NCBI GenBank assembly: GCA_010093815.1
Contig: ML996566.1
Source: Pseudovirgaria hyperparasitica
Lineage: Eukaryota
DNA: 64,000 nt
Strand: one strand, 5' to 3'
Part shown: positions 1-64,000 of the stretch, in pieces
Position numbering within the stretch: position 1 is the stretch's first letter
Layout of the letters: every line of letters starts with the position of its first letter
Program-made: the position numbers and the translations under genes
The notes under the pieces: generated by a model
Told to the model about the DNA's origin: nothing
Seen by the model: the letters and a program-made list of their open reading frames with translations, nothing else
Databases searched by the model: none

Positions 1-3000
1 AGGCAGCTGAGGTCTCCGAAATTACGGTCTTGCGTTCTTGAGCAAGTCGAGCATCTTGTCGGACACAAAGAAGACAATCGAAATACAGACGGCAAGCGGC
101 CACCAACATCACCAGCTAAGAATCCCACTCCGAAACGGCGAAGAACATTGCACAACGCAGAGCTTCCAGAAGTCTCGGACGCTGTGACAGAGGGCGTCCT
201 GGAGAAGAGTGCAGTGATCCAAAGCGTCATTGGTAAGAGAAAGGATGCACGGCGAGGGTTGGAAAATAATGTGGCAGACCCAAATATACTGGCCAAGCGT
301 CACATACTACGGCCTCGTAATCCAACGCCAAGTCAAAAACGGCGTGACGAAATACAAGCAGAAGTACTTGAAGCTACTGAAGCATTCCTGCAAAGCTCTC
401 CCACACAGCTTCAGGCGATCTGCGAAGACATAGATGCGTCAGAGCTGCAGGGTAGTGGCTCAGACCAGATTACCGCAGTAGCTGTGGCTAATGAAGTCGC
501 TTCCTTTACGCTGAACGTACAGGCCGCAAATGACAATTGTCGAAAACGCTCGGTGACTACTCAGGACTTTCTGGATGAGGCTATGCAGATCATGGAATTC
601 ATTCGTACTAAAGGCAGGCCGATGAGTGGCCTGGGAAGCCTTGAAGAGTCCGAGTCCGAACATGCAGGTGACGACGGAACAGAGCTGAAGATGCCAGGCT
701 CGCCGCTGACATTCTCCCGACCTGCCAGCCGGAATGGACCTCAAGGTGCATGGCGAAATCCTCAAGCACATGTATATGACCAACACACTCTTAGTCACCT
801 GCGCAGGTACAAAGAAGGAAGTTCCGAATTCATGCCGGCTTCAATCCAGTCCTTTCAGAATCAAGGAAACAACTCCAACACAACCCAGGAGAACACTCTA
901 GAGAATATTCAGCAAGGCAACATCAGAATACGCGAACCCTTGAAATCACAGGGCGCCCACGAATCTGGGGTCTTAACACAGAATTCGCAGTCATTTCAGA
1001 ATACTGTGCCATCATATGATTCCTCGGCGGGTGGTAGGAGTGTTGCTACAACCACTTCCAAGCGGTCTGAGATGGTCGCGACGCTTGCACCACAAGCAGT
1101 CGCACATCTCATTCCGGAAGAAGTAGCAGGTATGACATACGACAGAGAGCGCGGCGTATGGGTCAAGAAGAGAACACATGCTACAGAAAGACCCAGCGAG
1201 GTTAGCATAGAAAGCGAGGAAGACCCGTTCAAGAACATACCTGATTTGACAGTCGATGAAATCAGAGAGATACAAAACGTTTCAGGCAGTAGACCTGACG
1301 ACCTGAGATTTCTATCTGGTGTGTCCGGTAAAGACTTCATACATTCCTCGACCGAGGATGCGTCACAAGAGGAAAGTCGAGTCCAGACGATACGCGCGGT
1401 CCATGTCGCCCTTTCAGCGTCGTCCAGCACCGTCAACTCCAAGCCTGTCTTTTTTTCGTCCAGCACAGACCCAATCGAGACACGAGCCACGTCGTGGAGT
1501 GAACAAGAAATGATCAATCAAGCTCGCAAGCAGGCCGGGGCGCTACCAATGGACCCAACGTATAACGTTCGCACGGAAGATTTTGAGCACGAGATTCGCA
1601 TAGACGAAGGCCGGAACGAGTCTCCGAGGCGTATGAACGGACAAAGGCTTCGGGACGTAACAATCACTTTTACCTCGCCAGTCGTCTCTCAAATTCCGAC
1701 TAACAGCTATCTTGCACCGGAAAGTGAACGGAGAAATCGCTTTGGCCTATCGCAGCACTACAAGCAGGCCTCGGCTCAAACACTTACTCGCAAGTCCTTC
1801 AACCATATCCAGAGACAATGCGAACCTATGCCCGCAGAAGACGGATATAGCGAAGTGTCTTTTCTTGCTGATCGATCGGATCCTCGTCGAACTTTGTTCT
1901 CGCTTAATGTTTCCAATACTCTTGCTCGTCGTCAGCATGCTTTAATGCCCCCTCCCAGTTCACCTAGCCGAGCAGATGTCACGTTCTTGCTTAGTGATCT
2001 TCCGGAGTTCTCTTTAAATCAGGTCGATGAGAGGGAGTTGCCAGACCGAATGATTGTTCAAAGAGGTGGTAAAGCTGTCGTCGAAGATCGTTTTGCTCAG
2101 GGAACAGCGGAATTGGTCAAGGCACTTCAAGATGTCGAACCAGAAGAGCCATTTTGGGAAGATTTGCGAGCTGTCAACCTAGCTGGAAAGGGCCTACCCA
2201 ATTTACATCGTCTAGATGCCTTCTGTTGGTCACTAGAAGATGTTGATGTGTCCGATAACGCCATCAACCACCTGAACGGTGTTCCTCGGACGGTACGACG
2301 CTTCTGCATCCGGAACAATTGCCTCTCTGGGCTCTCTTCGTGGGGCCACTTGACCAATCTACAGTGTCTGGACGTAAGCGGCAACGACATCGACAATCTC
2401 AAAGGGCTGTCTTCATTGTTTCACCTTCGCGAGCTGATCGTAGATGATAATCGCATAGAAAACCTAGATGGTATACTGAACTTAGATGGTCTAATCAAAC
2501 TCAGTGCTCGGCGCAATAGAATCACATCAGTGGATTTGGAGTCATCCAATCTGTAAGTTCTCCTTTGGTCCTGTTAAGTAGCGTACCATTAATACTTGCA
2601 GAAAATGTCTGGCTGAGCTTGATCTAAGCGTCAATCAAATCCAACACGTAAGAGGCCTCGAATCTGTACCTCGTCTGCGTCATCTTAACCTTGGTAAACA
2701 TTTGCAACCCATTTGATCTCACATAAATATGCTAACTCTCTCAAAGATGATAACAAGCTCGTGACACTTCCATGCGACATAGAAGATGCACGTCCGTGTA
2801 CCGTACTGAAAAGTCTCAGTATCTGCCGAAACCAATTAAAGTCCTTGATCGTAGAGGGAATCTTTCCGCATCTGAAATGCTTATATGCCGATGGCAACCG
2901 ACTTAGTCGAGTCGAAGGCGTCGAGCGGTTGCAATATCTACAGTCCTTCTCTTTGCGATCACAGCGACCTCATACCATCTGCGCTCCCTCCTCCACCTCA

Positions 3001-3687
3001 CCAACAGCATCCATCAACCTATTATCTCCGCCTCCAGACCTCTCCGCCCTCGCTCTCTCCGCGAACATCATTCCCGTCCTAGATATGCCTAGCCCCTTCC
3101 TCATGCTCCAACGTCTAGAACTTTCGTCATGTGGTCTCAACGCTTTACCTTCCACCTTCTCAAAGACAGTGCCCAACGTCCGATATCTCAACGTCAACAC
3201 GAACGGTCTCAAAGATCTCAGTCCACTCCTGAATACCAAAGCTCTCGCGGAACTGCACGTTGCAGGCAATCGCCTTTCGCGTCTACGAAAGACGATGGCG
3301 GTTCTCGCTCGCCTAAGCCACCTCAGGACGCTCGACTTGCGTAACAACCCGATAACTGTTGGCTTCTATCCTACGAGCATTGAAACACATCTTGTCACGA
3401 CCAAGTCTATGGCTCTCGATCAACCAGTGAACATGGAGCCATTCGTCTTACCCAATGCCGATGCAGAAAGCGAGGCTAGCCATCGGCTTCGACTAGATGA
3501 GGATACACGTCTGCGGAGACGAGTGTATGATATGCTGCTTGGAAACAGCTGTACAAAGTTAGCAGTCTTGGATGGCCTAAGATTTGACGCTGGAGCAGCG
3601 CTGGCGAAGGATGAAGTTTTTGAAAGGCTGAGGCTGTTAGGCGTATTGAAGCGGTCCATGAAAGCAGAAGATGATAGCAGTGATTAA
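1..3687 (+). CDS. Septation/mitotic-exit network scaffold, Nud1/Cdc11/SepK family leucine-rich-repeat protein (5' truncated by window)
   Basis: Frame open from base 1. Long low-complexity N-terminus, then many LRRs (LEDVDVSDNAI, LQCLDVSGNDI, LRTLDLRNNPIT). Introns 2553-2601 and 2694-2746 join the 802-aa and 324-aa ORFs through an LRR exon (KCLAELDLSVNQIQHVRGLESVPRLRHLNL). Confidence 0.8.
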
Positions 3688-4567
3688 GGGATGCCGGGCG
3701 TCCTGACTTTGTCACCTTTTCAAGTTTTACTGTTCGGCGTTGAGTGCATGCGTGGAGGGTTAATCATTGTTTGACGATTGCATTACTGGGCGTACATCTG
3801 CATGATAATGAAGGGACTTAGCCCACGTTGTATATAGGCCTTTCCCGGTTACGTATTCTGTACCTAACGCCTCACGTTGACTTCCAGGCAGTGTCATGTC
3901 TGAGGAATACTGCAAACGTTTACTTTCACAACAAGTACTCCTGTCAACTGGGATTTCATCTAAAACAGCCCTACGATAGCACACAACGTCTCCTCTCCAC
4001 AGGCCTGACTGTTGTTTTGATGGCTCACTTCTCCACATGCGTCGTCCCAGCCTCTAACACTCACTTGAAAACTCCGGTCAATTAAGATGAATCAAAATTC
4101 GAAACGCGGAGGAGGCCGATAGGCAATAGAGTGAACCTAACCTTGGTCAGGTCATGGACTCTGTTTCACTTCGATGAATGCAGCTGTGATGTGACCGGCC
4201 TAATGGTGAAGAGGCAGAGGTAGGAAAATGATAGTGACGTCAGCCGCAATATTTATTACGGCTTGAACGAGACACTTAGTGGCTAATGCATTACAATGCG
4301 AAAGAAATGTAGCTTCTTATATAGTATCATTCTTAGCCGTCCGGTAAAAGATACAGGAGACTTTTGATTAGTTCAAGACTTTCCACTTTTAAAGAGTATA
4401 GGCAGTTGGGAACATTGTCGGCGTTTGACAACGAGGCTCTCTCTCTTCCGTGATAGCCACGCGAGTTAAAACTAAGTTGACGGACCTTACACTGTCTCAT
4501 CGTTTTGTTCGATCGAGCTCCCAGCCTAACAGTCAGGAGAAAGCCAAAGATATACCAATGGCACCTC

Positions 4568-6445
4568 TTACGAATACTCCTCTTCATCAAAATCGTCAAA
4601 AATCCAGTGCTCGGAGAGCCTCATTCGTTCCTCCTCAGACTCTGCTGCGTTAAACGCATCGGCCTTCAGCTTGGTTTCACGTTGTTTTGTCTCTTCATAC
4701 TGCTCTACGGGTACCCATCCCTCGGAACCGACGCCGATAACATCCCTACAAGTCTGCAGTTGCTCATCTGCCTCAATCTGTGCAGCATTCAAACGCTTAC
4801 ACTCGGTCACCTCGTCTTCTGTGAACGAAATTGGGCAAGGAGGTTTTAAGTCACCACTTGTGCTCGATTCTGGATGAGCAATGCTCGACCAGTTCTCCAT
4901 TAAGTAGATGAGGTCGGCTTTTAGCGTGACATTGTCGCCTTCCCATGGATAACTTGCATGATCAAAGATTTTGCGTCTCAGGACGCTGAACTCGTAGGCC
5001 AGGGCGTCATAGTGCGTCGAGTTTAGCTTTAACGTCATTGCGATATAGTAGAAGTGAAGTTGACGTCGGCGTAGCAGCACGACTTGCTCGTACTGATCTC
5101 TCTCGCTCAGTTCGTTGAAATTGGTTGGTAATTCAGGCTTTATAAGCGATTCCGAAACGTCGTCACCGTAATTCTGAAGACTGTTTGGAATACCGCACTG
5201 TAAGAAGAGCGGCAGGATTGTGGAGTGTTGCCAATCGATCAAACCGGTGATTTCCAGTTCATCAGAGACAAACACATTATTTGGTTGGAGATCGGGATGT
5301 CTTAGCGTTGGGCGAGCAAGGCTTTCGTTATGTGGAATGAGATGTGGCGCAACTCGCAGGTATCTGTTCAGACTATCAAGATGATCTATAGGTGATTGCT
5401 TTTGGTAATCGTAGATCTCTCGCCGCAGGCGCTGGAAAGGGTGAAGCGGCTGGCCAAACTTCGTCAAATATGCGATTTCCTTACTAGCCCCGGCTATGAG
5501 TGCCGCTGTTGGATCTGTATCTTTTGAATAGTCAATGGAGGTTGGAGCGGATGGTCTGTATGAAAGTGGGAAGGATTAGCACGTACATGGTCCACGATCA
5601 ACTTGAACATCGCCTCGTTTTCCATACCACAAGCCGAATCTTGTATCTGGGCCAACGCAAAAGTCGCTATCGCGTGCTAGGCTGACGTTAGGAACCTCAA
5701 CTTTATTGAACCCATCTTGTAAGTCTTTGGTGTAATATAGACTACCGCTTGCTGGAAACTGGAGAGCAAAGAGTCGAGACTCTTGCTCCACTAGCTTTGA
5801 GACAACAGTAATTCTAGCCTTCTCGGACAGGTCAAACCATATGTCACCCAAGTTTGTCCCCCGAATTAGCTCCATGAAGACATATTCGGTGCCAGCAGAG
5901 TTTTCTGACGTAGCCGAGTAACTGTAGATCTGGGGAACAGGTAAACCATGTGAACGGAGGAAGTCCATCGTCGCGACTTCGCTAGCTACGACGAGTTGTT
6001 TTGGTCCGGTAGTTAGATAAGGGATGCGTCCAACGAACTTGAAGCCGTCACGCATCGTAATTAGGAAGGTTCTGTTGAATCCACCTTCGGCCAATTTTTC
6101 AAAAGAAGCCACATCTTCTAAGTCCTGATTGACAGCTGCGGCCGCGAAGCGCTTGAGCTCTAATACATCAAAAACACGTCTTCGTTCAGAGTGCTTTGAG
6201 GCATCGTTCCAACTTCAGTTTACAATCAGTAATGAAAGCTGGCTGGGGCAGAAAGGGTCGACAAACATCCATCGGCCCGACGTATATTCGAAAAGATCAG
6301 CAGGTTGATCCATTGATCGGTGACCTATAGAATGAGTCCATCTCAAGCCGAGACTCCTGGCTCTTAGGGATCGTATTGCCCATGGAAAAGTATGGTAGAA
6401 GCGATTCGTAAATAAACGTTTACTTGAACCTCGACAGAGCGCCAT
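4568..6445 (-). CDS. AIM9-like / APH-family phosphotransferase (kinase-like fold), possibly mitochondrial
   Basis: Motifs FEYTSGRWIWN, KLAEGGFNR, ASEVATMDFLR, HPDLQPNNVFV and GLIDWQH. Introns 6266-6213 and 5586-5521 join three ORFs in frame. Arg-rich N-terminus; start codon uncertain. Confidence 0.8.
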
Positions 6446-6996
6446 GTTACAGTCGCGCAATACAGAGGCACAGTGTTAGAAAAGGCATATTTAAAGCGTA
6501 CTTCTCTATAGTATCACAATATACACGCCTTCGTGTCAATGAGCAGTATAACCAGTAAGTTACCTATTGATATACTTGGGTCTCTGCGCTACTCTAGGGC
6601 AGTCCATTAGTAGTGGTCGGGCGAGAATAAAACCAACCATAGAGTCTCTGAAGTCACGTAAAACGTAATGTTCGACATGACCATAATTGTCCAAGTGAAG
6701 CTTTAATAAGATAGATGGAGATACTAAGAGAATTATATAGGAGATCTATGAATATCTTAATGATTACTTGATAATTCAGAGATACCAAACGCGTGAATGC
6801 TCTCTCTCCGAAATTGTTTTTGCCCGACTGCTACTAACAGGCTGCCCTACTAAAGTAAACACGCTAGGCAGAAGTCTTCGAGTCAAGTCGCGACTCCGAC
6901 GCGTCTACTCAGCTCCACACAATTCGCTCTGACATTCTTATCATCCTCGGATTATTCCTTGAAGCCCGATTTGAGGCTCCGAGGCTATTGATAATT

Positions 6997-9837
6997 ATGT
7001 CTTATGCAGCATGGGACCCTAAGTCTACATCTTATTCCCAAAGTATACCACCGAAGACCATTATGAAGCCTTGGACTGATCCGTGTTTTGAAGTCATTTC
7101 AATAGTACCCACCTCATCTCCAGTGAAGCCCGATGACACAATGCCTTACCCCCTGAGCACTATATCTACCATACAAAATCCACAGCGTACGAATGAGCCC
7201 GCATCAGAATCCGGAAAACGCCAGCGTGGGTCTGCCAAATCTACACAGAGCAGCAAGAGACCCAAAGTCGAGATAGTAAGCCTGCTGAGTGACGACGAAA
7301 CTACAGTCTTCACAGATAGCAAGACGACTTTTGCAACGTCGAGAGACATTCCTGGCCCTAGACCTCGCACCCCAGCAGGTCAGCCTCAACCAACTCGAAC
7401 AGACATGCTTGCCCACTCTTCTGCACATTACAATAGTGGGGAACTATCGAGAAATGCGTCGCACGCTATGATTAGCACGGCCAAGGAGAATGAGGTCCCC
7501 GCAATTGCGAAGACTGGCAAGAGCCTTGTCATGGCTAATGACAGTGCTGTGAGACCACTAGATGCAAATCAACGTCGCATGCGCGCGCAGCTCCAATATC
7601 TTCAAGAGACCTCGCGTCAGCCATCGAGTTACACTGACTTCAATGCTGCACCTTACCCTTGCTACTCAGAAAGACTTCATGAGACTCCCGCATCTAGGCT
7701 CGGTGTGAAGTCAAATCCATACGCCTCGAGAACCTTACACGAGAGCACCATAGACTATCTTGACATGCCATTCTACAGCCCGATACCAGAGAAACATCAA
7801 TCCCTTCAGGGTGCACCACAGAGTGCTCATAACCCAGGAGGCTCTCCTGCCAAGGATGGCGCTCTGCGGCGTCCACACCAGTCAGAGAACCCATGTCCTA
7901 GGGATTCTACAATAGGGCATGTGCGTGGTCAAGACAGTACACTTTATCACCAACATCAGCTTCAGCGAAGTGAAAGTCCATATGCCGCTCATCAAGGTCC
8001 TCAGGAAGACAGGCAATGGGAAGACTACCAAGCACTCCCACGCTATGTCAAAGAGCTACTCCATTATCCCTATTCAGGCGATGATCTGCTGGCATTGTTG
8101 CGCCAGTCCCCCGATGTAATCCACGATATCTCACACTTGCTACCCAAAGAGCTCCTCTCCCTATCGAACGACCGCGAAGCCGTCGATGGAGCACCGACTT
8201 CTTGGGCGCAAAATCAAACGGCCACGACCGGAAACGCGGCACAGCCACCAGCGATAGTACCCATAGTAAAACCAGAGTTATGCGAAGAGCAGCGCAAGTT
8301 GAGAGATCTCATTCTCAGTGGCGTCAATGTGTTTTATACTGGTTCAGCTGGTTGCGGGAAATCCACAGTACTTCAATCGACTGTCGGAAAGCTTAAAGAT
8401 CAGGGGAAGCAGGTGGACATTATTGCCCCCACAGGCCGTGCTGCCCTTGCTGTCAACGGCTCGACGACGTGGACATACGCGGGTTGGACTCCAGATAGTC
8501 ATAAAAAAACACTCGATGAACTAAGGAGAAATGCACATGGCACTTTTGTGAAAAAACGCCTCACAGCTACTGATGTCTTGATCATTGACGAGATAAGTAT
8601 GGTAGAAAATCTACACTTCGAGCGTTTGAACGCGATCATGAAAGAAGCACGAGGAAACGACAGAGCCTTCGGGGGCGTACAGATTGTGGTAACTGGCGAT
8701 TTTTGCCAGTTGCCTCCCGTCAAACCGTTCCAGCATTGCATTGAATGTGGGCGCGAATTGATGCATAACACTGTAAAAGCTACATACAAATGTAGAAAAC
8801 ACGGCGAGTATAAGGACATCGATAAGTGGGCGTTCCGCAGCAAAGCCTGGGAAGAATGTCACTTCCACCACGTCAACCTAGAAAAGATCCATCGACAAAG
8901 CGACAAGGTCTTCATCACCATCCTTAACAAATGTCGAATGGGAGAGGTACTGAGTTCCGCCGACGAAGATCTGCTACTCAATCACGAATGTAACGTTGAA
9001 AATGCTGTTAAACTCTTCTCGACAAAGGATGAGGTCCGCAGAGTCAATCAGATAAACTTTGCGAAGCTTAAATCAAAGACGTACTTTTTTCCAGCCCTAG
9101 ATGACTTCAGGCACAATGCCGAGAAACATCGCCATCTAGAATGGAAGAAGGAACGATTGCCCGATGGCTCTTTGAAGGCTCTACAGGAACACCGCTTCGA
9201 CACCAAGGTATATCTCAAAGAAGGTATGTTGGTAGTGCTCCTAGTGAATCTCACTCTCGCCGAGGGACTAGTAAATGGGTCACAAGGCGTCGTCACTGGC
9301 TTTGAGCCCTACGACCCGGCCAAATTGCCCAAAGCTGTAGACCGGAGCGGACGACGGGACCAGGGCGGACCATCCCCGCTCACCACAGCCGGCGTCATCG
9401 GAGGTGATTATGCTAGTATCAAAGAGGAAATGGTCAAAAGATACATGTCCGACGGCCGGGGCCTGACGGCCAAAGTCTGGCCGATCGTGCAGTTCGACAA
9501 TGGCGTATCCAGGACCGTCTTTGCCGACTGTACCATCAACGAGCTTGGCGATGATAAACCGTACAGCCTCATGTCACGTACCCAGATACCGCTCACAGCT
9601 GCCTGGGCCATGAGCATCCACAAAAGCCAGGGCATGACTCTCAATCGAGTGACTGTGAATCTCGCGAAGTCGTTCGAGGAGGGACAGATGTATGTGGCAC
9701 TATCGCGTGCGAGGGGTCTTGACGGGTTAAAAGTGGAGGGTCTTGGTAGGACTATGGGCAAGGGGAACGCCCAAGTCAAGGAGTTTCTGTGGAAGGTGTT
9801 CAAGCTCGAAGTGTTGCGCGGGGGGTTAAATGAGTGA
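6997..9837 (+). CDS. PIF1-family (SF1B) 5'-3' DNA helicase with long disordered N-terminus
   Basis: Walker A GSAGCGKS, APTGRAA, IIDEISM, GDFCQLPPV, HRQSD, LVNGSQG, SIHKSQGMTL and YVALSRA. Apparently a single exon; first ATG at 6997. Confidence 0.9.
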   Translation: MSYAAWDPKSTSYSQSIPPKTIMKPWTDPCFEVISIVPTSSPVKPDDTMPYPLSTISTIQNPQRTNEPASESGKRQRGSAKSTQSSKRPKVEIVSLLSDDETTVFTDSKTTFATSRDIPGPRPRTPAGQPQPTRTDMLAHSSAHYNSGELSRNASHAMISTAKENEVPAIAKTGKSLVMANDSAVRPLDANQRRMRAQLQYLQETSRQPSSYTDFNAAPYPCYSERLHETPASRLGVKSNPYASRTLHESTIDYLDMPFYSPIPEKHQSLQGAPQSAHNPGGSPAKDGALRRPHQSENPCPRDSTIGHVRGQDSTLYHQHQLQRSESPYAAHQGPQEDRQWEDYQALPRYVKELLHYPYSGDDLLALLRQSPDVIHDISHLLPKELLSLSNDREAVDGAPTSWAQNQTATTGNAAQPPAIVPIVKPELCEEQRKLRDLILSGVNVFYTGSAGCGKSTVLQSTVGKLKDQGKQVDIIAPTGRAALAVNGSTTWTYAGWTPDSHKKTLDELRRNAHGTFVKKRLTATDVLIIDEISMVENLHFERLNAIMKEARGNDRAFGGVQIVVTGDFCQLPPVKPFQHCIECGRELMHNTVKATYKCRKHGEYKDIDKWAFRSKAWEECHFHHVNLEKIHRQSDKVFITILNKCRMGEVLSSADEDLLLNHECNVENAVKLFSTKDEVRRVNQINFAKLKSKTYFFPALDDFRHNAEKHRHLEWKKERLPDGSLKALQEHRFDTKVYLKEGMLVVLLVNLTLAEGLVNGSQGVVTGFEPYDPAKLPKAVDRSGRRDQGGPSPLTTAGVIGGDYASIKEEMVKRYMSDGRGLTAKVWPIVQFDNGVSRTVFADCTINELGDDKPYSLMSRTQIPLTAAWAMSIHKSQGMTLNRVTVNLAKSFEEGQMYVALSRARGLDGLKVEGLGRTMGKGNAQVKEFLWKVFKLEVLRGGLNE

Positions 9838-10693
9838 GGCTACGTCGAGTGACGAGTTGGGATGAGCTCTCTTTTCGGCAAATGCTTTATATTTCAGGGA
9901 TGCTTGTTTGAAGCGAATTTTCAGGGAAACCTTTGGAATATTTACGTGGCTTCGATATCGATGACACAAAAGCACCAGTCAACACCGATATCATACAACG
10001 AACGCGGTTCTCGATATTGCCGCACCGGTATAGGGCGATGGCATATCCGCTGTAGCAGCCATTTCAGGATTTGACATCAAACATAGTCGCGATATATCCG
10101 CTGAGCTATATCACTCGAATCCTTCTGGCCGTTTGAAACACGCTCGGTGGACGAGGGCAACGATTGCAATGTAGGCCTATGGGTCAGCTACGCTGGAGGG
10201 TGGAACTCGGTGCGATCATTTCTCAACATCGACGGAATGAAACATGGACTGGCTGATGACCACGAGGAGCGGACGACTGGATTTGGAAACGCTAGACTTG
10301 GGCGGTGTACTTTCTGCTTCGGGATTCCCAATATAGAGGTATCAGCAGCAGTAGATTTATCATCTGACGAAGTCATGCTGAACATCATGACGAAGTTAGT
10401 GAACCTCAAGTTGGGTGGGCTCCAGGTAGGTTCTAATCACTGACAAAGGCAGCGATTACAGCGAAGTGCCATGTGTAAACCACATTAGTGTGGCACGAGT
10501 ATGTGCATTTTGATTTCTTCTTGTTCATGGAGAAGACGCCTTCGACCGAGCTTCATGCTCTCCTATGCCTTCTTACTCTGCCCATGTCGCAGTGACATCC
10601 TTCTTCGTCGCATCGCATATATGGTTGCGGAGACCAGTCGCACGAATTCGCCGTCCTCTCGAACCCGAGTATCGATTCTACCCTGTGCTTCCC

Positions 10694-11354
10694 TCAACTA
10701 GCCTCAATCTCCTTCCCCTCTCCACTCCCACCACCTTGTCCCGCCAGCACCTTCTGTCTCAGGACATCCTCCACGACCCTCGAATTCTGCCCTTTCGCAT
10801 TGATCACGCCCTCCAACTCCTTCAGACTCGCCTCCAGGTCCTTGATCTTATCATTATAGAACTCGGTAGCATGCTTGGGCGACTTGGAGACGAAGAAGCC
10901 TGTACCGACATCGACCAGCAACTCCGGCTCGCTGCCGGTGCCCTCTAGGGAGAGCTCCGACGGGGCAATGTGCGAGAAGTGTCCGGGGACGTAGAGCGAG
11001 GAGGTAAGTGGGATGAGGTGGGGATGTGCTGTAAACCTTCTAGATTAGCTTTTTTTTTCTTTGGTGGCCAGACCTTTCGTTCTCCTGTGCATGTATCGGG
11101 CTTCCGTACCGGATTCTTTTTGGGCTTCTACTGTCTTTATGCTCTTCAGACAGTCTCGGAATCTTGATTGTGCGGTGCGTAGCGACTGGAAGGACGAGGT
11201 AAGGTGTTCGAGCTCGGAATCAAGCTGTTTTTTGAGTTGCGACAGCTGCTGTGCGCTCAACGAGGTCAGATCGACTAGTCACACGCATGTTAGAATAAGG
11301 TTGACAATCAGTCAGTGGTAAGGGCTCACTCTGTTGACCCTGCTGCGGAGACAT
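10694..11354 (-). CDS. GIM5: Prefoldin subunit 5 (alpha-type)
   Basis: Spliced MSPQQGQQ/IDLTSLSAQQLSQLKKQLDSELEHLTSSF.../..LIPLTSSLYVPG...LLVDVGTGFFV. Introns ~11329-11275 and 11109-11030. Confidence 0.92.
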
Positions 11355-11818
11355 GCTTGTAATCTCAACTAAAAGCGACAAGTTTGGAGAAGTTGTTCTG
11401 GTTGATGATAGAGAAATCATGCGTCTGAGCACAATAAGGGCCGCCCAAGTAACTTTCATCACCACCACACTGCCCTGTCTTGGGTCGGCTTAGTCCTTGC
11501 AACTCTAATCATCAACATGGGCTTTATCACGAATTTGCACATCAGAACAATTCATCTAGACCACGAAACTGCTTAATATATCACATTGAGGTTATTAAAA
11601 CTATCGACTGGTGCCAAACCACGGACTAGACCAGTAAAACGCCCTAGTCTGGCGACGAGCACAAACGCATTCCCTTCAAGCAACAAAGCGCCATGAAATA
11701 CACGTCCTCGAATGTCAAATCCTGCCAGTTCCCCTCATTCAGTCAAACTTCGTTGTCAAAGTCGTCCGGTCCGGACTCCGTGTGCTCCTTCCATGCACGC
11801 ATCGTGATCCTACTCTCT

Positions 11819-13882
11819 TTATTCAGTCCAGTAACGTTCAGAAACCACACTTTCGATATTAGCAAGCTTGTCAAGAAAGCCAACGAGTCCGCTCTTAGAA
11901 CAATCCGAACCGTCAAATGTTTCATCTGGAAAGAAATCGTCGATCTCAAAGGATGCACCCTCGGTGGCCTTGAATTCTTTCTTGTTCTTATGAAACAGGC
12001 CGTCCCATATATCATGAACCACCACAATGGTCTTGAACCTAGTAGTGGATATATCACACGTCGCAGAGGTCGGCTGTGGGATATCAGTAATATTGCTCGC
12101 CTCTACACAGTAGCTGGAGCCCCGAAGGCGGTACTCGTACTTGCGAATCAACTGTACGTGATATAAGTTTGGATGAGTCCCATATCTCAGGCCCGAATTT
12201 GCTGGATGGGTATTGTGGCTCATCTTGACTTGTTCCGCAAATTCGTGTAGCTGCCGCGGAACATCTTTTGACTTGATGTCCTGAGCGACGCAAAGCTCGA
12301 AATTCCAGCACATGCCGTACTCGTTGGGGGAAGCGAGAGTAATGTCCATCAAACAGAATGACTTTGGGGCTCCAGATCTTGGACGGTTCTTCGTTTTGAG
12401 TCGTACCCATTGACACACGTCTCGGAAGGGGTTTAGACCTCCTTGGAAGCCAATCTCGAGACAGTATGAGTATTCGTCACCCCCAATATCGAAGTAGAAC
12501 ATGCCTCGATGTTTACACTCTACTTCACTAAGACTAGACGTGAAGTGATCCTTGGGTTCAATAAACTTATTAGCGCGGAATAGGTTGCGAGGAAATTTAC
12601 TATCAAGCTCGTGAACCAGGCGTGGTGAGAAAGTGACACCATCATGGTCAAGGTCGTCGCAGAGGTCCATGAAATCATTCATTGGTAATTTATCAATTAC
12701 CCCTTTTGGCGTTTGCTCGAGGATCACGGTACCAAGACGCGCGCGGAGACGAAGGACGCCATGATATGTGCGAGCATCATTTAGGCATGACTTGATAGCT
12801 TTGCGCAAAGGTTCCAGATCCAGATCCAGACACCTCATACCGATATGAGCCACCGTGGGAACTGCGTTCGGGTTAATCACGGCGATACGCTCGCGCTCAC
12901 AAAGATCCGGTCTTGGTTTCAGTATTACAGTTTCCAATGATAGAGGCTCCCAGCCGCTCCATATCATCATTGGAAGTCGAGAATTGACGCTGACTCTTGC
13001 CTGGTGCAGCTTGTTATAATATTGGTCGAGAGCTTTCTGGATGTTGTCGTCCTCCTGAGCGGTGAACCTAAGCTTTGGTGGTCCGTTTCCTGGAGGGAGC
13101 AAGTTGATAAACACCCTACACGTTCTTCGAATTATGTTCAAAGCCGCAAGATTGTAGCCGAATACCTCTTCGACGGTGTACAGTTTTTTCTTCCGAGCAC
13201 CTTCAACCACAATAGGATGATAGGTGATATCTCTATAGACGAGTCCTGGAACATTTGAAGGCGGAGACCCGGTGAACATGGCATCGATCAAGTTCTTCTT
13301 TTCAGAGTGATTCTTGCGTGCCTCTTCTTTTTCGTTGTAGGCTGAAGTCTTCGTGAATTTGCTCATGTCACGATTACGGTCTGATGCACGGTCGGCATTC
13401 TGGCGATATGCCGGGCGACCAGATCGGGCTCTATTAGAAGACTGGCTTGTAAGAGCAGTTGATTTCCCTGTGACTTTTAGCGAATGCAAACAACTATTGT
13501 CACAATACTTACCAACATGGCTTTGCGTCCGTATACTTGGTTCAGCAGTGGGTACTCGCGGAGTACTGGTTACTGCAGCGGCACTTTGTCTCATCGGCCC
13601 GTTCTGGTGCTCAACGGACGATGATACTCCTGTATTTCTACTGGTGCTCGAGTTGGAGTGACTACTCAATAGATGCTGAGGTCGGTCGAATCCATGACCC
13701 GAAGTGGTAAGACTAGCATGCTTAACAGGCGGCGGTAAATTGTTCGAACTTGAAGATCTTGATGAGGAAGAAGAGTCTTGCAGTTCTACTAGAAGAGCAA
13801 ATGAGTTTGTAGCTGTCGTATCTATAGCAGGACTAGGTTTTTGACTGAAATAGCGGTTGGGGGCACCAGTCGGATGGGGCAT
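11819..13882 (-). CDS. Hypothetical fungal protein (687 aa): disordered N-terminus, possible KH-like module and beta-rich C-terminal domain
   Basis: Long uninterrupted ORF. A probable 5'UTR intron at 13989-13884 (GTAAGT...GCTAAG...CAG) ends 1 nt before the ATG. Confidence 0.7.
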   Translation of the reverse strand: MPHPTGAPNRYFSQKPSPAIDTTATNSFALLVELQDSSSSSRSSSSNNLPPPVKHASLTTSGHGFDRPQHLLSSHSNSSTSRNTGVSSSVEHQNGPMRQSAAAVTSTPRVPTAEPSIRTQSHVGKYCDNSCLHSLKVTGKSTALTSQSSNRARSGRPAYRQNADRASDRNRDMSKFTKTSAYNEKEEARKNHSEKKNLIDAMFTGSPPSNVPGLVYRDITYHPIVVEGARKKKLYTVEEVFGYNLAALNIIRRTCRVFINLLPPGNGPPKLRFTAQEDDNIQKALDQYYNKLHQARVSVNSRLPMMIWSGWEPLSLETVILKPRPDLCERERIAVINPNAVPTVAHIGMRCLDLDLEPLRKAIKSCLNDARTYHGVLRLRARLGTVILEQTPKGVIDKLPMNDFMDLCDDLDHDGVTFSPRLVHELDSKFPRNLFRANKFIEPKDHFTSSLSEVECKHRGMFYFDIGGDEYSYCLEIGFQGGLNPFRDVCQWVRLKTKNRPRSGAPKSFCLMDITLASPNEYGMCWNFELCVAQDIKSKDVPRQLHEFAEQVKMSHNTHPANSGLRYGTHPNLYHVQLIRKYEYRLRGSSYCVEASNITDIPQPTSATCDISTTRFKTIVVVHDIWDGLFHKNKKEFKATEGASFEIDDFFPDETFDGSDCSKSGLVGFLDKLANIESVVSERYWTE

Positions 13883-15175
13883 GCTGTGAAGAGCTTAGCT
13901 GTTACGGCCTCAGATTTGAGCGCGTAAAGAGTGATAGACATGGTGATGTATGTATATGGCGGATCTGACGACAACAAAAGGTGACTTACCTGACAGCAAT
14001 ACCAAGGTCGATTTTGAGCAAGCCTGGCGGTCACTCCGGTAGAAATGCAGGTGAAGATGGCAGTATTTGACAGATTCTGCACTTGAGCGATTTTATGCAT
14101 ACAAATAGGCTACCACCTACCCAATTAGAGTTGTCGTCGGACGGTGAATGTTGGTTGTTGACCGGGTTTCGCTCCGCCAATCAAGCGATCAGGCGTGGTG
14201 AATATGAGTAAAAGAAGGTAAAGTGAATCCGATCTGAATCCGATTCTAGGATTGAGCCCAAACCTCAACGTCCAGCCCCCGACTTGACTGAAGTTGATAG
14301 AATTGACGGAGTTGCGTCAACGTCAGAACAGGCGTTGGACAGGTACCTATGAATGACCTTAGACAGCATGCAAGCTCACACCTGTCGTTGCCAAAACAAA
14401 TGTCACCAACCCAAAGGGATTGAGGTAGTGTTCCAAGGTACAACCAAGAAGAATCTTCGAGCAGCATCCGGTAAAGAAGGAAGGGCAATTCAGAGCTTTC
14501 GTTGACGAAGAGCTATCAATGAATGGCTTTGACGGCAGCTCGTAGGTAAAGAGAGGTTGGAAGAAATCATATTGGTAAGGAGAAAGACATGGAGTGGAAG
14601 AAAGAGATTTGATAAGCAAAGGAAATTCCACTTGTAGTTGCCTTGAAGATCTGACGACGGAAGGGATAACTACGAGTTGTTTGATCATGTCACATGGTTG
14701 AGCTGATGAACAACAGCCGCAACATACAAACAAGCTCGGGCCCCCTATGCGGCAAGTGAACCGAGTAAACAATAACAGGCATGTTCACCTCATAATCCAA
14801 CAAGCTATACGGAACACTCGCCACTGGCGTACCACAGGCTTTACAGCATTCACTGTCTTATTTATCTTACCTCAGGACTCACTGAAAGGCCACGGCTTGC
14901 AAACGGCTCTAGAGATGGATTCTATCTGGGCATAACCGTCCAAGCAAGAGCGGCGATGCTCAACGACTCCTGCCTGTCACGTTGGTGAGCTCCGGGTGCT
15001 CAAGTCCTCCGGGTGAGTTCGCAGTAGCAACGTCATATGAGTATGGAGTGGAAGTTACGCTTCTGCAAGCCAACTGGCCAGAAGATCGTTCTGTTGTTCG
15101 AGCACTTCGTCCAACCATTCTTTGCCCTAACACGTACCAATATCCTACCCAAGTACTCTTCACCATTCTTTTCTC

Positions 15176-16273
15176 ATGCATAGTATCTTCGGGCGTCTGT
15201 GCTGTCAGCCAACCCCGAAGAGAAAGCGAAGCATTCAAGTAGCCTCTCCGTCCTCAGTCATACCTACCATAAGCCCCCCTGCTCCACCACCCTCTCGAGC
15301 GCAAGGAACACTAGAAAGCGAGCAAACAGACAACATCGATCTGTCCGCCCCGGAATCAGCGGCCGAAATTAACCAACGACTCCGCTCAGCTGGCCATACA
15401 CCTGGTCCACTTGACCAGACCCGAAAGTCCAGTCTGCTCAAGACACGTACTAGCTTACCAGATGTGAACGAGCATTCACCTGATTTTTCGATCCCTCGGA
15501 TCGCGACCAGCAAGTCTTGGTCAAATCAACCTAACCCTGATGATCGCCAGCTCGGCGAAATACCCGCAACGAAGATCAAGTCCAGCCCGCATTCCAGTCT
15601 TGGCGGCGAAGCGTGTCTCATGACTGAGCCGAGTCAAAAGCGGTACAGCGAAGACGTTGCTGACAGAAATATCAAGCTTTACGGTGGTATCGAGAGATCG
15701 AATTCCATGCCAAATGATCAGAAACAAACGAGTCCGGACGAAAGAGACCGTTTCACACGACGGACTTCAATCCCGCCGTTCAAAACCGATCAGCAAGAAG
15801 TATCTGAACCGCCAAAGGACGAAGATGTTACGCCCAAAGAATCCGAGGGGCGCATTCTCATGGTACCAGATCTAGGTCAAGTTGAGCTTGCCCGTTACGC
15901 ACACCAACCCAGCGCCTGGCAGTCTCCAGATGGGAAGCCTGTCGAATTTTCAAATTCCCGTCCGATTCAGCCCGTACGAGAGGAGTCTGAGGAGTCATTC
16001 AACACGTTCTTGAGAACCACTGGCCCGGTTGTAGAAGCTTCGAAAGACAGTAGGTTGGGTCTGAAGAAAGACATTAATGAGTCGAGCACCCTACGCATGA
16101 AAGAAGGTGCAGGTAGTGACGACGAGCAGCCATCTCAGCGCAAGGTTTCGGTCACACCCTCCGTGGGCGTTAGCAGATACTCCACTGCGAAGGCCTCGCT
16201 TCCGGAGGATGGTGATGACGACGATGCAGCTGAAGCAGACCGGGTGGTGATTTGGAAAGGGTTCAGTGTCTAA
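15176..16273 (+). CDS. Hypothetical intrinsically disordered protein (365 aa) with N-terminal di-cysteine/basic patch
   Basis: ATG-initiated S/P/E-rich ORF starting MHSIFGRLCCQPTPKRKR. No family recognised. Confidence 0.6.
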   Translation: MHSIFGRLCCQPTPKRKRSIQVASPSSVIPTISPPAPPPSRAQGTLESEQTDNIDLSAPESAAEINQRLRSAGHTPGPLDQTRKSSLLKTRTSLPDVNEHSPDFSIPRIATSKSWSNQPNPDDRQLGEIPATKIKSSPHSSLGGEACLMTEPSQKRYSEDVADRNIKLYGGIERSNSMPNDQKQTSPDERDRFTRRTSIPPFKTDQQEVSEPPKDEDVTPKESEGRILMVPDLGQVELARYAHQPSAWQSPDGKPVEFSNSRPIQPVREESEESFNTFLRTTGPVVEASKDSRLGLKKDINESSTLRMKEGAGSDDEQPSQRKVSVTPSVGVSRYSTAKASLPEDGDDDDAAEADRVVIWKGFSV

Positions 16274-16630
16274 AAGCGAAAATGAGGTCTTCGACACCGC
16301 TGGTTGCCTGATGTTGGGACAGTGAGTTGAAGGAACATCTGTCGTGGTCTAAAAAGGCACCTGGTGTACCCACAGCGCTCACCAGCTTGTGTTTGGTGTT
16401 ACGTAAACTGGTCTTGAAATTAATAGCACGTTTGGACCTTGTCGGGTATATGAAGCGCTCGACTCTTCTTAATCTTGAAAGACTAGGTTGTCAACTCCGT
16501 ATATGCAACACGTCCAGAAATACTTTATACATGCTGAAGTCTAATGTTCAGTACCCGATGCACATAGACTTACTCGCCTTTCTCTAAACAACCACCCTCG
16601 CACGAGCTCCTGGCCTGGCTCTTTTCTTCC

Positions 16631-17497
16631 CTAGTGCATGCCATTCCGCTGGCTGTCTTCGATGTCCAAGTGCATAGGTCGCCATTTCCTCTTTCCACTT
16701 AGGATCTCCTCTGCCTCCATCTTCATTCGTAGAGCGCGATCTCTGGTGTTGATGATGGTCCGTCTTGCTTGTGGCGCGGTGTAATCCGCGTCCAATTGTT
16801 TGCCCCATCTGTAATGATGTATTAGCGAGGGACCTATCTCTTGTCGAACATGCTACGTACGGTCTGAAATCATCGACCTCCTCAACCTCCCCCGTCTTCT
16901 TATTCCTCATTTTCCCCTTGGTCGGCTTCGGCCATATGAAGGGCTCGTGCAACTCCACGATCATATACTTCTTCCCCTCGACCCAGCGCCACGCCTTGGC
17001 GTACAGCAGATCAAAGCTTGTGCTGGGTCTCTTTTCCTTTGTCGCGTACCCGTTTGTCACCCACGAGCGGATGTTCTTTACTTTGAGGCCGTATGCGTGG
17101 TATAGGTAGTCGTGCAGGTCCATCTTTGAGAAGTTGAGCGGGACATGGAATTTCGCCTCGTTGGGGTTTTCTTGGTAGATGAGTTGGATGGTAAAGCTGG
17201 GCCTGGTCAGGGTTAGATGGTACTGCGAAGGACTGCTGATGGTGGGAGATGCGCGAACATGTAGACGGGCTTTTGGCCAAAGCCATATCTTAGACCTCGT
17301 TGAATGGCCTCCTGTGAGCGTATATAGGGTGTACGTGATTTGCTTTCGCTGGCGAAATCTGTTTCGTCCACTTCCTCTGCCTCTGCATCGACGAGTTGAG
17401 AATAGCGAGCGCTACGGGTTGATCCCCGTAAAGCAGTAATTGATGGCTTGCTGCATACGCGGGGAGCCCGGGTCGCCAGAAGTAATGAGGACCGCAT
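16631..17497 (-). CDS. MRP20: Mitochondrial large-subunit ribosomal protein uL23m
   Basis: Arg/Ser/Leu-rich presequence; VYMPSFTIQL..AKFHVPLNFSKMDLHDYLYHAYGLKV..KKYMIVELHEPFIWP. Introns 17258-17203 and 16860-16809. C-terminal ILSGKRKWRP; stop TAG at 16631-16633. Confidence 0.85.
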
Positions 17498-17753
17498 AGT
17501 GGTTGAAGACAATGGGTTGTTGATACAGCTTGTCGGGCTTAATTGACTCTTGAAATTTGAGGTCGCGATAGTATCGGAGGTCAGTCTTGGCAACACGGGT
17601 CTAGCTCCCGCAGTCGTCCTGCCGCACTTCGTGCTACGCTAGCTTTCGCGATATTCCGAGCACCTCTTACACCAACAGATGGAATAAAGGTGGCTTTGAC
17701 GTAGGCTCCAAGTGGAACATGAGTGGAGTACCACCATACATATACAGCAAGCC

Positions 17754-18855
17754 ATGTTTCAATTCGGGAAAAATAACAAGCCACGCTCAAAATGTTACTA
17801 CACTCAAGTCACGGGCGTGTCATACGTTGATGCGGACCAGCCTCCAAAGAAGAAGAAGCCATATTCTCTATTCCACAATCACGCCTTCTCACATACCGTA
17901 AGTCACTGTAAGCCCAAAATTCGGCAATGACTAAAAACACTCAAAGATGGACGTCGCACTCCCCGAAGAAATCTACACTCTGATCCATCATCACCTTGAA
18001 TCCCTCACCCTGGATTACTCTCGCGTATTTCTTTCTCTATCCGACATCCTCGACCCACCGTTCTTCAACCATTACATCAAGCAAGGTTCCATCGCCCTTC
18101 TCTCCGAAGGACGACCCCAGATTGACAATCTCATCTCCCTGACTGCCGGCATTCTGCGCCTGGAACTCGACAAACCGACCTACGAACGCGCCGGCCTTGT
18201 CGGAACCCCCATACCCAGCGGCGGACGCACGCATGTCAAGGCGCGATATGCCATCGAGTTCAATCTCCGCCTCCCGTGCATGTTACACGGCAAGAAGGGG
18301 TTTGAGCGATTGAAGTACGCAGCGCAGAACGTACTTACGCAAAGCCTATCCTTCCTCTTCGTTGACCTGGGTTCGAGTAGGATGGAAGTAGATGAAGACC
18401 CGCTGGCGAAGCATCATCCATTCAAGCACACTGTAGCGCCGAGCGTCTTGCGTATGCCAGACACGCTGTGTCCGGTGCTGCCAGGGCTACGAGGACTTGA
18501 AGATCAGGGCATCGCGGCAGAGGTTTACGAATGGTTGTCGTTGGTGTCGCTTGCCTCACCGCGACTATCAGCCAGTGATGACATGGATGGGTTTTTGAGT
18601 CGATATGCGGTGCCTGAGGTAGACGCGCACGTGCCAACAAGCTGCAATCTTGTGAGGTTGCGCTGGCGAGGGCTGATCACGCCGCAATATGTGACTAAGG
18701 TGTGGATGGCAGTGTTGAGAGAAAGTGCTCGTAGTGGCAATGAAAATTGGGTCGCACTGAACGCGGGCTGTTTTCGGGGAGGAGGGTCGTATCAGGTACT
18801 GGATTTCGGGAAAGAGGGATGTGTATGCTGGGAAGTGGAGCGATCCTCTATGTGA
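17754..18855 (+). CDS. RPP40: Ribonuclease P/MRP 40 kDa subunit (Rpp40 family)
   Basis: Exon 17754-17897, intron 17898-17946, then the 302-aa ORF with GILRLELDKPTYERAGLVG, NLRLPCMLHGKKGFERL and EWLSLVSLASPRL. Confidence 0.8.
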
Positions 18856-19238
18856 TGATAATCTAACTGATTTGTCCTCATTTGTGCATGGGATTGTGAA
18901 CCTGGCCTGGTAAATGAGGAAATATTAATAGTAATGTGACCCGAGCTCGCTTGTGGCCGACTATCAGGGGTATCATGCTACCTTCGATTGTGTCCTATCA
19001 TCAAATCATGTGATGCCAACACGGTCTAAACGAAATGAAGTTTAATGAAAACCGACAAGGACAGAGGTTTGCAGCTCTATCTTGTGGTCTTTATGCGCTT
19101 CACGATGTTCGTCCCTACATGCACTAAAATTGGCATGTTCTGCCGAAACGCCTCCAATGCACAACTAACAACTCCGTCTCATGCCCAACATGATTTTAAT
19201 ACGTCGTCAAACTCTTGACTGGTCACTCCGTGTGGGTG

Positions 19239-20957
19239 TCAAGTACGCGGTTTGCGAACGACGACGGTGAACATATTGTCGTGATCTTCGTCGTACGGCT
19301 GCACGTCTACTGCCTGATTCTGATTCAACATGCTGTGTTGCAGGTCCAGACCAGCTCTACGACAAAGCTCTGCTACGATAGGATCGCAATCGCCGAGCAG
19401 GTTGATATCGAATTCGATGTGCTTAACGGGTTCGCGCGAAATCAAGATGTGGGGTATCTCGTGCGGAATGTAGTTTGGTATGTCAGACACGGGGGCAACC
19501 TTCATGGAGGTACCTATAACGATGACGAGGTCCACTGGGCCGTAAGGCTCATTATTGAGATCAGATCGCTTCTGCCTTTGGTGCTCATCAGAATGTTCGA
19601 TGATCCTACCGTTCTTTGAATCGATTTCTGGTCGATCTAAGCTTATGCGTTGGAAGAAGATATCAGGGAGCTGTTCGCCGAAAAATGTGATATCTGGCTT
19701 CATGACGCCCGGCTCGGGAATGTCGTATTGACCGTCGCTCTCAGAATCCGAATCAAGTGCGTATCTCTTCTTCGGTTTGGTTTGACCATTGGGACGTCTC
19801 TTTCGCTTCGCGGCGCTGGCTAGAGCCAAATTGTTCTGGCATTCTTGACATCTGGCAATGCGCTTCAACCGGACGTCTCCGAAAATTTCCTCACCCTTTA
19901 CTTTGTGTCCACACTTCCTGCAAGATGCAGTTGCCCATGAGCCGTGGCATTGTATCAACCTCGAAGGCTCGATGTTTGCGTAACTCTCGATATTGTCTAT
20001 GTTTTGCGTATAGTTGGTGAGGAGCTTGTGGTGCTTCTGCAGGAGCGCTACAAATGCATGGGTGGGTGAAGTATACCCTAGAGTCGGAAGTATGCCGCCA
20101 GCCACGTTATAAAACTTCGAGGGATTTGTGTCGAAGTCATCTAGATCAAATACTTCTTCTGGCTCGTAGTATCCTTGCTCTTTAAGCAGTTCATAGAAGC
20201 CTGTTGTTTTGGAACGAAAATCTGGTATACCCAGACTGGTAGAAATACCCGCGCCCGTGATGACTATGATGTTTTTTTTCTCCCTCAATAGATTAGCAGC
20301 ATGGTCTATGGTCTTATATTGTGGCAGCGCCCGTCGTCGCCCTAGCTCCCGCTGGATTAGATGACCCAAGGACCGGAAGTAGTTGTCCGCAGTTCTTTTG
20401 TTGTATGGCAAATCGAAGGCAAATGCAGTACATAATTTCTTGACAGTCATCTTGGTCGTGAACAACGTCTCATATATGCTGTAGTAAGGGAGCTTGTAAG
20501 CCTGAGGAACATACATCATAGCGTAGCAAGTTTTACTGGGTTACTTACAACTGTTTGTGGCCGACCTTTCTGAGCCGCATCCTTAATGCATGAGCTTCAC
20601 TGGCTGTGCATGTTTCGTCATTAGGCTCTAATTGAATAAAGTTAGCAACGCAACGAATCATTCTGTGCGAACAATGAGCTCTTGGAAATCGGGATTGTAC
20701 CACTTGCGAATGGCCATGCATCATCGCTGTCGTGGATCTTCTGAACGAAATCATCCTCAGAGCCAGTATCTGGATTCAAGTTAGGGAGCCTAGCTATACA
20801 CGTAGGACTCGAACGACTGACCTGAGAATGTGTCCTCTTCGTCGTCGGACTCGGCCTCATGTTCCTTCTGAGCAGCGATGGTCGCAGAATCAGGTGCGGT
20901 AGTAACCTCTACGTCAGTTCGGCTTCCAGCTACCGAGGGAGCCATAGTCGCTGGCAT
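19239..20957 (-). CDS. SIR2: NAD-dependent histone deacetylase, Sir2/Hst1 class
   Basis: GAGISTSLGIPDFRS, YTQNIDNIE, QCHGS, CxxC..CxxC, KPDITFFGE and IGTSMKVAPV. Introns 20821-20770, 20700-20628 and 20548-20479. Start at 20957 or 20945. Confidence 0.9.
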
Positions 20958-23760
20958 AGTGGGCCCAGCGAGAATGTGATCAGTGGGAGTGTCGCTGTGG
21001 ATAAGACCTGTTCATGATGGTCTTCGTTAAATCGCATATGCAGGGACCTCGGGATGTCTCACTCACCCCTTAGGCGCTAGTCAAGATAATGGATACTGCA
21101 CCTGCAGGGCCGGACCGCTTGTGGAGCCAGCGCTGAGCTTCTAGAAAGCATTCCGGTCAACATTCTTTTTTCCGTGGCTGTGCTATCAACAGAGACACAG
21201 TTATATCTTATATCCGTCGCTCAGTGTAACCAAGATATTGAGACGGGAAGATGCTACATCTTCTTACCCTCTCAGCCTAACTGAGACTGCCCTTTGACCG
21301 CGAAAGAAGCAATGGGCTCTCTTCTTCTTCTTAGCCATCAGGCTTCAGACACGTCCCGGCATGTTGCAAACCTTCCTGGGGAATTGACAAACATGTAAAT
21401 CTCTGAGTATAACATACAACACAGCTCTGCCATACCATCATAGGATTCCGACGTAGCACCTTGTACGCTGTCCACTTGCGACTCAAAGCTAAGCATTGGG
21501 AGAGCGGCTTGCGGTCCAGTGCTAAGGTCCCACAGGACTGAGAGCAGCTTTGAATGATAATGTATCGCCGAACTTCGTCGGACCTCGCTCAAGGGAAGAA
21601 GACGACCGTCGTCGGTGGCCATTCATGATGACCAACAACACACGATTTCGTCTATGCCCTTCACGAAGGGGTATACATGGTAGAGTGACTAGCTAAAGCA
21701 GTCTAGGCAATTCCTCATTACGGTCGTAGATTCGCTTGTGAACAGCCTACAACTATAACCTTGAAACATCGGTTCACGGACACTACTAAGAACTACGCGA
21801 TCTAGTCTTCTGGTGGCAAGGCGGCGGCGGCATAGTTGTTGGTGTATATCTGCCATACCAACCAAGATACAGATGTGGAAATTAGCATAGGAAGTCCTTT
21901 TATGATACGAAGCTAACAGCCAGCAGCGGCGGCGAAAAAGCTTGATGTATCGATCTTACTGTTTGCATTCATACAAGGCCGTGTTTGCGAAAAACGAGTG
22001 TATGACGCCGCCATCACTAGACACCAGCTTCACCAAGAGATAGAATGGCTATCTCCAATTAGCACCCGTTCGACAAAACGGACAAGAGTAGGTAATGGTG
22101 AACGGATAAAGGGTGACTTGGGCGCGAGCTCCTTGAGCCTCGCGTGCTAAATGCAGGCGATGTCGCAACCTTGCCAAAGCTAGCACACGGTCTCAATCTG
22201 TCTCTATCTGACAGCGATGTGCACATAATAGCTGCTAGGACGAGGCCAAACCAATTACGACTCTGACTCTATTGCTTCAACAGCTCGTTCAAGTATGCTT
22301 TAGGTTTATACGTGCCAGTGCCAGTGCCAGGTTGACGCGCGTGGCGGCATCACGAAGGACTCTCCACATATCTCCAGACATCTCCATGAAACCATCTCCG
22401 CTATTAGAGCGCGGGGCGCTTTCCAGACCTGGCTGCACCGTTCCGCAACGTGCAGCGTGTGCTGTGCAGCGTGTGCTGTGCAGCTCAATGCCTGGTCGGG
22501 GCAATCCGATAACTTAAAGCTTTCAGGAGGTGCGTCCACGGTCGATCTATCGCAAGGGGGATTATTTGCCTTTTGGCGGCCTCGGTAGCGAGACTTCACC
22601 TGCTGCAGCTGCAGCTGCATCCAACGGCGCTGTGAAAGGAGGAGCCGTATCGGAGTAATAAGTTGACTTTTCCTTTGCAGATTACAATGGTCGCCTTATC
22701 ATAATTACACTTATAGCGAGTAGTCACTGCAACAAAGATTCTGTTGGGCACTAGAGCAGCGAAAAAAGGCCCGGCAATACCTTAGGCATCACTACTGAGG
22801 TACCTAGAGGGTGTGGTGGAGATGGCGAAAAGGTGATTCTGTGATGAATTTCCCTTTCGGCGTTGACTCGCGTAATCAGCCCTGTCTAGGAGGCTTGATT
22901 AAGCCCCTAAGCCCCGTCTGTTTTGCCGAATGCAGCTCTGGATGGTGGCCCCGACCTCCAGCCTCCAGTCTCCGCAGCCCCAAAGCCCACAGCAGCCCAG
23001 CTCAGGGCCCCAGGCTCACATCCGGCCGCTTGGGAGGAAGCCGAGGACACTGTACTATTAGGCAGGCTGGCAGTTTTATTAGGTTCAAGCGTATGTACAA
23101 TTTCACCGCTTTGATACGAGCTCACGCTCCAGCTTCGGTAACCAGGGTGTTAAATGAAGCAAAGCTCACGGTGTTTCATCTGGCCGAGCTTTATGCTCCA
23201 CTGGACCGTTGCAAAGAGATTTCCCACACGTGCCATTGCTGACGAGTGACAGCAAAATCGACGAGCCATGTTCAGGAGCATGCTGATGCTTTTTGTTAAT
23301 GTATCGGTTGTTGAGGCTGTGCGTTTCCCCTGTTGTCGCACGCATTGCGCGTCAGGAAGTCAAGCCGCCACGACCCCTCCCCCCGGCCGGCTGTTCCGCG
23401 AGTGTGTTCGATCAATGTTGCACAGCAGCATGACAAACAGCAACCGAAAGTTTTGCATAATCTTGCCACACTCTGCACCAAGACGATACGTATTCCTACG
23501 TCAAGCCTAATGAAGATCTCCGCCGGCGTCCGCGAACCATTTCGAGCTCCTCAAAGCACGCCAGAGCAAAGGGGGCGGTTGAAGGAGGGAGGCGAGAACG
23601 GCAGGTCCCACGAAATATGACTTGTGCGGGGGACTTGCAGCGAGATTAGACGCTGATACAACGATTGGCGGCGCGCGAATGGGAAGACTCAGAAGAGACG
23701 ACAATAACGGGAGTGATTGGCTGGATCACAGGAGAGACAGTCGATAGTGGAGATATTTTA

Positions 23761-23793
23761 GGGGGGGGGAAGGGGGGGGGAGGGATAGGGGGG
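23761..23793 (+). repeat. Poly-G tracts (G9-AA-G9-A-G3-ATA-G6), G-quadruplex-capable
   Basis: Read directly from the sequence. Confidence 0.8.
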
Positions 23794-24149
23794 TGTGAAG
23801 ACTAAGAGTGGGACGGCTATACACCAGACCCAGTGTCAGCTAGCACAGTCATTAGCGTGCGGCGGCTCTAGTACCTGGGCGCCTTCACGCCGACTGGAAC
23901 TGGTTTGGCGCAATCAGCAAATCTTGCTAGGTTGCTCTCGAGACCAACTGCTCGAGCGTTCCTCGGTACCTCTTGGGTGCTGGAGCCTGTGGTATAAGAA
24001 ACCCCCAGCTCCAGCCGTTCTCTTCTGTTTGTCCAAGAGTTATCATTACACACCCTCGTTCAACTCCAACTCCATATCCACCTGCTATACCAATCCAACT
24101 TTCGTCAGCCAACACTCCAACTTTCGTCAATCAACCGCCATCCATCAAA

Positions 24150-24674
24150 ATGCAGTTCAAACTTGCCTTCGTTGCTTTCGCCGCCTGCGTTGCCGCTGTC
24201 AACGTCCAGCGTGCTATCGACCCGTACGCATCTGCCCTCTCTCTCCCAAATCAATTTGACTCGCATACTGACTCGGTACACAGAGCCGTTCTCAACGAGC
24301 TGTCCCACGCCATCCCCAAGCAGCTCCTCGAGCGTGCTGTCTCCGACCCATCCGCCCTTGAGGCCGAGTTCGCCAACGGCAACCTTCCTCGCTGGTACCA
24401 GGAGCTCCCAGCTGATGCTAAGAGGTCTCTCAAGGACCTCGGTGCTAAGATCGTTGTCCGCCACGATGCTGCCTCTTCCGCCTCTGGATCCCCATCAGGC
24501 TCTGGTTCATCCGTGATCCCCTCTGGCACTCCCACTGGCGGCTCACCAACTGGTGGTGCCCCTACCACCACTGGCGGCAGCGGTGCTCCTACCTCCACTG
24601 GTGGCGCCTCGTCCAACATGGTTGGTGCTGGTGTTGCTGGTCTCGCTGCACTCGTCGGTATGGTCGCTTTGTAA
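24150..24674 (+). CDS. Small secreted, probably GPI-anchored Ser/Thr/Gly-rich cell-surface protein
   Basis: Signal peptide MQFKLAFVAFAACVAA; PRWYQELPADAK motif; S/T/G stalk; hydrophobic C-terminus (..GVAGLAALVGMVAL). Probable 60-nt intron 24224-24283. Confidence 0.85.
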   Translation: MQFKLAFVAFAACVAAVNVQRAIDPYASALSLPNQFDSHTDSVHRAVLNELSHAIPKQLLERAVSDPSALEAEFANGNLPRWYQELPADAKRSLKDLGAKIVVRHDAASSASGSPSGSGSSVIPSGTPTGGSPTGGAPTTTGGSGAPTSTGGASSNMVGAGVAGLAALVGMVAL

Positions 24675-25483
24675 GCAGTTTCATGGACGGCGTTGCTCTA
24701 ACCGAGCATTTGTATGTATTGGCTATTGCGTGGTCTTTGGACGTCACGTGTGGACGGCATATAGCAGGTCTTGCATAATATATGGGTCATGGTGTGAATG
24801 GATAGAGGTTTATTAATATGTTAATGATACTCCAGTGACCATGAGCACTATTCTTTGCAATCTACATCTTGCGCCTAACCCTTAATCTACACAGGTCAAT
24901 TGAAACACCGTGCTTGGTTCCAAATAATGCGCCCTACCTAGTTGCCACGAGTATGTGTGGGTACAATGGCGCCCAAGGCTCCTACCTTGTTGAGGCATTC
25001 AGTTCCAATGCTCGTAGGCGCAATGTGGTAAAAACTATCGGGTACTACAGGGAAATCATCGGACTCGCCCAGCACCGAGCCACGTATAATTGCCGTGTCA
25101 GTTGAATGTTTGCTCCTGCAAGTAGTTATTTCGACACGAATATCTCTATCGAAAAATGAAAGGTTTGGTTGTGTCCGCATGGATTTGCAGTTGTGTATCT
25201 CGCACGGTCGCTAAATGTTTGACGCTCCTGACCTGCAGTAGCGGCAGACCAAGCCAACGTCATGGGAATTGTATCCATTCATCGTCGTCATCGTGGAGCT
25301 GCGCAGGACTCGCGCTGGAACAATGCACATTGATGTCTACTTTTCACATAACCTAGGTAGCATCCATCAGACTCGCCACAGCTTCAGTGGGCTGTGACAT
25401 AATACCGTCGTCATTGCGTCCCATCCGCATTCGGTAAAACCTGGAGGCGTGGCCTTTCGGTAGGAGCAAGCTCTCGTACAAGA

Positions 25484-26595
25484 ATGTCGTTTCGCGCATC
25501 ACGCTCAATGGCCTCTGCTACTTCAAGATTATCGTCATTATCGTTCCAACTGACAGCTCAGCCCTCTGCGCGAACTTTCGGTCACCAACAAGTTAGAATG
25601 GCAGGTCAATATACACAGCTCAAGCTCAACACTGGTGCTACAATTCCGGCCGTTGGCTTTGGGACTTGGCAAGATAAGGAAGCCCAGGAACCAGCTGTTA
25701 TCGCTGCCCTCCAAGCAGGATATCGTCACATCGACACCGCCCGCATGTGAGTGTGGCATATCTGTGCTGTCATCGTCGTCACTGATATCACTCAAGCTAC
25801 GGCACGGAAGGAGCCGTTGGCAACGCTATCAAGCACTCTGGTGTTCCTCGCTCGGAGATATTCCTCACCACTAAGTTATGGAACAACAAGCACCACCCGG
25901 ATGATGTGGAAGGAGCTCTTGACGCATCGCTCAAGGACCTCGGCACAGACTACGTGGATCTGTATCTGATGCATTGGCCTAGTGCCTTTGCTCGTAGTGA
26001 GAAATCATTTCCCAAGGAATCAGATGGCAAGACCAACGCGATCGCTGACATTGACTACGTTGATACATACAAGGCCATGGAGAAGCTTCTCCAAACTGGG
26101 AAGACAAAGGCCATTGGAGTTAGCAACTTCTCCCAAGCAGAAATGGAGCGACTGCTCAAGGAGACAAGTGTCGTCCCTGCAGCTCATCAGATGGAGATGC
26201 ATCCATGGTTACAACAAAAGACTTTCGCGGACTGGCACAAATCGAAGGGCATCCACATCACCCACTACAGCCCCTTCGGAAACCAAAACGAAATATATGA
26301 CAGCGGTAAAAACATTAGCAAGCTGATGGATGATCCCGTATTGGTCGAGATTGGAAAGGCACACGGTAAGACTGGCGCACAGGTTGCTCTAGCTTGGGGA
26401 GTCACGAAGGGCCACTCTGTCATACCAAAGAGTAAGACGGAGTCTCGCATCAAATCTAATCTTGAGGGAGATTTCAAGTTGAGTACTGATGATCTAGAAA
26501 AGATCGATGGGATCGACAAGAAATTGAGATTCAACGATGCAAGCTCTGGGTTCCGCTATGAGTTCTTCTCGGATCTTGACGGGAAGAAGCGGTAA
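25484..26595 (+). CDS. Aldo-keto reductase (GCY1/YPR1/GldB-like NADP-dependent)
   Basis: LNTGATIPAVGFGTW, GYRHIDTARIYGTE, IFLTTKLWN, DLYLMHWP, IGVSNF and IPKS. Intron 25747-25796. Confidence 0.92.
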
Positions 26596-26966
26596 CTCGG
26601 ATGCACCGATTTAATGTGTAGGAAATGTGAGAGGAGATGCTAGAATATGTGGGGAGATCGTAAGATTAGAGCTGAAGTGTAGCGGGATGTAAGAATATGT
26701 AGAAATAACGTAGGTGCATGTATGTTGCCATTCTATCATGCACGCAGAGACTTGATGCTGTACTATTTCAGATCTCAAATATTATGTCCGTGCATCGGGC
26801 GCGCATCGGCAAGCCGAAATTTGCGTGTGCTTAAACTTCGATTTTTTCCAGCTCTCACATTCTTTCTTTCCACACGCCAACATCGAGGGACAATTCTTTC
26901 CACCGCACGCACTCCAGTTTCCTTATTTTTTCTTGTAAGTACTCTCACATCTTTTACTTCCCTTAG

Positions 26967-27039
26967 ATGATGACCATTACATGAACAATCCAAAGCCTAC
27001 AGCATCATGAAGGACCTTCTATCTCTAGAATTACCCTGA
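26967..27039 (+). ncRNA. Box C/D snoRNA, U45(SNORD45)-like: guide for 18S A156 (human Am159); second guide to the 25S A-loop region
   Basis: C box ATGATGA 26967-73; D box CTGA 27036-39. Guide CTCTAGAATTACC (27023-35) is the exact complement of 18S GGUAAUUCUAGAG, and D-5 pairs the second A. TGAACAATCCAA (26982-93) complements 25S UUGGAUUGUUCA. Confidence 0.85.
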
Positions 27040-27201
27040 TCGTGGTTACGAGTTGTGCTCAACTTACAAGACAATCTTCAATTATTATAACTGACTAATG
27101 AACAGATAGACATCTCCAAGACATGATATCACTCACTGGCCATGACTCTTCAATTCAATAAAAGGTCAGTCGGAAATAATTCTTTTCTTGCACCCGTTGA
27201 A

Positions 27202-27286
27202 GTGATGACATCGAGACTCGGAAAGGCATTCCTCGACCTGAAGATAATATGTTGATCCAGTCGCAATTAGTTTCAGCCTTGTCTGA
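27202..27286 (+). ncRNA. snR41: Box C/D snoRNA snR41 (18S Gm1126 guide)
   Basis: C GTGATGA 27202-08, D' CTGA 27238-41, C' ATGTTGA 27249-55, D CTGA 27283-86. Guide AGTTTCAGCCTTG (27269-81) complements 18S CAAGGCUGAAACU with D-5 on G1126. Confidence 0.88.
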
Positions 27287-27401
27287 TCTTTTTTTAACCC
27301 ACCCTGCATTGCTGAAGATCACTGCTTGCAAACTTGAATCTGACAGCTCTTCTCTAGGTACACCTCATCTTCACCCCCAACAAATATCGTTACGCATCCA
27401 T

Positions 27402-27526
27402 ATGAGGAATTCTTGACGAACGGGCGGACATATTGTGCATACCTTGATCGGCATCTATCAAAACCAAGGCGTACAAACCTTGCAGCTGTCAGGATGGGAT
27501 ATGCTTGTTGAGAACTCGTCACCTGA
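27402..27526 (+). ncRNA. snR70: Box C/D snoRNA snR70 (18S Cm1639 guide)
   Basis: C ATGAGGA 27402-08. ACGGGCGG (27420-27) complements 18S CCGCCCGU, with a degenerate D' (CATA) placing D'-5 on C1639. D CTGA 27523-26; terminal stem GCATC/GATGC. It lies between snR41 and snR51, as in the yeast cluster. Confidence 0.78.
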
Positions 27527-27644
27527 TTGATGCAATGTGTCGACGACCTGTGTCTTGAGAATACAAGAGCATATCATGCTAATTCAGATTCTCACAGGTA
27601 TAATCTCCCTACTCGTTGCGTGTACCACGTTGGGCGTCACCTTT

Positions 27645-27793
27645 ATGATGATTCTTCTATTCACACTGTTTGATCGAGCAATTCTGTAACGAGAATTTCT
27701 TGAACTGATAGTTAAAACACTGAAAATTCTGATTTAATGAGGTATGTGCGGAATTCGCGGGTGCAATGATACATGCTAATAGTGGCAGCCTGA
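27645..27793 (+). ncRNA. snR51: Box C/D snoRNA snR51 (25S Um2729 and 18S Am100 guides), split by an internal intron 27742-27788
   Basis: C ATGATGA 27645-51. TATTCACACTG + D' TTGA (27670-73) targets 25S CAGUGUGAAUA. CTGATTTAATGAG|C + D CTGA (27790-93) targets 18S GCUCAUUAAAUCAG only after splicing. Confidence 0.88.
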
Positions 27794-27942
27794 TATATCC
27801 TTGACGGTCCCCCGACTGATCTGCTTACGATATTCGTGAAAGACAATGGCTAATATTTTGCATGTTGTCAGGTAACGTCGATCACCAACCATAAATGTGA
27901 TACATCTTCGTAAGTCGCTACCAGAACTCTTTCCTCCGGCAC

Positions 27943-28025
27943 CTGATGAGCAAAATATTCGCTGTGTTCTTTCTGAACAACCTTGAAGAGCAAAATATAC
28001 TTAATAATTCACTTTGGAGAACTGA
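27943..28025 (+). ncRNA. Box C/D snoRNA with guides to 5.8S A43 and to the 25S GGUCUCCAAGGUGAA site (U55/SNORD55-like target)
   Basis: C CTGATGA 27943-49. TTCGCTGTGTTCTTT (27958-72) + D' CTGA complements 5.8S GAAGAACGCAGCGAA (G-U pairs allowed). C' TTGAAGA 27983-89. TTCACTTTGGAGA (28008-20) + D CTGA 28022-25 complements 25S UCUCCAAGGUGAA. Confidence 0.82.
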
Positions 28026-28954
28026 TTGTATATTTTTACTTGTTCCGATTTCAGCAATACGATCTTGTGCATCCTGCTGACTTGAATGTAGAATGCTCCT
28101 TGGAAACCGTTACAAACGAAACTGCTGTAGAACGCCGTATGCACAATTAAACAGCTATGAATAATAATATACATAACTTTACAAGTGTCTTTTATCGAAA
28201 TCATGATATGTTAGTGCAAGAGCCTCATGTGTCCTTGCCTCTGCTGCATTGAGGTAAAGTCTCTCTAGTGACACGCAGAGACGACTTCCAGCCTTTCGAT
28301 ACTGCACGCTGCGATCCCATAGCGGGCCACTACTATAGTCATATGGAGTATAACCCAGGCCTAGACGATGATTATAATGTCAATATACAAGCCGTGCAAG
28401 CGGGTCCGCAATCGTAATTTGCCAGTCAAAGCACCCACAGAAGCACATTCTTCAACTCACTAACTCCTCCACCACCATGATACCCAGAGATGGACTGCCC
28501 TCATACCCCTTGCCCCTTCCACACACCCTTCCCCTCCCTACACACTGCACGCACGCACTCTCAAACAAAACTCCCAGCTCTCTAACTATGGCACAAATAA
28601 CCTGTCCAAAAACCAGCTCTCCAAGACACAGCACCTCGCTCTCTCCTCACCTCACTCCCACCCAAATCATACACCCCGTACACACCTTATACACGCAGCC
28701 TTTGCCCATGTCAGCTTCTTCATCTCGCTCTACGTCTACCCCTTTTTCATTGTTCTGTTTTTCATTCTCCGCGTCTCTTTCGCCTCTCTTCTAGAGCTGT
28801 CTGATCCGGTCTGACCTGATCTGGTTCTACGTTCGAGAAGATGTTTTCCTCAGTCGCGGATCCCCACGTCCAGAAGGGGAGGGAGGAAGGGAGGGAGGAG
28901 CGGGCTAGAGGGCGTGCGGTGTTTGGTGTGGTGTGCAGAACGGAGAAGGAGATG

Positions 28955-29225
28955 GAGAGGGAGAGGGAGAGGGAGAGGGAGAGGGAGAGGGAGAGAGAGA
29001 GGAACATACGCGGGACTGGGAAGCCACTTAGTAGGATGTGTAGTTGGAGATGTAGCTGGAGAAGCTTTGTGTGTATGTGTGTATATGTAGTAGAGCTAGC
29101 TAGCTAGCTAGCTGTCTGTCTGTCTGTGTGGCATTCCATGGGGATGTACTATGTACTATCTGGACAGGTATGTATGTAGATAGATATTCCCATACGCCAT
29201 ACACGCAAACACGCAAACACGCAAA
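28955..29225. repeat. Microsatellite cluster: (GAGAGG)6(GA)n, (TAGC)n, (TGTC)n, (ACACGCAA)3
   Basis: Read directly; lies in a low-complexity intergenic region. Confidence 0.9.
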
Positions 29226-29829
29226 GACTCATACACACATACATGCACGCAGTGTACTCTATCTATCCATAGTACCATGATAGCCCTTCTTGAAACGCCA
29301 ACTCAGCAGTTGCAAAAAGACCCCAAAACGTATCTCAAACATTGTATCATGTTCAATATGCGTTCGGTGCGGGAAATTTCCGACTGTATACCCACCCATG
29401 GTCGTGCTGGAAGGAACGTTGAACAATATGCCTGGGGACATTGGGATGGTGGGTACGTACCGAGAATCGACCACCACGACGAACTGTAACAGTAGTACCT
29501 CGGAGCACGTAATAGGCGGCGCTGTGCAATGCTGTTTATACACTCACGTCAGGCATTCACACGAATTGTACTAACAATGTCTAGACAAATATGAGATTCG
29601 GCAAGGGGGTAAGAAATAGGTTCTTGCGAAATTGAAGACATATTGACACGTTCCCGTTCATCCGTAGATGCTTTTGATTTACATGATTTTCGCAATCCCT
29701 CTAGCATGGGCTTCTCTGATTCTTGTGCTATGCTGCACTCCGAGCTAATACGAATGCTGTTCAGTGTTCGTATGATCATTGCTCGAACTTGGCAAAGCTC
29801 CGCATGTATCCTTCTGCGCCTCTTTACAT

Positions 29830-30978
29830 CTAGTAAACCTTCTTTTTCTCGTCCACACTGAATTGACCGGGTCCCATATTCACGAGGAGAAGAAGACCGC
29901 CCCTAACAGAGTTAAATTCGCCAATTGATCGTGGTACTGAGGATCACTTACACGATAGACAGGATCTGGAAAAAATCGTACTTCGCAAAGTCCTTGTGGG
30001 GGTGATGTGGGTGAAGCTGATATACAGATTAGCGCGCAGCCCAACTTCATAGGTTTTGATGACTCACGGTCCAGAAGTTGTTCACAATCAGGTTGAAGAT
30101 GCTAAGGATCAAAACCAGCATGATCGCGCTCCATTTCGCCTTGAAACCGACCACAACCATGACACAGGCAACAAAACCAAGAAGGCTCACGGTAATTCGC
30201 CAGATGCTCCAATCACCTCGGAACACAAAGCCAATGAAGAGGAAGATCAGAAGGACACGTCCAGCGAGCTGGAAGTACATCTTGCGGTCCTTTTCGTCGA
30301 GCGTAGGAAGACCGGCCGGGGCAAATCGCTTGCGCACCCAGGAGTCGGAGAGCACCATGAGAAGACCGCCCATCACCGACAGGTTTCGTAGAAAGAAATT
30401 TAGGTCGAACACGAGACCGTAGCCGATGCCTTGGAGGATCACCACACCAATCAAACCTCCGACCGCGTATTCCGAGTATTTTCTTCCAATGATGAGGATC
30501 GAGCAAGATGTCATTGCGATAACGTTTATGATGAGGAACAAGTGTGTAACGCCGGACCAGACTGTTACAATCTGTTAGCTGACCGTAAGCTTTGTTGCAC
30601 GTCAATTCGTACTCTTTCGGTAGTCTTTCAAGTAAATCAGTTGGTCGTTCCATTGCGTGATGATGCGCAGAGCATCTTCTAAGAATGTTACTACAATCAG
30701 GAATCGGCCAATTGCTGGCAGGTATCTGGATGCCGAGAGCGTGTCAGCATATGTCCTGTCTAGATCTCGTCGCGAGCTGTTCACGAGACAATAGAGCTGT
30801 GTGCTACTCACGGTTTGATGGGATCCGAGAAAGTGTCTAGCCAGTCTTCAATCTTGCTGGTCTGCTCGCGAATAGCAGCCAGCGGGCTGGGGTCGTCGGT
30901 TGCGTCAGTCCTGCTTGGTCCACCGAACGGACTCTGATTGCCCAGGTGATAGCCTGCGGTGCCCCGTATTTGCGCCAT
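29830..30978 (-). CDS. ERV29: SURF4-family ER cargo receptor
   Basis: [72 protein letters not shown] (di-lysine ER retrieval). Four introns reconstructed. Confidence 0.95.
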
Positions 30979-32036
30979 GGTCTTGGAGTAGATGCTGATG
31001 AGCGGAGGAGGAAAGTGAAAAGGCAAAATGGAGTGTTAGTTGACAGTGCGGGCTTAAACACTGGCGGGGTTTTAAGATGCTGGGAAGAGGACACGGGGAA
31101 GATGGATGGATGGGTTCCTGTAGCTAGCTAACGACCGGAGAGCAGTAACCGCCGCGCACCCAACGCTCTGCAGGGCACCGGGGAAATCCATCGACCGCGG
31201 CTTGGAACAACAATGATGATACTCCTACACCGCACTATGGACCAATGTCAACACATAGTTTCCCCAGCTCGTTCAGATAGAACCAACATCTCTGTTGATG
31301 CATCTGCTGTATAGGCATAATCTATCTTGTGCGCAAGCCACACTAATCATCGGTGTTTAGCGCATCCAGCCACACTCACTATTGGCTCGTTCCCAATCAT
31401 GTAGTTCCTCCGAAACACCTATTTTTATAATCATCAGTGGAGCATTTGTTATGGGATTACCCTTTTGAAATAAACAGATGCAACGTATATTCCCGGAAAT
31501 CTGAGTCGTGTTTAAGATGATACCCGGCTCGAGTGATGATCCGTAGATGATGTCACACTTGATCCCCGGCCAAATTGCCAGATCATCAGGTCACAGGTGT
31601 TACTCAAACAGAAAGGTTGCATAGTATGTGTGCAAGCATTTTGGTGACAATTTTTATGATACAAGGGAATATCAGGAGTCAGAAGGCAATAGACCCATTC
31701 ATGTTTGACAACCTATGTGCCGACCTCCTCAACCATGAAGCATCATGCGAGAGCTGTCCCGCTCCGTGTTGGATGCTTGTCTGTGCACGCAAAATTCGCA
31801 TTTATCCTCCCATGCAGATGATTAGGGCGCACCAGACGAACATAATTGATAAATTTGCTGTACAAGAAAGGCCCTGAATCCATTGATAGGATGATCGCGC
31901 TTGCGTAAAAGACCGTGGTGACATTCAGCTATCGCCAATGACGAACTGAATCTGCTGTCGTATATGGAGCCAAGTGATAAGACCACAAGATCTTTGTCAT
32001 AGCTTGCAGTATCGCCGAGAGAGAGATCAGAATGTC

Positions 32037-33311
32037 TCACACAACGGCCCAGTCAGACTCGTCGGCGTTGCTCACAACGTCATATATAGAGGGCCCGCCA
32101 ATTGGCTCTGCATTACGAGTAAAGGTCTGCATCGGTACTACAGTCTCCTTCTTGTCTGTCTTCTCCTCTGCGTTGCCAGTGTCACTCACGTTGTCCTCCG
32201 CGGTCGTATCGCTACCTGTCGTCTTCTTCCTTGGACGTCGGTTCGGCACTGTATTCCATCCGGAATCTTCCATGGCCATTCTGACTTGTTCATCTTCAGA
32301 GAGGAATTCGCCCAGGTTCTTCCCAGTAGTGTTGGTAGATGCGTTACTGTTTGGTGCATTGCTAGAGCTCGCCGTAGACGCCGCGTCATTCTCGAACGTA
32401 TCGAGCATTGGAGCGTCACTAGAGCTAGCAGTGATGTTGCTAGCGGTGCTACGAGTCCAGGCACTACTTTGAGCTTTGGCTGTCTGTACACCATTCTTAG
32501 CAGGCTCTCCCCTGTTCTCACGGGCGGTGCGGAGCTGCTTCTCCAACAAGATTCGGCGGTCTTTCTCGTCTTGCTCTTTCTGTAGTCGCTTCTCTTCAGC
32601 CTTGCGACGGTTCTGGCGTTGCTTCTTGCTCTCCTGCGCTGGTGGAGCTTGCTTTGGTTGCTGCTGCTTTTTGGAAGGAGCTGGATTAATCGGCTCCGTG
32701 ATACGGAGAGACGACGGTCCTGGAACACTAGCTGGAAGCATGTCGGATACATCCTTGCCACTAGGCATATAGTCTACAATGGACGTGTTACCAGTGTCGC
32801 CATTTGACTTAGAGGTCAATGGAGTCGCGTTTGCAGCGTTCTGCTTCACAGTCTTACTGCGACCATCCTTGCGCTCAGGCGCCTTTAGTGAAGTTCCGGT
32901 CTTGAGACCAGCAAGTCTTTCCGCCCAGTCGTTATCGTCGGTTTCATCCTTGGTATCATCAGTTGAGGTATGTGTTGGAACTTCGAACGGCTTCGGGTCA
33001 GTCTTTGTGGATTCTTGGGTCTTGCGACCTTTCTTCTCCTTTTCTTTTGGCTTGAACTTTGACTTGGTAATGGAGGCCGAAGCTTCGGAAACTACATCCT
33101 TCACAGGCTCCAAGGCTGCAGTGACAGTAAAAACCTGCTCTTTGCGTTTTGATTTGCCTTCACCGCGCTGCCGGCTAGACTTAGAGGCCACAATGTCTTG
33201 TGAGTCGGTGGCAGGTGTGCCAGTACGCTTCAGTATCTTGTCCTTGTTGGTGAAGATATAGTAAGCAGTACCAAAACCTAACAAGAGGCCCCAGCTCTGC
33301 CACGGCTCCAT
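32037..33311 (-). CDS. Hypothetical protein with N-terminal signal-anchor and a basic/coiled disordered body
   Basis: 424-aa ATG ORF; MEPWQSWGLLLGFGTAYYIF; KKQRQNRRKAEEKR; LSEDEQVRMAME. Confidence 0.75.
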   Translation of the reverse strand: MEPWQSWGLLLGFGTAYYIFTNKDKILKRTGTPATDSQDIVASKSSRQRGEGKSKRKEQVFTVTAALEPVKDVVSEASASITKSKFKPKEKEKKGRKTQESTKTDPKPFEVPTHTSTDDTKDETDDNDWAERLAGLKTGTSLKAPERKDGRSKTVKQNAANATPLTSKSNGDTGNTSIVDYMPSGKDVSDMLPASVPGPSSLRITEPINPAPSKKQQQPKQAPPAQESKKQRQNRRKAEEKRLQKEQDEKDRRILLEKQLRTARENRGEPAKNGVQTAKAQSSAWTRSTASNITASSSDAPMLDTFENDAASTASSSNAPNSNASTNTTGKNLGEFLSEDEQVRMAMEDSGWNTVPNRRPRKKTTGSDTTAEDNVSDTGNAEEKTDKKETVVPMQTFTRNAEPIGGPSIYDVVSNADESDWAVV

Positions 33312-35184
33312 GATGTTGATCGGTCGGGTTATTTGTGAGAATCGCGGATCAGAAAGGGGTTTATGTAATTTGCTGTTGGAAGACGGCAGCCGCGTATTCT
33401 AGCACCTGTGGTACTACTCTTGCTTGAGAATCAGAATGGAGCTTGCACTACTTTGGTTGGGTTTGATCGCACGAGGTTTCGAAGTGGATAGTGTTACAGA
33501 ATAGGGCGAGTTAGACGATATTAGGTGTAACGGAAAGGCTTCAGACTCGGTCTGCGGTGCAATGACGTCGCTTGGAGCGATATGAAATAAAGATAGGACG
33601 ACAGCAGCAGGCCAGAGAGCAATGAACAGTAGATAAGAGAAATCGGGCGGAGTTGCGTGATGGACGTTCTGAAGCTGATCCAGAGTTGCGCTGAGCTTGT
33701 CTTGAATCCCCGGAACCTGAGCTACCTGATGGTGGCTTGCAATTTCCAAGCAATGAGGAGCTCAATTGCAGTGAAAGCAATGGCTAGACGAGGATACAGT
33801 GCGCGCAGAGAACGGAGAGGCAGGGTGAGGCCAGCAATTGGAAAAGGAGACGTAGAAGCTGAAGGACACGAGGGAGAGAGGCGAGATCTAATCGGAAGGT
33901 GGTCATTACTAGCGAGTCGGGTCCATGTCCCACCCCCCCAAGAGCTTGGAGAGCTGGGCAGGCTGGCTAGGTTAGTTGCCGATATTGGGACAGCTTACGT
34001 CCGCGTTTCTGACCACCCACCTTTTGCTATGTGTGCTTCAAGAACTTTAGATCACTTGTATAATTAGTCTACAAATTGGACGCGGCATGTACATCCCGAA
34101 TGCTATGGGATCGCGGGGATCGATCTCCGAGGTGCTCAATGTTCGTCTGAGCTGCTCCCGTCGCAAATCTAAGGGACAATTCCAGATACACGCATAGTGC
34201 ACGGCATGGAAACTTCTGGCTCCATCCAAGGTTATATTCTACTGCGTTTGAAATCATAGAAATTACAAGCAATGTGGAAACAATCTCAACCCAAAGAGGT
34301 GGTGTCAAGCCTGAAGATAGTCATGACAGACAGGGGGTCTGCTGAGGCCACGCAGCCCTTACACTGACATACACATTATATACAATCAGTACCTAGGTAC
34401 CTTGCCTCAAACACAATACCGTCTTCTTTCAGTGTTTCACTTTTTGAATAATTCCACTCAAGGCCAGATCATCTGTGCTACCATTATGGTTGTCTAAGAG
34501 CCGCCCAGCTCGTCAAATATTTGTAATATATGGAACATGCGGCTCTACAATTCATTGCGTTACTATGTTATTCACTCTACTTGGTCTAAGCAGCGAGAGC
34601 GAACATTTTGAGGTACTTAATTACAAAGGGGCGAGCATCATTGTTCATAATAAGATTCGACTCGGGTGTCTTCATGCCGCAAGCCAGGCCGCGTGGGTCA
34701 AATGAGTTTTGGACTGTTCGCTTCGAGACAGAAGGACAGCATTGAGGGGAGTGCTCTTAGGGACTTATAATAATACTTTCCAGTGAATACAATACTGAAG
34801 AATTTCGTTGAGAATTCGTTTGTTTAGTGTACAGAGAAGAGCAAACAGCGTCTGTAGATGCCTGGATATCAAGGCATAAAGCCGCACTTTCCTCGTTTCA
34901 GACAAGATCATTCCTCCCATGATTGCGCGCGCCAGGGAGCGAACAATCCGTTAAAGCTATCAACCTTCATCTCCCAACGGCCAACGCGACACCATTTCGC
35001 AATTCACACCGCGCGTCGCGGCCATAACTACACACTCTTTATGCTGCAGCTTCCTCTGATCGTTCATTCTATCGCATTGCGCACGCGCGACACTTCATCC
35101 ACGGCTCGAATTCTCACCACACAAACAACGCGTTCTCCGGGGTCCTGGTTTAAATAATCGCTGTCTTAGCAGCTTTTTCCGAAG

Positions 35185-37030
35185 ATGATGGCAACGACCG
35201 AGAAGCACCCACCGCAGGCGTTCATGTCAAGTTATGCGCCGCGTTTGCGCCAGTACGGAAACTCCCTCTTGACTCCAGTCATTCCTCAGGCCACAGCTCT
35301 ACCTACAACAAGGACGACTAAAAGAGGAACAACCTTGATAAATTACGCTGAAGATGGATACGATGAAGATTTTGACGACAGCGAGGGCCATCGACGACCG
35401 ACAGGTCTCCGCAGTCTGAGACGCGACGAGACTCAACAGAACCCCGTTGCGCATATAGCGCAACTTGGTAAAGAACTTACTGCGCCGGTCGATGTGCAAG
35501 GCATATGGAGGGACTGGATGGGAAAGCCAAAGCGTGGCGTGTGAGTTCTAGATTCTCCTGGGAATGTCCTGAGATTAACATTGTGCTTCAGACGGACAGA
35601 AAAGCAGCTTCAAATACAGTCCATGTTACCATTGACACTGATTCCAATTACGATTAATCTTAACATCCAATCTTTCCGCCCAGATCCCGCTCTACCAACG
35701 CCACATAATGCGAAAGACTTTGGAATTGATGAGAGCCTTCCTGCATACAAGTATCCGGAGCCTACCCCTCAGTACCGTTTGAAGGACACTTTTTTATGGA
35801 ACCTACACGAGGCTTTGATGACTCCGGATCAGTTTGCGAAAGTTTTCGTGGATGAAATGGACTTTCCGGCCGACAGAAAGCTTGCTCTAGTCATGCAAAT
35901 ATCACAGCAGATCAGGCAACAGCTAGAGGAGTACGCGGGTGTCGCTCTACATCCCTTGTTTCACTCAACGACTGCGACTGCGACCGACGGTACCGCTGTC
36001 AAGCAAATACTTCCTGCTCATGCGCGGGCTGATTCATCTGCGCCTGCGTCTGCAAGAGGTGGTACACCTCTCACAAACGGATTCAAAGACGCTTCAGGAA
36101 CTCAGACACCCTCGGTAGCTCCCGCCTCAGCGGATGTCACATTGACGGCAAATGCAATACCAGAAGAAGACATACACAGCCCTGACGATAGCTACCGCTG
36201 CATTATCCACTTAACCATCAACCTTCAGAATCGTCTCTACACGGATAAATTTGAATGGTCCCTGCTCCATCCACCCGGCTTCGCGGAAATTTTTGCGAAG
36301 CAAACGTGCGCAGACTTGGGGTTAGCAGGAGAATGGATACCAGAAATGACCCACGCGATCTACGAGGCTGTTCTGAAACTCAAGAAGGAGGCGTGTATCA
36401 ATGGTGGTCTGGTAGGATATGGAGAGATTGACAATGACGCCGCGGGCCCAAGCGAAGCCGGCTGGAGATACGACCACGAACATCTCGCAGACGAATGGGA
36501 GCCCAAGGTGGAGATTTTGTCCAAAGAAGAGATCGAGCAACGAGAGGCTGACCGGGAACGCGATGCGCGCAGAATGCGCCGGGACACGGCGAGATTCTCC
36601 AGTACTGCGAACATGACTGCTGGGGTACCACAAAATGACTTCTTTGCTACTCCGGATGCAAGCGAGACACCGATGGGTCGGGGAGAGCGAAGTAAAAAGA
36701 AGAGACGATTCAGAAGTCTTTCCCCCGTAGGCAGAGAGACCCCTGAAGCAGGCTATGGAGGCCAAGGAGGTGGATTACAAGAAGGGGAACGCCAGTACTG
36801 GCGATGTGCTCACTGCGCTGTGTGGGGTACTGCTGTTTGGGCTGTCCGTGATGGCCCAAGCGGACCTAGGGTAAGCTCTACACAACATCAGCAGAAGATG
36901 ATGGCATGCTAATAATATCTAGACCCTGTGTAACAACTGCGGCCTTCTATACGAGCGTGACAAGCAGCTGCCCCCTTGGTCTCACAACCTATACATTCTC
37001 GAAACTGCGTTTGGCACGAGAAGAGTTTGA
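35185..37030 (+). CDS. SFH1: RSC chromatin-remodelling subunit Sfh1 (SNF5 domain + C-terminal GATA-type zinc finger)
   Basis: TTKRGTTLINYAEDG, KDTFLWNLHE, DKFEWSL, CAHC..VRDGPSGPR/TLCNNCGL. Introns 35541-35591 and 36871-36922. Confidence 0.92.
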
Positions 37031-37458
37031 GGCCCCTTTAGTGTAGTCTTTTGTTTTCGTCTTTTGATATGTACAGTACAGCATAGCAAGCATGGCGTTC
37101 CGGGCCGGATCCAATTGGGTTGGAATTGTAGGTACAGAAAACCCTTGCTTAGGGAGCCAGCTTCATGGGGCTATATTTCCCATGACCCAGAAAAACACAT
37201 TTATTACAGGGTTTCATGTTATGAGAAAGTCTTGGTTAGACATCCGGATGGTCTGTTAGATAGCCAAAGAGGACTAGATCCTCTCATATCTTTGAAAATC
37301 ACATATCATTTGATGCCTCATGCCCTAGCCCTGGTATACCGCTAAAACTGCTGAAGGTCTGAGGATATTGTTCGTTTGAGATGCCCACCGCAAATCGTCC
37401 CGTGGAATGTACCCAAAATAAGAAAGCTGCCTACATCAATCTGGTCTACTTGCCAGAC

Positions 37459-38199
37459 CTAAGGCTCCCGTTTCGGACTCTTCGCCCGCTCCGCACCGGC
37501 CCAATCCTCCTCCGCACCCCTCTTCCGCTGTCCACTCCCCGCGCCAACAACAGCCTCGATACTTGGTCTCGCGAGCTGTCCTGGATTCGGTCTTTGCTGT
37601 ACTCCTCCCTGTTGCACAGCGCTGCCTCCTCCAAACACACCGTTCGCAGGACCCGTCAGCGCAATAACATTATTATTCCCGTTCACCGTGACGCCGCAGT
37701 TGATAGTGATGTTCAGCGGGCGCGTATCCCGCCGGAGGCCCATATGTGATTGTTGCTGTTGTTGCTGTTGCTGGGCAAGGACACCATGTATCAGAGCGCC
37801 CAGCCTCGCCGTCTCGACGCGCGGCATGGCGACGCGGTTTCCGGTGCCGGTGATGGTTGTCGAGGCATTGATGTGGACGGATGTGGAGTCTTCGGAGACT
37901 TCGTCGTCGTCATCGTCATCGCCGTCCATGGACTCGAGGTCTGAGTCGTTGATTACTTGTTCTGGGAGGAGGGGTATGGTGTTTGGACGGGCTGGTTGCG
38001 TTTGACGGGGGGCGAGGGAAGGCATTTGGACGTTGTGGATGCCTAGACCTGTCGGTTGTATGCCTGAGGGCTGTCTGGAGGGCGTTGGGCGAGCGGTGTA
38101 TGGTGGTGGTGGTGGCATCTCGGTGTGTCTTGGCTGGTTATGAGACAGTAGGGAGAGGGGGAGTTTGTGGAGGGCGTGGCGGATGGAGGTTGGGTCCAT
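37459..38199 (-). CDS. Hypothetical protein (PPPY motif, acidic tract, two N/G/T-rich beta-strand repeats, poly-Q)
   Basis: ATG at 38199 (MDPTSIRHAL) in AAAATAATG context; open to 37459. Confidence 0.7.
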   Translation of the reverse strand: MDPTSIRHALHKLPLSLLSHNQPRHTEMPPPPPYTARPTPSRQPSGIQPTGLGIHNVQMPSLAPRQTQPARPNTIPLLPEQVINDSDLESMDGDDDDDDEVSEDSTSVHINASTTITGTGNRVAMPRVETARLGALIHGVLAQQQQQQQQSHMGLRRDTRPLNITINCGVTVNGNNNVIALTGPANGVFGGGSAVQQGGVQQRPNPGQLARPSIEAVVGAGSGQRKRGAEEDWAGAERAKSPKREP

Positions 38200-39578
38200 T
38201 ATTTTTGAAAGCGAGTATGTTTGTGTTTGTGCGGTGAAGGCAAGTGTCAATCTTAGAGGCTTCGCTTTGCTAGGAAGATATGCCGAGTTGACTTGGATCG
38301 TGAAGTGTTGAACTATTATGACGAGATGGAGACTGGGTATCAAAAAAGTAGAAAGACTTGATCGACGGTAGATGATGGATAGATAGATGTAAGCAAGTCG
38401 CAAGGCCAAAGTCACTGAAGTCTGAAGTATACAAAGACAGAAACAAGAGATTGAAGGCACTTAGACAAGGTTATAAGTAGATGAAAACTATCTAATGTTG
38501 AGGATGAAGGACGGCGAACTATGCTCCTATTCACACATGTACTACTTACCCAGCGCATCGGAACGCCTATTGAGGGCTGCTTGCGCAGACGTTAGGGCGA
38601 CAAAGGACATAGGCACTGCATTGGGGAAAATGCAGAGCCGCAATATCGGATCTGAAAGAAGCGTGCGTGTGAATAGTAGCAGTGGAGCAAAGCCTGCAGA
38701 AGCCAAGGTCCGGATGGTCGAAGCTTGCTATTCAGGAAGTTCTATTGTGCCCGTCGCAGTGGTTGACAATAGCAATCCACTCGCAGTAGCGCACGGCGTT
38801 TTCAATGGCTGGGACCCCTTGGCTCGGGCATTTGCACGACACAGGACACGCCACTCGTATTATTCCTGAAAGGCGATCAGGCAAAGAACCATAATTCGTG
38901 ACTCGTGAGAGGCTATTGAAGGTCTGAGGCAGACCCGGCGGATTATAGGCCTTTTACTCAAGTTGGAGAGATTCTACCGCTTAACTTAATTAAATACTCT
39001 TACACAACCACGCGGTTGTATCACTCTCCGTATTTGACCCGGCCGCATGTACAAAGGTATGGAATGGCATTGTTACATCGATTCTGCTATTGGAGTGTTG
39101 GTGTCTTAGGGCCTTGGAACGGGTGCAACTACCCAGGCTTTAGGGCTTTGACCCTATGAATACCTGAACCCAGCCTCTGGCCTATCGTCATACTGGTGTG
39201 TCCTTCTCTTGAGACTACTAGTATTCTCGCCGGCCGTGATGATGATGCCATTTCTCCATTGCGAAGAACTTGGCATGCCAATGGGAACACCGGCACTGAA
39301 ACCTCCAACTCTCTGTCGCTACTGTACTGCTCTGCCGAGGCCACAGCCACCCGTCCTGTTAACCAACAAGACTCTCGCAGATCCGCCATCGCTGCTTGCG
39401 GCTGCTCAGGCGAACCGCCTATCTCATACAGGCATGATGCGTGGCGTATGGAAACCATCTCATCGATGCGGAGTGGTGCTTGGCATGTCGCCCATAAGAA
39501 CTCAAGCTCGGTCCTGATCCTGCTATCGTGCAGAGGGCTGTTTAACGTCACTTTCTGGTGCTCTATTCGTTTGTGAAT

Positions 39579-41135
39579 ATGAAATCCATTCTGCTGGCTG
39601 CTGGGCTCGCCAGCTTTGCTACTCTTTCAAATGCACAGGATTGCGCGTCGACTTTGTCTGCCAACTATACTGCCCCAATCTTGGCAGACGGCTACCGCGC
39701 CACCTTGATCGCAAATCAACTCGAGACTCCTCGCTCGTTGAAGTTCGATTCGGCCGGACATCTCCTCATGCTGCAACGATCATATGGCATTGTATCTTTC
39801 ACTTTGACTGGTACGGCGCCGTGTCTCACTGTTTCCAGTACGAAGGATATCCTAGCCAACACTTCAGTAAGCCCCAGCATGTCTCGATATACATATTGAA
39901 CTTCCATCTCAACGCATAAAACAGGTCAACCACGGACTCGAGTTGTCTCGTGATGGAAGAACTCTGTATGCATCGGATCCAAACGGTGTATACGCCTGGA
40001 ACTATGATGCTGAGCGGCAAGAACTGACATCTGATGCTCGCCGAGTAGTGACCACGGGCAGCACAGCAGACGGCCATGATACTCGGACACTCCTAATGTC
40101 CCGCCAAGTGGACAATATGCTTCTTGTCCATTGGGGATCTCAGGGGAACATAGATCCTCAAGCTCTAAATCGAAGTACCGGTATCAGCTCGATCAAAGCC
40201 TTTAATGTCAGCGATCCGAGTGTATCATACGACTATGCCTCTGAAGGGATTCTGATGGGTTGGGGTCTTCGTAATTCAGTTGGCTTCGGTGAAAATCCAG
40301 TCACTGGCGGTATCTTCAGTGTGGAAAACAATGTGGATGAGTTAAAGCGTGAAGGCAGAGACATCCACAAGAACAACCCAGCCGAAGAGCTTGTCAGTAT
40401 TAAAGAGCTACAATAGTTTACTTTACCCACTGATAATCTTCTCAGAACTTTCACGGCTATCTTAACGGCACCGAATATGCGAATCAAGGTGCGAACTTCG
40501 GCTATCCATCTTGTTTTCCAGCTTGGGATGCTAGTAGCGTTCCTGGCTATGACGGACTCAAGACTGGTCAACAGTTTGCCATTGGCGACCAGAATGATAC
40601 CGTCAACGATAATATTTGTCGCGAGGGTACTGTGCCGCCGCAGCTCAGCTTTGCTGCGCATATGGCTCCATTGGACATCAAGTTCAACACCGAAGCAACA
40701 GTTGCATGGGTGACGTTCCATGGTAGCTGGAATCGTGACGATCCGCAAGGCTATAAGCTCTCAGCTATTCCTTTTGACAACTCCACCGGTCTGCCACTCG
40801 CCGCACCTGACAGCAACGCTGGATATGTTGACATTATGTCGAATCAGGACCTCTCAGAATGCCCGGATGGCTGTTTCAGGCCCGTCAGTCTGGCCTGGAA
40901 CTCTGAAGGAATGCTCTTCATGACTAGCGATAGCACCGGAGAACTCTATTTGATCTCAACGAGTGACAACACTCCTCTCAACGACGCACCACCACCGACA
41001 CTGACGAATGGCGGGGAATCTCCACCAACCTCACCTTCGGAGCCTTCTAGCACACCAGGAGCTGCATCTGTTGGCTATGTGCCAGACTCTTGGTTCGTCG
41101 GACTGGTTTTCCTAGTCATCTCCTACATCTTGTAG
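39579..41135 (+). CDS. Secreted PQQ-dependent sugar dehydrogenase (glucose/sorbosone dehydrogenase, CAZy AA12-like) with putative GPI signal
   Basis: Signal peptide; LETPRSLKFD, VNHGLELS, GHDTRTL, GWGLRNSVG, NNPAEELNFHG, HMAPLDIKF, FHGSWNR and CFRPVSLAW. Introns 39867-39924 and 40393-40445. Confidence 0.88.
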
Positions 41136-41740
41136 AATAATGTATCATGACAGGTGACGACTCATGACCCATAAATCAAATGACGAAATTCCAGATGCGC
41201 ATTTTATGTCCACGCATGGACATAGGAAGGCACGATTATTCTGATCATGATAGTTGAAAACACAGCACTTAGTTCACCTGAGCGAGCATTTGTCATGTGT
41301 ACTGCACAGAGCAATTGTTAATGATTTGGGCGAACTCCCTTGTGCGCCTTCCCCTACCCAGAGAATCAGCTCGCTTGCAACTTTGGAAGTGACATTGTAC
41401 ATTTTTAACACACGGTTTGGCTGCCGTGTCAATTTGGGCTCACTCGCCTGCTGTTCCCTTGCTCCAGTCCCCACATTTGCAAGAGGTCCACCAACATTTG
41501 TTACTATCGTACCTTCAAGTGAACAACTGACCTATTGCGCTTGGACCACGATATGATACCGTAACAAGCAGCCACTCTTGCCTGTCCTCATAGCTCAGCC
41601 CAAACCACTCGAGGGATCACAGCGCGAGCTTCATCTGCTTCTACTCTCACACACACACACACACTCTCTCTCTCACTTCCCAGTCCGCCTCATTGCATGG
41701 TCATATGCTTCGCGATACAGCACAGCCACAGATCTCCAGA

Positions 41741-43228
41741 ATGGCATTCAATATCCTACCGATTGAGGTATGCTGTGTCTGAAGGATTCATGGTTGTAGT
41801 AACCCTGCTAATTGAATCAGTTGAATCAAGGGATTGCCTCCTTCATTGCAGACGATAGAGACCTTTGCGCCTTCCGATCGATCTGTTCTGCAACCCGCAA
41901 TGCCATAGATGGCGATAAGTTCTCGTTTTGGCGATCTAGATTCAGAGAGCATTTCGATCTAGTGAAAGGCGTCGAAGCGGAGAAGCTGAGGAGGAGATAT
42001 CAGCACCGGATGAGACACATGCGCCATAACGATACTACCAGATTCTCGAAAGGATCTGAAAGACAGAGCAAGTCTCTGCTCAACATTGTCAAAGATCTGA
42101 TTCTAGGTACGAGAAAGTTCTGTTGTATTGTCACAGATGCATGCATTAACCAGTGCAGAATCCTTCAATGGCGACTCAAAGGATGTTCATGGACGACCCA
42201 TGAGCAAAAATCTCCAGCACTTACAGAGACTCGCTCTCCATGGTGACATCGTCAAAATGTTTCGTCCTGCCTCAAAGCACCTTCCCATGGACGAGGTGCG
42301 TGAGTCGCCTCTCCTGGAAGTACTTCAACTAGTGCTGAGCCACTTGAGTCTGAACTTTCAGATGGACGCACCGGAGGTGCACTGCTTCGAAGCGTCGCAG
42401 AAAATGACTTACGCTTCCGTAGAGGCTGAGCCAATCTTCAAGGCAAGTGGTGCAGTGAACTATACTTGGCTTCGACACACAGTGAACTTCTTTAAGTATC
42501 ATTTCACGCAGTGTGCGGACCGTAACAGCTTGCTACCTCACTTCTTGGCTGACCTCAATGAAGATGAGCTTCCTTCAGCTTGGACTGATAAGCTTGTGGA
42601 TGAAGTGGTCGCACTTGACAGGTTTTGGAAGGGAACATATGCCTACCAGGATATGTCTGATCTCAGAGAGATGCGAGCAAGTGACGACGGGCTGCAAGGC
42701 CAATCTGATGGCCACCTCGCGGATGAAGATATGAAAGACCCTATCCAGACTTTAGCACTTGACTTCGCTCAAGCTGGAGATCGCGACCTCTTCTGGCCAA
42801 TAGCCTTTGAAGATCATCTGAATGCAGCTTTTCAGACTAAGCGTCAGAAAAGCAGGCGTGCTCAGCTGCGCTCAAATGGCTCCAGATCTGTTCCAAGCAT
42901 CAATGGCTTGTATTTCCAAGGACGTGGAACAGACGATGAAGAGTTCCTATCGGCAGGCTGGTTGAATCAACTTCCTACTCAGCAAGGCATTCCTGGCTGG
43001 AAGCGCATGACGATGATGAAGTATTATCGCTGCGAAGATACGGGTGCAGTCGACGTCGACGCTCTCTGGGCCTACGAAGGCATTGTTCTACCAGGCAACA
43101 AGATCATCTTGGGTCGTTGGTGGGCTCCTGGTTCAGATCTGGATGGGCAGTCTTACTCTGGTCCTTTCATTCTGTGGAATGTTGCTCCACCCAAATCCGA
43201 GAGAGCAGATTCTGTGATGGAAGGTTAA
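41741..43228 (+). CDS. F-box-domain protein
   Basis: Spliced N-terminus MAFNILPIELNQGIASFIADDRDLCAFRSIC. Introns 41768-41820 and 42107-42158. C-terminal GWKRMTMMKY..WAYEGIVLPG..ILGRWW..GPFILW. Confidence 0.75.
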
Positions 43229-44087
43229 TCGAGAGATAGATTCGCTGCCTCCGTCCAAAGATCCGCCGCCCTTAGCCACGACGCCAGCATTGCCATTAGG
43301 TCTCACGATGTACAAATCGTGGCACTACACTCAGCCTAGGTGAGGTATTATGACCCTTGTCTCATCAATCACTCCAACAAACCTCATTGGTCAGCGCGTC
43401 TTGCATGTCCTCCATCCACGATACCAAAAAGCCACTGAACACATGCAAACTCAGCATTTGTTTATCATCAGCACATTCCTTACATATCTCCATCATCTAC
43501 CCAGACTTTCATTCAGCATTGTTTCCGAGCCAGCATGCACTTTTGCACTTCTACAGTCATTCTCACCATCTACTGCATATGACCTCCAGACATCTTGCGA
43601 GCTATTCGGACTTCACTTTCACTTCGCTGGATAGAGAAATCAGTCATTTACTTTGGTTTAGTGTTTTTAAAGCAGGTACAAAGGTGTGGGCTATGGCATT
43701 TCGTTGGCGGTTTGCATATTGCATGTATCTTCGAGCGAATACTACAGCTATCACGGCGTTAGGACGAGCGTAGTTTGACATTTGTTACTCGACCAGCGTT
43801 GGGTACCGAACCGCTACAAAACATTTGCACTTTATCAATAAGGAGGGGTCTTTACAGAAGGGGTCTTTAATACTTCAATACATCTTCGTTATCATTTGAG
43901 GGTATATATACCTCCCGTCGTAGGCTCTCTATTATATGCACCGCAGTAAGAACGAGACCACTTTTCGAAGAACCATTGGGTCTCGCTCACAGCTTTTGAA
44001 GCCGCTCGGCCAACACAGTTCTAGTATGAGTTGGATCGTATTCCTTGGACGTAAGCCGCTTATATGTCATGTCGGTTCTACAGTCTC

Positions 44088-45257
44088 TCATTCCTCAAGT
44101 TTCTTGACCAGGTCCCACCCACCGCTGAGTCTCTCCTTCCACAGACTGACTCTGTTATCGCCCGTACTAACAGCTAAGATATTTCCGCTTAGACTCCAAC
44201 TTACACGCCAAGCGACAGCGTCAAAGTTGAGCGTTGTGGACTTCCATTCGCCAAGCGCAGGGTTGGTACTTGTCCATATACGCACTGTCTTATCCTGTGA
44301 CGCAGACGCAATATAGGATCGCGTAAGAACGGTAGGCGACCACGCGACATCACGAACCCAATCCGTATGACCAGTAAGCGTGCATGTCGAGGTATACGTG
44401 TTTTGTTCCGCACTGTCCCCACTATTAGCATCACTCCGCACGTCTCAAGCCTACAGAGACAACATACTTCCACTCCCAAATCTTCACCAAGCAATCGCTT
44501 CCTCCCGTCACGAACCTCCTCGCACTGCCCACTACCATCCCACTCGCCCCCGTCAACGCGCCTGGAACCACGGCCGGCGACCAGCTGACACTGTTGACCC
44601 CAATCCCATGCGCCGCAAAGACCATCGGGCTCCAGCTATTCTCCTTGAACTCCAGCACACTGACACTCCCATCGCTGCTCGCACACGCAAGCACACAGCC
44701 CGCCTCATGCGGCGCCCAAGCAACCAGATTGACACTCGCCGTGTGCAGTCCAAAGTCGTATACGCGCGTCCAGACAGACGCGGACTCGCGCCAGATGAAG
44801 ACCTTGCCATCATACGAGGCCGAGGCCAGGATGTTGCCGAATTTGGGGTGTGCCCAGGATACGCACCAGACGGCGCCTTCGTGGCCGGTGAGGATGGAGG
44901 TTAGCACGTGCGAGTCGGCAGTGACGTCGAAGATTTTGATGGTTTTGTCGGAGGAGCAGGTGGCGAGGCGGCGGCCGTAGTAGTCGAGGACGGCGTCGTG
45001 CTGAATGGTGGTTAGAGGGTTGTGCCCGGTGAGGAGGTCCATGGATGGGGACGGGAATGTGGATGTGCATTTGGGAGATTTTGCGTTGAGGTGGCGTTGG
45101 AGGGTGTTTTGGGACATTGGGATGGTGGAGAAAATGCTTGGGTATGGATTTGAGACGTACGATCATGTCATCGTGCCCGGCGTTGGAGATGACTTGCGCC
45201 TAGATATCATAGTCAGGAGGGCTCGGGGGAGCGGTGCGGGAAGCGGTGACGGACCAT
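44088..45257 (-). CDS. SEC13: COPII/nuclear pore WD40 protein Sec13
   Basis: [62 protein letters not shown]. Introns 45254-45200, 45160-45001 and 44467-44413. Confidence 0.96.
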
Positions 45258-45751
45258 GTTGTTGACAATTGAGCAGGCGTGACGAGGGTGGAGGGTAGAT
45301 CGGATGGAGGCGAGGTGAAGGAGAAGAAAAGGGAGACGTTTAGAGCGGAGTGGTGTTGTATTAAGCGTTGCCTGCGAGCTCTCGATGTTTATTGAAGCTG
45401 GGAATACCAATACCACGTTTCGCTGTCAGGATTATCTTTCTGCCGCCCCCGGAAATTCAGGGTGCGTGCCCTAGGTGTGGTGGTGCACCCGTGTTCGGAC
45501 GCCACACTTTCAAACCATGGGTTGCGCGCGCCACAGCAGCACTGCGGAAGGGCCGACCGAGGTTCGTTCACGAGACAGCATCAGCATCCGCGCAATTCCT
45601 TAAAGTGCGGCTTTTTTCACTCATATACACTTACATATATCTCTCTACTCCTCCACCAGCTCTGACCTCACCTTCTGTCTGTATTCTGCTGTTCTGATCG
45701 TATCGTCCGTCGCTACCAGACACATACTACTCCCTTACCTCGATCCCCACC

Positions 45752-46876
45752 ATGGCCGACGCCCTATGCGGCCCGTCGAATGCGCTGCAGAACTTCCAGA
45801 AACACGCATCCACAGATCGTACACTGCAACAAGACCGTCTGACATCACGGCAGAGCCCTTCGCAATCCTTCAGGATCAACGGACCCAACGCTGGTCTCCT
45901 CGACCCTGAATTCGAAGCATTCCAAGCCGGTCATAACACCCCAGCGCCCATCATCCAGCAGGGTCCCCAATTCGACTCTCGATTCCAACATCCACAGCCA
46001 CATACGCACCCAGGGCAGCCCTCCACACCCTGGGCGTCGGACTTCCAGAGACTTCATATCTCCTCACATCCGTCGTCCCAGCAGCAGTCCCGGCATGTCA
46101 ACTTCTCCGGACAGACGCCCGCGGGCGCATCGTCATGGCATTCGGACTTCATGATGCAGCACAGCGCCCCTGCGCCCACGCCCCAGCAAAGCTATTCGTC
46201 GCCCATGTTCGGCCCGTCGTTCGGCATGCAGCAGAGTTACATGCAACGACCCATGTGTCAGAGCCAACCACAAGAGCAAGAGCAAGAGCAATCTGCCGCC
46301 AAGGGCAAACAAGTCCGACAAGACGCCGCCTTTGACGAAGCAGCCTTTGAGCGCGCCTTCGAAGCCGCACACGCCAGCATGCAAGTGAAAGCTGAAGCTG
46401 AAGCCGAAGCTGAAGCCGAAGCTGAAGCCGAAGCCGAAGCCATCAGACTCGCACAAGACACATCCTCCCTCATCGCCGCCGCACAACACTACCTCAACCA
46501 AGACGCAGAAATATACAACAACCTCATTCCCAACTCCCCGACTGCGCATGCCAGTATGCTCGACCCCCTCCTCGCTATGCCTCAGGACGCCGTGGCTGCA
46601 GAAGGAGAAGACGAAGAAGAAGTGCAGCACAACCAACCCCCGAGTCACTCGGACGAAGAGCTCGCCCAGACCGCAGGCCGCCTCCTCGAAGCCGTCGCGG
46701 ACAACAAGTCGGACAAGTTCGCGCAGAGCACGTTCTTCGGCCTGATGCGCAAGCTGCGCGACCACGAAGTGCGCGTCGAAGGCGAGACCATGGTCGACGT
46801 CGTGCCTGCCGCGCAAGGGCCCAGCAGCAGTAATATCCAGAGCAACACAACGGTCGACGGCGCCGGTACGTTATGA
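45752..46876 (+). CDS. PEX20: Peroxin 20 (PTS2 co-receptor)
   Basis: N-terminal conserved Cys (MADALCGPSNALQ..DRTLQQDR), two WxxxF motifs (WASDF, WHSDF) and a Pex7-binding box KFAQSTFFGLMRKLRDHEVRVEG. No TPR domain, so not Pex5. Confidence 0.88.
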   Translation: MADALCGPSNALQNFQKHASTDRTLQQDRLTSRQSPSQSFRINGPNAGLLDPEFEAFQAGHNTPAPIIQQGPQFDSRFQHPQPHTHPGQPSTPWASDFQRLHISSHPSSQQQSRHVNFSGQTPAGASSWHSDFMMQHSAPAPTPQQSYSSPMFGPSFGMQQSYMQRPMCQSQPQEQEQEQSAAKGKQVRQDAAFDEAAFERAFEAAHASMQVKAEAEAEAEAEAEAEAEAIRLAQDTSSLIAAAQHYLNQDAEIYNNLIPNSPTAHASMLDPLLAMPQDAVAAEGEDEEEVQHNQPPSHSDEELAQTAGRLLEAVADNKSDKFAQSTFFGLMRKLRDHEVRVEGETMVDVVPAAQGPSSSNIQSNTTVDGAGTL

Positions 46877-47369
46877 ACGAGTCGTGAGTCCTCAGTCTGT
46901 GTGCGCGCCCCCTTCTCTCTCTCCGGATCCCTTTGCCCCTGCGCACACAACAGCCAGACTCAACGGACCACCAGAAGGCACTGACAAAAATCCCACAAAA
47001 GGACCATCATCATCTCAAGCACGACATCTCGATCACAGAGATACAGACTGGGCTTCAATCACGAGTAAGTCGCACTGGCACGTCCCCCGCCCACACGAGT
47101 ACGAGGGGTGAAGGAGGACCCTTACTTCCCCTGAACCTTCTTTCTCCTGAACCCAAATCCAAACCGAATCAAGTCAAAATCAAACAATCACAAGCACTCA
47201 CGCTGACCATGAGTCAACCCTACTGAAAAGTGGGCGACACATATGCCAACGATGTTACTCCCGAACAGCTCAGTAGAGCATATGCGGCTGTCCGGCACAC
47301 GCTGCGGCCTGGACTGCTGGGTCGGTCGTGGGCTACTGGGTGTTTCCCGCCTGATACGCGCGAAGGTTG

Positions 47370-48200
47370 AGGGAGGGAGGGAGAGAGGATGTATGTGAGT
47401 GAGTGAGTGAGTAAGTGATTGGGATGTTCGCAGTGTAGTGTACGATTTGGTCGTGGTTTTGTACAACTAGGGGAGAGAGAGGGAGATGGGGATAGAGGGA
47501 TAGAGAGAGAAAAGGACTAGGTGGACGGATGGAGGTGAGTTCTGACCTGATCTGACTTGACTCTCCCTTGACTGACTGAGAGACAGAAGCAAAGAAAGCG
47601 ATTCATGCCGCGCGCTGGGAAGACAGCGCGTACCCCAAACACGTATGCATACATACACATACAGACACACATACATACCCCTGCAGCTCAAACGCACGTA
47701 CGTACGTGCATATAAAATAGAAGACAAGACATACGTTTCAAAAAAAACCCCACCCCAAAGAAAAGGTTATACACAATTCACGAATATAGAAAAGAAAAAT
47801 GTTCACTTTCTCGCGCATTGATCGCTATGCTATGACTCGACTGGTGTCTTTCTTTCTTTCTCTCTTTCTTTCTGTCTCCATATATCTACGTTTTCCCTCC
47901 CCCTCTTCCCTACCATTCCCTGCCAATCCATTCCAATTCCATTCCAAGAGATTCCCCATGTAAATGCTACATATATACAGTCCTTCCTTTCTTCCATCCA
48001 TCCATCCATCCATCCCTTCTCGACAAGGAATTGTGTGTTAGGGATAAGTATCACGCCTGTTGATATCCTTTTCCCCCCGCTCTCCCTGCGGGTTGTATGT
48101 GGAGTTATGGTATGTGTTTGTTTGTGTGTGTGTGTGTGCGCGTATGTGCCCAGACGCTCCCAGACGAGAGTCCTAGAAACGAATGGTGGTGGTGGTGGAG
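47370..48200. repeat. Low-complexity/microsatellite-rich intergenic tract ((GTGA)n, (GA)n, (TCCA)n, (TG)n, (GGT)n)
   Basis: Read directly between the convergent PEX20 and Zn2Cys6 genes. Confidence 0.8.
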
Positions 48201-48477
48201 GATATACAAAAAAGGCTCCCACTTGCGTGAAATACATAGAACGCCCTCCGTCTCTGTTGGATTCCAGCGCAAAACGTCGTCGCCAAGGTGGCAAATATTC
48301 GTCCCCAAGGTGAAGATGGAAATGCAGATTATGTTGTAAGGGCCAGTGTACTACTGATCAAAGTGCGTTGCCAAAAAAATGTGGTGTCTTTCAATGCGTT
48401 GCTCTCTCTCTCTGTCTCCCATTTTTTCATGTTATTCCTCGTCTCGCCTCCCTCCTTCGTGTAAGGGGAATAATTCA

Positions 48478-50657
48478 TCACCGCCCAACGTGCCAGCTCC
48501 GCACCGCCATACCAGCCACACGTGCAATGACTTGCGTCATACCATTCTGAGCTTCTTCTTCCAAGAACCTCTTTGCGATGTAGAGTTTATTGTTCTCATC
48601 CTCTTCCGTGTTGTTGTACGTTTGTTGCACGGGTGCATTGGCCAGCCGTGTACCGACGTGCCTTACGATCGCAATCGAGTATATCACGTCCCGGTTTTCT
48701 TGCATAAGCAGGAATGTTCGCATGTCAATTAGCACACTCTCGATTTCCTTTGTCGAAGACGAGTCGTCGTCTCGCAATGTGATGAATGTGCCGAGGTGTT
48801 TCCAGAAATTCGTCTCGCTGTACTTGTCCGAACTTGGCTCGATGTTGGGATATGCAAGGTTCAGCAATGGATTGACGTCCTTGGTGTGGCCGGTAATAAG
48901 GTGCTCGAGGATGTCGAGTCGACTCTTGGCTTCTTGCAGCGGAACGTCTTCCGTTGTCGACGTGCTGGTGCCATTTGTGCTTGCAGGCTGTGCTTTTCGA
49001 CACAGTGAAAGCAGTTGCCAGATTGTCTGGGCTTCGAAACTGGGAATCTGACGGCTGGTGCTGTAGTCAGTCTGCGACGTCCGGAACAGGACGATGAGGT
49101 ATGAGAAAGCGGCAAGAGCCTCGGAGTCGCCTAGCAGCGCATCGAGGCCTTTGTGCGTGAACCATATCGTATCTAGCATGCGATCAAGACCGGTGGCGTA
49201 GTCGTTGGTGAAGACCTGTTTGACCTCTGACAGGTCTGCCGGTATCGTGTGACTGGGAGGTATCGTGGGTGGAGGGATGTTGCTAATGACAAACAAGTCT
49301 TTGATGTCGTTTTTCTTGACTATGCGAGAAGGTCAGCTTACTATCCTCATACGTTCTCAACAGTCGGAATGATACTATAGAAATCCTCACTACCTTGAAA
49401 GCCCCGGTCTGCACCTGGGTACATGCCATTGTTGCTGAAGGGCCCTTTGGGATCTGGCCGTGATCCTTGACCGTCGTGTGGCATTGCTGCGTGTTCTGGA
49501 CCACCGAGTGCTGGGTCTATAGGCGCGCTGAAGTCGTATGGCTCGTGAGTAGAGGGTTGTGGTGGCGGTGGTGGTGGTGGATGCGCGGTCGAGCTGATGG
49601 GAGGCGGGTACGATGAGTTGGACGCAGGCGCGTACCCTTGCGGTATATGTGAATATGGCGCAGGTACAGGCGCAGGCGGCACTGGAGCAGGTGCGCTTGC
49701 AGTAGGAGCAGACGTTGGCGCTGGTTGAATTTGCGCAGGACTAGGCTGTTGCTTGAAGATGGGATCGTATCTGCAATACCTTGATGAGCAAATAGGCCGA
49801 GAGAGAGTGTGGTGTTGTCGCAAAGCTTACCCAGCACAGTCGCGTTTGCTTTTGCGGCAGTTGTTGCAGATAGGATGGGCTTCGTCACACTACGAAAGAT
49901 TGGGTCAGTAAACGAAAATGAAGGTAGAAGATATTTTTAAACGAGACACGACAACACTGTGACGGAAATTCGAAGGTTCGCGTCTCGCTTCTGTCGCTCT
50001 TCGCTTCCAGAAAGCTTAAGCATTAAGCGACCGCTCCCCACCTTTGACCTCTTCACATCTTCCCATTGTTGACTTCTGGACTGTTCTTGATTACCAAATG
50101 AATTGGTGGCTCACCTTTATTCTTCTCTTGCGACAAGTCAGACATCCCGTCTTTGTGCGACGCTTGATCTCCTTCTTATGCCTTCCACCCGACATCATTC
50201 GTTGATCACCTTGCTGCGGCGGCAGCTGGTATCGCACGCCTGCAGAGTATAGATGAGCATTATGGGGAGAAGAAGCAGACATATGCGCAGATGGTGGTGG
50301 CAGTGAGGGACTGTGTTGATGCTGGGTGTAGTACGCACCGCCCATGTGCACATTGGGAGGAGGAAGTTGGGCGCCCGTATGCGGTGGACCAGCTTGCTGC
50401 GGAGGGGGCTGGGGAAGGTTCTGTCCATCAATTGTATGTATTGGAGGGAGGTTCAGAGGCCCTATCTGTCCACCCGGCGCATTCGGCGAGGCGCGATACT
50501 GCTCATTGTTCGATTGGCTCTGCGACGGTGCTTGGTATGCGTATGATGGAGGCATCGATGGCGACGGGTAGGAGTGCGGCGATGGATAGGACGTCGTCGT
50601 CGTCGTCGTCGTTTGAGACTGCGAAGGACGCGCGTGCGCACCATTCGAATCCGCCAT
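48478..50657 (-). CDS. Zn(II)2Cys6 transcription factor (Moc3/Wor2-like subgroup)
   Basis: RRTKTGCLTCRKRRIK/CDEAHPICNNCRKSKRDCAG/YDPIFK. Introns 50114-49890, 49830-49771 and 49393-49320. Confidence 0.88.
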
Positions 50658-53600
50658 CTCGGGTGCAGAGGAGGGTGTGGAGTCTGGATGGGACAAGTTT
50701 TCAGGTAGGATATAGACCTTGAAAGGCGGAGGCCCCGTGCGGGAAGGCGCGCTCGAGGCCAGGGCGCAGACAGGATCGTGGACTGGAGATGGAGAAGAGG
50801 ATTGATAGAAGCAGTGATGGACACACAACAGATGACGGGGGTTATGGATATGTGGTCGATTGTGCCAGCCGACGGGCGTGGAGGGATGCGCGACGGGGTT
50901 GCAAAGGTTCGAACAGGAACCAGGACGACGATGTAGAGGATTGGTAGAAGGGCGGAAGGGTCCACGTCTGCCGGCGTCTGGCTTTAGCTTTTTGGCTGCG
51001 GCTCGGCGCCCCGGACTCGACGCGAATGATGCAGTCGGCTATCTTGATTCTCCGTACGCTGCAGTGCAGATAGTATCCGTGATGTAATTCTGCAAGATAT
51101 CCTGGCGCAACTAGAGAAGAAAAAAAGAACAACGCCCCCCCCAAAAGTGAGATGTGAAGGCGTCCGAGGAGGTGTCGCCGCCGTGGCCAGCGATCAGCAC
51201 CTCGTCGATCTTTGAACAACTGCTAATTAGTTTGCGTGAGTCCGAGGCACGATCGCAAAGGTCGGACAAGAGTTTGGCGAGGGAGTGCTTGAGAGATAAT
51301 GAGAAAGTGAATGGACAGTAGCTGTGAAGAGTATCCAGGGGGTTCAACCCATTCCAGGCTGTTTTCCTTGGACTGCTTGCTCTTGTCGTCAGCCAGCCGC
51401 GGGCCACGCCCGTTGATGCCGAGATGATGTGGGAGTGTCTGTCCGTTCACTGGTCGCTGGTATCTTATTGAGCAGCTCTCAGAGGCCTTGCACAATGCTA
51501 GACAAGCGGATTGCTTGCAAGACACGAAGATGACATACAGACAAGAGGTGGGACAAGAGTTCGCATTCGGACGCTGTCTTGGAGTAGGATTCGACCATTT
51601 ACGGGATGATGGCACGATCTTTAAAGCTGTTATTGCACTCTCTCCATAGGTACTGCTATATTACTACAAGAAAATGCATTGATGTACCTAACTATCATGG
51701 TAGCTATTTACTTTGTATGCCCGCTCGCCAGCACGTCCCTGAGCACCATCCATTTTCGCGATTTTGATGGCACACACCTCAATTGCTAATTATGCATCTT
51801 TTATTGCTCAATTGTACAGTAGTAGACATGTCAGCGCGCGACGGGATCTGGGTCTCGGCACAGCAGCACACTCAAATCTCACGGCTCTCACCCACCAAAC
51901 GGCCCAAAAAAACATCATGATTTCCAAGCCGCGACCAAGCAGCTCTGCTGAGAATGGTTGCAAATCAGCGCCTCCGAACTCTCACCTGCCCAACTCGTCC
52001 ATAGTCACTCAGTCGTCCTGCCAGGGCTTGGTCTGGTAATTGTCACGTCGAGCGAGATGTGCATCGCATCCTCGTCCTCCGCCACCCCGGCCCACGGTCC
52101 GTTCACGGTTCTTCGATCAACAAGTCATCCGACATCCCTTTCTTTCAGCTTCTTCGGCCATCTGACTTCTGACAATAATCACTCTCTTGAGCCCTCCCCA
52201 ACAACGACTACAACTCAGCCAGCACCTGGACACTCCTGACGCCGAAAACAACAGAGTCTCAAGTCCCGTTAACCAATTAACCCTCAGCGGGACGGCGGTG
52301 CACCTCGGCCGAGTCGATCAAGCAAGGCGACCGTGCCCCCCTTCTCTCAGCGTCGTTGGTTGCAGCAAGCCAAAACCAGAAAACCAGAAAACCAGAAATC
52401 CAGAAATGTTCTGTTCGCCTTCTCCCGCTCCACGCGAGACACACTAAAGCGCGGGACGAGCGTGGGAAGGAGCCTTGGAGCTGAAAGGAAGGTAGCGAGC
52501 CTTCTTAGCCTGTCCTTGCCCCGTGCGTGCAAGCCTGCCCCGTGCCTGCCCTGCTTTTCCCGCCCTGCTTTTCCCGCCCGCACATGCCCTTCCCTCAATC
52601 CCTCGCCTTTGCCTGGAGGAGGATGTTGTTAATTACATAATTAACCTACTGCTTCGATGGATGTATTTGGTGGGTATGTGTATTAAGCCTGTTAGCCCCA
52701 AGTTAATAGAAGAATAACTAATTGTTGTTTGGCCATATACATATCCCCGGCCCAGCCAGATATACCCATCTATCAACCCTGTCCCTGCATTCAATGCCAT
52801 ACACACATACACACATACACACACGCACACACTCGCTTTGTCGTTCTTCATGCTGACGTCGACGACAGATATCATTGGTGCATCTCACCCCTCTCGCTTA
52901 AAGCAGCAGCTAACCGTTTTCATCTCACACAAGAGGCTTTCATAGCTGAGTTGGCAAACTCCTCTATCGCTTGCTATGTCTCAACTTAGGACTGACTTTC
53001 CAGGCAACATCTGGGATTGGGTTGGGAAGGGGGTAGATGGAATAGGCGTGGGGTGTGCGTGCTGCAGCCCTGGTGAAGGAGACAGACTAAGGCTCGCGCT
53101 GTTTGGAAGCGAGACTGCTTCGCTTCCGCTGGCTCGGGTTTGGCCTGTTGGAAGGATGATGGGTATATATATACATACTATATGATGCGTTGCGAGTCGA
53201 CGTGGTTTGCAATCATTTTTGGTGGGTGTGGTTTCATAGACGGGGGGTTTTTGCGGCTAGGATTGACTGTGTGCGTGGTTTGGATAGTGAGGTGTGTGAT
53301 GCTCAGCTGTGAGGTCTGTCCAGCATGGTGCCTTGTGTCTTATAGATCGTGCTATGAAGTATTACTGGTTGTCTTTTGCAACTCACTCTCCTGGACGATG
53401 CCGTGTGGGTAGCATGCCAGACGCGCGAATACGTATGCCATCCATTTCGAATTCAGCACGCAGGGACTGTAATATCGTCGTCAAATTCTACTTGCATGCT
53501 CCACACGAAGTAAAAGGGTATTGTGTGTTTGGCTACAATTCGCTCAACAACTTTTCCTGTTTGTCCATTTTCGAGACCACTTGAATGCTGGCCGTTGAAG

Positions 53601-53727
53601 ATCCATACCCATCCTCTAAATTCGATAATAAGACCACTCGTCGGCGATCCTGAGACGTGACCGGTAGTCTCAAGTGCCCAATAATGCCATGTCAGGGTCT
53701 CGATGGACTTTTCGTCGTCTCGATTCT

Positions 53728-55049
53728 TTACATATCTGCTTGCTCTGGCACGATGTTGTTGAGCTTGCCCTTCTCGAGCACAGCTCGCACGTTGCCAATG
53801 TTCCATTCCTCCATAGCAGTCTGAGTCTGCGCAGGGTAGGGTTAGGTCAAGAGCACACGGAGACAGAGATTCAGAACCTACCTCGACGGTATACGTCCCC
53901 ATGTGCGGCACAAGCATGACGTGAGGGTTCGCTACAAGTCCAGGATGGATCTCAGGCTCGTTCTCGTACACGTCCAATCCGCAAGACCACACATGTCCAG
54001 AGTCTAGAGCCTCGACAAGCGCTCCTTCGTCAATAACAGCACCACGCGCAGTGTTGACAATCACGACGCCTTTCTTCATCTTCTTAAACTCAGGGGTCGA
54101 GATGATGTGACGGGTATTTTTCTGCAGCCTCTAAGCACGGTGCCATCTCTCTCACAAAAGGGGGGCGCATTCACTCACGTTCAACGGGAGATTCAGACTC
54201 AGCACATCGCTGGTGCCGAGCAGCTCGTCGAAGCTCACATATTCCGCACCGCCAGAGAGCTCCTCGCTGAGCCTGGACCGGTTGTGATAGATGACCTTCA
54301 TCCCAAACGCCTCCGCCTTCCTCTTCAAGTTTCTGCCGATTCCGCCCATGCCTAGGATCCCAAGCGTCTTGCCCTCTGGATCGTGGCCCAGAGGCGGCAG
54401 TGGCTGGCCGCGCCACTTGCCCTCTCTCAGCGCAATCATGGACACATTGAAGCCGCGCAAAGCCCCCAGAATCAGGAACATGTTGACGTCTGCAGTGGCG
54501 TCGTCTACGGCTGTTGGGACATTCGACACGCGGATGCCTCGCGCAGTGCAAGCATCGACTTTGACCTGATCGTATCCGGCGCCTGCACCGCGAGGTCAGC
54601 CTGCCGGTATCATACCATACCATACCATACATTTGATGTGCTGTGATATTGCATGACCATACCGTTGTGACAGATGAATTTGAGGCTGGACGGCAGGGCA
54701 TCTACAAGCTCTTGATCGAATAGGCCAGTAGTAGCGAAGCTGTCAAACGTGCGGTACGCGACAATGACGCCGTCAAGCCTGCCTTCCTTGCATTCTTTTA
54801 TGAATTCCTCTCGTGAGCGGGCTTTGGTCGTCACCAATTCGGCATAGTCGGCCAGAGCATTCCAGCTGTCGTGGGCGCTGGGAATTAGGTCAGACCAATG
54901 AACCGTCGTACGAAAGGGCTTCGCTTCCTCCAATGGTTGAACTGTGGCTGGACGGGCAATAGTAGCCCGTGACGAGGGGTCCTCCCAATCGTCCCATGGG
55001 AAACTTACTGTTCGATTTGCCCAAGTAGCAATGCTTTTGCTTTTGCCAT
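53728..55049 (-). CDS. D-isomer-specific 2-hydroxyacid dehydrogenase (glyoxylate reductase-like)
   Basis: ICHNGAGYD, GILGMGGIG, LNLPLN, VNTARGAVIDE, GLDVYENEP and PHMGT. Introns 55008-54878, 54662-54583, 54178-54122 and 53881-53827. Confidence 0.92.
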
Positions 55050-55703
55050 CTTGCTTGAACCGGCGTGGCGGGATATAGAGTTGGGGTCAAGTAGTGGTTT
55101 ATGAGAGGTGTGATTTTCTCCGGACCATCCACAGTTCAGGTAGACTGGTGGATTAAAGACTTTATCGCGCCAATCGATTGAGAACTGATGTCAAGAGTGA
55201 ACCCGATCTCGGAAACGGCCCGCGGCATAGTGATAGCGTCTTATCTTAGGTCCGTGTCGGGATGCAAGGGCTGTGCGTGACGAGAAATGTGCTTATTTGG
55301 AAGGAATTGTGCTACTCATTCAGAAATTTCACCGTGAGGCTATCCGGCCACGAGCTCGATGATGCATTTCCGTTTGTTGGGCACCCTTTTCGCAGAGTAC
55401 AAGCGGAGCTACACCACATGATACTATGTATGACCCCTGGAAGCGATACCGCAAGACCTTGTTTTTATGCTAATCCTCGGCGAATGACATTTCGGTGTTG
55501 CGGGCTGTTTCAGTCCTTTCCCAGCATCGGCATTTGGCATGGGGGTCATGTTCGCCCGAAGCGCGCATGAAAAGGCACTGCGCACACCACACGCGTTCCT
55601 AGATTAACCACCTACATCCCAGCATTGATGCGAGTTGCTGTTATTGATCCCATGTAACTATCCGTATTCGTACACACCGCATGGTTGTCTATGACACCCT
55701 GCA

Positions 55704-57780
55704 TTAATCACCCCCATTCTCCTGACCCCCGCTTTCCTTCCATGCGTGCGCCCTCTGCAGCAATTTGGACAGCTTCGCAGCACTCTCATCGTCGGCTGGG
55801 AATACGTAGTCCATGTATTCTTCGAACGAGTCGTCGTCCAGCTTTCTTCGCTTCTTGACTTTCCTAGGCATTTGTTTGTCAACACTCTCGATATCATCCG
55901 CTGATCCGTGGGTGGCCTCGAAAGATCTCCAAGCATTCAGGAGTGCAACACGCTACGTCAATGTCAGCATTGATATTATTCATATGGAAACGCGGATAAC
56001 ATACCTCTTCTTTGAGATCTTTCTCTTTCAAGCTCTTGTAAGCACGCTTGAAGACCGCTCTCGCCCGTGTCTTAGCCTCTTCGCTGACGGGGGCCTCCTC
56101 ATCTTCGTCTTCGTCACCCTCTGGAATGTTGATCTCAAAGTGCGCATAACTGATCCAGACCTTGACATGGTCTGTCTTCTCCAACAGCCGCTCATAAAGA
56201 TTTCTCGTCCTGTCGTACTCTCCTTCTTCCTCTTCAAAGTCGATATAAGCTTTCCATAGAAGCTCTGGCATGTCCAGTTGCTGCTGCTGTACAGCGAGCT
56301 CGAAAATCGCTCTTGTTCGATCAAGATCGTCCAGTCCGCGCTCTAGCTCCGCAAACTTGATCCATGATTGAGTGTTGGACGCATTCCACTCTATTTTCTT
56401 CTCGTAAAGCGTGCGACATCGGACGAACTCAAAGAGTTTCAGCTCCAGATCGATGTAACCCTGGAAAAGTTTATCTTTCGGACACATACCGATAGCCTGT
56501 CCAAGAGTCTTTCGCGCCACATGTAGAGCCCCCTGACGGACGTCGAAATGTGCCTTCAGGAGCCAGATCTTGGCAAAGGTGAAGTGCTTGTGTGGTATAA
56601 GCTTCAAGCATTCTTGGTAAATCTGCCGAGCCCGATCGATGTCTTCGTTGTCCATTTCCTCCCACAAGGCATAAAAGACCCATAGATATATATACCGTCT
56701 CCAATGTCTTTTCTCGTGTGTCGGTGGAACCTGGGCGATGGCACGTTCGTATACGTCGCGTACCCTATCGACATCCCCTGATGTCTCTTCGAGTCTTGCA
56801 TAGTCGAACCATGTATCATAATTTTTCGGGTTCTCCTTTACTTGTTCCTCGTACTGCACCCGTCTTTTGGATAAAATGACGTTTTCAACCCCCTCTTTAT
56901 CTCCGAACTGCTTCTCGAAAGTGGTATAAGCTTTATGTAGAGTGGCGGACCGTGACCGAGCCATGCGGTCAAGAGCATACTTGTAGATAGCTCTTGCGCG
57001 CTCATACTCCTTGAGCTTAGCTTCAAACCGGGCGTAAGCCATAAAGAGCTTCTCATCCATGAAGTCGTCCCCAAGAGTTTCGATGGCACTACCAAAAACT
57101 TCTCGTACATCTTCCACATCGCCGTTCTCTTCTTCAAATCGAGCCCATTTAATCCAGTTCTTCGGTTCCGGGTGTACAATGGTAAACCGCTCGAAGATTG
57201 TCCGCGCCCGATCCAATTCTCCATATCGCTTCTCTAATTTAATGTAGGCGCTCCATGCCGCCTCGTCCGGCTCCCAAGTCATCCACCGTTCGAAAACTTG
57301 ACGTACACCAGAGATGTTGCCCAAGGTTTCTTCCATGTACACATATTTATACCAAAGTTTGTCCACGCGAGGCAATATGGCGATGGCTCGGTCCAGAAGA
57401 TTTCGAGCATGGTTGATATTCCTCGTCTTCATCTCTGCCTCGATATACCGTATCCATAGCACTACAGATGTCGAGTCAACATCCAGTGCTCGCTCGAAGA
57501 TTGATCTGGCACGCTTATATTCTTTCTGTTCCAACTCCCATTGTGCATAGCGCATCCATTGGGTCATGTTGGTCCTACTGCGGCGAACATAGTTCTCGAA
57601 CTCCTGCCGCTTCCGACCTTGAAACTCATGGAGCTCTTCTAGATCTGCAAAGCGCTGGGTCGGCGCTTGTAGACCTGTATCTTGTCGGTCTACGGCTTCG
57701 CGAAGTAGCTGTTCTGCTGAAATCTGTATGGGCGCGGCGGCCTTGTTCTTGACCCTCGGGGGTCCGCGTGAAGTCTCCAT
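55704..57780 (-). CDS. CLF1: Crooked-neck/HAT-repeat pre-mRNA splicing factor (NTC component)
   Basis: [20 protein letters not shown] and many HAT repeats. Intron 56004-55953, then [26 protein letters not shown]. Confidence 0.96.
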
Positions 57781-58156
57781 GATGGCTTGCGTTGCAGGTA
57801 AAAGATTGTGCGGTGGATATGTATATTATTGAGCGAACCGACTAAACAGAAGAGGACCGGGGGGAGCTTTCGAGAGGATCGCGCGGCCAACACGCATTGA
57901 GAGATGAGTCGTGCTCGGATTGAAGCTCCAGGCTGCTAGGAAGTTCTTCTGCACGCGTCGCGCACGGACCACTATTGGTAACGTTTGTCGTTCATCGTTT
58001 GTCGAATCACCTTGTCGCCGCAACAAGGAAGAGAGATCATCACAATCAACACCTTTCCATACACCCCTCGTCTCGCCGATAACTTTCCTTGATTTGCAGC
58101 TTTCTGGTGCAACGTGAGTGTGACAACTTTCAAGGCTTTCAGATTAACTGTTGACG

Positions 58157-59860
58157 ATGGCATCTTTGGAGGAACAGCTCCTCAATGATTTTGGAGATGT
58201 CTCTGGCTCGGAGGATGGGGCGGAAGAAGAGCTTGGGGATGAGGAGCAAGAGCTGAGGAATGAGATGGAAGTTGAAGGGGCCGGTACAGAACGAGAGGAC
58301 ATTGCAAATGGCGATAATGGTGCAAAAGCCTCCACGACCCCAGGCTCAAAAGATCTCCGCAATGCGAACACGCTCCTGCAGACTCTGCGTCCTGTACTAG
58401 ACGAGATTGATCGATACAGGAATAAGCCTAGTGAAAACTTCATTGGCTCACTAGAAGAGAACCCCGAATTTCGCCTACTCGGTCAAGCCAATACACATTC
58501 CACCTCCATCGACAATGAACTAGTTACGGTTCACAAATACATCAGGGACCACTACTCCGTGCGATTTCCTGAGCTCGAGACACTTGTCACCAATGCTATC
58601 GACTATTGCAAAACCGTGGCGATCATTGGCAACGGACCGATGAGCGAAATCAAAGCCATTGCTGCTTCGTCAGACAACCCGGTGGGCCAGCCGTTAACCA
58701 ACGTGCTCACAGGACCGTCTCTGATGGTAGTGTCTATCGAAGCTGCGACAACACAAGGACAGGAGCTGAGCGAGAAAGAGCTGGCACAGGTGCAGAGAGC
58801 CTGTGATATTGCTCTACAACTCGAGAAAGCCAAGGTTACACTTACAGACTATGTGCAGTCTCGATTAAGCATATTTGCTCCCAATCTTACTGCGCTCGTT
58901 GGTTCCTTAACAGCGGCTCAGTTGATGAACTATGCAGGTGGTCTCATTGGGCTCGCAAAAACGCCGTCTTGCAACCTCGCACCCCTCGGATCGAAAAAGC
59001 AGAGTGGCATGGGATTGGCTACGAATGTCGGTGTCAGACACCAGGGGTTTCTATACGAGTCTCCTATCATTCGAGATATCCCTACCGATCTAAAGAAACA
59101 GGCGATGCGCATGGTCTCAGCGAAGGTTGTCCTCGCCGCTCGAATAGATCAAGTCCACAGTAGCCCGGACGGAACTAGCGGACAGGAGCTAAAAGAGGAA
59201 TGTCTCCGAAAGCTAGAAAAACTTACGGAAGCACCTGCGAATAAGGGTGTACGGGCACTGCCCGCGCCTGACGACAAGCCATCCCGGAAGCGAGGTGGCA
59301 GGAGAGCGAGAAAGGCGAAGGAGGCTACTGCGCAGACGGAGCTTGCACGAGATCGTAACAGGATGGCCTTCGGAAAGGAAGAGCAAGAAGTGGGTTACGG
59401 CACTGGAGAGGGTACAGCAGGTTTGGGCATGGTTGGACAACGGAACGATGGTCGCATTCGGGCACCACAGATTGATCAACGCACAAAAGCGAAACTGAGC
59501 AAGAAAAATGCAGGGTGGGGAGGCCCTCCTACTGGAGGAATCGCATCTTCACTTCGCACGATGGGAGCTGGAGGGCAAAATCATGGACTGCGTACCAGCG
59601 GAGTTGGAGCTTCTGGTGCAGCAACATCTGGTACTGCCTCGACGATCGCATTCACTCCTGTACAAGGTCTGGAATTGGTTGACCCTAGGATCCGCGAGGA
59701 GATGAACAAGAAGCGCAAGGCAGACGAGGACCGCTGGTTCAAGGGAGGAACTTTCTCACAGATTGGGGGTACACAGACAGGGTCGAGCACCAAGGTCGAT
59801 GCCAGTGGCTTCAAGATACCATCTCTACCGCCTCGAAAGAGACAGGACACGAAGAACTGA
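58157..59860 (+). CDS. PRP31: U4/U6.U5 tri-snRNP protein Prp31 (Nop domain)
   Basis: HKYIRDHYSVRFPELE, APNLTALVG, LAKTPSCNL, KRGGRRARKAKE, NRMAFG and SGTASTIAFTPVQGLEL. Confidence 0.95.
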   Translation: MASLEEQLLNDFGDVSGSEDGAEEELGDEEQELRNEMEVEGAGTEREDIANGDNGAKASTTPGSKDLRNANTLLQTLRPVLDEIDRYRNKPSENFIGSLEENPEFRLLGQANTHSTSIDNELVTVHKYIRDHYSVRFPELETLVTNAIDYCKTVAIIGNGPMSEIKAIAASSDNPVGQPLTNVLTGPSLMVVSIEAATTQGQELSEKELAQVQRACDIALQLEKAKVTLTDYVQSRLSIFAPNLTALVGSLTAAQLMNYAGGLIGLAKTPSCNLAPLGSKKQSGMGLATNVGVRHQGFLYESPIIRDIPTDLKKQAMRMVSAKVVLAARIDQVHSSPDGTSGQELKEECLRKLEKLTEAPANKGVRALPAPDDKPSRKRGGRRARKAKEATAQTELARDRNRMAFGKEEQEVGYGTGEGTAGLGMVGQRNDGRIRAPQIDQRTKAKLSKKNAGWGGPPTGGIASSLRTMGAGGQNHGLRTSGVGASGAATSGTASTIAFTPVQGLELVDPRIREEMNKKRKADEDRWFKGGTFSQIGGTQTGSSTKVDASGFKIPSLPPRKRQDTKN

Positions 59861-62781
59861 GTCGACGTGGTGACTTGTCTCGGACAAGTATTAGATTTCA
59901 TTTCAGGCGCGAGGCAGGGAGCGAGTGCAGCATTTCAGGCGTTAATAGTAGCATGCATGACCTAGAAGGAGAAGGACGGCGGTCCGACAAGCGGGATGGT
60001 GGACGTGGAGGCAGGCATTATGCGGCTACGGAAGCAGCGCAGCGCACGATTGCGTTACGACCACGCGAACGAACGCCTGAATCGCGTAAGCTTTTGATAG
60101 GGTGCCTGAAGTTGCCAACCACAACCTATGGTAGGACGAAGCAGGTGTGCAAAAGGCAGAAACGGGCGAAGTCACGTAGTAGTACAGTAGCGACAAAAAT
60201 AGCAGCACGATCGAGATATACTTTCTCGCCTGAAGCCGAAAGGCTGAAAGACAGCCAGCTCCAGAAGCGGTCGGTGACAAGACATGCATGCAAGAGAAGC
60301 GATGGCGTAAAAGGGTGTTGTGTAAAGTGTAAAAGTCTAGGTTTCGAGGATGACAAAGAAGGTTTTGTTATGAGGCGTTGCAATCCCGTGTATTCCATTG
60401 GAGGTCAGGCGTAAACCGACCAGCAGTCCTCGACTCGACTCGACATATGAAGATTGTACGGTTCACAGAATCGCGGATGCGGGGGAGAGGGCGGTGCCAT
60501 GGGACGGTACTGTGTAGTAAGTACAATCGGAGAATTGGGCAGCGGATCGAAGGAATATATTGGGGAGCTTTGTTCCATGTTTTGGCGGCTCCTCTTCGAT
60601 CCATCATCCATACACAGACGTCGGAGGATAGCTGGGTAAGGGGACAGTACAGGACTGTTTTCTTGGCGAGGGAGCATTCTGCAACGTGGATGTGGGGAAC
60701 AGTGTCAGGGTCTTTGAGTCTTGAGTCTTTGAGCCACGCAACGGCAGCGTAACCCTCCAACGTCGACCCTTGTAGCAAGAATCTATATGGAACAGGTAAT
60801 TGTATGGAAGCCTATTGCGGTGGTCTGGAAGGTTGCGGGATGTTATGATGACGATGATTAGAGTTTACGGACTTGAAGGGCTAAAGTGAGTATTATTGTT
60901 ACTGTATAAGAATACCTTTCATTGAGGCATAGGGGAGGGCGGGAAGAGTAGCCAATACCAGCTAAATCGTCAGCTTAAGGTTAAGGGGGGTTCTGGGGGT
61001 GTATGACGGTGATGGTGACGGCAACGGTGACGATGGGCGGGCGCGGGTGATGGCAAACAGCGCTATGTTTCACCGCTGGCACTCTCCTGGCTCTTCTGGC
61101 TCTCCTGGCTGGAGAAAGGCTGGCGACCCTTGCATGATAAAAAGCCACCACAGTCCCTGTTGATCCAGATAGTTTGGCTTAGACTGCAAGTGATAATGCA
61201 CCAATCCTTCCCCCTGTTGTGCCCGCAACACTAGGGCTACACTACACTAAACACTCTCTTACACTGTAACCTACAATGCCAACGGTCAACCCCCTTCCAC
61301 TGCATTATTCTTCAGTACTTATGCATGCCCAACTAACTACCATGCGATACATGCAGGGACTGCGGCACGTAAAGAGTAAGAAAGACGCTTCTCCAGCTGA
61401 CCTCACCGTGCGTTGGCTAATCGATGCCATGCCGTGCCTTGGGTCCCATCCGAGGAGGTAGGTCTGCAGCTCATGTCTGTGTTTGGGCCTTGGCTGGGCT
61501 CGTGAGCGAGAGATGAGCATGTTCACGCGCTGTGAATGGACATGTTGGATTGAAGTGTAAGGTAGCATAATGATTGTAATAATTAATGCCAGCCATTGCG
61601 AGGTTACAACAACAACACTTTGAATCCTGCACTGACTGCTGCTTCCTTTGACATTGCCCATGCTGTTCCTCCCCGTCCTACTTCATCTGCCTCCACTCCC
61701 CCGGTCCGAAGAGCGAACGCGCCAAAAAGCATCGTCTATATCACCAGTTCACTGTGATCAAACCGCAAAGTGTGAACTAAATAAGTGACGGCAACCACTT
61801 GAAACGCCCAAATCGCCAGGCCACTGTCACTCGCCTCCAGCGAATCGTGCGCTAGTATTGACTCCTGTAACTCGTGTGCCCTCTATCCCCTGGTCTAGCG
61901 TGCTTCTTCTGTGCATACTCACCCGTCCACCCGTCCACCCACCCACTCTCTCTCCTTCGCCTGCGCCCGCCCTGACTGCCCTTGGCTGCCCTGACTTTTT
62001 TGCCCTGACTTGTCCTGACTGGCTCTGACCGTCTACCTTGTCCCAATCCATCGCATCCCCGTCCTTACACTAATTACTACCTACTGTCACAACCTCCTGT
62101 CGAACCTCCTCGCCCTCTCTCTCTCTCTCACCCTGTCCATTCATCCTCACTCTCTCTTCGACCTCACCCGCCCTTCCGCCCTCAATTCCATTCCGCAACA
62201 CCTTCAATTCGACTCCCGCGCCGCTCATTATACCCCACCGTCGTTCTTTCGCTGGCAGGAAACAGGAAACAGGAAACAACCGTCCTTCTAATCGCTCAAC
62301 CCGAAATCGCTCCCTTTTGTCACTCTCGACTTGACGCGCGAAATACCTACTATCCACATTCGTCCTCCTCATACCCTTCGAATCATACCTCTCGTCGCCA
62401 TTTCATCCGATCCTTTTCGTCGGGAGATCCTTACCTACCCCAATTGTTATCTTCATTTCCTCCGACTCGAACGTTGACCCGATCGTGGTCGGAGAATTGC
62501 TTGACAGGGCACGGCCGATGTATGGTCGTGATATGAAATAGATGGACTTTTGATACGGCTGCCGGATCCTGAACCAGCCTGCACTCTACTGCACTACTTT
62601 CGCTGATACCCAGTCGATTTTCCTACCTCATACTCGAACATTTCTCTCCATCTATGATGTTCCATTCATGATACACAAGAGCTTGCCATCCCATTGAGAT
62701 ACTAAAGATCCATCTAGCGTATCACACTCACTCTTCAATCAAAGTGCGCCCTTTGTTGGAGGTGTGTTCTTACACCAGACC

Positions 62782-64000
62782 ATGTCACTTCCGAAACCCC
62801 AGACAGAGCTCAAGGGCCAGTGCTCAGTGGTATACCAAAATACGTTGTTCGTCTATTCGCCTGATGCTTTCCAGTCGATAGAGCTGTCAGAAGGAGCAGC
62901 ATGGGCGTCTCTGGACAAGGGCACAAGCATCGCCGGAGCTCAATGTGTCAACGTTGTGTCTGCCGATAATCCTGACGCAGATGCGCTCTTCATAGTCGGA
63001 GGAAGGCCAATCGCAGAAGATATCATTACAGCATATCCCGGACTGCAGAGATACTCGTATAAGGATAAGAAGTGGGACTGGATACGGCCAGGAGATTGGG
63101 TCACCCAGAATCGACAGAACCATGGCGCCGCCTATCTGAACTCGACAAAGCAATTGCTAGTATACGCAGGCTCTCAGTCCGGCGATACTGGTCCATCCTC
63201 TGCCACCTTCCTAATATCTACGGAGCCTCCGTATGCGGTTTCGGCTACCAGCTCGTCTGCACCGCCCAGCGTGAATCCGATTCTTCTCCCTTGGAATGAT
63301 ACTACTACAATCGTCTTGGGCGGGAGTGAACAGAATAAAAATGTCTATACGTTCAGCTCTCCAGGTGGATGGCAAGAGCTTGGTGTCGATCTAGAGCAGG
63401 GTATCCACCAGGCGACTATGCAGACCACAGTCATTGCCGGTGACGATGGAAGCAAGGTGCTCGAAGTCTTTGATATGGGATCCACACCGAATGTTGTCAA
63501 ACGCGTCGTCCTGCTTGGCAAGGATGGCCAGGTCGCTCCTTTTGGACAAACAGTTGGCCCGCCACCGACAAGTCGGACGAAACGGCTAGATGTGAACAAT
63601 TGGCCGGAATACAACGCGACGTATGCGCCATCAACATCTCGTACCGGCTTTTCGGTTGCTTCTGCTCCGAATGGCTACGCGGTAATATCTGGCGGTAATG
63701 TTGATGATCCACTTTGCATCTTTGACCAACGACAGAATAGCTGGGTCAACGCGACTGCGCTATTTGCTGGTAGCCAAGTCATTGTTACTGGTGAACCTGA
63801 TCCGTCTACAACACCTACACCTTCTGCTATAGCAACTCCGACTTCGTCAGCCACCCCTTCGACGACTCCTGTAGTTGCGAGCGATGGCAAGGACCGAATG
63901 CTGACTGTACTTGGCGCCACTCTCGGCACTATCTTCGGAATCGCTGCTATTCTTCTCGTCATCCTGCTGCTGCTGCGATGGAAGCGACTGAAGAGGGAAC
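62782..64000 (+). CDS. Kelch/galactose-oxidase-like beta-propeller single-pass membrane protein (3' truncated; not listed in the ORF track)
   Basis: Open frame MSLPKPQTELKGQCSVVYQNTLFVYSP... with Kelch-like ALFIVGG, IVLGGS and AVISGG. S/T/P stalk; TM LTVLGATLGTIFGIAAILLVILLLL (63901-63975) followed by RWKRLKR. Confidence 0.8.
   Translation, partial: MSLPKPQTELKGQCSVVYQNTLFVYSPDAFQSIELSEGAAWASLDKGTSIAGAQCVNVVSADNPDADALFIVGGRPIAEDIITAYPGLQRYSYKDKKWDWIRPGDWVTQNRQNHGAAYLNSTKQLLVYAGSQSGDTGPSSATFLISTEPPYAVSATSSSAPPSVNPILLPWNDTTTIVLGGSEQNKNVYTFSSPGGWQELGVDLEQGIHQATMQTTVIAGDDGSKVLEVFDMGSTPNVVKRVVLLGKDGQVAPFGQTVGPPPTSRTKRLDVNNWPEYNATYAPSTSRTGFSVASAPNGYAVISGGNVDDPLCIFDQRQNSWVNATALFAGSQVIVTGEPDPSTTPTPSAIATPTSSATPSTTPVVASDGKDRMLTVLGATLGTIFGIAAILLVILLLLRWKRLKRE

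Follow-up and report, generated by a model that had tools for sequence, protein, structure and literature searches.

Abutting snoRNA introns and a nested intron in a fungal snR41-snR70-snR51 host gene

Introduction

The snR41-snR70-snR51 polycistron of S. cerevisiae is cut by the RNase III Rnt1. The closest described counterpart of the locus analyzed here is cluster III of Luo et al. (2013, PLoS One 8:e58547; PMC3596301), in which snR41, snR70, and snR51 were followed in 14 euascomycete species. The text of that paper reports an intron-intron-intron structure with 5'-to-3' intermediates in "all Euascomycete species" studied, two introns inserted next to it, A (U45-associated) and C (U55-associated), and a snoRNA-less intron B between the antisense element of snR51 and its box D. 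The 42 EST products described there comprise 18 from which intron I had been removed, 14 that had lost introns I and II, and 10 that had lost all three. Stepwise splicing or alternative acceptor use was offered in explanation (PMC3596301).

Comparable arrangements have been described in other fungi. Nested and recursive splicing of Candida-clade snoRNA polycistrons was reported by Donovan et al. (2016; PMC5033589), whose text cites Mitrovich et al. for C. albicans and Luo et al. for D. hansenii, in which the exon between snR41 and snR70 has zero size. The same text gives the snoRNAs of Saccharomyces clusters I and II as exonic. A zero-nucleotide exon is also on record for the BOT1 gene of Cryptococcus neoformans (bioRxiv 10.1101/224170).

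Results

The window, that is, the whole 64,000-nt stretch of Pseudovirgaria hyperparasitica DNA that was analyzed (contig ML996566.1), holds a non-coding host gene of the filamentous-ascomycete type on the + strand, spanning about 26900-28150. The locus is a fungal snR41-snR70-snR51 snoRNA cluster plus two extra snoRNA introns. The three snoRNAs are present in that order on one strand, the identity of snR70 being the weakest link. Apart from the snR51 region and one small exon, which are listed where they are discussed, the features are as follows; X1 and X2 are the two runs of contigs described below.

26935..27105, + strand: intron A, 171 nt; donor GTAAGT; joint 26934>27106 in an X1 contig
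~26964-27043, + strand: box C/D snoRNA in intron A, from a script search; C box ATGATGA at 26967, D box CTGA at 27036
27106..27164, + strand: exon 2 of the host transcript, 59 nt; bounded by joints 26934>27106 and 27164>27358/27598/27872
27165..27357, + strand: intron I, 193 nt; donor GTCAGT; branch CTGAC, with the A at 27343; acceptor TAG
27198-27288, + strand: snR41-type snoRNA Afu_455, in intron I; Rfam RF01860, 56.3 bits (gathering score 48)
27358..27597, + strand: intron II, 240 nt; weak donor GTACAC; branch GCTAAT; acceptor CAG
~27395-27535, + strand: snR70/SNORD43-type C/D snoRNA, in intron II; C box ATGAGGA at 27402, D box CTGA at 27523
27598..27871, + strand: intron III, 274 nt; weak donor GTATAA; branch GCTAAT, with the A at 27853; acceptor CAG
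27910..28091, + strand: intron C, 182 nt; donor GTAAGT; branch GCTGAC; acceptor TAG; joint 27909>28092 in both runs
27939-28028, + strand: snoRNA Afu_294, in intron C; Rfam RF01506, 67.3 bits (gathering score 43)

At the gathering threshold Rfam recognizes Afu_455 and Afu_294 only; the snR51-like and SNORD43 matches come from relaxed searches. The match to SNORD43, a member of the snR70 clan, covers 27397-27447 and is weak (13.6 bits, E value of 2.6). Spliced introns with C/D snoRNAs flank the cluster on both sides. Rfam names the downstream snoRNA as Afu_294 and leaves the upstream one nameless, finding no significant family for the snoRNA of intron A (best score, 15 bits). In the text of Luo et al. 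(PMC3596301) the intron at the position of intron A is U45-associated. For snR70 and U45, the identification relies on position, the Rfam matches being weak or absent.

The third "intron" of the initial annotation is a nested pair. Intron III carries the snR51-type snoRNA, and within that snoRNA, directly after its 3' guide, lies intron B, which the annotation had overlooked.

27641-27741 and 27789-~27797, + strand: snR51-type C/D snoRNA, in two pieces; C box at 27645, box D (CTGA) at 27790-27793
27742-27788, + strand: intron B, 47 nt, no snoRNA; strong donor GTATGT; branch GCTAAT; acceptor CAG

Box D of snR51 adjoins the guide ...GATTTAATGAG only once intron B is removed. On the unspliced DNA, the Rfam snR51 model (RF01214) matches 27641-27744 with 40.2 bits, below its gathering score of 44, and the alignment ends at the guide, without box D. 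We attribute both the break and the shortfall in score to the displacement of box D by intron B. Contigs without intron B still retain intron III in both runs, and in X2 also intron II; intron B is therefore removed first, leaving before intron III and setting box D beside the guide. Among the matches listed from related loci (see below), all 47 distinct loci contain intron B, with a length of 45-64 nt, and a box D follows it in all 47 (CTGA in 46, CCGA in 1). Two further candidates in this stretch, a short extra C/D snoRNA at 27763-27825 and a fourth ratchet point at 27741/2, were rejected: intron B (27742-27788) is spliced and restores the snR51 box D.

Three AG/GT motifs (the slash marks the splice boundary) lie where the initial annotation had placed them: CTGAC..TCTCTAG/GTACAC at 27357/27358, GCTAAT..CTCACAG/GTATAA at 27597/27598, and GCTAAT..TGTCAG/GTAACG at 27871/27872. 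The intron II donor GTACAC directly abuts the AG of intron I, and the intron III donor GTATAA directly abuts the AG of intron II. An alternative donor, GTAAGT, was confirmed at 27910. Across 26860-28150 there are 5 AGGT words against a shuffle mean of 3.5, a number that is not above chance; their placement is non-random, with 5/5 at splice junctions (27163, 27356, 27596, 27740, and 27870). Each of the three motifs had been described as a boundary between two snoRNAs. The first two are, and the third separates snR51 from a 38-nt exon.

RNA evidence comes from assembled contigs of the two runs, X1 and X2, both from one sample of one study. Their kind is not on record, and we treat them as RNA-derived because GT..AG introns of neighboring coding genes are skipped in them (24224-24283, 25747-25796, and one on the minus strand at ~29900-29950) and because adjacent genes are orders of magnitude apart in contig depth. 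The contigs were placed on 24000-30000, with splice joints set by a "cut +2" shift that gives GT..AG. As single-sample assemblies, they lose rare forms, and neither order nor lariats are visible in them. The following segments of the host gene are removed.

26935-27105 (intron A): joint 26934>27106; X1
27165-27357: joint 27164>27358; X2, depth 58
27165-27597: joint 27164>27598; X1, depth 202
27165-27871: joint 27164>27872; X1, depth 550
27742-27788: joint 27741>27789; both runs
27910-28091: joint 27909>28092; both runs

Exon 2 (27106..27164) is the 5' exon for all three abutting introns. The initial annotation had proposed to look for intermediates that join 27164 to 27358, 27598, or 27872, and all three are present in the RNA-derived contigs. 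With exon 2 joined to each of these positions, the exons at the first two junctions have a length of zero. Of the three ratchet points that the annotation had proposed, those at 27357/8 and 27597/8 stand, with both the joints and a conserved GT (see below); at 27871/2 the 38-nt exon is kept.

The annotation had also allowed for micro-exons of 10-11 nt, which would be left if the AGs whose last bases are 27346 and 27587 were real acceptors. Both AGs exist in the sequence, but the branch adenosines are only 3 and 5 nt away, and no contig joint in the two runs uses either of them. The final product joins 27164 straight to 27872. We consider micro-exons extremely improbable.

Several contigs also bear on the surroundings of the host gene. 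One X1 contig (24663-27164) runs from the aldo/keto reductase gene upstream (Pfam PF00248), past the 3' end of that gene, into host exons 1 and 2, and the X2 contig of the reductase gene ends at 26758. The joining of the two genes in X1 may reflect read-through or an assembly merge. At the other end, an X2 contig ends at 28145, where Illumina adapter-like letters follow, and no depth at all is recorded for the bin 28221-28421, so the host transcript probably ends between ~28145 and 28220. Beyond the host gene, low-complexity repeats occupy 28850-29230, comprising GGGAGA/GAGAGG, CTAG and CTGT runs, and ACGCAAAC repeats; 28872-29136 was skipped as repeat in contig placement. Farther upstream, a very highly covered transcript at 24161-24844 (contig depth of at least 13,000) contains the 60-nt intron 24224-24283, and a 129-aa ORF piece of this transcript has no Pfam match.

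Related loci were collected by scanning metagenome contigs with a pattern made from two snR41-type guides, which gave at least 111 loci, at least 80 of them with 1500-nt flanks. Among the matches listed, the order snR41-type, snR70-type, snR51-type, Afu_294-type is shared. The snR70 guide core CGGGCGGAC provides an anchor in 110 of 112 sequences (the window plus the 111 matches listed) and yields 84 distinct spacers. At the first boundary (snR41/snR70), all 84 distinct spacers among the matches listed have a branch motif followed by AG/GT, compared with 4.3/84 after shuffling, and 81 of the 84 contain a single AGGT. These spacers, again among the matches listed, form 60 clusters at an identity of at least 80% and 43 at an identity of at least 70%; that of the window clusters with no other. 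For the second boundary (snR70/snR51), 73 of the sequences listed contain the snR51 anchor, 59 of them distinct. Inspection by eye finds AG/GT in 58/59 distinct sequences among the matches listed and AG/GC in the remaining one; under a strict branch-distance rule 50/59 pass, the failures being cases in which the branch motif directly adjoins the AG or ends in an unusual base.

Loci L016, L017, L030, L051, L069, L073, and L078 differ in spacing. Their Afu_294-type snoRNA lies ~1000 nt or more past the snR41 motif (usually ~700), and the usual anchor in the snR51 3' guide is absent, a pattern that points to an additional insertion or to divergence of snR51.

The third AG/GT has a different role. 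In these contigs it is the start of a small retained exon and no ratchet point.

27872..27909, + strand: exon, 38 nt; begins GTAACG; joints 27164>27872 and 27909>28092

This outcome had been anticipated as an alternative in the initial annotation: the RNA retains the 38-nt exon and is spliced from the GTAAGT donor at 27910 (27909>28092, both runs). A joint 27164>28092, skipping the exon, is absent from the contig joints, which drop rare forms. For the relatives we used a simple count of branch-qualified AG/GT motifs, which replaced a "first branch-qualified AG" rule that had picked wrong sites. Among the matches listed, 21/44 distinct spacers have such a motif (shuffle mean, 5.5), and 19 of these 21 have a consensus-type donor ~37-46 nt beyond it. 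Conservation of AG/GT, which the annotation had named as a check, extends over the first two boundaries and to only these 21 of 44 spacers at the third. From sequence, a small exon that starts with GT after intron III appears to occur in relatives above chance, yet not universally. The GT start of this ~40-nt exon might permit optional exon skipping in some lineages.

We also compared the bases that follow the GT at the abutting donors. These positions were not fixed by site-finding, and the lineages are related, so the contrasts are descriptive and are not probabilities. All counts are among the matches listed.

A at +3, distinct sequences: first boundary 76/78; second boundary 46/48
G at +5, distinct sequences: first boundary 12/78; second boundary 18/48; intron B 46/47
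G at +5, one per 70% cluster: first boundary 7/43; second boundary 11/32; intron B 28/29

GTACAT is the most frequent hexamer at the first boundary (24/78, among the matches listed). In the window, the abutting donors GTACAC and GTATAA are without a G at +5, and the six other joint-confirmed donors all have one.

Discussion

In our judgment the locus is very likely a euascomycete-type cluster III host gene with one snoRNA per intron, in which the exons between the central introns have been lost and the snoRNAs are released stepwise. Two exons would formerly have separated the three central introns, and their loss would have left AG followed by GT at 27357/8 and 27597/8. The strong donor at 27165 is spliced to 27357, as the contig joint records, and this places exon 2 before GTACAC. 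The junction of exon 2 with GTACAC would act as the next donor, to be spliced to 27597, and the junction of exon 2 with GTATAA would then be spliced to 27871. Each step would free one lariat with one snoRNA, which would be debranched and trimmed to a snoRNP, and removal would proceed from 5' to 3'. Downstream of intron III there is a normal 38-nt exon and then intron C with Afu_294. The core of the original idea, a spliceosome that releases snoRNAs by recursive splicing, is upheld at two junctions and abandoned at the third; the re-splicing itself we infer.

A single donor (27165) used with three acceptors (27357, 27597, and 27871) also predicts the observed pattern, in which exon 2 is joined to three places. 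The shorter products would then be dead ends, and nucleases would free the downstream snoRNAs from long lariats. The weakness of the abutting donors, which lack a G at +5, fits this explanation, and the text of Luo et al. (PMC3596301) offers the same reading of the ESTs. However, the GT at the abutting sites (84/84 and 58/59 of the relatives, among the matches listed) and the A at +3 would be left unexplained, with the next positions varying, and internal cuts would be needed in any lariat holding two or three snoRNAs. Exonuclease trimming normally gives one snoRNA per intron. The conserved GTA after the AG, to be expected of sites in use as donors but not of mere alternative acceptors, argues for their use as donors, which favors stepwise re-splicing over one donor with alternative acceptors, and we regard the use of a single donor as improbable.

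Alternatively, the introns could be independent neighbors, each recognized on unspliced RNA and removed in any order, with the 5'-to-3' series reflecting the order of transcription. Each abutting donor has AG at -2/-1 whether or not the upstream intron has been removed (TAG/GT or CAG/GT versus AAG/GT), and given AG in both contexts, U1 pairing would change little after upstream splicing. Neither a joint 27357>27598 nor loss of II or III with I retained occurs among the contig joints of this one sample, which is weak evidence, since contigs drop rare forms. According to the text of Luo et al. (PMC3596301), downstream-only loss was also absent among the 42 ESTs and by targeted RT-PCR in yeasts. 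Independent recognition therefore seems to us very improbable.

Within the preferred reading, stepwise re-splicing of exon 2, it is conceivable, if rather doubtful, that selection keeps the abutting donors of the zero-length exons weak. A weak abutting donor could enforce strict 5'-to-3' removal. It could prevent U1 binding and the recognition of the preceding 3' splice site from interfering with each other, and it could fire only after ligation to the upstream exon. If this idea is true, the cluster is a natural system for the hand-over of the spliceosome between introns. The conserved weak-donor pattern is a concrete handle for a mutational test.

The S. cerevisiae cluster has the orthologous snoRNAs in one transcript, without introns; they are released by an endonuclease, with no spliceosome involved. 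The zero-nucleotide exons of animals and Cryptococcus have juxtaposed 3' and 5' splice sites and an intermediate with the upstream exon at the ratchet point (bioRxiv 10.1101/224170 for the Cryptococcus case). In the window, too, a 3' splice site is directly followed by a 5' splice site, and the contigs include both the intermediates and the final product. Whereas animal recursive splicing subdivides very long introns of coding genes, the segments here are 193-274 nt long and hold one snoRNA each.

The Candida-clade polycistrons described in the text of Donovan et al. (PMC5033589) are also non-coding transcripts with one snoRNA per intron. They have exon sizes of 1, 0, or "negative", and RNA-seq evidence of ordered removal is reported for them. 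In these yeasts introns may share a G, and so be nested, whereas the boundaries in the window are clean AG/GT.

The closest match is cluster III as given in the text of Luo et al. (PMC3596301). Shared with it are the order of the snoRNAs, the two missing interior exons, intron B within snR51, the flanking snoRNA introns (A and C), and the three 5'-to-3' intermediates. Nothing essential differs from that description. The architecture is real, ordinary for filamentous ascomycetes, and already known (PMC3596301), and the window adds only another species to an organization published in 2013. Beyond that text, we contribute counts for the third AG/GT (21/44 of the relatives listed) and for the G at +5. 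The consistent weakness of the abutting donors is the only possibly new item: no remark on it was found in the passages of Luo et al. drawn on here, and the figures and supplementary tables of that paper may bear on the point and may already give the donor sequences. The locus offers a clear, naturally occurring case of a spliceosome employed to release snoRNAs, with exons shrunk to nothing and one intron inside a snoRNA.

Follow-up and report, generated by a model that had tools for sequence, protein, structure and literature searches.

The nested intron in an intronic snR51 gene is already known and corresponds to the 'intron B' of Luo et al. 2013 (PLoS One 8:e58547). In the accessible part of that paper (PMC3596301), cluster III of Euascomycetes (snR41-snR70-snR51) lacks the two interior exons, giving an intron-intron-intron arrangement. 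The same part of the text reports that the cluster gained introns A and C, associated with U45 and U55, respectively, together with intron B, which carries no snoRNA, and dates the intron gain to the Euascomycete ancestor. Among the 42 ESTs described there, 18 had lost intron I only, 14 had lost introns I and II, and 10 had lost all three. Those authors themselves noted, in the same portion of the paper, that alternative acceptor choice explains the products equally well. In the literature searched, together with one citing paper, we found no later study of the nested intron of snR51; most subscription journals were outside the scope of the search.

In yeast, snR51 guides 18S-Am100 and 25S-U2729, and Am100 is partial (sub-stoichiometric) and limited by the level of snR51, according to the accessible part of the source (PMC3938493). 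Liu et al. 2009 described the N. crassa snoRNA CD6 as a 76-nt cDNA, listed only a D' target for it, and called it exon-encoded (PMC2780460). Canzler et al. 2018 predicted that in Onygenales and some Dothideomycetes the snR51 family has the D target of snR67, which is 25S-2724 in yeast (PMC5824354). Fungal U3 genes also contain U2-type introns inside a box C/D-class snoRNA gene and need to be spliced; U3 itself acts in processing, is transcribed independently and has its introns in the 5' region (Canzler et al. 2017, PMC5832005). In the stwintrons of filamentous fungi, one U2 intron lies within another and it matters which is removed first, as set out in the accessible text of PMC8469720.

We analyzed an snR51 locus of Pseudovirgaria hyperparasitica in a window, by which we mean the whole 64,000-nt stretch of DNA under study. 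Set against the accessible description of Luo et al., the locus showed no structural difference. Its inner intron separates the antisense element from box D and is contained in intron III of a host without interior exons, with snoRNA introns flanking on both sides; the intron interior is divergent and its flanks are conserved, and partial products lacking intron I, introns I and II, or all three were present. The arrangement having been published in 2013, the value of the window is confirmatory: it adds one species, with direct evidence of the inner junction from RNA contigs in which the outer intron is still present.

Like yeast snR51 (RF01214), the window copy belongs to an snR41-snR70-snR51 cluster and has box C, the U2729 guide and an A100 guide in which the fifth base before box D is unchanged. 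In yeast, no intron divides the gene, which is part of a polycistronic, non-intronic unit, whereas the window copy is split, intronic and longer, and carries an extra snR67-type guide. Unlike U3, it is an intron-encoded methylation guide in which the intron parts the guide from box D. We rejected the label of stwintron. In the accessible description of stwintrons (PMC8469720), the inner intron breaks the donor, branch or acceptor of the outer one, whereas all three are intact here: the inner intron is 139 nt and 61 nt from the outer intron signals (27598-603, 27850-54 and 27869-71) and interrupts the snoRNA cargo instead.

Organization of the host gene

The locus represents snoRNA cluster III in its Pezizomycotina form, in a non-coding host gene at approximately 26900-28150 on the plus strand. 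The region 26700-28300 was compared with assembled RNA contigs from two runs (X1 and X2) of one sample in one study, for which the library type is unrecorded. The contigs were 100% identical to the window and had GT..AG joints, and therefore derive from RNA. The features of the host gene were as follows; for joints marked cut +2, the cut lies 2 nt beyond the aligned position.

26935-27105, plus strand: host intron A (GT..AG); joint from 26934 to 27106 in an X1 contig
About 26963-27043, plus strand: box C/D candidate in intron A, with TGATGA at 26968-73 and CTGA at 27036-39
27165-27357, plus strand: intron I, donor GTCAGT at 27165 and acceptor TAG ending at 27357; joint from 27162 to 27356 (cut +2) in X2
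27198-27288, plus strand: snoRNA Afu_455 in intron I; RF01860, 56.3 bits, gathering score 48
27358-27597, plus strand: intron II, acceptor CAG at 27595-97; joint from 27162 to 27596 (cut +2) removes introns I and II
About 27394-27533, plus strand: box C/D candidate of about 140 nt in intron II; stem of GCATC at 27394-98 with GATGC at 27529-33, CTGA at 27523-26
27598-27871, plus strand: outer intron III, GTATAA at 27598-603, CTAAT at 27850-54, CAG at 27869-71; joint from 27162 to 27870 (cut +2) removes introns I, II and III
27872-27909, plus strand: 38-nt host exon between introns III and C; contig pieces 27870-27909 and 27787-27909
27910-28091, plus strand: intron C (GTAAGT..TAG); joint from 27909 to 28092 in X1 and X2
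27939-28028, plus strand: snoRNA Afu_294 in intron C; RF01506, 67.3 bits, gathering score 43

The candidates in introns A and II matched no Rfam family at E<=10. The latter has a box C-like TGAGGA at 27403-08 and occupies what would be the snR70 position, an identity suggested by the cluster order of Luo et al. 2013. Similarly, intron A would be the U45-associated intron, only by analogy with the scheme of the same authors. Just upstream of the host gene, an aldo/keto reductase gene (PF00248) has its last exon at 25786-26595. The product of the ORF there (25786-26592) is 100% identical to a protein listed by NCBI for Pseudovirgaria hyperparasitica, a Dothideomycete. Separately, a low-complexity tract of GGGAGA/GAGAGG, CTAG, CTGT and ACGCAA repeats was noted at 28880-29250. 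A minus-strand match to mir-297 within this tract (25.7 bits, gathering score 90) is weak and looks spurious.

Introns I, II and III are separated by exons of zero length, with TAG followed directly by GTACAC at 27357/27358 and CAG followed directly by GTATAA at 27597/27598. In the RNA contigs, a single donor, 27165, was joined to three acceptors, 27357, 27597 and 27871, and host RNA that is fully spliced lacks the region 27598-27871. The first-pass annotation had placed the snoRNA inside a host intron spanning 27598-27871. The acceptor of that intron was borne out by its joint in the contigs, whereas 27598 is for now a presumed donor, since the contigs join all three acceptors to 27165 only. 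The outer donor, GTATAA, is weak, and alternative acceptor choice from 27165 explains the contigs equally well.

Conservation argues for the use of 27598 as a donor. Among the matches listed in the survey of orthologues described below, an NAG followed directly by GT lies 40-59 nt upstream of box C, with a branch motif before it, in 79/79 intron-bearing regions that extend far enough upstream; shuffled sequences predict 14.7. Conservation of the donor itself extends to GTA only in the intron-bearing orthologous regions among the matches listed. The conservation of GT after each acceptor further favors stepwise splicing. The layout of the host fits stepwise 5'-to-3' removal of exon-less introns, and the contigs alone fit the use of alternative acceptors equally.

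The split snR51 and its inner intron

The snoRNA and the intron that divides it comprise the following elements.

27635-27639, plus strand: 5' arm of the terminal stem, CGTCA, pairing with TGACG (RNAduplex, -6.6 kcal/mol in the window)
27641-27741, plus strand: 5' piece of snR51, from the Rfam snR51 alignment, coordinates checked
27742-27788, plus strand: inner 47-nt U2-type intron ('intron B' of Luo et al. 2013), with GTATGT at 27742-47, GCTAAT at 27775-80 and CAG at 27786-88
27789-27797, plus strand: 3' piece of snR51, consisting of C27789 (the last guide base), box D CTGA at 27790-93 and a short tail
27802-27806, plus strand: 3' arm of the terminal stem, TGACG, pairing with CGTCA at 27635-39

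When the sequence was re-read, every element coordinate that had been claimed for the split snR51 held on the plus strand, with none off, including the CCTGA claimed directly after the inner intron, which is present at 27789-93. The sequence ATGATGA occupies 27645-51 and contains the snR51 box C, TGATGA, at 27646-51, which was aligned to the RF01214 model. The 25S-U2729 guide, TATTCACACTG, lies at 27658-68 (TATTCACACTGT at 27658-69); this is the first guide of the family, UAUUCACACUG (yeast 25S-U2729), and 27658-68 is identical to the RF01214 consensus. The 18S-A100 guide, CTGATTTAATGAG, lies at 27729-41. Copies of CTGA occur in the 5' piece at 27705, 27720 and 27729, and the last of these, the proximal CTGA (27729-32), forms the first four bases of the A100 guide. 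The rRNA targets were assigned from Rfam consensus guides and from published papers.

Using relaxed Rfam thresholds on the genomic sequence, RF01214 (snR51) aligned to 27641-27744 with 40.2 bits, short of the 44-bit gathering score. The alignment spanned box C, UAUUCACACUGU and CUGAUUUAAUGA, and the terminal box D of the model was unmatched in genomic DNA: the model ends in CUCUGAua, where the genome runs on as GGTA. Without 27742-88, the sequence reads AAUGAGC joined to CUGAUA, which is collinear with the end of the model and places the same U at the fifth position before box D. This spacing between the 3' guide, CUGAUUUAAUGA, and box D, which puts the U of AAUGA fifth before the box, arises only after removal of the intron and is not found in the genome.

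Family fit was also assessed with a profile HMM built from 17 unique intronless orthologue snoRNAs. The spliced window sequence, joined by script, scored 45.5 bits with an alignment running through box D, and the unspliced sequence scored 36.0 bits with an alignment that stopped at 27741. An HMM built from 9 intronless sequences not of the yeast type gave 48.1 bits for the spliced form versus 37.5 bits for the unspliced form. The spliced window locus belongs to the snR51 family.

The inner intron was classed as U2-type: it has GT..AG ends and a CTRAY branch motif 5-25 nt from the acceptor, the branch GCTAAT being 9 nt from the end of the intron. The first-pass annotation had called for reads spanning 27741/27789, and exactly this joint was present in contigs of both runs (aligned from 27739 to 27787, cut +2, GT..AG, skipping 47 nt). 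X1 contig 4 consists of 27596-27739 and 27787-27899; X2 contig 7 consists of 27138-62, 27356-27739, 27787-27909 and 28092-28145. Both have 0 mismatches and 0 other letters at the joint, with sides of 113 and 123 nt, respectively. In these two contigs, the inner intron is gone and the surrounding sequence of the outer intron is kept. Contig depth over the bin containing the inner intron equals the contribution of 14 flanking exon bases, so the interior of the intron is covered by no contig. These data establish the use of the inner junction in RNA and show that splicing there can precede loss of the outer region.

Conservation among metagenomic orthologues

A metagenome scan for loci in which both snR51 guides are intact returned at least 117 loci; copies lacking either guide are unsampled by this design, and the counts are not a census. 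The matches listed contained 99 unique snR51 regions, namely 98 metagenomic regions and the window. Eighteen of these listed regions are uninterrupted, reading AATGA, two bases and CTGA. The other 81 continue as G followed by GT (GC in one case), and 4 of them are cut by contig ends. Strict criteria (a CTRAY branch 5-25 nt from the intron end) were passed by 75 of the listed regions, with introns of 46-68 nt (median 53); two more (L097 and L110) are intron-bearing and differ by an off-consensus branch only. All 77 of the complete intron-bearing copies among the matches listed have NAG, one nucleotide and then CTGA (76) or CCGA (1).

Within the 75 strict regions among the matches listed, the base between the acceptor and box D is C in 53, G in 13 and A in 9, and the acceptors are CAG (34), TAG (24) and AAG (17). 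The share of AAG acceptors (17/75) is unusually high in this listed set, with one base and CTGA following in every case. The interiors of the inner introns vary freely between the loci among the matches listed.

To evaluate the terminal stem, the 14-nt flank preceding box C was paired with the 14-nt flank that follows the post-intron box D. For intron-bearing regions among the matches listed (n = 74), the mean was -6.68 kcal/mol, as compared with -3.61 kcal/mol for mismatched locus pairs. None of 5000 permutations reached the observed mean; related loci are non-independent, so this count is not a probability, and the effect is large. In the intronless class among the matches listed (n = 18), the corresponding values were -8.73 and -2.84 kcal/mol.

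When the loci given to Rfam were scored, 8 of 9 intronless loci exceeded the snR51 gathering score, with 46.3-93.2 bits (L111 was not listed), and 1 of 5 intron-bearing loci reached it (L004, 44.8 bits). Three regions, L070, L047 and L111, contain Pezizomycotina-type snR51 without the inner intron. L070 reads AATGAGCCTGA, which is the predicted junction of the window, and is flanked by matches to Afu_455 and Afu_294, indicating the same type of cluster as in the window. That these three copies read exactly as the spliced junction suggests, at the level of sequence, either precise loss of the intron or a state preceding its gain.

The layout, comprising the splice signals, the single base with box D, and the post-intron terminal stem, is shown by these comparisons to be under purifying selection across many fungi. 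Together, the RNA junction, the conservation and the gain of approximately 10 bits in the profile scores uphold the earlier proposal that a spliceosomal intron lies between the 18S-A100 guide and box D and that splicing rebuilds the two.

Possible routes of snoRNA release, and the proximal CTGA

We consider it likely that the window contains an snR51 orthologue, located in the third of three back-to-back introns and split one base before box D, that is spliced and then released. The inner intron would be spliced first. The outer intron, by then carrying a contiguous unit of approximately 110 nt from box C through the guides to box D, would subsequently be excised, debranched and trimmed to the snoRNP. 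By analogy with yeast snR51, this snoRNP would methylate 25S-U2729 through the D' guide and 18S-A100 through the D guide, at the fifth base upstream of box D. A forced 5'-to-3' order of removal of the exon-less introns I, II and III might give the inner intron time to go first.

The same split gene could be released in another manner. Splicing of the inner intron might occur in a stable, alternatively spliced host RNA that keeps 27598-27871 as an exon, a reading that we judge unlikely; the snoRNA would then be freed from this retained-intron RNA by endo- or exonucleases, in the manner of an exon-encoded snoRNA, which appears improbable to the same degree. Contigs of both runs do keep 27598-27741 and 27789-27871 without the inner intron, Liu et al. 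2009 called N. crassa CD6 exon-encoded on the basis of RT-PCR products (PMC2780460), and intron III is still kept in 32 of the 42 ESTs in the accessible data of Luo et al. 2013 (PMC3596301). However, the fully spliced form lacking 27165-27871 was also found in the contigs, and the NAG and GT at the start of the outer intron are kept in 79/79 regions among the matches listed. Moreover, retained-intron RNAs may be mere intermediates in the splicing and excision that we favor.

The proximal CTGA bears on a further alternative. The first-pass annotation overlooked an snR67-type guide, ACACTGAAAATT, at 27717-28, which abuts this CTGA. Rfam snR67 matched here with 23.6 bits, the 3' end of its model (CAAACACUGAAAAUUCUGA; CAAACACUGAAAAUU and then CUGA) matching 27714-32. 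The proximal CTGA would thus have two roles, as the start of the A100 guide and as a potential box D for a 25S-U2724 guide. The window shares with the snR67 guide of Canzler et al. 2018 the sequence ACACUGAAAAUU followed by CUGA, at 27717-32. Their survey used genomic sequence and took that CUGA as box D, whereas in the spliced RNA of the window it is internal. Among the matches listed, 29 of the 75 strict intron-bearing regions carry the U2724 guide, as do 2 of the 18 intronless regions (L047 and L111), which have two CTGA boxes in tandem.

It is accordingly conceivable, but very unlikely in our assessment, that only an unspliced short form is functional, extending from box C at 27646 to the proximal CTGA at 27729-32 and guiding 25S-U2729 and 25S-U2724. 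On this view, the A100 guide, the inner intron and the distal box D would be relics, spliced incidentally within the host RNA. Beyond the match of the snR67 3' end to 27714-32, this reading draws on the conserved 25S-2724 D target predicted for the snR51 family of Onygenales and some Dothideomycetes (PMC5824354), the host fungus being a Dothideomycete. It also draws on the N. crassa CD6 cDNA, which at 76 nt and with no 18S target listed (PMC2780460) is explained by a short RNA with its 3' end at the proximal CUGA no less well than by the spliced form. Nevertheless, the U2724 guide occurs in just the minority of regions given above, while every region among the matches listed preserves the distal box D, its one-base spacing and the post-intron stem. 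The conservation of the distal box D and its stem argues that the short form is not the sole product. A terminal stem for the short form gave a weak signal: among the matches listed, the 5' flank and the sequence past the proximal CTGA had a value of -4.65 kcal/mol, versus -3.89 kcal/mol for shuffled flanks, and regions with and without the U2724 guide did not differ (p = 0.31). Finally, a chance resemblance, with fortuitous splice-like signals in RNA that is never joined, or an artefact of assembly has nothing in its favor except the sub-threshold Rfam score (40.2 vs 44 bits) and is refuted by the exact GT..AG joints in two contigs, the layout in 77/77 copies among the matches listed, and the prior publication of the arrangement, leaving it a negligible probability.

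Release of the spliced snoRNA from the outer intron, the reading that we prefer, leaves room for a second product: the presence of an snR67-type guide before the proximal CTGA makes an unspliced short snoRNA a possible co-product. Where the U2724 guide abuts the proximal CUGA, one gene might yield two snoRNAs with different sets of targets, although we see this as a slim prospect. Removal of the inner intron first would lead to the long spliced form, with box D at 27790-93 and targets at 18S-A100 and 25S-U2729. If the outer intron were instead excised with the inner one in place, 3' trimming would stop at a snoRNP on the proximal CUGA, and the resulting short form would target 25S-U2724 and 25S-U2729. 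The splicing-controlled switch on rRNA methylation suggested in the first-pass annotation is a speculation.

A methylation-guide snoRNA that cannot exist without its own splicing, nested in the splicing that releases it, is rare. The window adds direct evidence of the junction in another fungus, a survey of at least 98 unique metagenomic copies plus the window, and a second, snR67-type guide that would use the proximal CUGA. Because intronless copies read exactly as the spliced junction, the locus provides a clean natural marker for intron gain and precise loss. Since the guide snoRNA needs its own nested splicing, rRNA modification is tied to the order of intron removal. If one gene does give rise to two snoRNAs, the kinetics of splicing would partition methylation between a site in the small subunit and one in the large subunit.
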